A DNA stretch of 63,124 nucleotides, filler included, from Octopus bimaculoides (Eukaryota): assembly GCF_001194135.2 (NCBI RefSeq). It is 10 parts of 9 records of this genome, joined end to end, with 100 filler letters (N's around TTAATTAATTAA, not from the genome) between each part and the next. Parts side by side here need not be neighbours in the genome. Positions count along the whole stretch, not along the records: positions 1 to 11,584 come from NC_068996.1; 9 more parts are not named here. One strand, given 5' to 3'. This document shows positions 1 through 63,124 of the stretch, piece by piece (position 1 is the stretch's first letter; the number at the start of each line of letters is the position of its first letter). The notes beneath the pieces are model-generated. The model was given only the letters and a program-made list of their open reading frames with translations. It did no database searches and was not told the DNA's origin. A program made the position numbers and the translations under genes.

Positions 1-347
1 CAATTCTACTCCTCCAGTTTGATTTTCTTTTCGAATTTGGTATTGTTGGCTTGTTGGGTGTTAAACAGCGTCTTTCGATTACTTTAGCAACAGAGTAAAT
101 GATTTCATTCAATTTATTAAGATCGGGTTTTAGTTGTTGTATGATCTCTTGTGTAACGCAGTTGCCAATTTTTATTTGCGTTTTATGTTGGTGTGCATTT
201 GAGAGTTTATGGAGTGGTTTCCTATCATTAATATTTGTATGCCCTACAACTGCAAGCTCATTCAGAACTTCCTGCTTCATTTCAGTGATAGATTTTCTGT
301 GTTGTTCTGCAAATATGTGGTCTAGTGATAGATTTTCTGTGTTGTTC
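1..347 (-). mobile_element. R4/Dong-clade non-LTR retrotransposon, N-terminal ORF fragment running off the window
   Basis: My translation of the minus strand is stop-free from ~300 to 1 (RKSITEMKQEVLNEL...RKPLHKL...DLNKLNEIIYSVAKVIERR...SNWRSRI). It resembles the region upstream of the RT in R4/Dong ORFs. A 24-bp direct duplication lies at 284-307 and 324-347. Confidence 0.55.
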
Positions 348-349
348 GG

Positions 350-350
350 C

Positions 351-425
<75 letters not shown>
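350..425. repeat. (ATT)n microsatellite
   Basis: Direct reading of the sequence. Confidence 0.99.
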
Positions 426-427
<2 letters not shown>

Positions 428-471
428 ATCACTGCCTGGAATCGAATTCGGACTCTTATGCCTATGGGCAT

Positions 472-589
472 ATGGCGTATTGGTTAAGATCGCGGACCAC
501 TAACCCCAAGATCCCGGGTTCGATTCCAGACAGTGGCCTGAATAATAATAATAATAATAATTATAATAATGAAAATAATAATAATAATG

Positions 590-671
<82 letters not shown>

Positions 672-683
672 TAATAATAATAA
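472..683 (+). mobile_element. Very short tRNA-derived SINE with (AAT)n tail
   Basis: A box TGGCGTATTGG at 473-483 and B box GGTTCGATTCC at 517-527, followed directly by (AAT)n from 541. No complete tRNA acceptor stem is evident. Confidence 0.7.
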
Positions 684-929
684 TGACATCCAAAAATACC
701 TTAGGAATGATATTTCATCTCATGGTGAAGTTTAATATCAAGCACAGGTTTATACGTCAGCAATCTAGTCAACAGAACTGAAATGCAAATGTACACCTGA
801 AGGACTAACGAGCTTATAAACAATTGAAAGGAATTTGTAATAATCCAAAGATATTTCGACTGTTCAAAAACAATAATAATTCTTTCTCTAATAAATGACC
901 TGAAATTTAAGGAAAGGGAATGAGAGGAT

Positions 930-1089
930 TACATCGATCCCAATACTTGACTGGTAATTAATTTATCGGCCTTGATAGGACGAAAGGCAAAGTAGACCTC
1001 GTCAGAATTTGAGCTCAAAACGTAAAATCCGAACAAAGTACCGCTAAGCATTTCAAACAGTGTGCTAATGATTCTGCCAGCTTCCCGCC

Positions 1090-1140
<51 letters not shown>

Positions 1141-1350
1141 ATTTCCGATTTTGGCAAAAGGCCAATTTCGGTGGGATGGCGGAAAAATTGATAACATCGA
1201 CCCCTGTGCTCAATTAGTACGCATTTAGTCGTTTCCGAGGAATGAAAAACAAAGTCAACCTCGGTGAAATTTGAACTCAGAACGGAAAGACAGATGAAGT
1301 ACCACTAATCATTTCACTCGGCGTGCTAATTTTTCTGCCAACTTGTCACC
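930..1350 (-). mobile_element. Two copies of tRNA-derived SINE family B, separated by (TAG)n
   Basis: Both match the recurring consensus ggcggcgagctggcagaa...gttctgagttcaaattccgccgaggtcgactttgcctttcatcc, best preserved at 50379-50588. Confidence 0.8.
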
Positions 1351-1353
1351 TTA

Positions 1354-1396
<43 letters not shown>

Positions 1397-1599
1397 NNNN
1401 NNNNNNNNNNNNNNNNNNNNNNNNNNNNNNNNNNNNNNNNNNNNNNNNNNNNNNNNNNNNNNNNNNNNNNNNNNNNNNNNNNNNNNNNNNNNNNNNTGGA
1501 GTTCTGTGTCAGGCGTTCCTTAAGCCTTCTGTCCCACCATACCATGGCAATATGACCATCCCCAATATGACCATCCCCATGGCAATATGACCATCTGTT

Positions 1600-2700
1600 T
1601 CAACACACGATTTCACATAAGAAATCTTGCAAAACAAATATATATATANNNNNNNNNNACAAAGTTTGAATTGTTTCCAAAAGAATTTTTGTCAATTTTT
1701 CAGCTAAAACTGTCTCCAGCTCTTGAGGAGGATATCGACGCTTTACTTGTTTTTCTAAAATGCACCATAAATGTTCAATAGCATTGAAATTTGGATACTG
1801 TGGTGGCCAGATAAGATGTTCAACTTCACTAGAATGCTCCTCGTGCCATTCTTTAACAAGTTCACCTGCGTGCATTGGTGCATTAGAATCCTGAAAAATT
1901 GCATTTTCCTCTGGAAGCAGTTCTACAACCATAGGATTAATTTGATCAGATAAAATACTTAAACAGTATTGACTATTAATTCTGCCATAAAGGGAAACCA
2001 TTGTGCCGGCGGATTTCCAAGATGTAGCCGCCCCCCAGCTCATCACAGATCATCCTCCGTGTTTAACAGTTGGAAGAAGGCAGAGTCTGGGTCAAATGCT
2101 TCTTTTGGCTGTCTCCACACGTATATTCAGCCGGTGGTCGGAAATAAAGTAACGGATGACTAGTTCGAGAAAATAAAATTCTTCCACTGCGCTAGGGACC
2201 AATTCTGTAGGTTTTTAGTCCGCTCTAAACGCTTTGCAACGTTTGTTTTTGAAAGTAGTGGTTTTCTGATAGTAGCCCTCCCAGTAAATCCGTCTTTGTG
2301 GAGCTCCCGGCGAACAGTTTTTGTGAAAACTGGGTTCTGGAGCTGGTTATTAAGCTCTGCAGTAATTTTGGGAGCTGTACTTTTGTGATCCTTTCTAACA
2401 ATTTGTATAAGAGTCCAACGATTCCTATCTGAATGTTTTGGTTTTCTTCCGGACTTTTGTTTCGACGAGGTTTATCCCTCTTTCTCAAAGGCTGTCATCA
2501 CTTTCGAGAATGTACTTCTTGATGCATCAATCGGTTCGGCTGTTTTAGTTACGCTAGCACCTGCCATAGGAGCACCAACAATTTGGCCTCTTTGTAAGTC
2601 TCATGAATCTGTCATTTTGTCATTTTAATGAATTTTAATTACCTTTTTCTGATATCTGAAACGAAACAGCAATTTTAGGAAAACATATTAAGCATCACTA
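1600..2700 (-). mobile_element. Degenerate Tc1-family DNA transposon
   Basis: ATG at 2615 gives MTDS*DLQRGQIVGAPMAGASVTKTAE. The catalytic region reads MMSWGAATSW...IFQDSNAPMH...WPPQYPNFNAIEHLW (DD34E-type). Stops and frameshifts are present. Confidence 0.9.
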
Positions 2701-2837
2701 ATAATAAATCAAAAACATAAAAATAAACAAGCTTTTGGCGGTTTTATAGATATTTCAAAAGTATGATGCTATGATGCTAGGTGTTTCCAAGTACCTATAT
2801 CTATGTATCTAACAATCCAAATATCTATCAATTTATA

Positions 2838-3175
2838 TGCAGTAAGAAGCTCGGTTCCCAATCACATGGTTCCGGTTTCAGTCTCACTGCGTAGCACCAC
2901 GGTCAAGTGCTTTCTACTGTAGCCTAGGGCCGACCAAAACCTTGTTAGTGGCTTTGGCAGATGGAAACTGAAAGAAGTCTATCATATATATGTATGTGTG
3001 TGTGTGTATGTATGTGTGTGAGTTTCTGCCTGTGATTAACCTCCCCATCACCGCTTGACAACGGATGTTGGCATGCTTACGTTCTCGTAACCTGTCCGAA
3101 TAAGTACCAGGCTTTTAAAAAATTGCTGAGATCGATTCTTTCGGTTACAGTCTAATTACTGAAACAAGTAAAAGA
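2838..3175 (+). mobile_element. tRNA-derived SINE family A (CORE-like body, microsatellite, tail)
   Basis: Matches the copies at 5553, 23200, 25060, 28948 and 61268 (gtggtaagtagcttgctt...ccttgggcaagtgtcttctactatagcc...ggaaactgaaagaagcc). Confidence 0.8.
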
Positions 3176-3524
3176 TATATATATATATATATGTTTCTGC
3201 TACAAGCTGAGCGAAAATTTCGCTACTATAGGCGAATTTTTGAACGAGCCTGTATAAATCACGAGTTAGATTCTAGCTCACTGATATTATACAGAGAATA
3301 AGAAGGAAGATATTACTTTTAAGAAAGCCCCCCGCTCTCAAAAAAGATCTTGAATCATTCAGGTCGGAACCTGGAACGAAACAGAGATTGCAGGATTTCA
3401 AACTCAATGCATCGTGACTCAATGCAACTCTCACCATAGCTGCAAGCAGACTGCTTAATAGGAAGGTAGCGGGAAGGGAAAGAACAGATACTGGTACAAG
3501 AGGATAATATTTTACAGAAAACCA

Positions 3525-3597
<73 letters not shown>

Positions 3598-3619
<22 letters not shown>

Positions 3620-5430
3620 TGAAAAGCACTATGGAAGGTAAGATTGACATGCCAAATTGGCTTGCTATAACGTGGACAAATCTTATAGCAAAGAATGAAA
3701 CTTTGCCTGATAACTACAAGTCTATTGCTTGCCTAAACATTATGTGTAAATTGTATACAAGCGGCATCAACCAATTCCTGCAGGATCATTGTGAGTCTAA
3801 CAATATAGTGACTTATGAGCAGGCCGATAAAAAGAAAGGAGCATGGATATATGCCGAACAACTTCTGATGCACAAGCTGTTGAGTTCGAAGGGAAGAAAC
3901 GTCGTTGGAGCCTTGCAGCAGTATGGTTTGGTTAAAGGCATTCTATTCTATACTTAACTCTTGGCTGCTGAAGTGTCTACGTTCTGCAGAGTGCCTGCTA
4001 CCCTAATTGCTACCATTAAGAGGCTCGGAAAGACCTGAACAACAATTCTTACACTGAGAACGGACGATCGTTTCCGACGTTATAAATAGTTCAAGGTAAT
4101 GTTCCAACGACATAGTCTTTCAGTAATTCTATTCATTTTGGCATTAAATCCATCATAATTCTTGCTACAATAAACATCTGACTGTTTGCTAGGGTCTGCA
4201 ACTGCTAGAGATATTAATGTAATCCATAATTCCTTTGTGGATGTCTTCAAGACTTATTCTAAAAATGTTTACAATGTCAAAAGACAGCTGGAATTAATAA
4301 CATTTTAAGCTGACATAGGAATGGAATTTGACCAAAAACAAATGTTCATATTTCATTGTCGAAAGCGGAAAATTTGTCCCCCAGATTCAAAAACCTGTGC
4401 ATCAATGGTTTCCTAATCTCCCCTGTTTTACACAGAATAATACAACTATCTAAGCGTTGATGAAAACATATCATACGATGGTGCTGTAAATAAAGATAGT
4501 GACCCGTGAATATGAACCAGACTTAGAGACTATGGAATCGGAACTATTTTCTTACAAAAAGACAATATTTTACTATGCATTTTCAGTGCCAATACTGATT
4601 CCAGCATTTGGGATATTTGACTAGTCTCTAAAAGAAATCCATTCCATTAATGTTAAAATCCATAGGATCCTGACGTCAATTGGAAATCTCTTGAGAAAAT
4701 AGTTTCTATCTAATAAGAGATAACGGAGGTAGAGGCTTGAGAACAGTGCAGATAGTCTTCGAATGTCGAATAGCTTTATTCAGACAGCACTTGCAAAACA
4801 ACAGCAAAAATAAATACAGCGCTGCAAAGTGAAGAGAATAATATCCTACGCATCATTAGCAAGTGCCTTAGGAAACAATCTATAACTGATGCCCTCCCAT
4901 ACAATCCCCAAATTGCCGGACTAACATACCTCAAAGAAGACCTGGTTGTGAAACGTTCATCATACGAAAAGAAGAAGGCAAGGGTATCTTTTTAGAAGAA
5001 CTGAATATGACAATAATATCGGCATGAAAAGCAGCCTCTCTTTGACTCGTTACCTTTCCATCACATCATAAATTGAAAGTTATGCATTTTCAATCCAAGA
5101 ACAGGAGATTCTTACGAAATATCTAATGAACAAAATAGACAGTGAAGCCCTTGGAACTCCAAGATGTAACCGAAAATGTAAATTGTCATATCTCTGCGGA
5201 AGACATCGCCAATGTGATTAACAGCTGCCCTAAAATGTTATGGTACTACATCTTTATGCGACATGACATTGTCTTAAAAATAATATACAATACCATTCGG
5301 CAAAAACACCTATGATAAATATAGAGTATCTGCCTGTTATTGAACACATACACAAACATCAACACAAAGATTACTGGTGGAACATTCCCATGAAAATCTC
5401 TGCCAAGCATCATAGACCAGATACTGTTGT
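3598..5430 (+). mobile_element. Degenerate R4/Dong-clade retrotransposon (RT plus restriction-like endonuclease)
   Basis: RT motifs NYKSIACLNIMCKLYT, MFQRHSLSVILFILALNP and ADIGMEF. The C-terminus has MRHDIVLKIIYNTI and YWWNIPMKISAKHHRPDTVV (RH...PD, RLE-type). Many stops. Confidence 0.8.
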
Positions 5431-5552
5431 TACCTCACGGTCATGACCTAGTCGAGAGCATTTTATTCTTGAATGGAAACATCGTGTTTACGTTACCTTT
5501 CATGCAAACTGTAAAATTTAATCCAGTCTATATACATGCATACATAAACAAA

Positions 5553-5720
5553 GTGGCGTAGTTGTGTGGTAAGTAGCTTGCTTCCCAACTACATGGTTAC
5601 AAGTTCAGTCTCACTGTGCCGCGTCTTGGCCAGGGGTCTCTTACAATAGCCTCGAGCTGACCAAGGCCTTGTGAGTGGATTTGGCAGAGTGAAACCGAAA
5701 GGCACCCGTCGTATATATAC
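5553..5720 (+). mobile_element. SINE family A copy followed by (GT)n
   Basis: Similarity to other family A copies. Confidence 0.85.
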
Positions 5721-5721
5721 A

Positions 5722-5806
<85 letters not shown>

Positions 5807-5820
5807 GTGCGCGCGCGTGT

Positions 5821-6030
5821 GCATCATCATCATCATTTAACATACACTTTCTATGCTTGCATAGGTTAGATGAAATTTGTTGAGGCAGAATTTCTACAAC
5901 CAGACATCCTTCCTGTTCCCAACTCTTATCTATTTCCAAGCAAGTTAATATTTCCCATGGCCAGACATGTTTTTCTGTGGAAGACAAGAAACAAATAACA
6001 ATACTTGTATGATGGCAATGCATTCTGTTA
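5821..6030 (-). mobile_element. RTE-tail SINE fragment (family C-related) with (CAT)n tail
   Basis: Matches 24740-24960 (catcatcatttaac...ccatgcttgcat...gatgcccttcctg...ttcccatggccagacatgttt). Confidence 0.65.
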
Positions 6031-6099
6031 ATAACTCTATTGATATTTAAATGGAATACTTAATAACAGTACAAATAAATGCAGCTATAAACTAAGTTG

Positions 6100-7245
6100 C
6101 ATTTCTTTAGGAGGATTGCTGATAATCCATCAAGATCTGTGGCTGAGTTTGAGCACATTTCATCAATGGCTGATATCACGGCTGGTTTCCTCTATTTTAA
6201 TTGCTATTTCGTTGTGTAGGGCTGGGAAGCCAAAGAACTCGTCAGGCATGGCTATTTGAAAGTGTTCCAATGGAGTGGTGAAAACTCTCTTATATTGCAT
6301 GTTCAGTATTTCACTGATCCTCTAAGGTTCTGCGGTCGGTGAAGTATTTTCTTCCAATAGTGGCCCTATTTTGTACCGTACTGAAGCAGCCTCTTTTGCA
6401 TATCTGAAGAAGGCTTTAGGGTGTGTCTATATTTCTGACAGCCCTGATTTCTTTATCTGCTCCATCTTTTTCAAGGCAGTGTTTAGACTCATTCTTGATA
6501 TCGAGCAATATTTTTGTTTGACATAAGATCGATTGCTATCCCTTAGTGGCCCATTTAGACTGTTTGAAGGTATTGCTCATCGTCTCATTAGAATCCTCCT
6601 ATCACTGGGAATTATATTTTTCTGTTGGTTTGGTATTTTCTCTGGAGCAAACTTCCTGCATATTTCATGCATGATTGTCATAAAGTGTTGTAACTTTATG
6701 TCTATATCTACTTGCGTACATAGACTGGTGCACCAGTTTTATTCCATGATCTCTTTTTCAATACCCGTCCAATCAGCTTTGTAAAAGTTCAGACTGGAGT
6801 GATGTTGGGTTTCTTTAGTAGCCTGCATGTCTGTAGTCTTCTGTGAGCCATACATTGTTAGTGCAGTGGCATACATGAGAGAAGGCGGCCCTCAGGCCAT
6901 TCGACATAAGGGAGGTTGAAATCCCCTAGAAGTATGTGCAGGCTGTCATCCAGGTTAGTTGAAACTTCTTTTATTTCTTGAGACTCCCTTCAAATGATTT
7001 GGAGTGTGTGGTGGGTGACACATGGTACATATTACTATTTTCATCTGTTTGATGTGTACCACCGGAGTTTCGCAGATTAAGTTTGAGTGTGAGTGCAGGG
7101 TCACAGGCTTGTACATTGCCACTCCAACATGAACTCTTTCTTTCCTGTCAGTTCGAAACACAACATACTCTGGTATGTGTATCTCAGCATCTGATATATC
7201 CACGTTTAGATGTGTTTCTATTAGTGACTCACTGATTCATGACAT
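6100..7245 (-). mobile_element. Degenerate CR1-group LINE (AP endonuclease to start of RT)
   Basis: Motifs LIETHLNVDISDAEIHIPEYVVFRTDR, HILLGDFNLP, LNFYKADW and SATDLDGLSAILLKKC. Frameshifted. Confidence 0.75.
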
Positions 7246-7508
7246 GTCACAAAGTCTCTCAGATACAGTATTTTGAGTTATTGGGACTTTTCGAGGCCCC
7301 TAATGTATTATAATTGCTATTTCTGTTCAGAACAGGTTTCAACATTTTAACAAAACGTTTCCCTTTTATCTTTCTTCGAAACTCACTTACGTCAGGTACT
7401 TTTGGGAAATGAAAAATTAGAAACATCTTCTGACCACTTGTTTCTATATTTTTGCCCAATGGAATTTGGCGAACATTAGTGTTCCGGATTTGTTGTATAT
7501 ATATATAA

Positions 7509-7742
7509 TTTAAAATTTAGGCTTCAGCAAGTATTGCTTCACCAAACACCGAAAATTAGAAATACCAGCCAAAACTACTATTTCTCTACTAAAATACGAC
7601 TCCCAGAAACAGTAACACTCGCAAAATAACGAATCTACCCGATCTTGATTGATTGTGCACGCGCGTTTCTTGATCAATGAGGTGTGAAAATATATTTCGA
7701 TGTGTGGTGAAGCAATACTTGTTGAATCCTAAATTTTAAATT
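7509..7742. mobile_element. MITE with ~45-bp terminal inverted repeats
   Basis: Left tttaaaatttaggcttcagcaagtattgcttcaccaaacaccgaaa versus reverse complement of right tttaaaatttaggattcaacaagtattgcttcaccacacatcgaaa (4 mismatches). Confidence 0.8.
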
Positions 7743-8163
7743 GTGTTTATATATTTAATGATAATGGTTTTTAACACACCGAACTACTTAGTAAAATTAC
7801 TAATTATCAATTAATTATTAATTTTTACCCTGTATCACATACATACATACNNNNNNNNNNNNNNNNNNNNNNNNNNNNNNNNNNNNNNNNNNNNNNNNNN
7901 NNNNNNNNNNNNNNNNNNNNNNNNNNNNNNNNNNNNNNNNNNNNNNNNNNNNNNNNNNNNNNNNNNNNNNNNNNNNNNNNNNNNNNNNNNNNNNNNNNNN
8001 NNNNNNNNNNNNNNNNNNNNNNNNNNNNNNNNNNNNNNNNNNNNNNNNNNNNNNNNNNNNNNNNNNNNNNNNNNNNNNNNNNNNNNNNNNNNNNNNNNNN
8101 NNNNNNNNNNNNNNNNNNNNNNNNNNNNNNNNNNNNNNNNNNNNNNNNNNNNNNNNNNNNNNN

Positions 8164-8199
<36 letters not shown>

Positions 8200-8469
8200 A
8201 ATGAGATAAAGAGACCAAAGGAAAAAATAAATTTATTTTTGGCTTCGGTCGCTTTATCTCATTCTTTTTATATATACACACGCTAATACACGACCCATGT
8301 TAAATTCCCCAGTCATGCTGCAACCACATCAGGGGCAGAACTAGTCGGTATACAGCACTTACTCAGTATTACCTGTAACATTCGGGTCTGGTTGATTCCA
8401 TTACCCTTCATAACCTTTATATATATATATATAATATAGTATGAAGGTAAGCAACAAAAATTCAATAGG

Positions 8470-8564
8470 TTATAGCAGTACGTACGTTTCGTAGAAGCTC
8501 CATTTATTCATGTAGTGAGAACACTACAGAAAATACAATGAAAATGTACTCCTCAGCTGCATAA
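8470..8564 (-). ncRNA. Type I hammerhead ribozyme, antisense copy
   Basis: GCAG-CUGAGGA-GUAC...CUAC-GAAA-C-GUAC-G-UA-CUGC. One C-C mismatch in stem II relative to the right copy. Confidence 0.75.
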
Positions 8565-8589
8565 AGGTATTTCATTTTAGAAAGTCATT

Positions 8590-9468
8590 TTGAAGATGTT
8601 TGCAAAAAATTTCGACCCTAACCATAGATATTATAAAATCTTCTCTCAACACACAATCCGTATCTCATACTCTACTCTCCCCAATATAGGATCTATTATC
8701 AATAAGTTAAATAGAAAAAACTTTAAACTAGCTAGGACCCTTGAAAATAAAGATTGTCTTATTATTGATAGCAATACAAATAACTACCAAACTATTAATA
8801 ACACCAACGCAACCAATAATCATGCCCATGTTAATGAACATATTAATACTTCAACTGTTAACATAGTTGATGAGATAAATCTTCCTAGATCAAACAATAT
8901 CAATTGCATATCTAATAATACAACCAACAATATTGATGTAAATAATTTAGATACTTGTATCAATAATCAACATAGCAATATACATATAGCTAATAAGCCC
9001 CTTAATTGCAATTGTAGAATTAAAGCCCACTGTCCGGTATCTGGCCGTTGTTTAACCCGTAATGTAGTCTATAAATGTACAGTAACTACTCCAACTAATA
9101 ATTACATTTATGTTGGTTGCACAATCAACCTTAAACAACGATTATATAACCATTTTTCTTCATTTAGACTTAAACATAAAGCAAATAGCACATCATTATC
9201 TAATAAAATTTGGGAATTGAAGGAAAATGGTATTGATCTTAATCTTAAATGGGAAATCCTAAGGAGAGCACAACCTTATAGAAATAGTAGATATGGCTGT
9301 GGACTGTGTTCTATGGAAATTTATGAAATTTTTAAACTTAAGGATAACCCTAATCTAATTGACAATAGATCTGAGCTTGGGGTTCTATGTGTGCATTGTT
9401 ACTCCCGCACCTTTAAATATTTTAAAAGTAAATATTTTTTTAAAAGTAATTCTTACTTAATTTTTTAA
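8590..9468 (+). CDS. Penelope-like C-terminal half: post-RT linker, Cys motif and GIY-YIG endonuclease (no RT)
   Basis: Stop-free 292 aa with KIFSQHTIRISYSTLPN, CNCRIKAHCPVSGRC, VVY...YVG, RLYNHFSSF, STSLSNKIWELK, CGLC and RSELGVLCVH. The first codons (MKMFA) derive from the inverted repeat. Confidence 0.8.
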   Translation: MKMFAKNFDPNHRYYKIFSQHTIRISYSTLPNIGSIINKLNRKNFKLARTLENKDCLIIDSNTNNYQTINNTNATNNHAHVNEHINTSTVNIVDEINLPRSNNINCISNNTTNNIDVNNLDTCINNQHSNIHIANKPLNCNCRIKAHCPVSGRCLTRNVVYKCTVTTPTNNYIYVGCTINLKQRLYNHFSSFRLKHKANSTSLSNKIWELKENGIDLNLKWEILRRAQPYRNSRYGCGLCSMEIYEIFKLKDNPNLIDNRSELGVLCVHCYSRTFKYFKSKYFFKSNSYLIF

Positions 9469-10188
9469 TTTAGTTCCTATCATTTCCCTGACTTTTTATT
9501 TGAGGTATGACTTTTAATATATACCTAGAATACATTTTAACCCTTCCCAACCCACTGATAGTAGTCCTACATTTTCTCTAAGTTATTCTGAGTCTTTTTC
9601 GAAAACCTTAGCTTTATTTCTCTTAATTTAGTCCTGTTTTTCTAACTCTATTCCTCTCACTTTTTTCCTCTTCCCCCTTCCCCACTTTCTTTCTGTTTGG
9701 ATTTTGGCCATTAATATTATTGTTTTACCCATAAATAATATCACACCACATTAATTTATATCTTATTTCAACTGGATATGTTTATCTTGTTCTATTATTA
9801 TTGTTCCCTATAGTTTTGAACTTAGTAGTTCAGTGCTTCATTGTATTATTCTATTTATACTGTAGAATAGATATATTTCTTTAATACCTTGACCTTAATT
9901 CCCTTACCTTAAATTTTTTCCAAATTCGTACCACTCCTTAGGGTATTGCCCTTCCATTTCCTTTTTTTTCTTCTTTCTCTCATGCTTGATTTACCCCTAA
10001 CCTGCTGTCCACCACTACTTAACCTGCCTTCCTCTAAATTTGAAATTACTACTATCCCTCCAATTAAATTTTAAATTCTTGTTTGATTCACTTGTCTGTG
10101 AAACAGCAGCATAGTCGAGATGTGTTTTCTTCTCTTACTCTTGTTTTTTGCAAACATCTTCAAAATGACTTTTTTAAAATGAAATTCC

Positions 10189-10284
10189 TTTATGCAGCTG
10201 AGGAGTACATTTTCATTGTATTTTCTGTAGTGTTCTCACTACATGAATAAATTGAGCTTGTACGAAACGTACGTACTGCTATAA
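10189..10284 (+). ncRNA. Type I hammerhead ribozyme, predicted cleavage after 10275 (GUA)
   Basis: Stem I GCAG(10194-97)/CUGC(10276-79), extendable by UUAU/AUAA across a bulge. Core CUGAGGA 10198-10204. Stem II GUAC/GUAC. GAAA 10264-67. Stem III is C-G closing the palindromic loop GUAC. Confidence 0.85.
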
Positions 10285-10576
10285 CCTATTGAATTTTTGT
10301 TGCTTAACTTTAAATTTTATTCAACAAATCTCTTAATTTTGTTTTCGGTTTTTATCCTACCAAATTCTGGTGCCTCAAACATTTTAAGTACCACATTTAA
10401 TCTTTTGATTAAATCTATATTATATATATATATATATATATAAATGAACACACACATGACAGAAGTAAACAGGCACACCTTAAACATTGTTTTATGTTCA
10501 TTCTAACTTGTAAAGGTTTATATTTTTTATTGATTGACATTTCTATGCTTCATGTTTTACATGTAACTGTTTGATC

Positions 10577-11500
10577 ATGCCATGTACAAAAGAAGCCTTG
10601 GGACTCTCTGAATTTCAAAGAGGCTGTTTTATTGGTCTTTCTGAAGTGGTAATTGCAGGAAACCTTGGGATCCCGCTTTCCACAGTAAATCGATCAACCA
10701 GGGCTCTCTGATAGGATCCTTTTCTTTGTTAAGAGAAATGTGAATGATAATCCTCGTTGCAAGGCCTCTGACATAGTAGAACAAGTAGATATTAAGTCCT
10801 AGAACAGCTGTCAGGTATCTCGACAAACTTGTTTATTTTGGCAGAGCAGCAAGATGGAAGTCACTTCTTCGACCAGCCGACATCAAGCGGAGAAAAGATT
10901 GGGCCACTAGAATTTTGGGATACTGTCATGTTCTCTGATGAGTCCAGATTTGCCCGTATTTCCTGAGAGTGGTCGAGTGTGGGTCTGGAGACTGATCAAG
11001 AATTTGATGTGAAAAGATTGCAGCCAATAATGGAACACGGCAGCTATTCTGTGATGGTCTGGGGAGCAATTTGGAGCAATGGTCAATCAGAGCTGGTGGA
11101 GTGTAAGGGAAACATAAACTCAGATACATGTGTTCATATTGCAGGAAGGATTCCTTCCAACCTTCTCCAGTGAGGAAAATGATTAAAGAAGACTCTTTAT
11201 TTATGGAAGAGGGGTTCCTTGTCAAACGGCTAAAATGACCCAAAATTTGTTGGATGAGAATGGCATTTAAAAGCTTCCATCGCCAAGCCAGTCACCAGAT
11301 ATGAACCCAATTGAACACATCTGGGACATAATACACAGGACAATTCATGAAAAGATCAAAAAAGCATCTTGAAAGCCAGATCTTTTGGGATTACTGCATA
11401 AAATGTGGCATGAAATTCCGCAAGAGAATATTCATCTGATTTGTAACATGCCTAATATGATCCATGTACTGAAAAATGCTAAGATAATGTCTACTAAATA
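10577..11500 (+). mobile_element. Degenerate Tc1-family transposon
   Basis: LSEFQRGCFIGL, FSDESRF, HGSYSVMVWGAIWSNG and SPDMNPIEHIWD. Frameshifted. Confidence 0.85.
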
Positions 11501-11584
11501 TTTACATTATAACAATGAATAAATAATAATATATATATTCATATGTATATATGTATATAAGCATATATATATATATATATATAT

Positions 11585-11684
11585 NNNNNNNNNNNNNNNN
11601 NNNNNNNNNNNNNNNNNNNNNNNNNNNNTTAATTAATTAANNNNNNNNNNNNNNNNNNNNNNNNNNNNNNNNNNNNNNNNNNNN
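11585..11684. other. Artificial 100-bp join spacer (44 N + TTAATTAATTAA + 44 N); eight more elsewhere
   Basis: Identical spacers centred at 11629, 20902, 33122, 50323, 53235, 54479, 56739, 58834 and 61880. Confidence 0.95.
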
Positions 11685-12160
11685 TTGCCAGTGCCCCTGG
11701 ACTGGCTCTTGTGCGGCTGACACATGAGGTTTTTCGGGCGAGATCGTTGCCGGTGCCCCTGGACTGGCTCATGTATGGGTGACACATGAAATATATCGAG
11801 CAGGATCATTGCCAGTGCCCCTGGACTGGCTCATGTGCGGGCAACACATGAAATCTTTCGAGCGAGATCGTTGCCAGTGCCCCTGGACTGGCTTTTGTGC
11901 GGGTGGCACATAAAAGACACCATTTCGAGCGTGGCCGTTGCCAGTACCGCCTGACTGGCCTTCGTGCAGGTGACACGTAAAAGCACCCACTACACTCTCT
12001 GAGTGGTTGGCATTAGGAAGGGCATCCAGCTGTAGAAACTCTGCCAAATTAGATTGGAGCCTGGTGTTGCCATCCGGTTTCACCAGTCCTCAGTCAAATC
12101 GTCCAACCCATGCTAGCATGGAAGGCGGACGTTAAACAATGATGATGATGATGATGATGT
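11685..12160 (+). mobile_element. SINE family C (RTE-type 3' end, (GAT)n tail) with internal 62-bp tandem array
   Basis: Near-identical to 29150-29460 (minus). Ends catgctagcatggaaggcggacgttaaac(aatg)(atg)n. Five repeat units start at 11685, 11747, 11809, 11871 and 11938. Confidence 0.8.
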
Positions 12161-13194
12161 AAGAGGATGTCAATAAATAAAAACAAATACAGCATGTTGT
12201 ATTATCTTACATGGGTTGTTTAATGATACAAGTGTATTTCATGAAAGATAAATCTTATCAAATATAAAGAAGAAAATAACACAAGAGTTTGGAGAAAAAA
12301 GCATTATAATCAGCAGGCCATTCTGGTGTATTGTGCCTCTTGGATTATTTTCTTTCTTATATTTGATGAGGGAAATTTTTCTTGAAATATATTAGAAGCA
12401 ATAAACAACCCTGTAAGCTAATACAATATCTTGTCTTTGTTAAAATTTATTGGTATTACCTTACATATTTTGCCTGATTTCTCACCTGTGTTGCTAAAAG
12501 GTTTTCTTTACTTTTTAATATCTACATCATTAATAAACATAAAATGAAAACAACAATAATGCAAAACAAATAGTATTACAATAGCACAAATAATTGATAG
12601 CCTTTACAAATCCACCTTATCGTAGATTATTTCCAGTGTGTAGCTAATCAACAAAACTATTGAAGGAGATGTATTATAAACCAATGACTTCATGAGATTC
12701 ACTAGCAGTCCAAGAGAGTATATCCTGGAGTGATTTATGTTTGCCTTTCCCATGCCAACTGGAGAAACTGAGCTCAGTATTGAACACTAAGATGAGCCAA
12801 GTGACACTGATAAGTAATGCACAGGAAGATTTATAAAATCAAAAGTAGTATTCCACAAGAAAGATAATATACACAACAGAAATAAATTCTGTTTAAGAAA
12901 ACGTATTACAAAATATCATAAATTCTTTCAAAAGTAATCTTGTTATGTCTACTAACTTCTGGAAAGCTCACCATGTTAATATAATTAAATCTGAATCAAA
13001 GTCTTTTTTTTTTTTTTCCTTTTTAGTGACAAATGGTAATTCATCTCTGAGCAGAAATATATATATTTCAGTGCCTAGATTCTCTTTTCTATGAAGTACA
13101 ATTCAGACATTTGAAAAGGCATCTACAACCAACTCCCTACTTCTTTTGAAATATATTCATCATACTCAAAACCATTATACTAGGAAATTCTACC

Positions 13195-13412
13195 TTAACC
13201 TTTTGGCATTTAAACTAGACATATCTGATCAAAATGATCTGTTTTATCTTCAAACCAACCAGATCTGGCCTCTCACACCCTACAATATTACTTTCAAAAT
13301 TATCAATCATGCCATTGAAATCTTAATGCTACAAGGTAATATGACTAATCCAAATCAATGTGAATAAATAAGCATTTCATTTGACATAGTAATCTGAATG
13401 CCAGAGAGTTAA
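13195..13412. mobile_element. piggyBac-type MITE, diverged copy, inverted relative to 17707-17933
   Basis: Bounded by TTAA at both ends and aligns along its length to the reverse complement of 17707-17933. Confidence 0.7.
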
Positions 13413-15144
13413 AGTATTTTCCCTCCTTAGGCTACAGCTTTCACAACTTCCACCTCTCATGATATTCCCATTAATAATCAATGATTTTAGATTAAATACT
13501 AACCACATCAAAATTAACTAATTATCTTATAATGTTAAACTTCAAAATAATGGGGGAAACATGCTGACAGGTATCAGACAGCCAGTTGAGAAGTCATCAG
13601 TTTGTACCCTGTCACCAGCATTCTGTTGTACCCAAATCCTAGACATATAACTCCCAACAGATAAATCCATTTATATCTAAGCAGGTACTGCAAAGAGTAA
13701 CTCTCTGTTGTAAGCAGCTATTTTTCTGTAAAACTGGCAAGGTTTTGTAGGCTTGCAATGATGAGTTCTATTTCTGTTGTATGAAAAGTTGCCTGTGATA
13801 GACCAGCATCTTATCTCATTCACTTGGCACCAAAGAAAATAGAGGCAAACACCAGCCCATTGAATTGTACGGGGTTATATAATTTTTTTTTAAAACTCTT
13901 CCAAACTAAACAAGTTCAATATAGAGCATTGTCATTCTTTCTAAAACTATCAAAAAAAACAAAAAAACTAAGAAAAATTTTAGATTAAAGTAACCATGTA
14001 CATAAAAGAAGTCCTGAAATCTTCAGCAGGAATAGATTTTCTGTGTGAAAAAATAGGCTTCTTTTGTGGAAGGCTTACAATTACTTTTCAAAAAATATCA
14101 TTCTCAAACATTGTCATCAAAATTGAAGACCTCAGAAATACCTTAGAAAATGAAGAAATCAAATTATGCATTATTAGATTTTTAAAAAAAAAGCAATATA
14201 AAAAGGTTTTCTTATAAAGTCTTTTTTTTGGTTAGTTATAAAAAAGTGAGATGTTTCCATTTCAGAGTTATATTGTAATGTGTAAATACATATTTGAACT
14301 AACCTAAAGTTTATGTACTAATCTATATTTTGTTAAGGAATTTCATCTTTGAGGCTATTTTCTGTTGAGATATCTCAAGTTTATTAACATAACATGACTC
14401 GCAGAAAATATCAATTCTATTTTTTGGTAGATGTTTAACATTATTACAGGAATGACCAAGAAATTTAATTTCACAGTGAAAAGATTAATGAGGCTAATTA
14501 TACATTTTTACAGTTGACATGTAGCTACTGGGGATATGCTTACCTAATAGCAGAATAAAAGTATTCAGAGGTCTTTAAAATGCTCTACCTAAGATAGACA
14601 TAAGCAGTATTAATGATGAAAGCAACACTTTGGATTTTATGTCAAACTCTTGTACTGCCTTTGGTTGATCACACATTCAGTTGTCCACAGGAAACTCATC
14701 TGCAATGCAGTCAGAATAGAGTCCCTTCTGGGCTGGCATAAATGGCAACATGGACAGATGAAAATATGGACTAAAATGATCAAATCAGGTATTGAGTTAC
14801 TGAAGTTCATATGTGTATGGTGTCTGCAATCTGAATTATAGCTGGTTGATGATCTCTAAGTTGGACAGTTGTGATTACCAGGTATAGATGGCTTTTGCTC
14901 ATGATGCTGTGAATTTATTGATTGGGGCCAGCTCAACTCAGTCTGGATGAATACCGACACAAGTATTAGTAAGTATTATCATTTAATAACTAATTATTGC
15001 AAAGTGTTACTCACTACTCTTAAGGAAGGTTATTGGATCTCTATGTAGGGAAACTTGTTAATAACTTCATCATGTGGAATTAATTACTCATCACATAAAT
15101 AAATAATACATTCATAAAAGAAAACTGTGTACAAAGTTACTTAC

Positions 15145-16728
15145 TTTAACACGAGCATCTTTCTGCAACATATTAAGCTTGCTAATATCTTGGATTTTAA
15201 ATGCTAACCATCGGTTAACTGGAATAATTACAAGTGTGAAAGTTAAACCAGCTAAAAAAGAAAGTCCAATTTGCTGATAGAGAAGGAACAGAGCTATTGC
15301 AACTTTTAAGGGTAAGCTCCATAGTTGGTGAAAACTTACACAAAAATTAACAATCCGATCAGTATCAGTACTCATAAAATTAACAATCTTCCCAGCGGAA
15401 AATTCAGACATCAGAACATTGTTTACAGACAAAACTTTTTTGTATAATGTAGTTATAATAGCAGCTCGAACTTTGAACTGAAGTACTTGTATACGATATG
15501 TGAATTGTGAGGAACAGAATGATCCAATCAAAGAAGTGAGAAAAAGTGTGCAGGCATAAAATATTCCATCAGATTCTTTGGTTTTACTGTTTTCCATAAA
15601 AGAAATAAGGTAGTTGAGAAGAATTGGACCAGAAAAACTTAAAACGTCTGTAAAGATTTTCAAGATGCCTATAAGAATATATTCATTACCATATTCTTTG
15701 AATAAAGTTTTAAGGAGAGAATGTTTTCCACAATTTTGGGAAGATGGATCTTGAATAGCAATGGAAGGTGATGCAGAAAAACTATTGATAGATTCCTCAT
15801 TGTTGTCCCAGAAAGGATCTGTTTGACTTTGAGCTCTTCCTTTGCTTAGTATGTATTGAATTAAACTGTTACTAAAATTCTGCACAATTGTGTGTGTTCG
15901 AAGACGTCGAGGTAGATGATGTAAGTCTCCTACAGAGGCAATTTTACTTCTTGTTCCACGCCGCATCATAGGTTGTACCCAATGGAAGGATAAACGGGAA
16001 AAACAACTGGATCCATCTTCTGCAATTTCTACTTGACTATGATCAACTTGTATACCACCATAATTATTAACATGATCTGATATTAGAGGTTCAGTTTCTA
16101 AGGGATCATAATTAATGAGGAAAGACTGGCCAGGTATATCTTCACGCCGCCTTGAGGGCAAAATTGAAACAAGATACAAGCAATGAAATGCTAATGATAT
16201 ATACACTGTATACTCCTCAATTGGATTATTTAAATTTGGATGAATCAGATGATGCAGTGCCACACTACGAGTCTGAATAATACGAGATGCAAGCGTAAGT
16301 AAGACAGCCAAATTCATTATGACTGGTCCACGTAAGCTCAGCCAATATACTTCTCGGAGATACCATAAGAAAACCAAATTAGTCAACCATGTGAAAGCAA
16401 TGATGCATTCTGTAACACCATCCATGATACTTAGCTTCTGGTAATTTAATAACGTAGAAAGAGTAACTCCAGTTATTGGAATGATCATTAGCAAGACAGT
16501 GACCAAAACACGTAAGATTAGAAACCATGGCGGTGAGAGAATTTCTCCAAGATTGCGATTATTATCTTGAGCTGCAGCTGCAAAATAAACACTGCAGATT
16601 GCAAGAATGAGATGAGTTGGACAGATGATTGCTAGTTGTTCAAAGCAATAGCCAAAATCCCCAGCTCGCCACTCAGTAAAATTCTTTCCCTTTCCACACA
16701 AATCTTGCCATTTCCAGGTGAATGTCAT
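15145..16728 (-). CDS. ABCC10: Large coding exon of an ABCC10/MRP7-type ABC transporter (TMD0, L0 and start of TMD1); downstream exons not found
   Basis: 528 codons from ATG 16728 with DLCG...GDFGYCF, AEDGSSCFSRLSFHWVQP, FSGPILLNYLI, NFMSTDTDRIVNFCVSFHQLWSLP and KDARVK, recognisable as ABCC10. Donor AAA|GTAAGT at 15145/15144. Pyrimidine-rich acceptor ttttgtag at 16872, so the exon would be 16871-15145. Confidence 0.9.
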
Positions 16729-17706
16729 TTTGGAATTTTTAGTGCTTTTTGCCAACTTTCAATAATTTATTAATGATATGTTTCCATCTTCTCCATTCTG
16801 ATGAGGTATTTCTGTTTCTTCCAAGTCTGTCAGGAGCGAGATATTTTTAATTGTACCATATTAGCTGGTAACTACAAAATAAAAAGAAAAGAAAGGTAGA
16901 ATTAATTATTCAAAAATATATAAATTATTTTAATCAAAATGAGAGATAATTGAAATTTCAATAAAGTATTTCAAAAACAAATACTATTATGATTATGAAA
17001 TATAATTTTATTAGTAGATTGTTAAGTTCTTTAACTCTTTGAATGCAGAAAGTGGATACAGCCACTCAAAATTTTATTATGGTTAACTGTAGAAAACAGT
17101 GAAATTTAATGAGGCAGACAAAGGGTTAAAATATTACAATAGACAAATTTAAAATAACAGAATGACTTATAACCGACATAAAATATGAAAATATCTGAGA
17201 TTACAAAAGACAAAGAACAAGTATTATTTGTTTTAGATTCATATAAAGCTACAAAATTTTTTCATTCAATATGGCACATTTCCTTTGTCAAATTGAACAT
17301 TTTTTTACTACTAGTTCTTTCCTTAAATTGAGGGATAATATCCACATTATGTAAAAGAATGTTGTAATATCTGCTACAAAGAAATGATTTTAGTAATATT
17401 GGTAATTAAAACATATAAATGTTGTGTCCAACAGTTATTGATAATCTCTAATACCCACAATATAGTAAAAGTTGGCCTTCTATTTTAGAGCCAGAAAATT
17501 CCTCAGCCACCAACAGTTGCTAATTATCTATGAAACCAAAGTGAGATCAACAATGGGATAATATTACTCTCCTATCTGAGATGATGCTGTTTCTACATGT
17601 CCAAACATGCTTAAACCATATTAATAAAGAAAAAAAAGTATCTTGATTAATTGGCATGGAATCACTCATCAACACACTCAATATTCTGGCTCTCCTGGAT
17701 GTTATC

Positions 17707-17933
17707 TTAACCCTTTAGCATTCACATTTCTCTGTCAAATGTAATGCATTTTATTCACTTTGTTTTGAATTATTCATGCATTATCTAATAGCTTTGAGGT
17801 TTTGATGGGGTAACTGATAATTTTTAGAATGATATTGTAAGGTTGGTGTGAGAGGCCAGATCTGACCAGTTTGAGCATAAGACAAGTAGAATACTTTGGC
17901 CAGATATGGCCAGTTTAAATGCTAAAGGGTTAA
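17707..17933. mobile_element. piggyBac-type MITE
   Basis: TTAA target duplication on both sides and perfect 12-bp TIR CCCTTTAGCATT / AATGCTAAAGGG. Confidence 0.8.
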
Positions 17934-18649
17934 AGATATACTCTTGTTCCTCCTCATCATCATATCTATTTCTCCTCCGCACCTATATGCAATTTGGATA
18001 ACACTTCATCTCCTCTTACTCAAACTCCACATCTTCCCTTTTCTTATCACTTTGATTTTCTCTCACGAATACCCTGACATTATCTTTTCATTTACCTCCC
18101 CCTCCCATGCTGTCTCCTCACTTTTTCTATTGTTTTTTTTTCCACTCACATAGCCTTGGTCAGCCCAGGCTATAGTAGAAGACACCTGCCCACATCAGCA
18201 AAACAGTTCTAGAAGCGCTGTGCGTCCCACCCACACTTAACAAGAAAACTTTTCACACGCTCTACCACAACAAACCAAACTACATCTCTACATCTCTTTT
18301 GTAAACTCTACCTTCAACCATTGAATCAATGTCACATCCTTTGAAATGGCTCAATTTCTTTCCTCACACCAGCTACCTTACAGAGTGTACTGGGTGCATT
18401 TTTGTCATGATACCAGCACCATTGCAGTTGCCTTGCCATCAGCAAGACGAAAAAGACCTCTCAAGCCCTGTGTTATCACTGTCCAAATTGATTACCAAAC
18501 ACTTAGCTTAGCATGTGCTGGGTGCTTTTTATGGCACCAGCACCATTGGGGTTGCCTTGTAGCTTACAAACAGAAAGAGAGTACTCCATGAAGGAAAAGA
18601 ACAGGATTATTGTGAAAAGATGGGGATAGAGCAAATAACAGAATAAACA

Positions 18650-19680
18650 ATGTTCAGATGGGAGTAGCAGAGGAGAGAGGAGGGGAAGAGTGACGTCAGG
18701 GGTTAGTACCAATGAGGAGGAGGGGATAATGAGGCAATGGTAATAGGATGGGTCGAGCAGGTTGACCAGTGATGGGACAGGTCAGTTAGATGGGTTTGTC
18801 AGGGTCAAAGATATTGATATTGTTGGTGTTACATAGGTTTATTGTTGAGTAAGGGTAGGAACACTGTTAGACAGAAGTGGGCTATAACAGGGAAGTGGAA
18901 AGTAGCATAAGTGGACAATTGAAAAAGAACAATAAGACAGCAGGATGGGTAAAGTAAGAGATATTTAGTGTGCTATACTATCTGCTATGTGAATGTGTGG
19001 GCAAAGTGGTACATGAAGGAAAGATAAGATAGAAGTGGGTAATGGGAGGAGAATGGGGAAGGTAAAGGAAATGATGTCAGAAGATAAGTAACTGAGAGTC
19101 AGTGATTAGAGGAGAATGAGAGGGTGTTGAGTAGGAAGAGATATAATATTACTATGGGTAGACAGAGAGGTGCAAAGGAAAGGTACATAAGATGACAATG
19201 TAAGGCTAGAGTATATTTTCAAGGTAGCATGTCCAAAAGAGCATGATGACAGATGAGTCAAGGAAGGTGCGTAAAGGTTTCCACCATGCAATCCCTCCCC
19301 ATTGAAGGACCATGACTTTTGATATAAGAAGAAGGAATGGTAGCAGGATGTAGATGGTGAAGGTTTGAGGAAGGAAAATATTCAATATGTAAAAATTGAG
19401 TACTTTCCTCTCAGTTAAGGCATTGTGAGAAGAGGAAATGAAAGGGAGTAGAATAGGCACAACAGTTAATAGAATAGCTGGTCTGAGTTGCAAGGGTATG
19501 GAATGGACAATAGATCAAGGGTACATAGAGATGCATGCACAGAGAGTAAAGAAAAGGCACTGCAGATAGAGGGATGCACACTCTAAGCTTGACGGGGATA
19601 TCAGGGCCTTCTGCAGCACTGAATATCACCAGTCAATACAATTTTCAATACACTCCTTCATCAGATATAACATACCAAGA
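18650..19680 (-). mobile_element. Possible highly decayed Penelope-like RT remnant
   Basis: Patchy similarity only: NIFLPQTFTIYILLP, PATIPSSYIK and FLLNTLSFSSNH occur in the order expected for PLE RT motifs. Many stops. Confidence 0.3.
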
Positions 19681-20150
19681 TCATTTTTCACCACCTCGTC
19701 TCAAGTCTTACTAGGTCTCACTCTCCCACAAGTCCCATTCACTTTGAGCACTCATCTTTCATTCCCATCACGTGCCCGTACCAGTACCATCTCTTCTCTT
19801 GCACACTACAGCTGATTTCTCTTATACCCAGTTTATCTCTCAATTCATTTGTACTTTGTTGTTTATGCACACTAACATGACACATCCAGTGAAGTATGGT
19901 GAGTTCATTTATTTCAAAACTTTGTATGTCTTCCACCCTTAAGGCCCATGGGTCATTGCTGTGCAGTAGTGCATTTCACATACATGTCAATTGTTCTCTA
20001 GCCCAATCTTATTCTAGCTACCATACTCTCAGTATATCCACCTTACAACTAATTTGGTTACCTAGGCAACAAAAGCTATCATTTACATTCAGGGAGCCAT
20101 CTAGGCATTGGAGAGAATCTATTTCCTGAATGCTCTTACAGTTTATATAC
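19680..20150 (-). mobile_element. RTE-clade LINE 3' fragment
   Basis: ELTILHWMCHVSV...NELRDKLGIREI...RWYWYGHVMGM matches the RTE C-terminal LRW.GHV.R region. Confidence 0.75.
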
Positions 20151-20242
20151 ACACAGACACATTCTTATTGATTTATTCTTTTACTATTGAAATTTATTCC
20201 TATGTCAACATTTCTGTATAAGTAATTGGGGAGGATAGCGAT

Positions 20243-20731
20243 ATGAACCCTGATATAAATGATAATAATAATAACAATAATAGTAATAATAATCGGAATA
20301 TGATTATAGTAACAGAGGTCAACCCCAGAAGATTGAAGTTTGAAGGCCCTAATGCGAGAGTTAGAAATGTAGTTTATCAATGTAAGGTAAGGACTCAGAC
20401 AGATGTTAGCCGATACCTGGGGTATACTTTGGGACAAATCTGTAAAAGATTATCTAATCATGATAGTACCTTTAGAGATAGAAGTAAAATAGCAAGTACT
20501 AGTCTTAGTAAATTCATTTGGGAACTGAAAGAACAAAAAAAGCAATATTCGTTAGAATGGTCAATCATTGGGAGGTCTTTCCCGTATGACAAAGGTAGGA
20601 GATATTGTTCGTTATGTAATTTAGAACTATATTTTATATTATCCTCTAAGGGTAAGTTGATAAATAAACTAACAAATAATGCTCTAAGATGTACACATTA
20701 TCCAAGACACACGTTTCTCTGGTTTAAATGA
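20243..20731 (+). CDS. Second Penelope-like GIY-YIG endonuclease fragment
   Basis: NVVYQCKV...YLGYT...RLSNHDSTF...STSLSKFIWELKE...CSLCNLELYFI, homologous to 8590-9468. The 3' flank ends in a gap. Confidence 0.8.
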   Translation: MNPDINDNNNNNNSNNNRNMIIVTEVNPRRLKFEGPNARVRNVVYQCKVRTQTDVSRYLGYTLGQICKRLSNHDSTFRDRSKIASTSLSKFIWELKEQKKQYSLEWSIIGRSFPYDKGRRYCSLCNLELYFILSSKGKLINKLTNNALRCTHYPRHTFLWFK

Positions 20732-20957
20732 GTTATAAATTGCAGTATGACCAGGTATTATAGTATATTATAGTATAATATTAGGTCTTAAGGCAGGCCA
20801 TATCAATGTATAATTTACCAATAGAAGTTGTGATTTTTTGCTAAAGCTTCTAGAGATNNNNNNNNNNNNNNNNNNNNNNNNNNNNNNNNNNNNNNNNNNN
20901 NTTAATTAATTAANNNNNNNNNNNNNNNNNNNNNNNNNNNNNNNNNNNNNNNNNNNN

Positions 20958-21018
<61 letters not shown>

Positions 21019-21164
21019 GTCTATCTATCTATCTCACCTTCAGACATCTTTGGCAGGGGTCATGGACATAACTGGAATTGATCTAAGGTGGATGACTCCA
21101 CCTCGCCCAAGGTTTTATCATACAGGACAGCACGATGATGTCATATGTGGGTAAGGTGAAGGCG

Positions 21165-21375
21165 TCGAGCTGGCAGAAACGTTAGCACACTGGGCGAAAT
21201 GCTTAGCAGTATTTCATCTGTCTTTACGTTCTGAGTTCAAATTCTGCTGATATCGACTTTGCCTTTCATCCTTTTGGCGTTGATAAATTAAGCACCACTT
21301 CCATACTGGGATTGATCTAATTGACTCCCCCACTGCCTCACTCCCCAAAAATTACGGGCCTCGTACCTAGAGTAG
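21165..21375 (+). mobile_element. SINE family B copy
   Basis: Similarity to the family B consensus. Confidence 0.8.
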
Positions 21376-21994
21376 AAAGGAACATGTGGGTAGGGTTTGT
21401 TTTAGATTTAATGTCTTGAAGGTGGTTAGTCTGTATGGTAGTGGGGTGAGGGGGTGGAAATGGACAGTCAAGCATCTCCTCTCCAAAATTAAGAGAGGGA
21501 TAATGTATACATGTATGTATATANNNNNNNNNNGTGGAGTCAGTGGTGGTGGTGGTTGTCATAGTAGTGCTACAGATGGTAGTAGCTGCAGTAATGCTGG
21601 TGGTGGTGGTGGTGGTGGTGGGGATGGGGTGGTAGTGATGGTGGTGGTAGTTGCAGTAGTGTTGTCGTTGTTGTTGTTTTTAGTGGTGGCGGTGCTTGCT
21701 GCGTGACCAAAACCAACAAACCATCGACAAAACCCAGTGAAGGTCATATTTGTCGGCAACCACTTCCAGACAGAGTGATTTGTCTAGACTGGTGAGGTTA
21801 CTAATTAGAGGGATAGCTAATTGGTTAATTACTGTCAATGGAGAATGAGGCCAAGAGAGTGAAATAGAGAGAGAAACACAGATACAGAGAGAAGGAAAGA
21901 AAGCAGGAGAGAGAGAGAGGGGCAGAGAGACAGCCAGAGATCATGCAAGATCATCTTTGGAACTTTGATTAACTTAAGGTTGATATTTATTTGT

Positions 21995-22055
21995 CCTGCT
22001 GTAGATCAAATAATATATCTATCTGTCTGTATGTCTGTCTGTCTGTGTGTCTGTG

Positions 22056-22104
<49 letters not shown>

Positions 22105-22203
22105 GTCTGTCTGTCTGTCTGCCTGCCTGTCTGTCTGTATGTTTGTCTGTATGTCTGGATGTCTGTATGTCTGTCTGTATGTCTGTCTGTATGTCTGTCT
22201 GTA

Positions 22204-22296
<93 letters not shown>

Positions 22297-22311
22297 GTCT
22301 ATCTATCTATC
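21995..22311. repeat. Compound (TGTC)n/(CTAT)n microsatellite
   Basis: Direct reading of the sequence. Confidence 0.95.
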
Positions 22312-23062
22312 TCACCTTCAGACATCTTTGGCAGGGGTCATGGACATAACTGGAATTGATCTAAGGTGGATNNNNNNNNNNNNNNNNNNNNNNNNNNNNN
22401 NNNNNNNNNNNNNNNNNNNNNNNNNNNNNNNNNNNNNNNNNNNNNNNNNNNNNNNNNNNNNNNNNNNNNNNNNNNNNNNNNNNNNNNNNNNNNNNNNNNN
22501 NNNNNNNNNNNNNNNNNNNNNNNNNNNNNNNNNNNNNNNNNNNNNNNNNNNNNNNNNNNNNNNNNNNNNNNNNNNNNNNNNNNNNNNNNNNNNNNNNNNN
22601 NNNNNNNNNNNNNNNNNNNNNNNNNNNNNNNNNNNNNNNNNNNNNNNNNNNNNNNNNNNNNNNNNNNNNNNNNNNNNNNNNNNNNNNNNNNNNNNNNNNN
22701 NNNNNNNNNNNNNNNNNNNNNNNNNNNNNNNNNNNNNNNNNNNNNNNNNNNNNNNNNNNNNNNNNNNNNNNNNNNNNNNNNNNNNNNNNNNNNNNNNNNN
22801 NNNNNNNNNNNNNNNNNNNNNNNNNNNNNNNNNNNNNNNNNNNNNNNNNNNNNNNNNNNNNNNNNNNNNNNNNNNNNNNNNNNNNNNNNNNNNNNNNNNN
22901 NNNNNNNNNNNNNNNNNNNNNNNNNNNNNNNNNNNNNNNNNNNNNNNNNNNNNNNNNNNNNNNNNNNNNNNNNNNNNNNNNNNNNNNNNNNNNNNTATAT
23001 ATATGTATATATATGTATGTATGTATATATATATATATACATATACAAATATATATATACAT

Positions 23063-23103
<41 letters not shown>

Positions 23104-23199
23104 ACTAATGTGAATCTTATCTTTTGCCTTTAACCCTTTATCTATAGGTGAATTGTGCCATAGCAACAATCTACCCATCGCACCCTGTATATATAATCA

Positions 23200-23561
23200 T
23201 AGGTGTGGCTGTGTAGCAAGAAGTTTGCTTCCAAGCTACATGGTTTTCAGTTCAGTCCCACCACGTGACACCTTGGGCAAGTGTCTTCTACTATAGCCTC
23301 AGGCCAACCAAAGCCTTGTGAGTGGACTTGGTAGATGGAAACTGAAAGAAACCCCGTCGTATATATGTATGTGTGTGTGTGTGTGTGTGCATGTGTGTGT
23401 GTCTGTGTCTGTCTCTGTATTTTTGTGTGAGAATGTGTATGTGTCTGCATGTATGTGTGTTTGTCTGTCTGTGTGTGTGTGTCTGTCTGTGTATGTGTGT
23501 CTGTCTGTGTGTGTGTCTGTCTGTGTGTGTGTCTGTCTATGTGTGTGTCTGTCTGTGTGTG

Positions 23562-23594
<33 letters not shown>

Positions 23595-23790
23595 CTGTCT
23601 GTGTCTGTGTGTGTTTGTCTGCCACCACTGCTCGACAAACAAAGGGTGTTGGTGTGTTTACATCTCCTTAACTTAGCAGTTTGGCAAAAGAGACTGACAG
23701 AAGAATTACCAGCCTTAAAAAATAAGTACCAGGGTTGATTTGTTTGAGTAAAATTCTCCAAGGGAGCGACCCAGCAATATTGCAGACTTA
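23200..23790 (+). mobile_element. SINE family A copy with expanded internal (TG)n tract and tail
   Basis: Head 23200-23362, TG-rich tract to ~23620, then a tail matching 3020-3175. Confidence 0.8.
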
Positions 23791-24720
23791 TAAGTAATTT
23801 ATTTATAATGAAATATGATAATAAATGTTATTTACATGTTTTTCAGTTACAAAACAAATTTCTCATGATATTTGGATATTATTTTTTGTTAAATAAAAGT
23901 TTATGTAAACATTTCTCTGTCATTTATGACTTAATACACACTCACACTCNNNNNNNNNNNNNNNNNNNNNNNNNNNNNNNNNNNNNNNNNNNNNNNNNNN
24001 NNNNNNNNNNNNNNNNNNNNNNNNNNNNNNNNNNNNNNNNNNNNNNNNNNNNNNNNNNNNNNNNNNNNNNNNNNNNNNNNNNNNNNNNNNNNNNNNNNNN
24101 NNNNNNNNNNNNNNNNNNNNNNNNNNNNNNNNNNNNNNNNNNNNNNNNNNNNNNNNNNNNNNNNNNNNNNNNNNNNNNNNNNNNNNNNNNNNNNNNNNNN
24201 NNNNNNNNNNNNNNNNNNNNNNNNNNNNNNNNNNNNNNNNNNNNNNNNNNNNNNNNNNNNNNNNNNNNNNNNNNNNNNNNNNNNNNNNNNNNNNNNNNNN
24301 NNNNNNNNNNNNNNNNNNNNNNNNNNNNNNNNNNNNNNNNNNNNNNNNNNNNNNNNNNNNNNNNNNNNNNNNNNNNNNNNNNNNNNNNNNNNNNNNNNNN
24401 NNNNNNNNNNNNNNNNNNNNNNNNNNNNNNNNNNNNNNNNNNNNNNNNNNNNNNNNNNNNNNNNNNNNNNNNNNNNNNNNNNNNNNNNNNNNNNNNNNNN
24501 NNNNNNNNNNNNNNNNNNNNNNNNNNNNNNNNNNNNNNNNNNNNNNNNNNNNNNNNNNNNNNNNNNNNNNNNNNNNNNNNNNNNNNNNNNNNNNNNNNNN
24601 NNNNCAGCATCACCACGATCAACAGCAGTAGCAGCATCACCACCACCACCACCACCACCACCACCACCACTGCCACCACCACTGCCATCAACATCATCAT
24701 CGTTGCCATCATCATCATCG

Positions 24721-24739
<19 letters not shown>

Positions 24740-24752
<13 letters not shown>

Positions 24753-24960
24753 GTTGTCGTCATCACTTATTTTAATGTAGCTTTTTCCATACTTTGCATG
24801 GATGAGACAAAAAAATTCATTGAGGCAGGTTTTATGCGACCAGATGCCCTTCCTGTTGCTAACCCTCGCCTATTTCCAAATGGTTAATATTTCCCCATAG
24901 CTGAACATGTTTATCATGAAATATCAGAAACAACCAGCATTGCTTGCATAATAACAGTGA
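24740..24960 (-). mobile_element. RTE-tail SINE fragment (family C-related)
   Basis: (CAT)n tail, gatgcccttcctg core, and similarity to 5821-6030. Confidence 0.65.
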
Positions 24961-25059
24961 TGATACTCATTTACAATGTCATGTGATATAAAAACAAGGT
25001 CACACACAGAGGCACCCCCCTCACACAGACACACACAGATATACAAGCATATACATACA

Positions 25060-25215
25060 TACATATACGACAGGCTTCTTTCAGTTTCCGTCAAGCAAAT
25101 CCAATCACCAGGCTTTGGTTGGCCCGAGGCTATAGCAGAAGACACTTGCCCAAGGTGACATGCAGTGGGACTGAACCCGAAACCATGTGGTTGGTAAGCA
25201 AGCTGCTTACCACAC
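25060..25215 (-). mobile_element. SINE family A copy
   Basis: Reverse complement of the family A head. Confidence 0.85.
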
Positions 25216-25234
25216 ATCCCCTCCTGTTTCTATG

Positions 25235-25269
<35 letters not shown>

Positions 25270-25844
25270 NNNNNNNNNNNNNNNNNNNNNNNNNNNNNNN
25301 NNNNNNNNNNNNNNNNNNNNNNNNNNNNNNNNNNNNNNNNNNNNNNNNNNNNNNNNNNNNNNNNNNNNNNNNNNNNNNNNNNNNNNNNNNNNNNNNNNNN
25401 NNNNNNNNNNNNNNNNNNNNNNNNNNNNNNNNNNNNNNNNNNNNNNNNNNNNNNNNNNNNNNNNNNNNNNNNNNNNNNNNNNNNNNNNNNNNNNNNNNNN
25501 NNNNNNNNNNNNNNNNNNNNNNNNNNNNNNNNNNNNNNNNNNNNNNNNNNNNNNNNNNNNNNNNNNNNNNNNNNNNNNNNNNNNNNNNNNNNNNNNNNNN
25601 NNNNNNNNNNNNNNNNNNNNNNNNNNNNNNNNNNNNNNNNNNNNNNNNNNNNNNNNNNNNNNNNNNNNNNNNNNNNNNNNNNNNNNNNNNNNNNNNNNNN
25701 NNNNNNNNNNNNNNNNNNNNNNNNNNNNNNNNNNNNNNNNNNNNNNNNNNNNNNNNNNNNNNNNNNNNNNNNNNNNNNNNNNNNNNNNNNNNNNNNNNNN
25801 NNNNNNNNNNNNNNNNNNNNNNNNNNNNNNNNNNNNNNNNNNNN

Positions 25845-25884
<40 letters not shown>

Positions 25885-25885
<1 letters not shown>

Positions 25886-26345
25886 ATCATCATCAGCAGC
25901 ATCAACTTCAGCTTCATCATAATTTAGCGTCCATTTTCCATTCTAGCATGGGTTGGATGGTATGACAGGAACTAGGCTGCTGAATAGCTGTCCAGGCCCT
26001 GTTTGTCTATTCTGACATGGTTTCTACGGCTGGATGCCCTTCCTGCCACCAACCACATTACAGTGTGGACTGTGTGCCTTTACACGTCACCGGCATGGTT
26101 GCCCTTACATGACACTGGAACAGGTGCCTTTTATGTGGCACCCACCTGAGTGCTTTATACATGGACCCAACACCCTCAAGCTCGAAAAGGTAGGAGCACC
26201 CAGCTGAAGTGGGATGTAGGGGACATGCCACAATGCAAGGACAGCCATGATCTTACTTAGCTTGATGCGTTTTCTCAAGCACAGCAAACCATCAGAAGTT
26301 TCGGTCCTTTGACATTCCCTTCATGAGCCCAACATCTGAAGATCC
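25885..26345 (-). mobile_element. SINE family C-related copy
   Basis: Tail tttccattctagcatgggttgga and core ctggatgcccttcctgccaccaaccac. Confidence 0.65.
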
Positions 26346-26423
26346 TTTGTCACCATTTTGTTCCATGTCATCCTGTCTATATATCTATCTATCTATCTAT
26401 CTCTCTATCTATCTATCTATCCA

Positions 26424-26466
<43 letters not shown>

Positions 26467-26839
26467 TTATCTATCTCTGCACACACACACCCACACACAC
26501 ACATATTAACATATAATAACAACAGACTAATAGGTTATCTAGTATTGCTACACTTGTTTCGCTAAGTGTTTTTATTGTGATGTAAACATGTGACAGTCAC
26601 GTATAAAGTATGCATAACATCCATAAGATTATATAAAACATTAAGCAACTCTCAACCCATCATGCTCACGAAATAAGCAAGAAAACAGTAATATGTTGAT
26701 CAATCAACCCATCACTGGTAATCCTGATGAGTTGAGAGTCATGTAACATATTATGCAATGCCATGGATGTTGTACATATTATACACCCAACTGTACCATG
26801 TTTATGACACAATTTATATATATTTGATGGAAACCATTT

Positions 26840-27035
26840 AGGTTTCAAATTTTGGCACAAGGCCAGCAATTTCTGGAGAAGGACTAATTTGATTACATTG
26901 ACCTCCAGTACTCAACTGGTATTTATTTTATTGACCCCTTAAAGGGATGAAAGGCAAAACTAACCTATGTGGAATCTGAACCCAGAATGTAAAGACAGAC
27001 AAAATGCTGTTAAGCATTTTGTCCAGCATGCTAGT
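26840..27035 (-). mobile_element. SINE family B copy, CpG-decayed
   Basis: gatgaaaggcaaaac...ggaatctgaacccagaatgtaaagacagac. Confidence 0.7.
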
Positions 27036-27354
27036 ACATCATCTTATATTGTAAATATGTTATAAACATATTGTAAAACATAGTATAAACACATTGTCAG
27101 CATTGTAGAATATGTGGTACAGTTGGTGTGAAACACAATATGTAAGATGAATTTGATTGAGAGGAACATTAAGTTTCTTATCTCAATAACTCCTGACCTA
27201 AATGTTGTCATAACATACGATCCCCCATTTTATGTTCATTCTTGGTTATGTGAGGATTTCAATGTTGAGAGAAAGTGTTTATTTATAGAGAAGAACACAT
27301 TAAACATTTGTGGGAAAACATTATAAATATTATGAGCATCTGAGGGATGTATAT

Positions 27355-27358
27355 TTAT

Positions 27359-27424
<66 letters not shown>

Positions 27425-27454
27425 GAATAGCTAGATAAATAATAGATAGATAGG

Positions 27455-27493
<39 letters not shown>

Positions 27494-27658
27494 ATAAATA
27501 GATAGATAGATAAATAAATAGATAGATAGATAAATAAATAATAGACAGATACATAGATAAATAGATAGATAGATAAATAAATAAATAGATAGATAGATAG
27601 ATAGATAGATAAATGATAGATAGATAAATAGATGGATAGATAGATATAGAGATGTATG

Positions 27659-27695
<37 letters not shown>
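27355..27695. repeat. (GATA)n-rich compound microsatellite
   Basis: Direct reading of the sequence. Confidence 0.95.
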
Positions 27696-27944
27696 NNNNN
27701 NNNNNNNNNNNNNNNNNNNNNNNNNNNNNNNNNNNNNNNNNNNNNNNNNNNNNNNNNNNNNNNNNNNNNNNNNNNNNNNNNNNNNNNNNNNNNNNNNNNN
27801 NNNNNNNNNNNNNNNNNNNNNNNNNNNNNNNNNNNNNNNNNNNNNNNNNNNNNNNNTATATATATATATATATATGTGTGTATGTATATGTGTGTGTATA
27901 CACACACACACAAATATCTCTGTTAATATATACATGTGTGTAAA

Positions 27945-28345
27945 GTGGTGAGCTGGCAGAATCGTAAGCATGCTGGACGAAATGCTTCAAGGTATTTTGT
28001 CTGCCACATTCTGAGTTCAAATTCTGCCGAGGTCGACTTTGCCTTTCATCCTTTCGGGGTCGATAAATTAAGTACCAGTTACACACTGGGGTCGTTGTAA
28101 TCGACTTAATCCCTTCGCCTGTCCTTGTTTGTCCCCTCTATGTTTAGCCCCACTGTGGGCAATAAAGAAATAAGAAATGTTAGCACGCTGAGTGAAATGT
28201 CTTTACATTCAGAGATCAAATTCCACCGAGGTTGGCTTTGCCCTTCATCCTTTTGAGGTCGATAAATTAAGTACCAGTTGTATAGTGAGGTCGATCTAAT
28301 CAACTGGACCCTGCTCCCCAATAAATTTCGGGCCTTGTGCCTTGT
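27945..28345 (+). mobile_element. Two tandem SINE family B copies
   Basis: gaggtcgactttgcctttcatcc...gataaattaagtaccagtt occurs twice. Confidence 0.85.
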
Positions 28346-28360
28346 GTAGAAAAGAATATA

Positions 28361-28424
<64 letters not shown>

Positions 28425-28469
28425 GAGTGAGACAGAGAGAGAGACAGACAGACAGACAAATATGTATAT

Positions 28470-28640
28470 AGCTTTCTTTTACTTGTTTCAGTCATTAGAT
28501 TGTGGCCAAGCTGGGGCACCACCTTCAAGAATTTTAGTTGAATAACTTAAACTCAGTACAAATATTTTCTTAAAACCTAGTACTTATTTCATTGATCTCA
28601 TTTGCCAAACCACTAAGTTATGTGGACATAATCATTCCAG

Positions 28641-28699
<59 letters not shown>

Positions 28700-29095
28700 C
28701 GGGCTTCTTTCAGCTTCTGTCTACTAAATTCACTAATGAGGCTTTGGTCAGCTTGAGGCTATATTAAAGACGCTTGCCCTGGGTGCCTGGAACAATGTAG
28801 TTGGGAGACAAGTTTCTTATGACACACCCATGCCTGCACCTGTGTGCATGTGTGTGTGTGTATGCATGCCTGTGTGTGCATGTGTGTGCGTGCACATGTA
28901 CGTGTGTGTGTGTGTTATGTATGTCTATGCTTAATTGCTTAATAGGTGCAGGCATGGCTGTGTGGTAAGAAGTTTCTTCTTCAGTTTCCTTGCTCAGCCA
29001 TTTGGGCAAGTGCTTTCTGTTATAGCTCCAGACTGACCAAGGCTTTATGAGTGGATTTGGTTGACAGAAACTGAAAGAATCATGTCATGTGTATT
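28470..29095. mobile_element. Two SINE family A copies head-to-head (minus 28470-28790, plus 28948-29095)
   Basis: Similarity to the family A head and tail. Confidence 0.7.
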
Positions 29096-29149
29096 ACATA
29101 TCTATCTATCTATCTATCATCTCTCTCTCTCTCTTTCTCTCTATCATCA

Positions 29150-29460
29150 TCATCATCATCATCATCATCATCGTTTAACGTCCGCTTTCCATGCTAGCAT
29201 GGGTTGGACGATTTAACTGAGGACTGGTGAAACCGGATGGCAACACCAGGCTCCAATCTGATTTGGCAGAGTTTCTACAGCTGGATGCCCTTCCTAACGC
29301 CAACCACTCCGAGAGTGTAGTGGGTGCTTTTACGTGCCACCGGCACGAAGGCCAGTCAGGCGGTACTGGCAACGGCCACGCTCAAAATGGTGCATTTTAT
29401 GTGCCACCTGCACAAGAGTCAGTCCAGGGGCACTGGCAACGATCTCGCTCGAAAATCCTA
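29150..29460 (-). mobile_element. SINE family C copy, 5'-truncated, two array units
   Basis: Near-identical reverse complement of 11860-12160. Confidence 0.85.
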
Positions 29461-29567
29461 CGAAGGCCTATCTATCTATCTATCTATCCATCTATCTATC
29501 CATCTATCTATCTATCTATCTATCTATATGTATTATCACCATCATTGTTATTTAATGCCCTTTAACT

Positions 29568-29607
<40 letters not shown>

Positions 29608-30914
29608 CACACACGCGTAAACTTATATGTATTTACATGTGTCTGTGTTTCTGTCTCTTCTTTCTGATATTATATGACAGCTGTAAACAAGTGTCACCTT
29701 CATACAAGTGGTGTCATTCATTTTCAATAATCATAGAAAAAGATGTCCAATTATGATGTAACGTCAGCTGCACACAACACAAAGGTCGCTAACAAAGCAC
29801 TGCTGTCCATTGTGTCCACAGTGTCTCTAGGGAAAATCATATTGAATCAATTTTAGACAAATACCAAAGGTCAGAACTGCTGTTGATGTAATTCTTGAAA
29901 AGATTATGTGCTTCATATATCACAAGAATTTAAAAGAAAATAATGGCCAAGTAGCCGTTATTTCCTTGTAATATTCTTTGTGCCAAATATGGCATATAAT
30001 TCCTGTCTTGCAGGTAAACCAAGTATATTTGAAGGACAGGTGAAAAGTTCCTGGCTTCGGGTAGAAGAAAATACAGGAGGATCAGTTAATTATGGTTTTA
30101 TTCAGCATCTTCCCCTCTCAGGTTCATGCACTTGTTGCAGCAGTCCTTTAATTTTCCTAAGCCCTGTAAAAGAACTTGGAAGGCTAGGCCTTCAGCCAGG
30201 CTTTTTACAATACCCTTAAAGCTAGGGACTTTTCAGCATTCCCTTACATAGATATGTGTGGATATATTGGTCAAGACAAGGTTGCATGTCTAACTAGTCT
30301 AGTATGAACCCAGCTCTCAAAGTCTATCACTAAGTTAAGATGACAATCGTCTTAAAGCATTAGTCACAATTTTGAAGAATTTGTCTTTAAGGTTACAAGC
30401 AGCAGACATGTGGCTGGCCGAAACGTTTTGACTGAAATCATTTGGTTCATTTGATGAACATCCGTTTTTCCAAGTTACAGTTGGTTTAGACAGAGAATTA
30501 TTTGAGCTGGATGATCTTCCTGTCACTAACCCTTGTCCATTTGGTGAGTGAAGGAATTAACTTTATTTTTATAGTGGAGGTTTTCTAAAGGACAGAGAGA
30601 GAAATAGACTGACAAATAAACAGATATATACTGATGTATGTGTGTGTGTGTGTGTGTATATATATATTGCCAGTGGCATGTAAAAAAAAACCCACTGCAC
30701 TCTCGGAGTGGTTGGCATTAGGAAGGGCATCCAGCTGAAGAAACCTTGTCAGATCAGATTGGAGCCTGGTGCAGCCTACTAAAGGCTTGGGAACGTCAGG
30801 GAAAAAGGTCTGGCTTAGCAGGTGTCCCAGTGTATCACAGGCTGGATTCAGTCGTCATCCTGCCACTGTGGTCAAACAATCTTCAAGAAAAGGTAAAAAT
30901 AAACATCCTTTGAA

Positions 30915-33077
30915 TTTTGGCTGTTGGTGATAATTTCAACAAGAGGCCAGGAAGGCGTACTGCACTTTTTGCATGTGATCTTAAGAAATATTCCCTTGAT
31001 ATAGTTGTGCTCTCTGAAATTCATCTCTCTGGTGAGGGTCAAGTAAATGAACCTACTTATGGATATACTATCTTTTGGAAAGAATCTGGTATTGGATTTG
31101 CTCTCAAGAATTCATTATTATCCTCCATTGTAGAGCTTCCAAATGGTATATCTGAACGGATCATGTCATGCCATATTAAACTGACAAAATGTAGATTTCT
31201 TATCATTGTCAGTATTTATGTACCAACAATGTCCCATTCTGATGAAACTGTAGAACATTTTTATGATGATCTAGCACAATTATTGAGGAAAGTGCCAATT
31301 TCTGACAAGCTGGTCATATTCCAATATGATTTCAATGCAAGAGTTGGAAAGGACTATGTTTTATGGCCTGTTTTAAGCTGACATGGGATTGGAAAATGTA
31401 ATAAAAATGGAGTAGCAGTTTTGACGTTTTGTTCTGAGAATAATCTGGTTGTTACCAACACTCTGTTTAAACAGAAAACTAAATATAAAAGCACCTGGAT
31501 GCACCCAAGATCTAAGCACTGGCATCTCATAGATTATATTTTGATCAGAAAATGTGACATGAAAGATGTTTCTAGCGTTCGGGCCATGAGAGGGGCAGAG
31601 AGCTGGACTGACCATCATCTACTGCGTGGCAAAATAGATTTTTCGATAAANNNNNNNNNNACTGACCATCATCTACTGCGTGGCAAAATAGATTTTTCGA
31701 TAAAACCTAAAAACCGACAGTCTGGTCCTAAGATACCCAAAAAGTTAAATGTTGTAAACTTTAAATTATCAAGCATCTTGAAAAGATTCCACGGTGCTAT
31801 ATAAAGAATCAATCTTGACCCAAACAATCTATGGGAAGATTTCAAAGCAAAAGTATTTCAGGCTGCAAGTTCGTCAGTGGGATTTAAATCACATAAGTCC
31901 AGTGACTGGTTCTCAGGTCAATCAGTAGAAATTCATGATCTACTTTTAGAAAAACAAAAGGTAGGCAACACACTTCTTTCTCAGTCCTTGAACCCCAGCT
32001 CAAACGAAACTTACAGAAAGCTGGAAAGGAAAGTGCAGACTGCTCTAAGGAAAATTACACAGGGATGGTGGAATGATAGAGCAAAGGGGGAACAAGAAGC
32101 CGATAGAAATGGTGCCAAGGGTTTGTACTCTTATGTTAAGGAGGTATATGGCCCGAAATCTTCAATAGCTCCAGTGAGAATAGAAGATGGATGTTTTCTT
32201 CTGACTGACACCACTTCTATTCATAAGCGTTGGGTAGGACATTTTTCTGCACTTTTGAATAGATCATCATCTGCTGACATGAGGACGATAGAAAAAAATC
32301 GAACACCTTCCAGTTATAGAAGAGATGGCATTTGAACCAACTCTAAATGACATTTATTTAGCTGTGAATAAGCTGAATAACAATAAGACTCCAGGGTCTG
32401 ATGGAATCTGTGCAGAAGTCTTGAAATATGGGGGTGACAAAATGATGGAACTCTTAAATATATTAATCTGTCACTGTTGGAGAACTGAGAAAGTGCCTCA
32501 AGACTGGATTGATGCTATTTTAGTATCCTTGCATAAAAAGGGGCCAAAGGATCTGTGTGGTAATTTTCGTGGGATTTCACTTTTGTTTGAAGTTGGAAAG
32601 GTACTTGCCCGAATTATGTTAGAACGTTTAAATACCTATATTGTTCCAAATATGGTGTCTGAGTCACAGTGTAGTTTTCGTTCCTCCAGGGGAACAGCTG
32701 ATTGTATCTTTACTATCAAACAATTGCAAGAAAAGTGCATTGAACAGAATCTTGCTGTATACCATTGCTTTGTTGATTTGAGCAAAGCATTTGATACTGT
32801 TAATCGAAATGCTCTGTAGCTAATTCTAAGGAAAATAGGTTGTCCAGAAAAATTTGTAAACATGATCAGGGCTTTGCATCAAGATATGAAAGCTAGAGTT
32901 ACTTTTGGTGGTAGGCTCTCTGAATCTTTTGCCGTGGAAAATGGAGTAAAGCAAGGAGACCTTGATGCACCCACCCTCTTTGCAATATACATTTCTGCTG
33001 TGTTGTCACATGCTTTTCAAAACTCTGGGGAGGATATTTACATAAAATATCCAACAACAGGGAATGTTTTTAATCTG
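30915..33077 (+). mobile_element. RTE-clade LINE (APE plus RT), frameshifted and cut by a linker gap
   Basis: RPGRRTALFACDLKKYSLDIVVLSE, DFNARVG, TWMHPRSKHWHLIDYI, SWTDHHL, PGSDGI, NFRGISLL, FVDLSKAFDTVNR and GVKQG. Confidence 0.92.
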
Positions 33078-35674
33078 NNNNNNNNNNNNNNNNNNNNNNN
33101 NNNNNNNNNNNNNNNNNNNNNTTAATTAATTAANNNNNNNNNNNNNNNNNNNNNNNNNNNNNNNNNNNNNNNNNNNNCTTATAGCATTTAGTTGGGGAGA
33201 AACTAACACTTTTAGGTGTTTAAATCACAAAAATTCGATTCAAGAATGTTCATAATGGCTGTGACATATGCTTGTATAATCCTGGAAAGGGATATATACG
33301 AAATTTGACATCACGTAGTGGGTGAAGGCAGGTCACCATATGTAAGACCCAGAATTGAAAGAGAAGAACGATGAAGTTGCGCATATTTTCCTACTGCTCT
33401 TTCAAGAATAGATACGTAGTTGGCGCAGGTATCTGGAAGCAGCATTTACCATTAAGTATGGTAAATCTTCTAGAGGTGCAGATAATTTTAGGAAATCTAG
33501 CATCTGTGTTCCATGGCATTTGATATATCTATATGTGTCTCTCACTTTATATTCATATATGCGTGTGTGTGCGGGGGTGAGTATGGATGTATGAGTGTAT
33601 GTATATTATTTGGTGCTCATATGTGAGAGTATATGATTGTGCGTGTTTGCATGCATCAAATTTCAGAGATAATGTTGTTCTTTTCATGCTAATTTAAAAT
33701 TTTGCAAACGTATTCTCAGGAACCTGTCAATGTATTTATACAAATATTTGTGTTTGTGTGTACATTATACCTGTTACTTCATTTGTCATTTTATATTCAT
33801 GACATCCCCTGACTTCCATAAAAATTATTAGTCTTATATCACTGTGAATTTTACTAAGATGCGGTGTGAGAATTTAAGTTTATCTATTTCTACGCTGCTG
33901 ATGTTGCATATAGTTGTAAGGTCAATGACTATACCTTCATTGCGGTACTAAACTTTACGATTAAATTTGAAGTTTCTGCCGAGTCTTTTGTCTTCACAAA
34001 ACCAAATAATTCTTTAAAATATGCTCCAAGCTATTTAAGTAAAATTACCACTGCCATCTCATACAAGATGTCAAGTATATATAACTATGTCTTTATAGAC
34101 AGTGATTTTGAATAAATAGTATATTAAAGTCACGGTGATGACATCAAGAAAATGCAAAGGGAGCATAATCTTGGTTCATTCTCCACATTTGTAACACCAA
34201 ATATGAAAATATTTCTGCAAATTTGTGCAGTTCTCTCACTCTATGAAAACACAAAAAAATTTTAACTACCACGCTTTTAAATCTATTTTCTGAACAATAA
34301 CAGACATCACTATATATTATACATCAATAAATAATAAACTAAGTAATTTATTATGCTATCTCTAACAATATTAAAACCTATACATGTAATAGCCAATCTG
34401 AGAAATATAACCTTAATCCAAGTGGCACTGACTACATCGTTTTAACTGCCAACCCATTCAAAGTTAGAGATCATAAGGAAACTTATACCTTCAGAAATAA
34501 CCAGAATAAAGAAATAATTCTGTGTTAGGAGATTTTGTAATGAACTCTGAATGATAAAATTCAGAAAAGGGATATACATATAGATACATATACATGCATA
34601 CATACATACGTACATACATACATACATACATACATACATACATACATAAATACATACATACACACACACACACACAGACATATATGTATANNNNNNNNNN
34701 NNNNNNNNNNNNNNNNNNNNNNNNNNNNNNNNNNNNNNNNNNNNNNNNNNNNNNNNNNNNNNNNNNNNNNNNNNNNNNNNNNNNNNNNNNNNNNNNNNNN
34801 NNNNNNNNNNNNNNNNNNNNNNNNNNNNNNNNNNNNNNNNNNNNNNNNNNNNNNNNNNNNNNNNNNNNNNNNNNNNNNNNNNNNNNNNNNNNNNNNNNNN
34901 NNNNNNNNNNNNNNNNNNNNNNNNNNNNNNNNNNNNNNNNNNNNNNNNNNNNNNNNNNNNNNNNNNNNNNNNNNNNNNNNNNNNNNNNNNNNNNNNNNNN
35001 NNNNNNNNNNNNNNNNNNNNNNNNNNNNNNNNNNNNNNNNNNNNNNNNNNNNNNNNNNNNNNNNNNNNNNNNNNNNNNNNNNNNNNNNNNNNNNNNNNNN
35101 NNNNNNNNNNNNNNNNNNNNNNNNNNNNNNNNNNNNNNNNNNNNNNNNNNNNNNNNNNNNNNNNNNNNNNNNNNNNNNNNNNNNNNNNNNNNNNNNNNNN
35201 NNNNNNNNNNNNNNNNNNNNNNNNNNNNNNNNNNNNNNNNNNNNNNNNNNNNNNNNNNNNNNNNNNNNNNNNNNNNNNNNNNNNNNNNNNNNNNNNNNNN
35301 NNNNNNNNNNNNNNNNNNNNNNNNNNNNNNNNNNNNNNNNNNNNNNNNNNNNNNNNNNNNNNNNNNNNNNNNNNNNNNNNNNNNNNNNNNNNNNNNNNNN
35401 NNNNNNNNNNNNNNNNNNNNNNNNNNNNNNNNNNNNNNNNNNNNNNNNNNNNNATTACTGGAAAGCTATAGAAATATAAAATTATATTCTGAATATATGA
35501 TTCAATTATCAAAATAAAGAGTGGTAATTTCATTAATTAATAATAATATTCTGCAATAACACATTCAGGAATAACTGAAAAAAATTACTTGACTCTGAAA
35601 AATTACCAGTTGAAATACATAGATTAGGAGCTTCAATTGTTTTCTGTTTGAATAAACACACACAGACAAACGCG

Positions 35675-35709
<35 letters not shown>

Positions 35710-36109
35710 AACCTCCCCCCCCACACACACACACGGCAGGAATTTCGGAAAGGTGAAAATTTGCAGCAGTGCTAAGTTTCCGAGGATTTATGCTCATAAG
35801 TTAAGATCGTTTCATCATATTTACTTAAGATAGTGTATTTAGCGAATAAGCTAGCTAAACTTCCCATCGTTCACAGTAGGTTCGGGGGTCTCTTGTTACC
35901 CTCCTAATTTTTTTAACAGCTAAACTTATTTGAATTTTAGAAACTTCCTCCATTTTTCTAGCGCCATATATAATTATAAAACTTGGATATATTCTCATAT
36001 TTATTTTTATCTTTAATAGTTCTTTTAACATTATTTTGATGTTTCTGAAGATTCCTTTCAAAACTAATTAAATTGTATCAACTTTCTGCTAATATTCATC
36101 TCCAGAGTA

Positions 36110-36660
36110 TTCTAGAGGTCAACGTTGCCTTTCGTACTCTCGGAATCGATAAAATGAAGTACCAATGAAGCACGAGCCGATGTAATCAGTTCGCCCCTAC
36201 CCCACTTCAAAATTGCTGGCATAGTAAAAAAAATTATAAGAACATTCTTCTTATTGTTATTAAGGTGGTGAACTGGCAGAATCGTTAGCACGCTGAGCAA
36301 AAATTCTTGGGGGCTTTCGTCCGTCTTTAAGTTTTTGACTTTGACTTTCATCCTTTTAGGGTCAATAAAATAAATACCTGTTGAGCATTGAGTTCGATGT
36401 AATCGACTTACACTCTCCAAAATATGAAACCATTATTACTAAGGCAGTGAGTTGGCAGGATCGTTAGCACCTCCGAGAAAAGGTTTGGCGGGTTTACTTC
36501 TGGCTGTTTACGTATTCAGTTCAAATCACGCCAAGATCAACCTTACCTATCGTTCTTTTGAAGTTGGGCTTCGACAAACTAAAGTGCCAGTCAAGTACTC
36601 GCTTGATGTGATCGACTAAACTCACACCCTTAAAAGTTGTTGACCTTGTACAAAAATTAG
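36110..36660 (+). mobile_element. Cluster of three to four SINE family B copies or fragments
   Basis: Repeated gagtt/ctggcagaatcgttagcac heads and tttgcctttcatcc bodies. Confidence 0.7.
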
Positions 36661-37034
36661 ACGGAATTATTGCTCTTATAATCATTAGTCAATATTCTAA
36701 GAACACAAACTGGTATCCCAATATCTTCATGGAAGTTCTTTCGTGTATTTCGTATCTATTTTGTTTTTCGTAATTGATATTGCACGTAAAATATAGGTTA
36801 TATGAAGCTGACGATTTCTTTAAAAAAATTAAAATGCGCTCTTACAGGATTACCTAAGATTAAACATTTTAAGATCCTTGTAATGTGTACGCTAAAAAGG
36901 AAGTAAATATGTATATTCAATGTATTTTCTTCGATTTAAAATTCAAACATCTTATGCCATCAATTATCTAGAAATGATAGTCTCCCCTAGATAACCTGGC
37001 TATCAGGGGACCCAATATATTTGAAATATTGGTT

Positions 37035-37215
37035 TCAAATTTTGGCACAAAACCAGCAAGTTCGAGGGAGAAGCTAAACCGTTTAAATCGACACCATTGC
37101 TCAAAGGGTACTTCATTTTATCAACCTCAAAAGGATGAGACGCAAAGGCGACGTCGGCGGAATTTGCACGAAGAACCTAAAGACGTACAAAATTCCGGGA
37201 TGCTAACGATTTTGC
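37035..37215 (-). mobile_element. SINE family B copy
   Basis: ggatgagacgcaaaggcgacgtcggcggaatttg. Confidence 0.65.
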
Positions 37216-37254
37216 AAGTTCACGACCTTCGATATTTGAAATGGAAATCTTCTT

Positions 37255-37520
37255 AGTCTCTTGTGGAGCATAGGGCTGGTTTCCCGGTTTCCATGGCGTA
37301 TGTGTTCCTCCCTAGCTGGACAGGACGCCAGTCCATCGCAGCTTTTTACTCAAGAAACAGGAAGAAAGAGTGAGAGAAAGTTGGGGCAAAAGAGTACAAC
37401 AGGGCCCGCCACCACCCCTTGCCGGAGCCTCGTGGAGCTTTAGGTGTTTTCGCTCAATAAACACACACAACGCCCGGTCTGGGAATCGAAACTGCGATCC
37501 TCCAAACAAGCACACTAGCA
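37255..37520 (-). mobile_element. tRNA-derived SINE family D
   Basis: B box gtttcgattccc on the minus strand, body ggacgccagtccatcgc, related to 60690-60945. Confidence 0.65.
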
Positions 37521-38334
37521 GCGTTATATTNNNNNNNNNNNNNNNNNNNNNNNNNNNNNNNNNNNNNNNNNNNNNNNNNNNNNNNNNNNNNNNNNNNNNN
37601 NNNNNNNNNNNNNNNNNNNNNNNNNNNNNNNNNNNNNNNNNNNNNNNNNNNNNNNNNNNNNNNNNNNNNNNNNNNNNNNNNNNNNNNNNNNNNNNNNNNN
37701 NNNNNNNNNNNNNNNNNNNNNNNNNNNNNNNNNNNNNNNNNNNNNNNNNNNNNNNNNNNNNNNNNNNNNNNNNNNNNNNNNNNNNNNNNNNNNNNNNNNN
37801 NNNNNNNNNNNNNNNNNNNNNNNNNNNNNNNNNNNNNNNNNNNNNNNNNNNNNNNNNNNNNNNNNNNNNNNNNNNNNNNNNNNNNNNNNNNNNNNNNNNN
37901 NNNNNNNNNNNNNNNNNNNNNNNNNNNNNNNNNNNNNNNNNNNNNNNNNNNNNNNNNNNNNNNNNNNNNNNNNNNNNNNNNNNNNNNNNNNNNNNNNNNN
38001 NNNNNNNNNNNNNNNNNNNNNNNNNNNNNNNNNNNNNNNNNNNNNNNNNNNNNNNNNNNNNNNNNNNNNNNNNNNNNNNNNNNNNNNNNNNNNNNNNNNN
38101 NNNNNNNNNNNNNNNNNNNNNNNNNNNNNNNNNNNNNNNNNNNNNNNNNNNNNNNNNNNNNNNNNNNNNNNNNNNNNNNNNNNNNNNNNNNNNNNNNNNN
38201 NNNNNNNNNNNNNNNNNNNNNNNNNNNNNNNNNNNNNNNNNNNNNNNNNNNNNNNNNNNNNNNNNNNNNNNNNNNNNNNNNNNNNNNNNNNNNNNNNNNN
38301 NNNNNNNNNNNNNNNNNNNNNNNNNNNNNNNNNN

Positions 38335-38368
<34 letters not shown>

Positions 38369-38648
38369 CTCTATGTATATATGTGTATATATAAATGTGT
38401 GTGTGTATATGTATGTGTGTGTATGGGTGTGCGTTTACGTGTGTATGTGTGTGTGTGTATTTGCACCTATGTGTGTGTATTTGCACCTATGTGTGTGGGT
38501 AGAACGGTATATAATAACTGTCGTTCCCTGATCGATGAAGACCTTCACTGACCATTAACAAAATTGTGCACTTTACATATGTTCATACATACTTATACAC
38601 TTATAAAGGGAGATAACGATATGAAGACAGACAGACAGACAGACAGGC

Positions 38649-38725
<77 letters not shown>

Positions 38726-41002
38726 TGTAGGTAGTAGATTTGGATCCAGGTATGCATTTCTACACGGATGCACACAAATATGTTGAATTTTATGCGAAAA
38801 GATAGCCACATAAATATGTTAGTGAAAATTAATATCTCTTCTGATAACATGTGATATTTGTATGTATGTATGTATGAATGTATATATGTATGTATGCAGG
38901 TACGTATGTATGTATGTATGTATGTATGTATGTATGTATGTATGCATGTATATATGTATATATGCATGTATGTATGTATGTGTTATGTATGCATGTGTGT
39001 GTGTATGTATGTATGTATGTATGTATGTATGAATGTATGTATGCATGTATGTACGTATGTATGTGGTTTTGGATTCTGTAAATATTCATCTCGTCATCTA
39101 TCAAGGATTCAACAAAGCTACTCCAAATATTGCCTCTTTTATTTAACTGAAACACAATTCAACAATCTGAGTTATCCAAGGCTTGTATTTTATCTGCGGT
39201 TCTAAAGTGTCTCATTTATAGACCCAGTTTCTTGCAATAATGTCGGTGTTCCGGAAGACGAGGCAGTGGTGCTATATATAGTCTTTAATATACTTTGATT
39301 TGAATGCACACTGATGGGATTATTTCGCTTTCCATTTCGTGATTCGAAATAGAACTACATTAGAGTGTAAAGTTCTATTATTTATTTATTTTCACAGAAA
39401 CTGTTAAACTTAGCAATTTTAAAAACCTGTGGGACAGTGATTGGCAAACATGTCAGAAAGGCGGACAAAATGCTTTGTGGTATTTAGTTACATCCCTTGT
39501 GTCATAAGTGTAAATCCCTACTAGGTTGTGCCTGTATATCATTATTACAGTATTGATGCAATGAAGTACTAATTAAATACAGGATTTATATTACTGATTA
39601 TATCCATCAAAGTTTAAGTCTATTGTAGCAGTGAATAGTTCTTATCCAGATTGTAATAATAGCTTGTGTTTATTATTCTTTACTTAACATTTTGCCGTTC
39701 ATGTTTTTTTTTTTACTTCTGATTTATCAAAGTCTGCAAAGAGTCATTGGTTAGGGGTATATCCGATCATATTCACTGCTAACACCATTGTGGGTAGAAC
39801 TTCTTCCCGCTACAATTGAGTTGGCCGTATTGAAGTTCAAACCATAAAGAAATCAAAATAGATATTTGGTTAATATATATAAACAATAGAATGTCTAATG
39901 AAGCATTATTTTCATCTAAGGTAGCATTCATATAATACTGTTAAATGCAATGCTTATTTATTTCCCATGATTTTTATAAACCATTTATCATCTCGTATCT
40001 TCAATATTTCCTTGGTAGGATTGCTTACGTTTAGAATGACAGTATGGTGTAAGTGTGGGATGCTTGATCTGGCCTATTTGAACACAAAAAAATATGGCCG
40101 TTTTGAATGCTGCACTCTTCTGTGGTTAATGATAAGAAATCGCCTGACATCAAAACGTTTCCGAATAATAGTAAAATGTTATCAAATGAAGCAATTTCTA
40201 CTAAATACTGGGCGGTAAAAGTTTATGATGATGAGAATACTAAATATCAAGCCTTGTGCTTGTAAAGAATAAGCTGCAGCAAGTATAAATAAATAAAATG
40301 TGCACAGCAGCACACAGGAATGTGTATATATATGTATATATATACATATATATCTATGTATATATATATATATATATNNNNNNNNNNNNNNNNNNNNNNN
40401 NNNNNNNNNNNNNNNNNNNNNNNNNNNNNNNNNNNNNNNNNNNNNNNNNNNNNNNNNNNNNNNNNNNNNNNNNNNNNNNNNNNNNNNNNNNNNNNNNNNN
40501 NNNNNNNNNNNNNNNNNNNNNNNNNNNNNNNNNNNNNNNNNNNNNNNNNNNNNNNNNNNNNNNNNNNNNNNNNNNNNATATATGGGCACAGGACTTCACG
40601 AACGTGTACAACAAAAAAAAAATGAAGTACGATTACATGAAATATGAACTATTTTCTCGAACAACGAAATACACTAATAGAAAACAAGACGAACAACACA
40701 AAAGAACGACCCTTCAGCAATTGTTGGCTGTTTTTCTATTCTCGTATTTCAAGCATTTAACAAGAATATACGCTTTCGATAAAACAGTTGCTCCCGCAAA
40801 GCAAATTTAATAAAATTTTGGATTTTTCGAAGCTTTAAAAGTGGTAAAACAAAATGTGAAAAGAAACAGGAAGGGCTGCTAAGCCTAAACGGGGTTGTGT
40901 TGGCGAACGCGTAAATCAAGTTTGGACAGGAGACAGACAAGAACTCGTTTTCTTTGATCCAGCTACAACGAAGAGAAAGAAACACAAATTCGGAGAAGAA
41001 AA

Positions 41003-41030
41003 ATGACCGATGGTCACGTGGGAGTCACGT
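41003..41030. promoter_or_regulatory. Two GTCACGTG E-boxes 11 bp apart overlapping an everted TGACCnnnGGTCA
   Basis: Motifs read directly at 41012-41019 and 41023-41030, in CpG-retaining DNA next to a purine-rich tract. Function is inferred only. Confidence 0.35.
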
Positions 41031-41597
41031 GAGCAAGGTTGGAAGAGAGGGGGGAGAAAGAGTGACAGACAGAGAACTGTGAAGGGGAGAGAAAAATTGG
41101 AGATAGGATAAGTGAGAAAAAACAGGAGGTGGAGAAGAGGAGGTATTAGAATAAGAGAGAAAAAACGAAAGAGTAATCGGATAGAATAATAGAAAAAGAG
41201 GAGGTAAAAGAGAGAGAAAGAGGGAAAAACGAAGTAAAATGATAGTAGAGTGGGCATCAGGATTATTAAGATAAAACTTACTTGGAAGAGGATGCATATA
41301 TATATATATATANNNNNNNNNNNNNNNNNNNNNNNNNNNNNNNNNNNNNNNNNNNNNNNNNNNNNNNNNNNNNNNNNNNNNNNNNNNNNNNNNNNNNNNN
41401 NNNNNNNNNNNNNNNNNNNNNNNNNNNNNNNNNNNNNNNNNNNNNNNNNNNNNNNNNNNNNNNNNNNNNNNNNNNNNNNNNNNNNNNNNNNNNNNNNNNN
41501 NNNNNNNNNNNNNNNNNNNNNNNNNNNNNNNNNNNNNNNNNNNNNNNNNNNNNNNNNNNNNNNNNNNNNNNNNNNNNNNNNNNNNNNNNNNNNNNNN

Positions 41598-41660
<63 letters not shown>

Positions 41661-41934
41661 GGAGACAGGAACAGAATGGGAGAGAGAGAATGTGTTTACT
41701 GAGGGGAACAGCGATTTTTAATACTTTGTTCTTTAATTTTTACCTATCAGTTAACGTATACGCTTTAGTGAATTAGCTATCGTATGCTCAGTGAACACTT
41801 TTCAATATGTCCAGCAACAGATGTTAAACTAACAAGTGAAAGGTAAAATGCTTTTATGATTGTTTTCAAATCACCGTATTAAGATTTATTAAAACTTTAC
41901 CAACAGACTGAAACAGTAACACTTTAGATAATGT

Positions 41935-42365
41935 CTTATGAATAGCCCGTCGTTGTCGGGAAATTTTTAGAATAGAATGTCTAATTTACATTTTTGTTTA
42001 TTCCATGTCAGACCATGCCTTCTCCAAAAGATAGGCCTCTTAATCTGGAAAATTTGTGCAGCTTTATGATAATATTCAACCATAAGTTTCATAGTCGCAC
42101 ATCGTCAATCTTCAAATCCTTCCAGCCATCCGCCAATTCAACATTGATATTACCTTACCATTAGAATAAATCAATTTTATGATTCAACTGTATTACTTGC
42201 TAGTATTTGTAAATCTATCCCACGTCACGGTCTACTTGTAAATTTATTTGTAATTTAAACGAGAACTGAACAACAGGGAACGGGATAGGACATGAAATAG
42301 TATATTGGGAACGGGAACTGGAAATAACCCCCGCTTTTCCAGGTATTACCGGGTAATTCAGCTAG
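41935..42365 (+). mobile_element. Non-autonomous Helitron-like element (3' end clear, 5' end tentative)
   Basis: Subterminal hairpin ccaggta-t-taccggg (42339-42353), then CTAG at 42362-42365 followed by T. A similar GC hairpin gcccgtcgttgtcggg lies near 41945. Confidence 0.5.
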
Positions 42366-42524
42366 TATATATATATATATATAACATATATATGACATGG
42401 TATGTCATAAGTGTCTGTATATTGTGCTTTTTGTCAATTTAGTTATAAAATAAACAGATTAATCAACGGAATACAGTGTCTGCAAGTCGATGGGTACCGC
42501 ATATTCTCCTCCATTTTCTTATTG

Positions 42525-42566
<42 letters not shown>

Positions 42567-42866
42567 AGAGAGAGGAGATAGAGTGAGAGAGGGAGACAGA
42601 TTTAATCTGTTATATACATTTATTTATTTATTATAAGCTTACAGCTGTTTCAGATATGCATTTAGTTGCGTTCATGGTTCGATTGAAAAATTGAATTATT
42701 ATTTCTAAGCACAAGCACTCATACATTGTCGGTAGAGCTTGGTCCTTCACAAAGCCCCATCTATTGATACCATCAGAAGCCCGGCCTTGTGGATAGACGC
42801 TGCCGAGAATTTCCTCATGAACTGACCAATGACTTGTCTTAACGAAGTGTTAACATTTACAAACCA

Positions 42867-43477
42867 CTAGATGAAAAACAGATCTATTTTCGTAACCCTA
42901 ATAAGAGAAATCAGTGACTTCTTTCCGGTTAGGCTCCACAACCTATTGTCAAACAAAGGCATTTTTAACAGAAGGTGATATTGTGTGGCTGGTGGAATTA
43001 CGACAGGGTGCTGTTCTTTGAGTTTCTCCCAGATGGTCATGATATAAATACTACCTTTTATACTCAACAAATGCAGCGAGTACATGATGCTTCGAAATCC
43101 CACTGCGTGGTATTGGTCAATAATAGACATGCACTCCTACTATGTGCTCCAACAGGAAGAGCTGCCTCATCCTACTTCATCCTGCCCACACTTCAGACCT
43201 TGCACCATCAAATTACCACCTTTTCCGAGCTATGGCTCATTTCCTGAACGGATGGAGGTTCAACAATGTGAATCAGGTTGAAAACGGCTGCAGGCATTTT
43301 TTTGTTTGTAAACTAGCAAAATAGAAAAAGTACGGAATTGAACTTTTGATACAATGATGGTAACAGACAAGAAAATATGATGGGATATTTTTTATGGATA
43401 AACAGTTTTTAAATGTATTTGTTTGAACTATAAATTAAAGCTTGAAATACGAAAAATCTTTTGGGTCAAGCTGGTAT
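42867..43477 (+). mobile_element. 5'-truncated mariner (DD34D) remnant
   Basis: DEKQIYFRNP, CGWWNYDRVLFFEFL and HPAHTSDLAPSNYHLFRAM. Confidence 0.85.
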
Positions 43478-43871
43478 ATAATGTGGGTGGTGTTAAACCT
43501 GTGGTGAAACCTATATGTCACGAAATAGTTGTCGGCAAGAAATTCTTCGTATGCATTGAAAAATAGTAAAAACGTATTAGAAATCTGTTGAACCAAACTA
43601 GGAAAGAAGAAATTCCTGGTAGGAAAAATGGTAGATATTGTAATTTATTAATTAGCATCTTGTTATATTGTTTTAGTGGTTTCAGCCATTGGACTGAGGA
43701 TATGCTTGAGCTCCATCTCCAGAAGTCTATCTATATCGACCATCCACTAAAGATTACACTCTAATAGTTATTTTATTGCTCTTTATTTGTCTAACTGCTA
43801 ATTGTCGGGATATACAGAACACAGTACAAGAAATACGGACTGCACACTGGTGCAAAGACAAGAAGAGCCTC

Positions 43872-43989
<118 letters not shown>

Positions 43990-44924
43990 TGATCTATGAT
44001 CAAAGGTGTTTCAGCATTGAAAAAGTCTTTTGTGTATTTGGGACTACATTGTCCATTGTGTCCGTCATTAATTTACGTCTATGTCAGAAGGGGAAAGGCA
44101 GCTCTATGACTCATTTTTAAAGGGAATCTAGCACAAGTGAGAAGAATGGATGTAGTTATCAGCAGTCCAAGAAGCAATCTCAAATGCTTGCTACAGTGTA
44201 GACTCGGGCTAAGGGCTCAAGGGTTAGATGATTGCACTGAAACGGGTGACAGACTGTTTATCACGAAGAACAATAGTTTCAATCACCAAGTTTTTCTCAC
44301 AAAGTTTTGGTGAACCTGAGATTAAGTCACCCTACAGTTCGATCACACTCGTAGCTATGTAAAAGCGAAGCGATCTTTTTCACTGCACAGTAATGGCTGC
44401 GATAATTCGTAAGATGGTTAGGATAAGTTGAAGGAAATTTGGTTGATATTCGTAGCACTCGTTTTTGATGTTTAATCCAAGCTGAACCCTAAAACACTAG
44501 ATTCATGATGAAAGTTAATCCCGAGATTTTGAGTAGTTGACTCATAAACTGTATGATGTAATCACTTGCAATTTATACTTTTATTGTCCAAAACTAGAAA
44601 TGTGAATTTCATCAACACCGCCACTTAACGTTCGACTACATCAGTTCCAATTAAATCATTTTTTCAATGACATCAAACTGATATCTTTTTTAGATTTCAT
44701 CACCTGGCCTGCCGCTAATGCTTTCACAGTTCGCACCTAACTACAGATACCTTACCATTCATGATTATTCCTTCAAAATTGTCAGTAAAACAAATTCCTG
44801 TAATATACTAGTTTTCATTCAATTCACAATTTCTATGTTTTTGTAAAAGTTCACCTCATCTTCATTTACCGAGCCAAGTGACATCGATAGATTTGTTTCA
44901 TGTTATTGATCAATGCATTCGAAC

Positions 44925-45003
<79 letters not shown>

Positions 45004-45195
45004 GCGACGGCCACGGCGGCGGCGGTAGTGGTCAGACTCACCTGCAGTTGTTGCCGTAGATTCTGACTTGCTCAATCAGTTTTCACTACTTTAGATTACA
45101 GGCGAATAAAACAAAATCACATATAAAAATGGAAAAACAATAATACCCATACATACACACACGCACTCACATACATACATGCACACATACACACG

Positions 45196-45233
<38 letters not shown>

Positions 45234-46993
45234 CAAACAAACAAACAAACACTGAGAAGTGTCAGATAACGAATCTTACGATAAAGTGATAAATATTATT
45301 TCAACCACGCTTGTCCCTTGCTGTAGTTGCTATTGTTGTCAATGTTACTGTCGTAGTTGTTGCTGTTGCCGTTGCTGTTGTGGTTTCCATTTGTTGTTTT
45401 TTTGTTGTTGCTGTCGTTTTGTTGTAGTTGCTGATGTTACTTTTTTCTTGTTGTAGTTGCTGTTGCTGTCGTCGTCGTCGTCGTCGTGGTGTTTCTATTT
45501 GCTTTGCCTTTGTTTATTTGTTTGTTTATCTCTCCTACAAATTCAATTAATGGCCGGTGGCCACAAACACTGCCACTAGTCCGTGCTGCGGAATAATTTA
45601 ATATTGCCAACGTCACATGATCAGGAAAACCAACACCAAATCAAACTCAAACATTTTAAAGTCTTCAGTGGAACGTCTTCAAACTTAATGAATGCGCCAT
45701 GTTTACGATGAGGCCATCTGTTTTGTTTCACTTCTCCCTCTCTCACTTTCACTATCTCTCATTGTCTTTACTACATTGCCTCTATCTTTTGCTCTGTATT
45801 CTCTTGAAAGAGAACAAAAGAGACACAGAAAAAGATTGGGATAAAGGGAGAGAGGGGAGAAAGAGAAGGAGAGAGAGTAAAAAGGGAGAGAGAGACAGAA
45901 ATGCTAAGCTCGCCTATGTACACGGATTGTATTTTATTCGTTTATTTGTCTATTTTCTGCTTGTTTATTATTATTATTATTATTACTATTTGTTTCCGGA
46001 TTCTTCTGACGTTGAATCGTATTGTCTTCGGAAAGATTAATAAAACAGAACAATTTTCTGACTTTATGTTTTTCCTTTGTTCCATTATATTTTGGTCACT
46101 TCCTGTTCCTGTGTCTTGAAATATGTTGACTGTGATGTTATGTAGCTAATCTGTACATGATTATCAGTAGAGCAATACATATATTGTGCGTGTGTGTGTG
46201 TAAACACGCACACACACACGCACACACAAATACACACAAACACATACACACACACATATATATATACATATATATACATAGGGTACATATATACGTGCAT
46301 TCATACATACATACATACACACACACGTATGAATGTAAGTATGCATGTGTGGCATAAATTAATCGTGTACTATTTTTTTTAGGATAATCTGTGTTATTTG
46401 TAACAGTTGTTCAAACTCATGAATACTGCCGGACAACGAAAGCGTCAGGAAATTTCACTGGTGTTTTGAAACGTGTAGTAGATGTACAGATAAGATACAT
46501 TATTGTAGTCTTACCGATAGTAATACATACATATACTCTACAAATCTTCTACCTACCTACCTACCTACCTACCTACCTACCTACCTACCTACCTACCTAC
46601 CTACCTATCTACCTACTTACCTACCTGCCTCATACATACATACGTACATACATACATACATACATATATATATGTGTGTGTGTGTGAATGTATATATATA
46701 TAAATGTATGTATAATGTATTTAGATATAAATCAGAAACAACGCCAATGTTGTAAACATTATCGACCGCACATAGTGCAAGGATCTGGTTTGTTCATCGA
46801 TGGGCTGGAGTGGGGATGACTCTCTCGAAGTGAAGGGGACGAGTTGTCTCGCCTGTCTATGACTATCAGGCATTTTAACACCAGACGCTTTCAAGGAGTC
46901 ATCTCCATCGCTCTAAACCGTAGCCTACAGACGGGCAGGAGAGGTACATGCATTAAGTATGCGCGAGCTATAATATATATACATACATATGTA

Positions 46994-47039
<46 letters not shown>

Positions 47040-50000
47040 NNNNNNNNNNNNNNNNNNNNNNNNNNNNNNNNNNNNNNNNNNNNNNNNNNNNNNNNNNNNN
47101 NNNNNNNNNNNNNNNNNNNNNNNNNNNNNNNNNNNNNNNNNNNNNNNNNNNNNNNNNNNNNNNNNNNNNNNNNNNNNNNNNNNNNNNNNNNNNNNNNNNN
47201 NNNNNNNNNNNNNNNNNNNNNNNNNNNNNNNNNNNNNNNNNNNNNNNNNNNNNNNNNNNNNNNNNNNNNNNNNNNNNNNNNNNNNNNNNNNNNNNNNNNN
47301 NNNNNNNNNNNNNNNNNNNNNNNNNNNNNNNNNNNNNNNNNNNNNNNNNNNNNNNNNNNNNNNNNNNNNNNNNNNNNNNNNNNNNNNNNNNNNNNNNNNN
47401 NNNNNNNNNNNNNNNNNNNNNNNNNNNNNNNNNNNNNNNNNNNNNNNNNNNNNNNNNNNNNNNNNNNNNNNNNNNNNNNNNNNNNNNNNNNNNNNNNNNN
47501 NNNNNATATATATACATGTACATATATTCACATACACACACACATATCATATGTATATTTCTTAACCGAAATCATGTTTTGAGGCAAACACTAATGCATT
47601 CCATTAGAAGCAATCTCTTGCAGGAGATGTTTTTCGTTGTATGACGTGTAGCTGCCAAGTTGGTATACATTTCTTCGCCAAGCAGCAGAATACCGTTTCG
47701 TTTGTCCTCCCTTTTAAACTTCCTGCTAGGTTTATTTAAAGTCTTAAAAATTCTGTGAATGAAATTGAAATTCAGTGATCGTTTCGAACTATCGTGCACC
47801 GGTGCCTCTCTGGTTAGATACTCTACAAATAGTTGTGGTACATCGTAGGTGTAGATGTATCTCATCAGGTGACTTGTCAAAAGGTACCTTGTTTTTTTAA
47901 TCTCCGTTACGCTTATTTCTATAAGAATACATTTTGGTAGTTGTAGTGTGCGACTCGTCAACGCGAGGAATTCGGCATCCTGGGAAAGTTTTAACAAGTA
48001 GAATAAAGCTTGATGAGTAAAACTGGGAAGGGGAAAATGTGTAGAAAGTTTTCGGCTGGATTGTATCTCTAGTTCATGTGTCCAGAATTATGTTCAGAAT
48101 ATGCCTGTCTGTGGAATTCTTAGCCATCTACATTGCAATTTAACGAGTAAATAGTTGAAATTGATCGAACAAGAGGATGCTCGTCGTAGAAACCGGCGAA
48201 GAGTCGACCGCCACCACCACAACCACCACCACCTCCACCACCACCGCCAACATCATGATCCTCATCATGATCGTTAACGTGAGAATTTACGTGGCTATTC
48301 TGAGTTGAGAGGCAAAGGATATGTGTGACTGGTTGGTGTGGGTGTGAGAGAAGTGTGCTAGTGTGGTTTTAGTCATTACTATTATTAATCTATGAAGATT
48401 AATAACTAACATATGTTCCAATAGGTGAGCGTCACTTAAACATATCAAATTCTATGATCAACATATGTGTGGCGCGTGTTCAACAGTCTCTCTCCTCCTT
48501 TCACTCTCTACCTCCTCTCTCTCACACACACAACATACACAGACACACACACACAACATATTCACACATACATACACAACATTCACAGACATACACAGAC
48601 AACTTCGCAAAATATTCAACGTATTTTTGTTTATTTTAATTTTTGTTTTTGGTTCTTTTATTTATTTATTTGAAAACGTCAAGAAAATTATGGTCTAATA
48701 TATTTCTTATCTTAAACATGACTCTTATAAAAGACCCTGATTCTGTTCCCATCGGAATACGATTGGCTAAATCGATTATGGAACAGAAAGCCAGCAACTG
48801 AGGGGGTGAGGTTTCGAACGCTCTCATCTGCATTGCATTCTTGGCACTGGTTTTCAGTAGTTTTATATTCTAGGGTTTTGTACAAGACAGTACTTATTTT
48901 TATTGAATTAATAAGTTGTGCTATTTTAGACAATACTGGTTTTACACTGTTGGAAATCGATGCATACAGGAATACATATACACAGACAAACACACACACG
49001 CGCACACATGCGCACGCACGCGCACACACACATACGGACGCGGGGCACGCATACGCACACGCACAGATATTTTCAGATTTCATTGATCATATTTTAAAAC
49101 CCACCGATATTCAAGCTTATCCGTTGAAAAGAACACCTTCTCAAGACCGAGTTTCCAGATTCTTAATGACTAAAGGTAAATTCCGGATTAGTCGTAGATG
49201 GTGGACCTTATCAACTCCTATCTTATTGTAGCTTTCAAAGGTCCCTTAATACACAGAATTGATGAGTTGTTAAGGGGCTGGGCTTCATTTATTGTAATAT
49301 TTACTTTAGGGTCTTTTTACAGAATTCAAACCCTATTTAGGTTAACTTTGCCTTTTGTCCCTACGGTGTGGATAAAATAACTTCCAGCTTACGAGTACTG
49401 TTGCTAAACAAAATTTATGAAGTTCATGATAGCGGTGCTCTGGTAGAGCTACTCTCATTTTGATGTAACTAAGTGCTATTTCCTAGAATTTTACATGTTC
49501 TAGCATTTCAGTAATGAAAGCGCGGCCTCTATACCTTGTATAATTTACTGCTTTTTAACAAAGTAAGACCTTATAGGTCATGTAAAGTTAAATACGTGGG
49601 TCCTTTTCTTTCTTTGTTGTTGCTGTTTTTGTCCTTTGACCAAACCTAGCCAAAGTGTGCAATAGTATCCCAGCGGCGAACATCCCGGCTGTTTTCAGAG
49701 ATAATGTAACTAGACTAGAACTACATTATCTAGTATGTTCTACCTTCCTCAAATCCCCAGCTGGTGAATGGCAATAGAATTCGTTGATATTTGAAAAGGA
49801 CGAATAACAACGTCCAAGGTTCCATATTGGGTGACACTGGTTCACTCCGTCATATATGGTTTGTAATGGAGGTGAAATGTATTGATGAATTACTTTGCTT
49901 GTAACGGCCCATCAAAGGCGATTAGAATGTTGATTCAGGAAGTTAATCATTCTATGCCCACCAGCACAGTGTTTCTCATGGGACCGGACGTGGCTGACAA

Positions 50001-50378
50001 GACCGATACGAGATAGACAGATCCTGATGCACCAAGTGCACTGAAAATGATCTCAAACAACAGCCACAAGGGGTTGATGATGACGTCTCCTTCACACTTC
50101 ATACAGTCTCCTGCGTTCGGTTTCAAAGAGCTCTACTTCACATCACGCACGGAATTGCATGCTTTCCGACTTACTACTAGGGCGACCAATCGTTTGGGAG
50201 GGACAAAGCATAAAATGAATGACTGCTTGAGATGATCATCAAAACGAAGTTTTTGGACGTATATATATATATATATATNNNNNNNNNNNNNNNNNNNNNN
50301 NNNNNNNNNNNNNNNNNNNNNNTTAATTAATTAANNNNNNNNNNNNNNNNNNNNNNNNNNNNNNNNNNNNNNNNNNNN

Positions 50379-50588
50379 GGCTACACACAGAGGGGACAAA
50401 CAAGGACAGACAAACGGATTAAGTCGATTATACCGACACCAGTGCGTAACTGGTACTTATTTAATCGACCCCGAAAGGATGAAAGGCAGAGTCGACCTCG
50501 GCGGAATTTGAACTCAGAACGTAGCGGTAGACGAAATACCGCTAAGCATTTCGCCCGGCGTGCTAACGTTTCTGCCAGCTCGCCGCCT
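50379..50588 (-). mobile_element. Young, CpG-intact SINE family B copy
   Basis: Full family consensus with CpGs preserved. Confidence 0.9.
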
Positions 50589-51036
50589 GTCTATGTATGT
50601 GTGTGTGTATGTATGTATGTGTATGTGTGCGTGTATGTGTGTATATGTGTGTGTGTGTGTGTATGTGTTTGTGCGTGTATGTGTGTATAGTTTTTCTTCT
50701 CGAAACTAAATCTGAGAGATTGTCTCGTGACAAGTTTTGCGGTACTGCGATTCCAGTTCTCTACTGAAGATTGCAGTGGTTTGAGACTCGAGCTACAAAG
50801 CAAAATTTCAGGTTCAGTTTCAATAAAAATAGCGTATACTTTACAACATGTATTGAGTCCTCTCCCCTCAATCTTCGGCATAAACCAACGCACGCATATA
50901 CGTATGCGTGTATGTGTGTATGTGTGTGGGAGTAGATGGGGAAGGGGTTGATGGATACCTATCTATCTATCTATCTATCTATCTATCGTTTTCTCCCCCC
51001 CACACACATATATATATATAAACACATCTCATGTTC

Positions 51037-51081
<45 letters not shown>

Positions 51082-52732
51082 CTTTCACTTTTTAATTTGG
51101 AGTAAATTTTGACAGCAATCTACATTGTAGCAGGGTTGTGATAGAAAACATCTTATTTTAAACATCTTCCTTTAAATCTTAAGTTCTTNNNNNNNNNNNN
51201 NNNNNNNNNNNNNNNNNNNNNNNNNNNNNNNNNNNNNNNNNNNNNNNNNNNNNNNNNNNNNNNNNNNNNNNNNNNNNNNNNNNNNNNNNNNNNNNNNNNN
51301 NNNNNNNNNNNNNNNNNNNNNNNNNNNNNNNNNNNNNNNNNNNNNNNNNNNNNNNNNNNNNNNNNNNNNNNNNNNNNNNNNNNNNNNNNNNNNNNNNNNN
51401 NNNNNNNNNNNNNNNNNNNNNNNNNNNNNNNNNNNNNNNNNNNNNNNNNNNNNNNNNNNNNNNNNNNNNNNNNNNNNNNNNNNNNNNNNNNNNNNNNNNN
51501 NNNNNNNNNNNNNNNNNNNNNNNNNNNNNNNNNNNNNNNNNNNNNNNNNNNNNNNNNNNNNNNNNNNNNNNNNNNNNNNNNNNNNNNNNNNNNNNNNNNN
51601 NNNNNNNNNNNNNNNNNNNNNNNNNNNNNNNNNNNNNNNNNNNNNNNNNNNNNNNNNNNNNNNNNNNNNNNNNNNNNNNNNNNNNNNNNNNNNNNNNNNN
51701 NNNNNNNNNNNNNNNNNNNNNNNNNNNNNNNNNNNNNNNNNNNNNNNNNNNNNNNNNNNNNNNNNNNNNNNNNNNNNNNNNNNNNNNNNNNNNNNNNNNN
51801 NNNNNNNNNNNNNNNNNNNNNNNNNNNNNNNNNNNNNNNNNNNNNNNNNNNNNNNNNNNNNNNNNNNNNNNNNNNNNNNNNNNNNNNNNNNNNNNNNNNN
51901 NNNNNNNNNNNNNNNNNNNNNNNNNNNNNNNNNNNNNNNNNNNNNNNNNNNNNNNNNNNNNNNNNNNNNNNNNNNNNNNNNNNNNNNNNNNNNNNNNNNN
52001 NNNNATAAATCTATGCAAATAGATCAGTAAAAAGAAAAGAAAGAAAATGGACAAAAATTAATTATAAAGCTAGATATTTGCATCTAGATATACATAAATA
52101 CATGCATACACCCACCACAATCTCCGTATATCCCCCTCCACACACACACATACACTGAGGTAGATAGATAGTTAGACAGACTTGGAGAGACAAATTAGCG
52201 AATTGGCAGAATGGTTAGTTTTAAGCACTAACTTCAGAATGTCAGTCATCCTTTCGCAGTCGACGAAATAAAATACCAACCCATCATTCGCAAAATTGCT
52301 GGAACGTCGGATAAGATGCCTTGCTGTATTTGATTCGTCTCTTAGCGATTTGTGGATCGTAGATTTAATCGCTCTTCCTGGTTAACTCTACTACTTGATG
52401 AAGAAAGAATTGGTGCCAGGTCTCTGGTTTGAAGATAACTTCCTCTTTCCATTCTCGGAGGCCTTGTAAAAATTGAATGTTGCCCTCCCCACATTAGCTA
52501 AATAGTAAAAGATAAATATGTATGCATGTATGTGTGTGTGCGCGCGCGCGTGTATGTGTGTGTGTGTGTGTGTGTGTATTTTATGTAATAGATACTGTTT
52601 GAATTACAGGAATTTAACCGTAAGTGTTTTGTGCATGTGTGCAAGTATACATACATGCGTGCATACATATATACGTTATGTGTATATATACTTATATATA
52701 TGTATATCTGTCAAGTTCTCCATCTCAATGAG

Positions 52733-52786
<54 letters not shown>

Positions 52787-53142
52787 CGTTATATGTTATA
52801 ATTTCTATGATTGTTTTGGAAACCAAGCTGACGGATACCAGCATAACAGATATTGGAACCGTGTATAGATACACTTTAGCGCATCAAACGCGTACACTCA
52901 CATGCACACACACACATCCACACACACACACACACATGCTACAGCAGATTACATTGCACACACACACACACACACACACATGCTACAACAGATTACACTG
53001 CACACACAAACACACAGACATACACACAAACACAATTATATACATGTTAACAGATTAATCTCCACGTAGAAACACGCACACCAACATAACTGTTATGCTG
53101 ATATCTGCCACATCGCTCAGTAGATTATCCAGAATGGACAGA

Positions 53143-53190
<48 letters not shown>

Positions 53191-53290
53191 NNNNNNNNNN
53201 NNNNNNNNNNNNNNNNNNNNNNNNNNNNNNNNNNTTAATTAATTAANNNNNNNNNNNNNNNNNNNNNNNNNNNNNNNNNNNNNNNNNNNN

Positions 53291-53420
53291 GAGTGAACTG
53301 GAGCGACACGAAATAAAGTGTCTTGCTCAAGAACACAACACGCAGCCCTGTCTGGGAATCGAACTCACAACCTCACAATTGTAAACTTGATGCTCTAACC
53401 ACTGAGCAATGCACCTTCAT
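53291..53420 (-). mobile_element. tRNA-derived CORE-like SINE head (family D)
   Basis: Minus strand ggttagagc...gagttcgattccc...gtgttcttgagcaagacactttatt. Confidence 0.75.
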
Positions 53421-53425
53421 ATGTA

Positions 53426-53690
53426 TATATATTAGAAAAACTAATAAGGTACTCAGAGATCTGGATGATTGTGCAGTTACAGATTTTTATTAATATGTCA
53501 CATGTTTTATTAATATTTGCGCTTGCGCCTATTCTTGTAGGGTTTTCAAATTTAAGAACCTACATATTTGAAGAACCTACAAGAATAGGTGCAAGTGCTA
53601 ATATTTATAAAACATGTGACATATTGATAAAAATCTGTAAATGTACAACCATCCAGATATCTGAGTACCTTATTATTTTTTATAATATAT
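53426..53690. repeat. Long imperfect palindrome (foldback/MITE-like), ~125-bp arms, 14-nt spacer
   Basis: The left arm ends at 53551 and the right arm starts at 53566. The arms align without large gaps. Confidence 0.9.
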
Positions 53691-53720
53691 AATTCCTGTA
53701 CATCACCTCCAAACCTTCCA

Positions 53721-53770
<50 letters not shown>

Positions 53771-54687
53771 ACAGACAAACATAGATAGATAGAGAGAGAA
53801 AGAGATACACAGACAGAGATAGATAGAGGCACCCATACACATGTTCCACACATATGTTTGTGTGTGTCTATAAGTATATACACAGACACACACATACATG
53901 CATACACATGTGTAATTTTACAACATAATCAAAACCAAGACGTGTGTTATATCAAATGAGGTGAGAGAATATCTTTAGTGGGTGGAGGGTAAAGTTGTTT
54001 GTTTTTTGCTTTTTTTCCTTTTTACTTCTTACTTTCTACAGAGTATTTTAGGTTTAGAGAAGAAAATGAGAAAGACAAACAATACTTCCTTACAAATACA
54101 AGTGGAATAAATATAACAAACAAATATTATTACCATTTCTGGCACAAAACTATTTCGTGGGAGTAATGTATTCAGGTTCTTGACACCAAATACATGTTTT
54201 ATTGGTTCTGGAAGGGTTAAAGGTACTGTTAAATTCAGAACAGAGAAGTTCAAAATTAAAAAAAAAAATTTATACCATCATAATAAACATTTCTTTTATT
54301 TTTAATTTTATTTAAACAGAATGTAAGTTAAAATAGATATACATACTTTTATATACAATAAAATATATTTAAGTATTTCCTTTTTGTAGGATTTATTGAT
54401 TATATTGATTTTCTGCATGAATGTTTATGTAGATNNNNNNNNNNNNNNNNNNNNNNNNNNNNNNNNNNNNNNNNNNNNTTAATTAATTAANNNNNNNNNN
54501 NNNNNNNNNNNNNNNNNNNNNNNNNNNNNNNNNNAAAAAATACGAAGTATGAGTACATGGAATATGAACTATTTTTTCAAACAATGAAAGACAGAAATGG
54601 AAAACAAAATGGACAACATAAAGAACAACCGTTCACCAGTTGGCTGTTTTTCTATATATATATATATATAAACGCATACATGTAAAT

Positions 54688-54848
54688 ACTAAGGCATGGA
54701 TGTATGGTGAAACAACTTGCTTTACAACCCTGACGTTTTGGTATCAGTTCTCCTGCATGATTGTGGAAGTGTTTTTCTCCTCTAGTCACAGGGTGACCAA
54801 AACCTTTGTGAGTAGATATGGCAGATGTAAAACGATAGAAGCCTGCTG
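54688..54848 (+). mobile_element. Diverged SINE family A copy
   Basis: gtgaccaaaacctttgtgagtagatatggcagatg. Confidence 0.6.
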
Positions 54849-55071
54849 AATCTATCTGTCTATCTATTTATCTGTTTATCTATCTATCTATTTATTTATC
54901 TATCTGTTTAAGTAGCTAGCTATCGATCTATTAATTTATCTGCACGTCTATCAATGTAGCTCTCTATCTACCTACCTACCTATTTCTTTATCTGTCTAGC
55001 TATATATGTACCTATTTATTTATCTATCTACCTATCTATTTGTTTAACTAGCTAGCTATAGATCTATCTAT

Positions 55072-55131
<60 letters not shown>

Positions 55132-55177
55132 TTATATATGTATTTATATATAATATAGACCTAGATATATATATGCT

Positions 55178-55210
<33 letters not shown>

Positions 55211-57226
55211 TNNNNNNNNNNNNNNNNNNNNNNNNNNNNNNNNNNNNNNNNNNNNNNNNNNNNNNNNNNNNNNNNNNNNNNNNNNNNNNNNNNNNNNNNN
55301 NNNNNNNNNNNNNNNNNNNNNNNNNNNNNNNNNNNNNNNNNNNNNNNNNNNNNNNNNNNNNNNNNNNNNNNNNNNNNNNNNNNNNNNNNNNNNNNNNNNN
55401 NNNNNNNNNNNNNNNNNNNNNNNNNNNNNNNNNNNNNNNNNNNNNNNNNNNNNNNNNNNNNNNNNNNNNNNNNNNNNNNNNNNNNNNNNNNNNNNNNNNN
55501 NNNNNNNNNNNNNNNNNNNNNNNNNNNNNNNNNNNNNNNNNNNNNNNNNNNNNNNNNNNNNNNNNNNNNNNNNNNNNNNNNNNNNNNNNNNNNNNNNNNN
55601 NNNNNNNNNNNNNNNNNNNNNNNNNNNNNNNNNNNNNNNNNNNNNNNNNNNNNNNNNNNNNNNNNNNNNNNNNNNNNNNNNNNNNNNNNNNNNNNNNNNN
55701 NNNNNNNNNNNNNNNNNNNNNNNNNNNNNNNNNNNNNNNNNNNNNNNNNNNNNNNNNNNNNNNNNNNNNNNNNNNNNNNNNNNNNNNNNNNNNNNNNNNN
55801 NNNNNNNNNNNNNNNNNNNNNNNNNNNNNNNNNNNNNNNNNNNNNNNNNNNNNNNNNNNNNNNNNNNNNNNNNNNNNNNNNNNNNNNNNNNNNNNNNNNN
55901 NNNNNNNNNNNNNNNNNNNNNNNNNNNNNNNNNNNNNNNNNNNNNNNNNNNNNNNNNNNNNNNNNNNNNNNNNNNNNNNNNNNNNNNNNNNNNNNNNNNN
56001 NNNNNNNNNNNNNNNNNNNNNNNNNNNNNNNNNNNNNCAGTTCAATCCGTACAATGCATGGCCTTTTATTCCTTATTGATGGATTACAAAAATCTATTTT
56101 TGTCATCATTACAGTTGGTGGCCCAATGATGTGGCAGGCATTTTGTATAACATAATGCATGAATAATGAATATAATCCCATGCTACTAAAACATATGTAG
56201 CATGGATGGAAGAGTTATTGTCCATTTTTCTCCTTTTATCGGTGTAGCAGTCATCTCCGGCCATAGTGCTGATGTTAATGCTGCTATCAAGTTGTCAGTG
56301 TAGGCACCTCAAGTGGCAGAGGCACATCACTTAGATATAACAACGTCAGCAGCAGCTCCAAAACCACCATCACTGTTGCCAGGGATGACTACTACACCAG
56401 CAACAACAAAATCACCAGACCCACGTCCTGTAATAACAGCAGCAGCAGCAATGACAACGGTCCCAATAACAGCAGCAGCAACATCAAGCCCAGGACCAAT
56501 TGAAGAAACACTCTAGATGATAACACAACAAACACTCAATTTGAGAGATATACATGTTTGGCTTGAACTGCCTTTAGGCGACACTTGTACAACAATTGGT
56601 ACTCTTTTAGAATTCCGGGAAGACATTATATCAGATCCCTGGCCTACCACATGTGGCACCTTAAGGATGAAGGAATTATATATGTAATTAAATGNNNNNN
56701 NNNNNNNNNNNNNNNNNNNNNNNNNNNNNNNNNNNNNNTTAATTAATTAANNNNNNNNNNNNNNNNNNNNNNNNNNNNNNNNNNNNNNNNNNNNATGTAT
56801 GTATGTATGTATGTATGTATGTATCTACGTATGCATGTATGTATATGAAATAATAATTTCTTTAATTGGATCTCGAAGTAAATACAATTCTATAAAAATA
56901 GCACATTAGTTTGAAAACCTCTTTTGGGTAGCAAAAGTCAAAGGCTTCTCTCTAGAAGAGGTTTTCAACCCAATATTTACATGCTGTTATGTATAACTTT
57001 ATATGTATTTCGAGTTGCAATTTGAAAGAATTATTTCATGTTTCTTCGAAAGCTTCTATCGGATCTTTTTTAAAACGGGGGCCACATTTTTCATTAACGA
57101 AACACTTTGAAACTTGGAACACTGGTAGAATGTGCCATATAAAACATCTTTTTCTCTTAGTCTTCTTAAAAATAAAAGAAATCCCTAACTTATTCCATGT
57201 TAAAGTTGTCGTATTTCTGTAATTTC

Positions 57227-57449
57227 AACCAATCACTGACGTCCATTCAGCCGATATACATTAAGTGCCGACTACATAAATAAACGATTCTGAAACAATT
57301 CTATCGGTGATAGGGTTAAGGTTAGGGTAAAACAGCAAATTTAAAAAGAAAAAAGCAAGACGAAGCTATGGAAATTAAATACGCTTTACATCGCTTAATC
57401 AGCCAAAGGGAGTAAATGTAAACAACTGAATACTTGTCAGTGATTGGTT
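57227..57449. mobile_element. MITE-like element with inverted repeats, right end lost in a gap
   Basis: aaccaatcactgac at 57227-57240 and gtcagtgattggtt at 57436-57449, with internal agggttaaggttaggg. Confidence 0.6.
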
Positions 57450-58889
57450 NNNNNNNNNNNNNNNNNNNNNNNNNNNNNNNNNNNNNNNNNNNNNNNNNNN
57501 NNNNNNNNNNNNNNNNNNNNNNNNNNNNNNNNNNNNNNNNNNNNNNNNNNNNNNNNNNNNNNNNNNNNNNNNNNNNNNNNNNNNNNNNNNNNNNNNNNNN
57601 NNNNNNNNNNNNNNNNNNNNNNNNNNNNNNNNNNNNNNNNNNNNNNNNNNNNNNNNNNNNNNNNNNNNNNNNNNNNNNNNNNNNNNNNNNNNNNNNNNNN
57701 NNNNNNNNNNNNNNNNNNNNNNNNNNNNNNNNNNNNNNNNNNNNNNNNNNNNNNNNNNNNNNNNNNNNNNNNNNNNNNNNNNNNNNNNNNNNNNNNNNNN
57801 NNNNNNNNNNNNNNNNNNNNNNNNNNNNNNNNNNNNNNNNNNNNNNNNNNNNNNNNNNNNNNNNNNNNNNNNNNNNNNNNNNNNNNNNNNNNNNNNNNNN
57901 NNNNNNNNNNNNNNNNNNNNNNNNNNNNNNNNNNNNNNNNNNNNNNNNNNNNNNNNNNNNNNNNNNNNNNNNNNNNNNNNNNNNNNNNNNNNNNNNNNNN
58001 NNNNNNNNNNNNNNNNNNNNNNNNNNNNNNNNNNNNNNNNNNNNNNNNNNNNNNNNNNNNNNNNNNNNNNNNNNNNNNNNNNNNNNNNNNNNNNNNNNNN
58101 NNNNNNNNNNNNNNNNNNNNNNNNNNNNNNNNNNNNNNNNNNNNNNNNNNNNNNNNNNNNNNNNNNNNNNNNNNNNNNNNNNNNNNNNNNNNNNNNNNNN
58201 NNNNNNNNNNNNNNNNNNNNNNNNNNNNNNNATATATATATATCTGTGAGTAGAACACTAGATTTTTATATATGAAAAATTCTATAAAAGATAAGAAGGG
58301 AGAAAGTGAAAGAAGAGAGAATGTGAAATTACTTAAGCAACTTTAGCTATTGCTAGACTGTTGTTAGAAATCAAATGTCATTGTGGTTGAAAAACCATTT
58401 AAACAGGAAAGTAAATTGAGGTGCATATTCTATAAATAGTTGTTAGTTTATGGCATATAACCTAGCATATGAATCATGTTCATATTTGACACATAAAGAT
58501 CCTTTAATATTGAAACTTGTCGGTCACTGGTATCTGACTGTCCTTGTTTATGTAGGAATGCCTGTATGTATGCACTAATTCTGACACGATTTTGGTGGGA
58601 ACAGGTTTTATAGAAATCTTACTTTGGTGACTAAACATTTATTCAATGGATAATACAAATCCATCAGTTTTCTACATACATACAAACATACATAAATATA
58701 TACATACATACATACATACATACTAGTTCGTTAAGAAAATCTCTATCATATATATATATATACATACATACATATATATATATATATATNNNNNNNNNNN
58801 NNNNNNNNNNNNNNNNNNNNNNNNNNNNNNNNNTTAATTAATTAANNNNNNNNNNNNNNNNNNNNNNNNNNNNNNNNNNNNNNNNNNNN

Positions 58890-59960
58890 CTGTCTCACTT
58901 ATACTGTTTATAATATTCAGGTAGTGTTGTTTCTTAATTCACTTTGGCCATGACACATTTTGATAGAATACACTCATTCCATTTGTTATCTGAGACTTCT
59001 TTTCTTTGAACAAATGAGTTCCAAAGATGATTGTCTCGCTTTTTCTGCTTATAATATTCAGTCTGTGTTCTTTCTTACTTGTGTTTGACCTTGACACATG
59101 TTGATGGAATTCACTCTGTTCACCAAAATTCCTTTTATGTTTGAAGAGACAACTTTCAAAGATGATTGTCTTGCTTTTTCTGTTTATAATATTCAGTCAG
59201 TATTGTTTGTTAATTGTGTTTGACCATTACATATCTTGATGGAATTCACACTTTTCTTTTGACCAAATAATTGAAGATTGCTTTTCTCTGCAAAGACAAC
59301 TTTCAATGTAATATTGTTTCTTAATTCAATTTGGCCATGACACATCTTGACAGAATACACTCGTTCCATTCGGTATCTGAGACTTCTTTTCTTTGAAGAG
59401 ACAAGTTCCAAAGATGTTTGTCTCGCTTTTTCTGTTCATAATATCCAGTCAGAGTTGTTTGTTAATTGGATTTGCCCATGACACATCTTGGTTCGATATC
59501 CGAGACCAAACTGATTCAAGGTTTATTTTCTTTCAAAAGACAACTTCCAAGAATGACTGTCTCACTTATACTGTTTATAATATTCAGGTAGTGTTGTTGC
59601 TTAATTCACTTTGGCCATGACACATTTTGATAGAATACACTCGTTCTTTTCAATATCTGAGACTTCTTTTCTTTGAAGAGACAAGTTCCAAACATCTTTG
59701 TCTTGCTTTTTCTGTTTAAAATATCCAGTCAGTGTTGTTTGTTAATTGTATTTGCCCATGACACATCCTGGTGGAATTCACTCTTTCATTCGATATCTCA
59801 GACCAAACTGATTCAAGATTTGTTTTCTTTGAAGAGACAATTTCCAAGGACGACTGTCTCGCTTTCTCTGTTTATAATATTCAGTCAGTGTTGTTTGTTA
59901 ATTGTGTTTGGCCATGACACATCTTGATGGAATTCACTCTTTTCATTCAATATTTCAGAC
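58890..59960. repeat. Tandem satellite, ~140-bp monomer, at least 8 copies
   Basis: The anchor catgacacat (or variant) occurs at 58949, 59090, 59225, 59336, 59477, 59616, 59757 and 59913. Confidence 0.9.
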
Positions 59961-60114
59961 TAAATTGATTTTAACATTTCTCTTAGAAGAGAACACTTTC
60001 ACAACTTGGTCATGTAACTTCTACTGTTTATATAGATAGATACATTAGGTGTCCTTGTTGTATCTTTCCATGACAATCCTGGTGGACTCATATTGTTTAA
60101 TGCTATATTACCAT

Positions 60115-60300
60115 CCTGATTATGTAATATCCATGTTTAATGCTTGCATGGGTTGGGACATTTTGGCAGGATTTGAATAGCCCAAGGACTGAATCATATT
60201 CTAGTGACTGTTCTGGCATGGTTTCTACAGCTGGATGCCCTTCCTAACGCCATCCACTACTGCAGAGTGGATTGGGTGCTTTTTCTCATGGCACTAGCAC
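60115..60300 (-). mobile_element. SINE family C-related copy
   Basis: ctacagctggatgcccttcctaacgcc core and gcatgggttgg tail. Confidence 0.7.
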
Positions 60301-60689
60301 TTCCCATTTTATCATGCAGCTCAGCTAACTACAAATTCCAAGAGAGTAGGGTGTAGAGGTTATGCTACGGGATGAGGGGAGAAAATATGAGAGAAGGGTG
60401 TGGCCAGAGCAGGTTGATGTTTTAGAGGAGTTGCATCACTACTCACATTTAGAAGAGAATAAGAGAANNNNNNNNNNGAGAATGATCAGTCGAAGATGCA
60501 AGGAAATAAATGGTGGTGATGGAGTGTCCAGGTAGCCCCTCAAGGCACAATGTAAGTAGAAGTGGATGTGTGGATCTCTGGTTCGAGATCTTTCTTTAGT
60601 GGGGACAAGTTTTCCAAAGTTGATTGTTAAAGTTTTAATTATTATAGAGATACAGTCAGTATCCATTCTTCATTGTGTCTAGCCATGAG

Positions 60690-60945
60690 ATAGCTCCTTC
60701 CTGTGTCTTGCAGACTCATGGGGTCAGATTTCCCGTTTACCCTTTTCTGTGGAATATATACATTTACCTGCCGGATGGGTTGCCAGCCATTGCAGGAATA
60801 CTCATTTTTGCCAGTTGAATGGACTGGAGCAGCATAAAATGAAGTGTTTTGTTCAAGAACACAATGCCTTGTCTAGTCTAGGAATTGAAACCAGTCTCAT
60901 GGTCATGAGTCCAACATGCTAACCACCAAGACACATTCCTCCACT
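60690..60945 (-). mobile_element. SINE family D copy, CpG-decayed
   Basis: Similarity to 53291-53420 and 37255-37520. Confidence 0.65.
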
Positions 60946-61144
60946 AAACATAACATATTCGAGTGGAATTGTTTGTTTTCAATCAATATCATAGACCGGA
61001 TTGATTTTAAATCTGACTTAGAAACAATACTGTATTTGATGGCAGAAGAGATTCACAAGTATATTTGATGGACCCCATGTTCTGTAGTGCTTATAAAGGG
61101 GGAACACGCCTTAGTGCATCAAAGCTTGTAATATGAGCCCAACT

Positions 61145-61437
61145 TGAGGCAGTGAGTTGGTAAGCCAGGTAAAATGCTTAGTGGCTTTTTGTCTGTCTTT
61201 ACATTCTGAGTTCAAATCTCACTGAAGTCATCTTTGCCTTACATCCCTTTCTGGGTCAATAAAATAAAGTATAGGCACAGGAATGGCTGTGTGGTAAGTA
61301 GCTTGCTTACCAACGACATGGTTCCGGGTTCAGTCCCACTGCATGGCACCTTGGGTAAGTGTCTTCTACTATAACCTCGGGCCGACCAAAGCGTTGTGAG
61401 TGGATATGGAAGATGGAAACTGAAAGAAGTCTGTCAT
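61145..61437 (+). mobile_element. SINE family B fragment directly followed by a family A copy (61268-61437)
   Basis: Consensus matches for both families. Confidence 0.8.
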
Positions 61438-61491
61438 ATATATATATATATTTAAGAATTTAAGGAATGGCAAAAACGCATGTTATAATTG

Positions 61492-61590
61492 CATACTTTA
61501 TTCCTACATATGTTTCAAAGGATTACAACCTGTGTGATCCATAGGGATCTTTGATATTAAAATTGTAACCTTCTCATCAGGGAAAGCATG
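61492..61590 (-). ncRNA. Type I hammerhead ribozyme (solo), predicted cleavage after 61505 (GUA)
   Basis: CAUGCU-UUCC-CUGAUGA-GAAGG-UUACAA...UUGUAA-U-CCUUU-GAAA-C-AUAU-G-UA-GGAA-UAA-AGUAUG. Stem I is 4+6 bp across a 3-nt bulge, stem II is 5+6 bp, and the stem III loop is palindromic. Confidence 0.8.
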
Positions 61591-61935
61591 GGAATCATCT
61601 TAAACGTAAGACATTATGACCGATTATGAAAACAATAGATGGATAAGGTTATGACTTGATTCATTAAAAAAAAACCGTTAGAGAATTGGACGCTGCCGGA
61701 TAGTGGGTTGGACAACACATACCTATAAATGTGTGAGAACGTACATGCATACATAAATACATATACACAAACACACACATACATGCATACTGATACACAC
61801 ACACATATATATATATATGTATATACATATACATANNNNNNNNNNNNNNNNNNNNNNNNNNNNNNNNNNNNNNNNNNNNTTAATTAATTAANNNNNNNNN
61901 NNNNNNNNNNNNNNNNNNNNNNNNNNNNNNNNNNN

Positions 61936-63124
61936 CTGAGTAAAAAGTAAGCAACCATAAAGAATTTGTACCGTATTTTTGCAGAGTTAGACTTTTTTCA
62001 AAACAGTTTTTTTGCAATTGTCTGATAATACAGACATTGACTTGCCCAAATGCATCAGTAAATTAACTTTGAAATTTTTTTTCACCTTTGTTGCAGTCAT
62101 CTGGAACTTTCAAAGCGTGATATTCAAGCAATTTTGCTATTCAACTTCATAAAAGGACGTAAAGCAGCTGAAACTGTTCACGATATCAATGAAACGTTTG
62201 GTGAGGAAATGACCAGTGAGTGATCAGCTCGAAAATGGTTTAAACGATTTCGCATGGAGACTTGAGCCTAGTGGACACCTATCTGCTATCGATGACGATC
62301 AATTAAAGACCGTCATTGAGAATGATCCACATAATGATCCACTCGAGAACTGGCAAAAGAACTTCAAGTTAGCCACAAAACTGCCTGCAACCATTTGCAT
62401 GCGATCGGAAAATCAAAAAGGCCCGACAAATGGGTACCACACGATTTGAATGAAAATTAGAAAATGCGCAGATATGAAATTTGCTCGTCGCTTCTTCTCC
62501 GTAGCCAGACAGATCCATTTCTCGACCGTATTGTAACTTGCGATGAAAAGTGGATTCTGTACAATAAAAGAAAAAAACGTTTCTCGCAGTGCTTGGACCA
62601 AAATGAAGCACCTAAACCCGAGCCCTTCAAAAAGAAGGTTATGGTGACTGTTTGATGGTGTACTATTTGACTTATCCACTATAACTTCTTAAAACCCGGA
62701 AAATATGCAGAAGCATATTGCCATGAAATTGCCAAAATGAACGAAAAACTGCTACTTCTCGGTCCCAGACTGGTCAACAGAAGAGGACCAATCATTCTTC
62801 ATGACAATGCTCGACCACACGTTTCACTAATGACACTCCAGAAGTTGAGGGAACTTGGCTACGAAGTTCTTCCCGACCCAGCTTATTCCACAGACCTTTC
62901 TCCTACCGACTACCACTTTTTCAAGCACCCTGATGGTTTCCTGCGAGGAGTTCAAAAATCAAACCGAAACTGAAAGTGTGTTCAAAGAGTTCATCAGCTC
63001 CAGAATTCCAGATTTTTATGTTACCAGAATAAACTTGTAACTGGTTGGTAAAAATGTGTTGAATACAATGGAACTTACTTTGATGAATAAAATTTCCGCA
63101 TTGTTGAAATATATTGCGATGAAT
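61936..63124 (+). mobile_element. Degenerate mariner transposon, cecropia/Hsmar1-like
   Basis: WVPHDLNEN, PFLDRIVTCDEKWILY, KKVMVTV, GPIILHDNARPHV, YSTDLSPTDYHFFKH and KCVEYNGTYFDE* (stop 63088-63090). Frameshifted. Confidence 0.92.

What the first reader, a model, noticed from the sequence alone, without database searches (positions are those of the whole stretch)
8448..10306. Endonuclease-only Penelope-like cassette bracketed by two oppositely oriented hammerhead ribozymes
Seen: a stop-free 292-aa ORF with Cys motif and GIY-YIG domain but no RT, inside ~162-bp inverted repeats (8448-8609 / 10144-10306). Each repeat contains a complete hammerhead core. Known: Penelope-like elements carry type I hammerheads in their pseudo-LTRs, and truncated copies can have inverted pLTRs. 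Inference: the right ribozyme would cut the 3' end of sense RNA and the left one would cut antisense RNA, while an uncut sense transcript folds into a ~160-bp duplex (ADAR or siRNA substrate). The ORF has stayed open although the repeats differ at about 5 sites. This may be a recent truncated copy or a recurring non-autonomous endonuclease-ribozyme unit.
Basis: partly seen in the sequence, partly recalled or inferred. Interest (0 to 1): 0.85.

Follow-up and report, generated by a model that had tools for sequence, protein, structure and literature searches.

The report
Truncated octopus Penelope-like retrotransposon copy
This is an ordinary dead-on-arrival copy of a Penelope-like retrotransposon in an octopus genome: it lost its reverse transcriptase when it inserted, and it picked up a short upside-down copy of its own tail, as this class of elements often does.

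Summary
There are inverted repeats at 8448-8609 and 10144-10306 (162/163 nt, 5 differences). A stop-free frame (8581-9465) carries a CxCX5C motif and a GIY-YIG nuclease but no RT. Each repeat holds a full type I hammerhead core, with cleavage predicted after 10275.

The cassette is not a distinct endonuclease-ribozyme unit. It is a 5'-truncated copy of a Hydra-clade Penelope-like element (PLE) inserted in a (TA)n microsatellite. A still shorter inverted copy of the same 3' end is fused to it at an A-run near 8601-8609.

Three other octopus loci carry the same arrangement. Their arm lengths are 270, 365 and 257 bp against 162 bp here, and the main copy starts at a different point in each. Two of them retain the RT. 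Same-family protein fragments read straight through the window's junction.

A roughly 100-nt 3' tail (10315-10415) is shared with other copies and ends at (TA)n.

The hammerhead has a 2-bp helix III inside an 8-nt palindrome (ACGUACGU). This is the dimer-dependent PLE type, so one sense copy per transcript is unlikely to cut efficiently. Each arm also has a private mutation in helix II.

All of this architecture is described in the PLE literature. Interest is low.

The parts
8413..8438 (.). (TA)n microsatellite: left half of the insertion target
   Evidence: Read directly from the sequence. The tail-less ends of other copies abut (TA)n in the same way. Hydra-clade PLEs insert into (TA)n (PMC8557442).
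8439..8609 (-). Inverted, severely 5'-truncated copy of the element's 3' end (the left arm, an inverted pseudo-LTR). It lacks the tail.
   Evidence: It matches 10144-10314 with 5 differences over the core 162 nt. It is 93% identical to the L003 arm. Its outer end, GCTTACCTTCATAC, lies in register with the tail-less ends of L002, L003 and L001.
8475..8560 (-). Hammerhead ribozyme motif on the antisense strand, with an intact core and a C.C mismatch at the 4th pair of helix II
   Evidence: The private G->C change (CUUCUAC) stands out against the family consensus seen in L003.
8601..8609 (.). Junction between the inverted arm and the main copy, inside an A-run (GCAAAAAA / parent CAAAAAAATTTC), so its exact position is ambiguous
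   Evidence: The arm alignment ends here. Protein homology to P0001, P0002 and P0005 begins at KNFDPNH. The microhomology is inferred.
8604..9468 (+). Remnant of the PLE ORF: the end of the RT-EN linker, an N-rich block, the CxCX5C motif and the GIY-YIG endonuclease, ending at the native stop. There is no RT. About 63 aa of the N-rich block are missing in frame.
   Evidence: The residues invariant across the Hydra-clade EN alignment (Y, Y.G, K.R, H, W, W, C.LC, E, N, E, C.H) are all present.
9469..10143 (+). 3' UTR of the element (T/C-rich)
   Evidence: It aligns with the L002 3' UTR at 86% over ungapped columns. Positions 9957-10315 align with the L003 arm at 95%.
10144..10314 (+). Right arm: the terminal pseudo-LTR segment of the main copy
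10194..10279 (+). Sense-strand type I hammerhead motif. Helix I is GCAG/CUGC, the core is CUGAGGA ... GAAA, helix II is long, and helix III is A-U plus C-G with a GUAC loop. Cleavage is predicted between 10275 and 10276.
   Evidence: It has a private G->U change in the helix II extension.
10315..10415 (+). 3' tail, present at only one end of the insertion unit, containing the conserved TTCTGGTGCCTC..TTAAGTAC
   Evidence: It aligns with L001 11900-12020 and L001 7100-7215, each of which is followed by (TA)n. It is absent from the inverted arms and from the L002 right end.
10416..10445 (.). (TA)n microsatellite: right half of the insertion target

Best explanation
The region 8439-10415 is one composite insertion of a Hydra-clade Penelope-like retrotransposon (PLE) into a (TA)n microsatellite of an octopus genome, probably Octopus bimaculoides or a close relative.

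The main copy on the + strand was reverse-transcribed from the element's 3' end, starting at the outer, tail-containing start site. It stopped early, inside the linker between the RT and the endonuclease. Only the last 290 or so codons survive (linker, CxCX5C motif, GIY-YIG EN), together with the 3' UTR, the hammerhead-bearing terminal segment and the tail.

A second cDNA was primed from the opposite target strand at the inner start site, so it lacks the tail. It was extended for only about 170 nt. The two were joined head-to-head at an A-run (8601-8609), which produced the inverted repeat.

The cassette is therefore a non-functional by-product of integration. It has no RT, and no promoter is evident for the ORF. 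The upstream arm is inverted, so any promoter it carries would point away from the ORF (inferred from what is known of Penelope pLTR promoters, not tested). The two hammerhead motifs are inherited passengers of the dimer-dependent PLE type.

**Shown:** the anatomy, the family assignment, the variable junctions in relatives and the RT-bearing relatives.

**Inferred:** priming on both strands, two start sites and joining by microhomology. These are taken by analogy from the in vitro behaviour of the Anolis Poseidon PLE (PMC11167929).
For: **Family assignment.**
- The GIY-YIG domain is detected by Pfam.
- 4539 homologues were found among 1.84 billion representatives. In the long ones (697-726 aa) the EN always lies at the C-terminus.
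- The alignment shows every Hydra-clade diagnostic listed by Craig et al. 2021: RMRW(K/R), ADKT, YRDD, CxCX5C, and CxxC and CxH around the catalytic E and N.
- The target is (TA)n.

**Truncation.**
- Same-family octopus proteins P0001, P0002 and P0005 continue 60-215 aa upstream of the window's junction.
- L003, from O. bimaculoides, is 93-95% identical in nucleotide sequence to the window's arms and carries the RT (P0154, with ADKT and YRDD).
- L001, from O. sinensis, holds an 809-aa RT+EN ORF of a sister family.

**The inverted arm is a general, variable by-product.** Arms of 270 bp (L002), 365 bp (L003) and 257 bp (L001) are each joined to a main copy truncated at a different point.

**Tail.** It is present at the window's right end and at two L001 ends. 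It is absent from all inverted arms, which abut (TA)n 12-15 nt after TTGTTGCTT.

**Literature.**
- An inverted 5'-truncated copy next to the 5' end, an optional tail at one end, and hammerheads in pLTRs are typical PLE features (PMC8557442).
- The purified PLE protein cleaves and extends both target strands, and it starts reverse transcription at two internal sites that delimit the tail (PMC11167929).

**Decay.** Each arm has a private mutation in helix II relative to the family consensus. In L002 the left-arm hammerhead has lost G12, and the end of the EN ORF is frameshifted.
Against: - The ORF remnant is fully open, and all conserved EN residues are intact. If indels accumulate at the rate suggested by the single indel between the arms, neutral survival would be only about 3%. 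That rate rests on one event in a T-run.
- The tail here is about 100 nt, longer than the 30-40 nt reported for other PLEs.
- Only four genomic loci and three protein fragments were sampled, because the octopus genome could not be searched directly. A minor subfamily sharing the window's junction is not excluded.
- The two-strand priming mechanism has not been shown for this family.
Confidence: 0.9

Rival explanations
1. A distinct, recurring non-autonomous unit: an endonuclease-only ORF bracketed by opposed hammerheads that is itself copied, mobilised in trans by autonomous PLEs.
For: - A second EN-only copy with inverted arms exists (L002).
- The ORFs of the window and L002 differ with dN/dS of about 0.20.
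- The window's ORF is open, has intact catalytic residues and gains an in-frame ATG from the arm.
Against: - The L002 junction differs on both sides: the arm is 270 nt against 162 nt, and the ORF starts about 120 bp further 3'.
- L003 and L001 show the same inverted arm attached to RT-bearing copies. The arm therefore comes with integration and not with an EN-only unit.
- The low dN/dS is expected for two copies that descend from different active masters at 89% nucleotide identity. It says nothing about selection after insertion.
- A unit with an inverted 5' arm would have to be transcribed from outside itself.
Confidence: 0.04
2. Two independent insertions: a very short PLE 3' fragment inserted in inverted orientation beside an earlier or later truncated copy, both attracted to the same (TA)n target.
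For: - (TA)n is a preferred target, and PLE fragments are dense in these genomes. Examples are the extra fragment at L001 7020-7215 and the unrelated PLE EN remnants in L001 and L002.
Against: - No (TA)n or other target sequence lies between the arm and the main copy. They are fused directly inside element sequence.
- The same direct fusion recurs in four of four loci examined.
- The arms differ by only 3%, which fits a single age.
Confidence: 0.04
3. A DNA transposon, foldback or MITE-like element with about 160-bp terminal inverted repeats that captured a GIY-YIG gene.
For: Long inverted repeats flank an ORF.
Against: - The right end of the element is not the repeat. A conserved 100-nt tail follows it, shared in direct orientation with RT-bearing copies.
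- The inner ends of the repeats vary between copies.
- The ORF is the C-terminal part of a retrotransposon polyprotein.
Confidence: 0.01

Closest known systems
Hydra-clade Penelope-like elements (Craig, Yushenova, Rodriguez & Arkhipova 2021, PMC8557442)
   Same: - C-terminal GIY-YIG EN with a CxCX5C linker motif, and with CxxC and CxH motifs flanking the catalytic E and N.
- DKT and RWK motifs in the RT-bearing relatives.
- Full-length ORFs of about 700-726 aa.
- Insertion into (TA)n.
- A canonical-type hammerhead near the 3' end.
- Occurrence in molluscs.
- 5' truncation, inverted 5'-truncated partner copies, and a tail at one end.
   Different: - This copy lacks the RT entirely.
- The octopus family has long N-rich low-complexity inserts in the linker, giving an 809-aa ORF in L001.
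- The tail is about 100 nt instead of 30-40 nt.
- Helix II of the hammerhead carries a 51-nt extension, which pushes it below Rfam's threshold.
Penelope of Drosophila virilis and other canonical PLEs with direct or inverted pseudo-LTRs
   Same: The terminal repeats may be inverted, they arise from a truncated partner copy, and a hammerhead motif sits inside the repeat.
   Different: It belongs to a different clade. It lacks the CCHH arrangement inside the GIY-YIG core and has a different RT N-terminal motif set.
Dimer-dependent metazoan type I hammerheads of PLEs (Cervera & de la Pena 2014, PMC4209133)
   Same: - Type I topology.
- Helix III of 1-2 bp capped by a 4-nt palindromic loop. Here ACGUACGU is an 8-nt palindrome, and the sister family in L001 has ACAAUUGU.
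- The predicted double-hammerhead is about 9 kcal/mol more stable than two monomers.
   Different: - Helix II is much longer, about 59 nt including an inner hairpin.
- There is no unpaired nucleotide between A9 and G10.1.
- In this locus the two copies face each other, so one transcript cannot supply both halves of a dimer.
Poseidon PLE of Anolis carolinensis, PAc (Frangieh et al. 2024, PMC11167929)
   Same: The genomic signature matches its in vitro behaviour. There are two alternative 3' ends (with and without the tail), which fit two RT start sites. Copies lie on both strands of one target, which fits cleavage and extension of both strands.
   Different: It is a different clade and host. 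Nothing was tested biochemically here.
Animal non-LTR retrozymes (non-autonomous, hammerhead-bearing PLE derivatives)
   Same: They are PLE-derived sequences that carry type I hammerheads and lack an RT.
   Different: Retrozymes are tandem direct repeats of a non-coding unit, each with a sense hammerhead, so that dimers and circular RNAs can form. This cassette has opposed motifs, a coding remnant and a unique junction.

Membership tests
Penelope-like element, EN+ (Hydra clade) | GIY-YIG endonuclease at the C-terminus of the single ORF | tested here: met
   Pfam GIY-YIG scores E=3.9e-6, above the cut-off. The native stop lies about 40 aa after the catalytic N. In full-length homologues of 697-726 aa the matching stretch is C-terminal.
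Penelope-like element, EN+ (Hydra clade) | PLE-type reverse transcriptase upstream of the EN in the same ORF | tested here: not met
   This copy has none, because homology to the family begins at KNFDPNH in the linker. The family itself has one. L003 (same family) and L001 (sister family) carry ADKT ... FDxxxYxSI ... YRDD ... FLD upstream. Pfam RVT_1 is only weakly detected in one homologue, at E=3e-4 and below the cut-off. This is a truncated member, not an autonomous one.
Penelope-like element, EN+ (Hydra clade) | Clade diagnostics: DKG changed to DKT; RWK motif; CxCX5C linker motif; CxxC and CxH around the catalytic E and N; no canonical CCHH | tested here: met
   In the window: CNCRIKAHC, CGLC and CVH. 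In relatives: ADKT and RMRW(K/R), or RIRWK. The octopus family has two Cys near the GIY/YIG motifs (YKC, VGC). They are not conserved across the clade and are not in the canonical C..C arrangement, so absence of CCHH is judged only by alignment.
Penelope-like element, EN+ (Hydra clade) | Insertion into (TA)n microsatellites | tested here: met
   (TA)n lies on both sides of the unit in the window, and at the ends of copies in L001, L002 and L003.
Penelope-like element, EN+ (Hydra clade) | Structural hallmarks: 5' truncation, an inverted or tandem partner copy forming pseudo-LTRs, and an optional tail at one end | tested here: met
   Described as typical in PMC8557442.
Hammerhead ribozyme, type I | Conserved core CUGANGA ... 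GAAA ... UH, with G10.1-C11.1 and A15.1-U16.1 | tested here: met
   Both arms read CUGAGGA-G...C-GAAA-C-GUAC-G-UA. There are 2 matches against 0.01 expected.
Hammerhead ribozyme, type I | Three helices around the core, with helix I open | tested here: met
   Helix I is GCAG/CUGC. Helix II is GUAC/GUAC plus an extension. Helix III is 2 bp with a GUAC loop. The minimum-free-energy or centroid folds of the L002 copies, and the two-copy cofold of the window copy, give this topology. The palindrome covaries between families: ACGUACGU against ACAAUUGU.
Hammerhead ribozyme, type I | Rfam RF00163 gathering score | tested here: not met
   It scores 18.9 bits against 34, because of the 51-nt insertion in helix II. 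The whole-window scan did not report it.
Hammerhead ribozyme, type I | Self-cleavage | not testable with these tools
   This needs in vitro transcription of monomer and dimer constructs.
Animal non-LTR retrozyme | Tandem direct repeats of a non-coding unit, each with a sense hammerhead | tested here: not met
   The two motifs are on opposite strands and a coding remnant lies between them.
TIR DNA transposon / MITE | Inverted repeats at the true termini, with fixed inner and outer ends, flanked by a TSD | tested here: not met
   The right terminus lies 100 nt beyond the repeat, and the inner ends of the repeats differ in every copy.

The most novel reading that the evidence does not exclude
The truncated ORF gains an in-frame ATG (8596) from the inverted arm and keeps every conserved EN residue. 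It might therefore be expressed as a stand-alone linker plus GIY-YIG nuclease. Alternatively, the 160-bp intramolecular duplex might feed siRNA or ADAR pathways in octopus. Either would give this class of integration by-product a host or element function. Nothing found here supports expression or selection after insertion.
Probability: 0.04. Interest if true: 0.4.

Novelty: already known. Interest (0 to 1): 0.1.

Why it matters
It matters little beyond annotation. The locus is a clean worked example of the composite head-to-head insertions that PLEs make, with the tail at one end only. It is consistent with the model from in vitro work in which both target strands prime and reverse transcription has two start sites.

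It also has two practical uses:
- Two public gene models are PLE fragments and are likely misannotated: 'myb-like protein D' in O. bimaculoides and 'myelin gene regulatory factor-like A' in O. sinensis.
- Rfam misses this hammerhead variant because of its long helix II.

Tried and rejected
- **Rfam over the whole window at E<=1.** It gave no hammerhead. Only a 201-nt search showed the sub-threshold hit.
- **Pfam on the RT-bearing ORFs.** RVT_1 was not found in L001. It was found below the cut-off in only one of six long homologues. The RT identity therefore rests on motif alignment and on the published clade description.
- **Exact-protein look-ups.** P0001, P0002, P0005 and the window's own ORF found no contigs. 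The source contig and further same-family copies could not be retrieved that way.
- **Supplementary tables of Craig et al. 2021.** They are not held, so I could not check whether an octopus Hydra family is already catalogued.
- **Naiad-type (N-terminal EN) PLE remnant.** I considered this and rejected it. The EN is followed by the native stop and 3' UTR, the RT lies upstream in relatives, canonical hammerheads are present, and there is no CxC/KR block.
- **ARAGORN.** It found no tRNA in the window.
- **Collection scans.** I did not scan the metagenome, viral or prokaryotic DNA collections for the junction. They do not hold octopus genomes, so a negative result would mean nothing.
Full report

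Yes. The stretch 8448-8609, read as reverse complement, aligns with 10144-10306 over 162/163 nt, with four substitutions and one 1-nt indel. The repeat finder reports the same pair as the longest non-microsatellite inverted repeat in the window.

Between the arms lies a stop-free frame, 8581-9465, with its stop at 9466-9468. It is listed as a 292-aa ORF from a TTG at 8590. The first ATG is at 8596, inside the left arm. Pfam finds a GIY-YIG domain above its curated threshold. The motif CNCRIKAHC lies just upstream of it. The ORF has no reverse transcriptase.

Both arms contain CUGAGGA-GUAC...(G/C)UAC-GAAA-C-GUAC-G-UA, followed by CUGC and preceded by GCAG. This lies on the + strand at 10198-10275 and on the - strand at 8556-8479. 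A pattern of this form occurs twice in the window against 0.01 expected from 200 shuffles.

Rfam's type I hammerhead model aligns every core position but scores only 18.9 bits against a gathering score of 34, because of a 51-nt insertion in helix II. The whole-window scan therefore did not report it.

**2. What is it?**

The window is octopus DNA. The closest proteins are from Octopus bimaculoides and O. sinensis.

An exhaustive phmmer search found 4539 representative proteins related to the ORF. In all the long ones (697-726 aa) the matching stretch is at the C-terminus. Aligning those proteins with an 809-aa ORF from O. sinensis (L001 8255-10684) shows the following motifs:
- RMRW(K/R)
- ADKT
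- FDxxxFYPSI
- GLYRDD
- FLD
- SNHP
- a linker (IWFNPPF ... KIFN..T.K.SYS)
- CNCx5C
- a GIY-YIG domain with CxLC before the catalytic E and CxH after the catalytic N

These are, point for point, the diagnostics that Craig et al. 2021 give for the Hydra clade of Penelope-like elements. That paper lists DKT in place of DKG, an RWK motif, CxCX5C, CxxC/CxH in place of CCHH, short elements, insertion into (TA)n, canonical hammerheads and presence in Mollusca.

The window copy is flanked by (TA)n on both sides, at 8413-8438 and 10416-10445.

**3. Truncation and the junction**

Same-family octopus protein fragments (P0001, P0002, P0005; 86-89% identical where they overlap) continue upstream of the window's ORF. 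They read ...IWLNIPYNYAVSTNIYKKFMDILQKNFDPNHRYYKIF.... The window reads KVILKMFAKNFDPNHRYYKIF, and its first eight codons come from the inverted arm. The coding part is thus the 3' portion of a PLE ORF, cut in the RT-EN linker.

The arm ends in GCAAAAAA, and the parental sequence there would read CAAAAAAATTTC. The join therefore lies in an A-run at 8601-8609. The microhomology is inferred.

The window copy also lacks about 63 aa of an N-rich low-complexity block present in P0001, P0002 and L002. The deletion is in frame.

**4. Is the cassette a recurring unit?**

No, as far as the available sample shows. Four loci carry the inverted-arm arrangement, and every junction differs.

| Locus | Source | Relation to window copy | Inverted arm | Where the main copy starts |
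|---|---|---|---|---|
| Window | octopus, species not given | this copy | 162 nt | KNFDP, in the RT-EN linker; EN only |
| L002 | O. bimaculoides CM046603.1 | same-family copy (74% nt by blastn over ~1.6 kb, 89% ungapped over EN) | 270 nt (96% complementary) | NIELARTLENK, about 120 bp further 3'; EN only |
| L003 | O. bimaculoides CM046604.1 | same family, 93-95% nt identity to the window arms | 365 nt, tail-less, abutting (TA)n | Near the ORF N-terminus (...NPPPNPLLENFEKDLL...ADKT...YRDD...); RT present; 3' part lost in assembly gaps |
| L001 | O. sinensis | sister family, 56% aa identity in the EN | 257 nt (7587-7843 against 11667-11910) | Near full length, RT+EN |

The inverted arm is therefore a regular accompaniment of integration in these families. 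Both its length and the main copy's 5' end vary from insertion to insertion.

This is what the literature describes. [quoted passage not shown]

**5. The tail and the true right boundary**

The window's right arm is followed by about 100 nt (10315-10415) containing TTCTGGTGCCTC..TTAAGTAC. This stretch aligns with the sequence that follows the right arm in L001, and with a further short fragment at L001 7045-7215. Each of these ends at (TA)n.

All inverted arms (window, L001, L003) and the L002 right end lack this tail. They meet (TA)n 12-15 nt after TTGTTGCTT. So there are two alternative 3' ends.

This matches the biochemistry of the Anolis Poseidon PLE. Its protein cleaves and extends both target strands. 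It also starts reverse transcription at two internal sites, and the interval between them is the genomic tail (PMC11167929).

My reading is that one cDNA was primed at the outer site and ran about 1.8 kb. A second was primed on the other strand at the inner site and ran about 170 nt. The two were then joined. This last step is inference by analogy.

**6. The hammerheads**

Helix III is only A-U plus C-G, closed by GUAC. Together these form the 8-nt palindrome ACGUACGU. The sister family in L001 has ACAAUUGU at the same place, a different palindrome, which is covariation. The L002 right arm has ACGUAUGU, which is still self-complementary through G.U pairs.

This is the dimer-dependent architecture described for metazoan PLE hammerheads. 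Single motifs of that kind showed no detectable cleavage in vitro, and dimers cleaved weakly (PMC4209133). Co-folding two copies of the window's right-arm motif gives the double-hammerhead with an 8-bp intermolecular helix III at -58.2 kcal/mol. Two monomers together give 2 x -24.6 kcal/mol.

In this locus the two motifs face each other. A sense transcript would contain one ribozyme and its exact complement, with a predicted arm-arm duplex of -254 kcal/mol. That arrangement disfavours ribozyme folding.

The motifs also show decay:
- Relative to the family consensus seen in L003 (AAAUGGAGCUUGUAC), the right arm has G->U in the helix II extension.
- The left arm has G->C, which creates a C.C mismatch at the fourth pair of helix II.
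- In L002 the left-arm motif has lost G12 (GAAA changed to AAAA).

In the Anolis system, ribozyme cleavage was not needed for insertion, and no RNA ends mapped to the cut site.

**7. Does the open ORF mean selection?**

The window and L002 ENs differ with dN/dS of about 0.20 at 89% nucleotide identity. That reflects purifying selection on the active master elements from which the two copies descend, not on the copies themselves.

At the divergence seen between the arms (about 1.25-2.5% per lineage), substitutions alone leave the 295-codon frame open in 37-62% of simulations. Adding indels at the rate implied by the single indel between the arms drops this to about 3% or below. That rate comes from one event in a T-run and is very uncertain.

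The L002 copy has already lost the C-terminal CxH through a deletion. I see no compelling sign of selection after insertion.

**8. Verdict**

The PLE assignment and the 'truncated copy' alternative are right. The 'recurring endonuclease-ribozyme unit' is not supported. The proposed processing and dsRNA roles are untested and, for cis cleavage, unlikely.

The structure is a documented by-product of PLE integration, so novelty and interest are low.

The main caveat is sampling. Only four genomic loci and three protein fragments could be examined, because the octopus assemblies could not be searched directly.

Noticed in passing
window 10315-10415: A conserved 3' tail of about 100 nt (TTCTGGTGCCTC..TTAAGTAC) lies beyond the right repeat. 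It is shared with two ends in L001 and absent from all inverted arms. It is longer than the 30-40 nt tails reported for other PLEs.
   Followed up: yes
window 8830-8840 (ORF, between NNHAH and VNEHINTS): An in-frame deletion of about 63 aa of the N-rich low-complexity linker, relative to P0001, P0002 and L002. It is unknown whether this is a subfamily trait or arose after insertion.
   Followed up: partly
window 7852-8163: An assembly gap (run of N) about 280 bp upstream of the element, bordered by (TA)n. L002 has a 10-N gap exactly at the outer edge of its left arm, and L003 has large gaps inside its copy. This fits the published remark that these inverted PLE structures disturb assemblies.
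   Followed up: no
window 8201-8262: A 62-nt near-perfect hairpin (AATGAGATAAAG...CTTTATCTCATT) directly after (TA)n. It gives only weak, sub-threshold Rfam miRNA-model hits on both strands (26.9 bits against a gathering score of 76). Its nature is unknown.
   Followed up: no
window 1600-2046 (-): A remnant of a Tc1/mariner-type transposase (Pfam DDE_3, E=2.6e-9), interrupted by a short N run.
   Followed up: partly
window 340-690: A tRNA-like segment (GGTTCGATTCC box, about 426-540) sits between a (TTA)n and a (TAA)n tract that form a long inverted microsatellite pair. ARAGORN calls no tRNA, so it is probably a tRNA-derived SINE.
   Followed up: partly
window 2842-3034 and 5569-5761: A 193-nt direct repeat at 73% identity, each copy next to a (TG)n/(TA)n microsatellite. 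It is probably another dispersed repeat family.
   Followed up: no
L001 5209-5934 (-), L001 13844-14362 (-), L002 21875-22150 (+): Further, unrelated PLE endonuclease remnants of the canonical CCHH type (for example IIYCISCSLCHSLYIGQT). Pfam detects GIY-YIG in the two L001 remnants only (18.4 bits, below the cut-off, for 5209-5934; 28.5 bits for 13844-14362); the L002 21875-22150 call rests on the motif read by eye. They lie within a few kb of the Hydra-clade copies, so PLE debris is dense in octopus genomes.
   Followed up: partly
L001 10614-10769: A 78-nt tandem duplication (78% identity) that spans the end of the EN ORF and its stop codon in the O. sinensis copy.
   Followed up: no
P0003 (O. 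sinensis) and P0004 (O. bimaculoides; L002 10001-24066): Public gene models named 'myelin gene regulatory factor-like A' and 'myb-like protein D' consist largely of the N-rich linker/EN of this PLE family. They are likely annotation artefacts.
   Followed up: partly
junctions: window 8601-8609; L002 about 22768-22775; L003 about 9140-9160: All three same-family arm/main-copy junctions lie in A-rich runs. This hints at joining by microhomology, but the element is very AT-rich, so it could be chance.
   Followed up: partly
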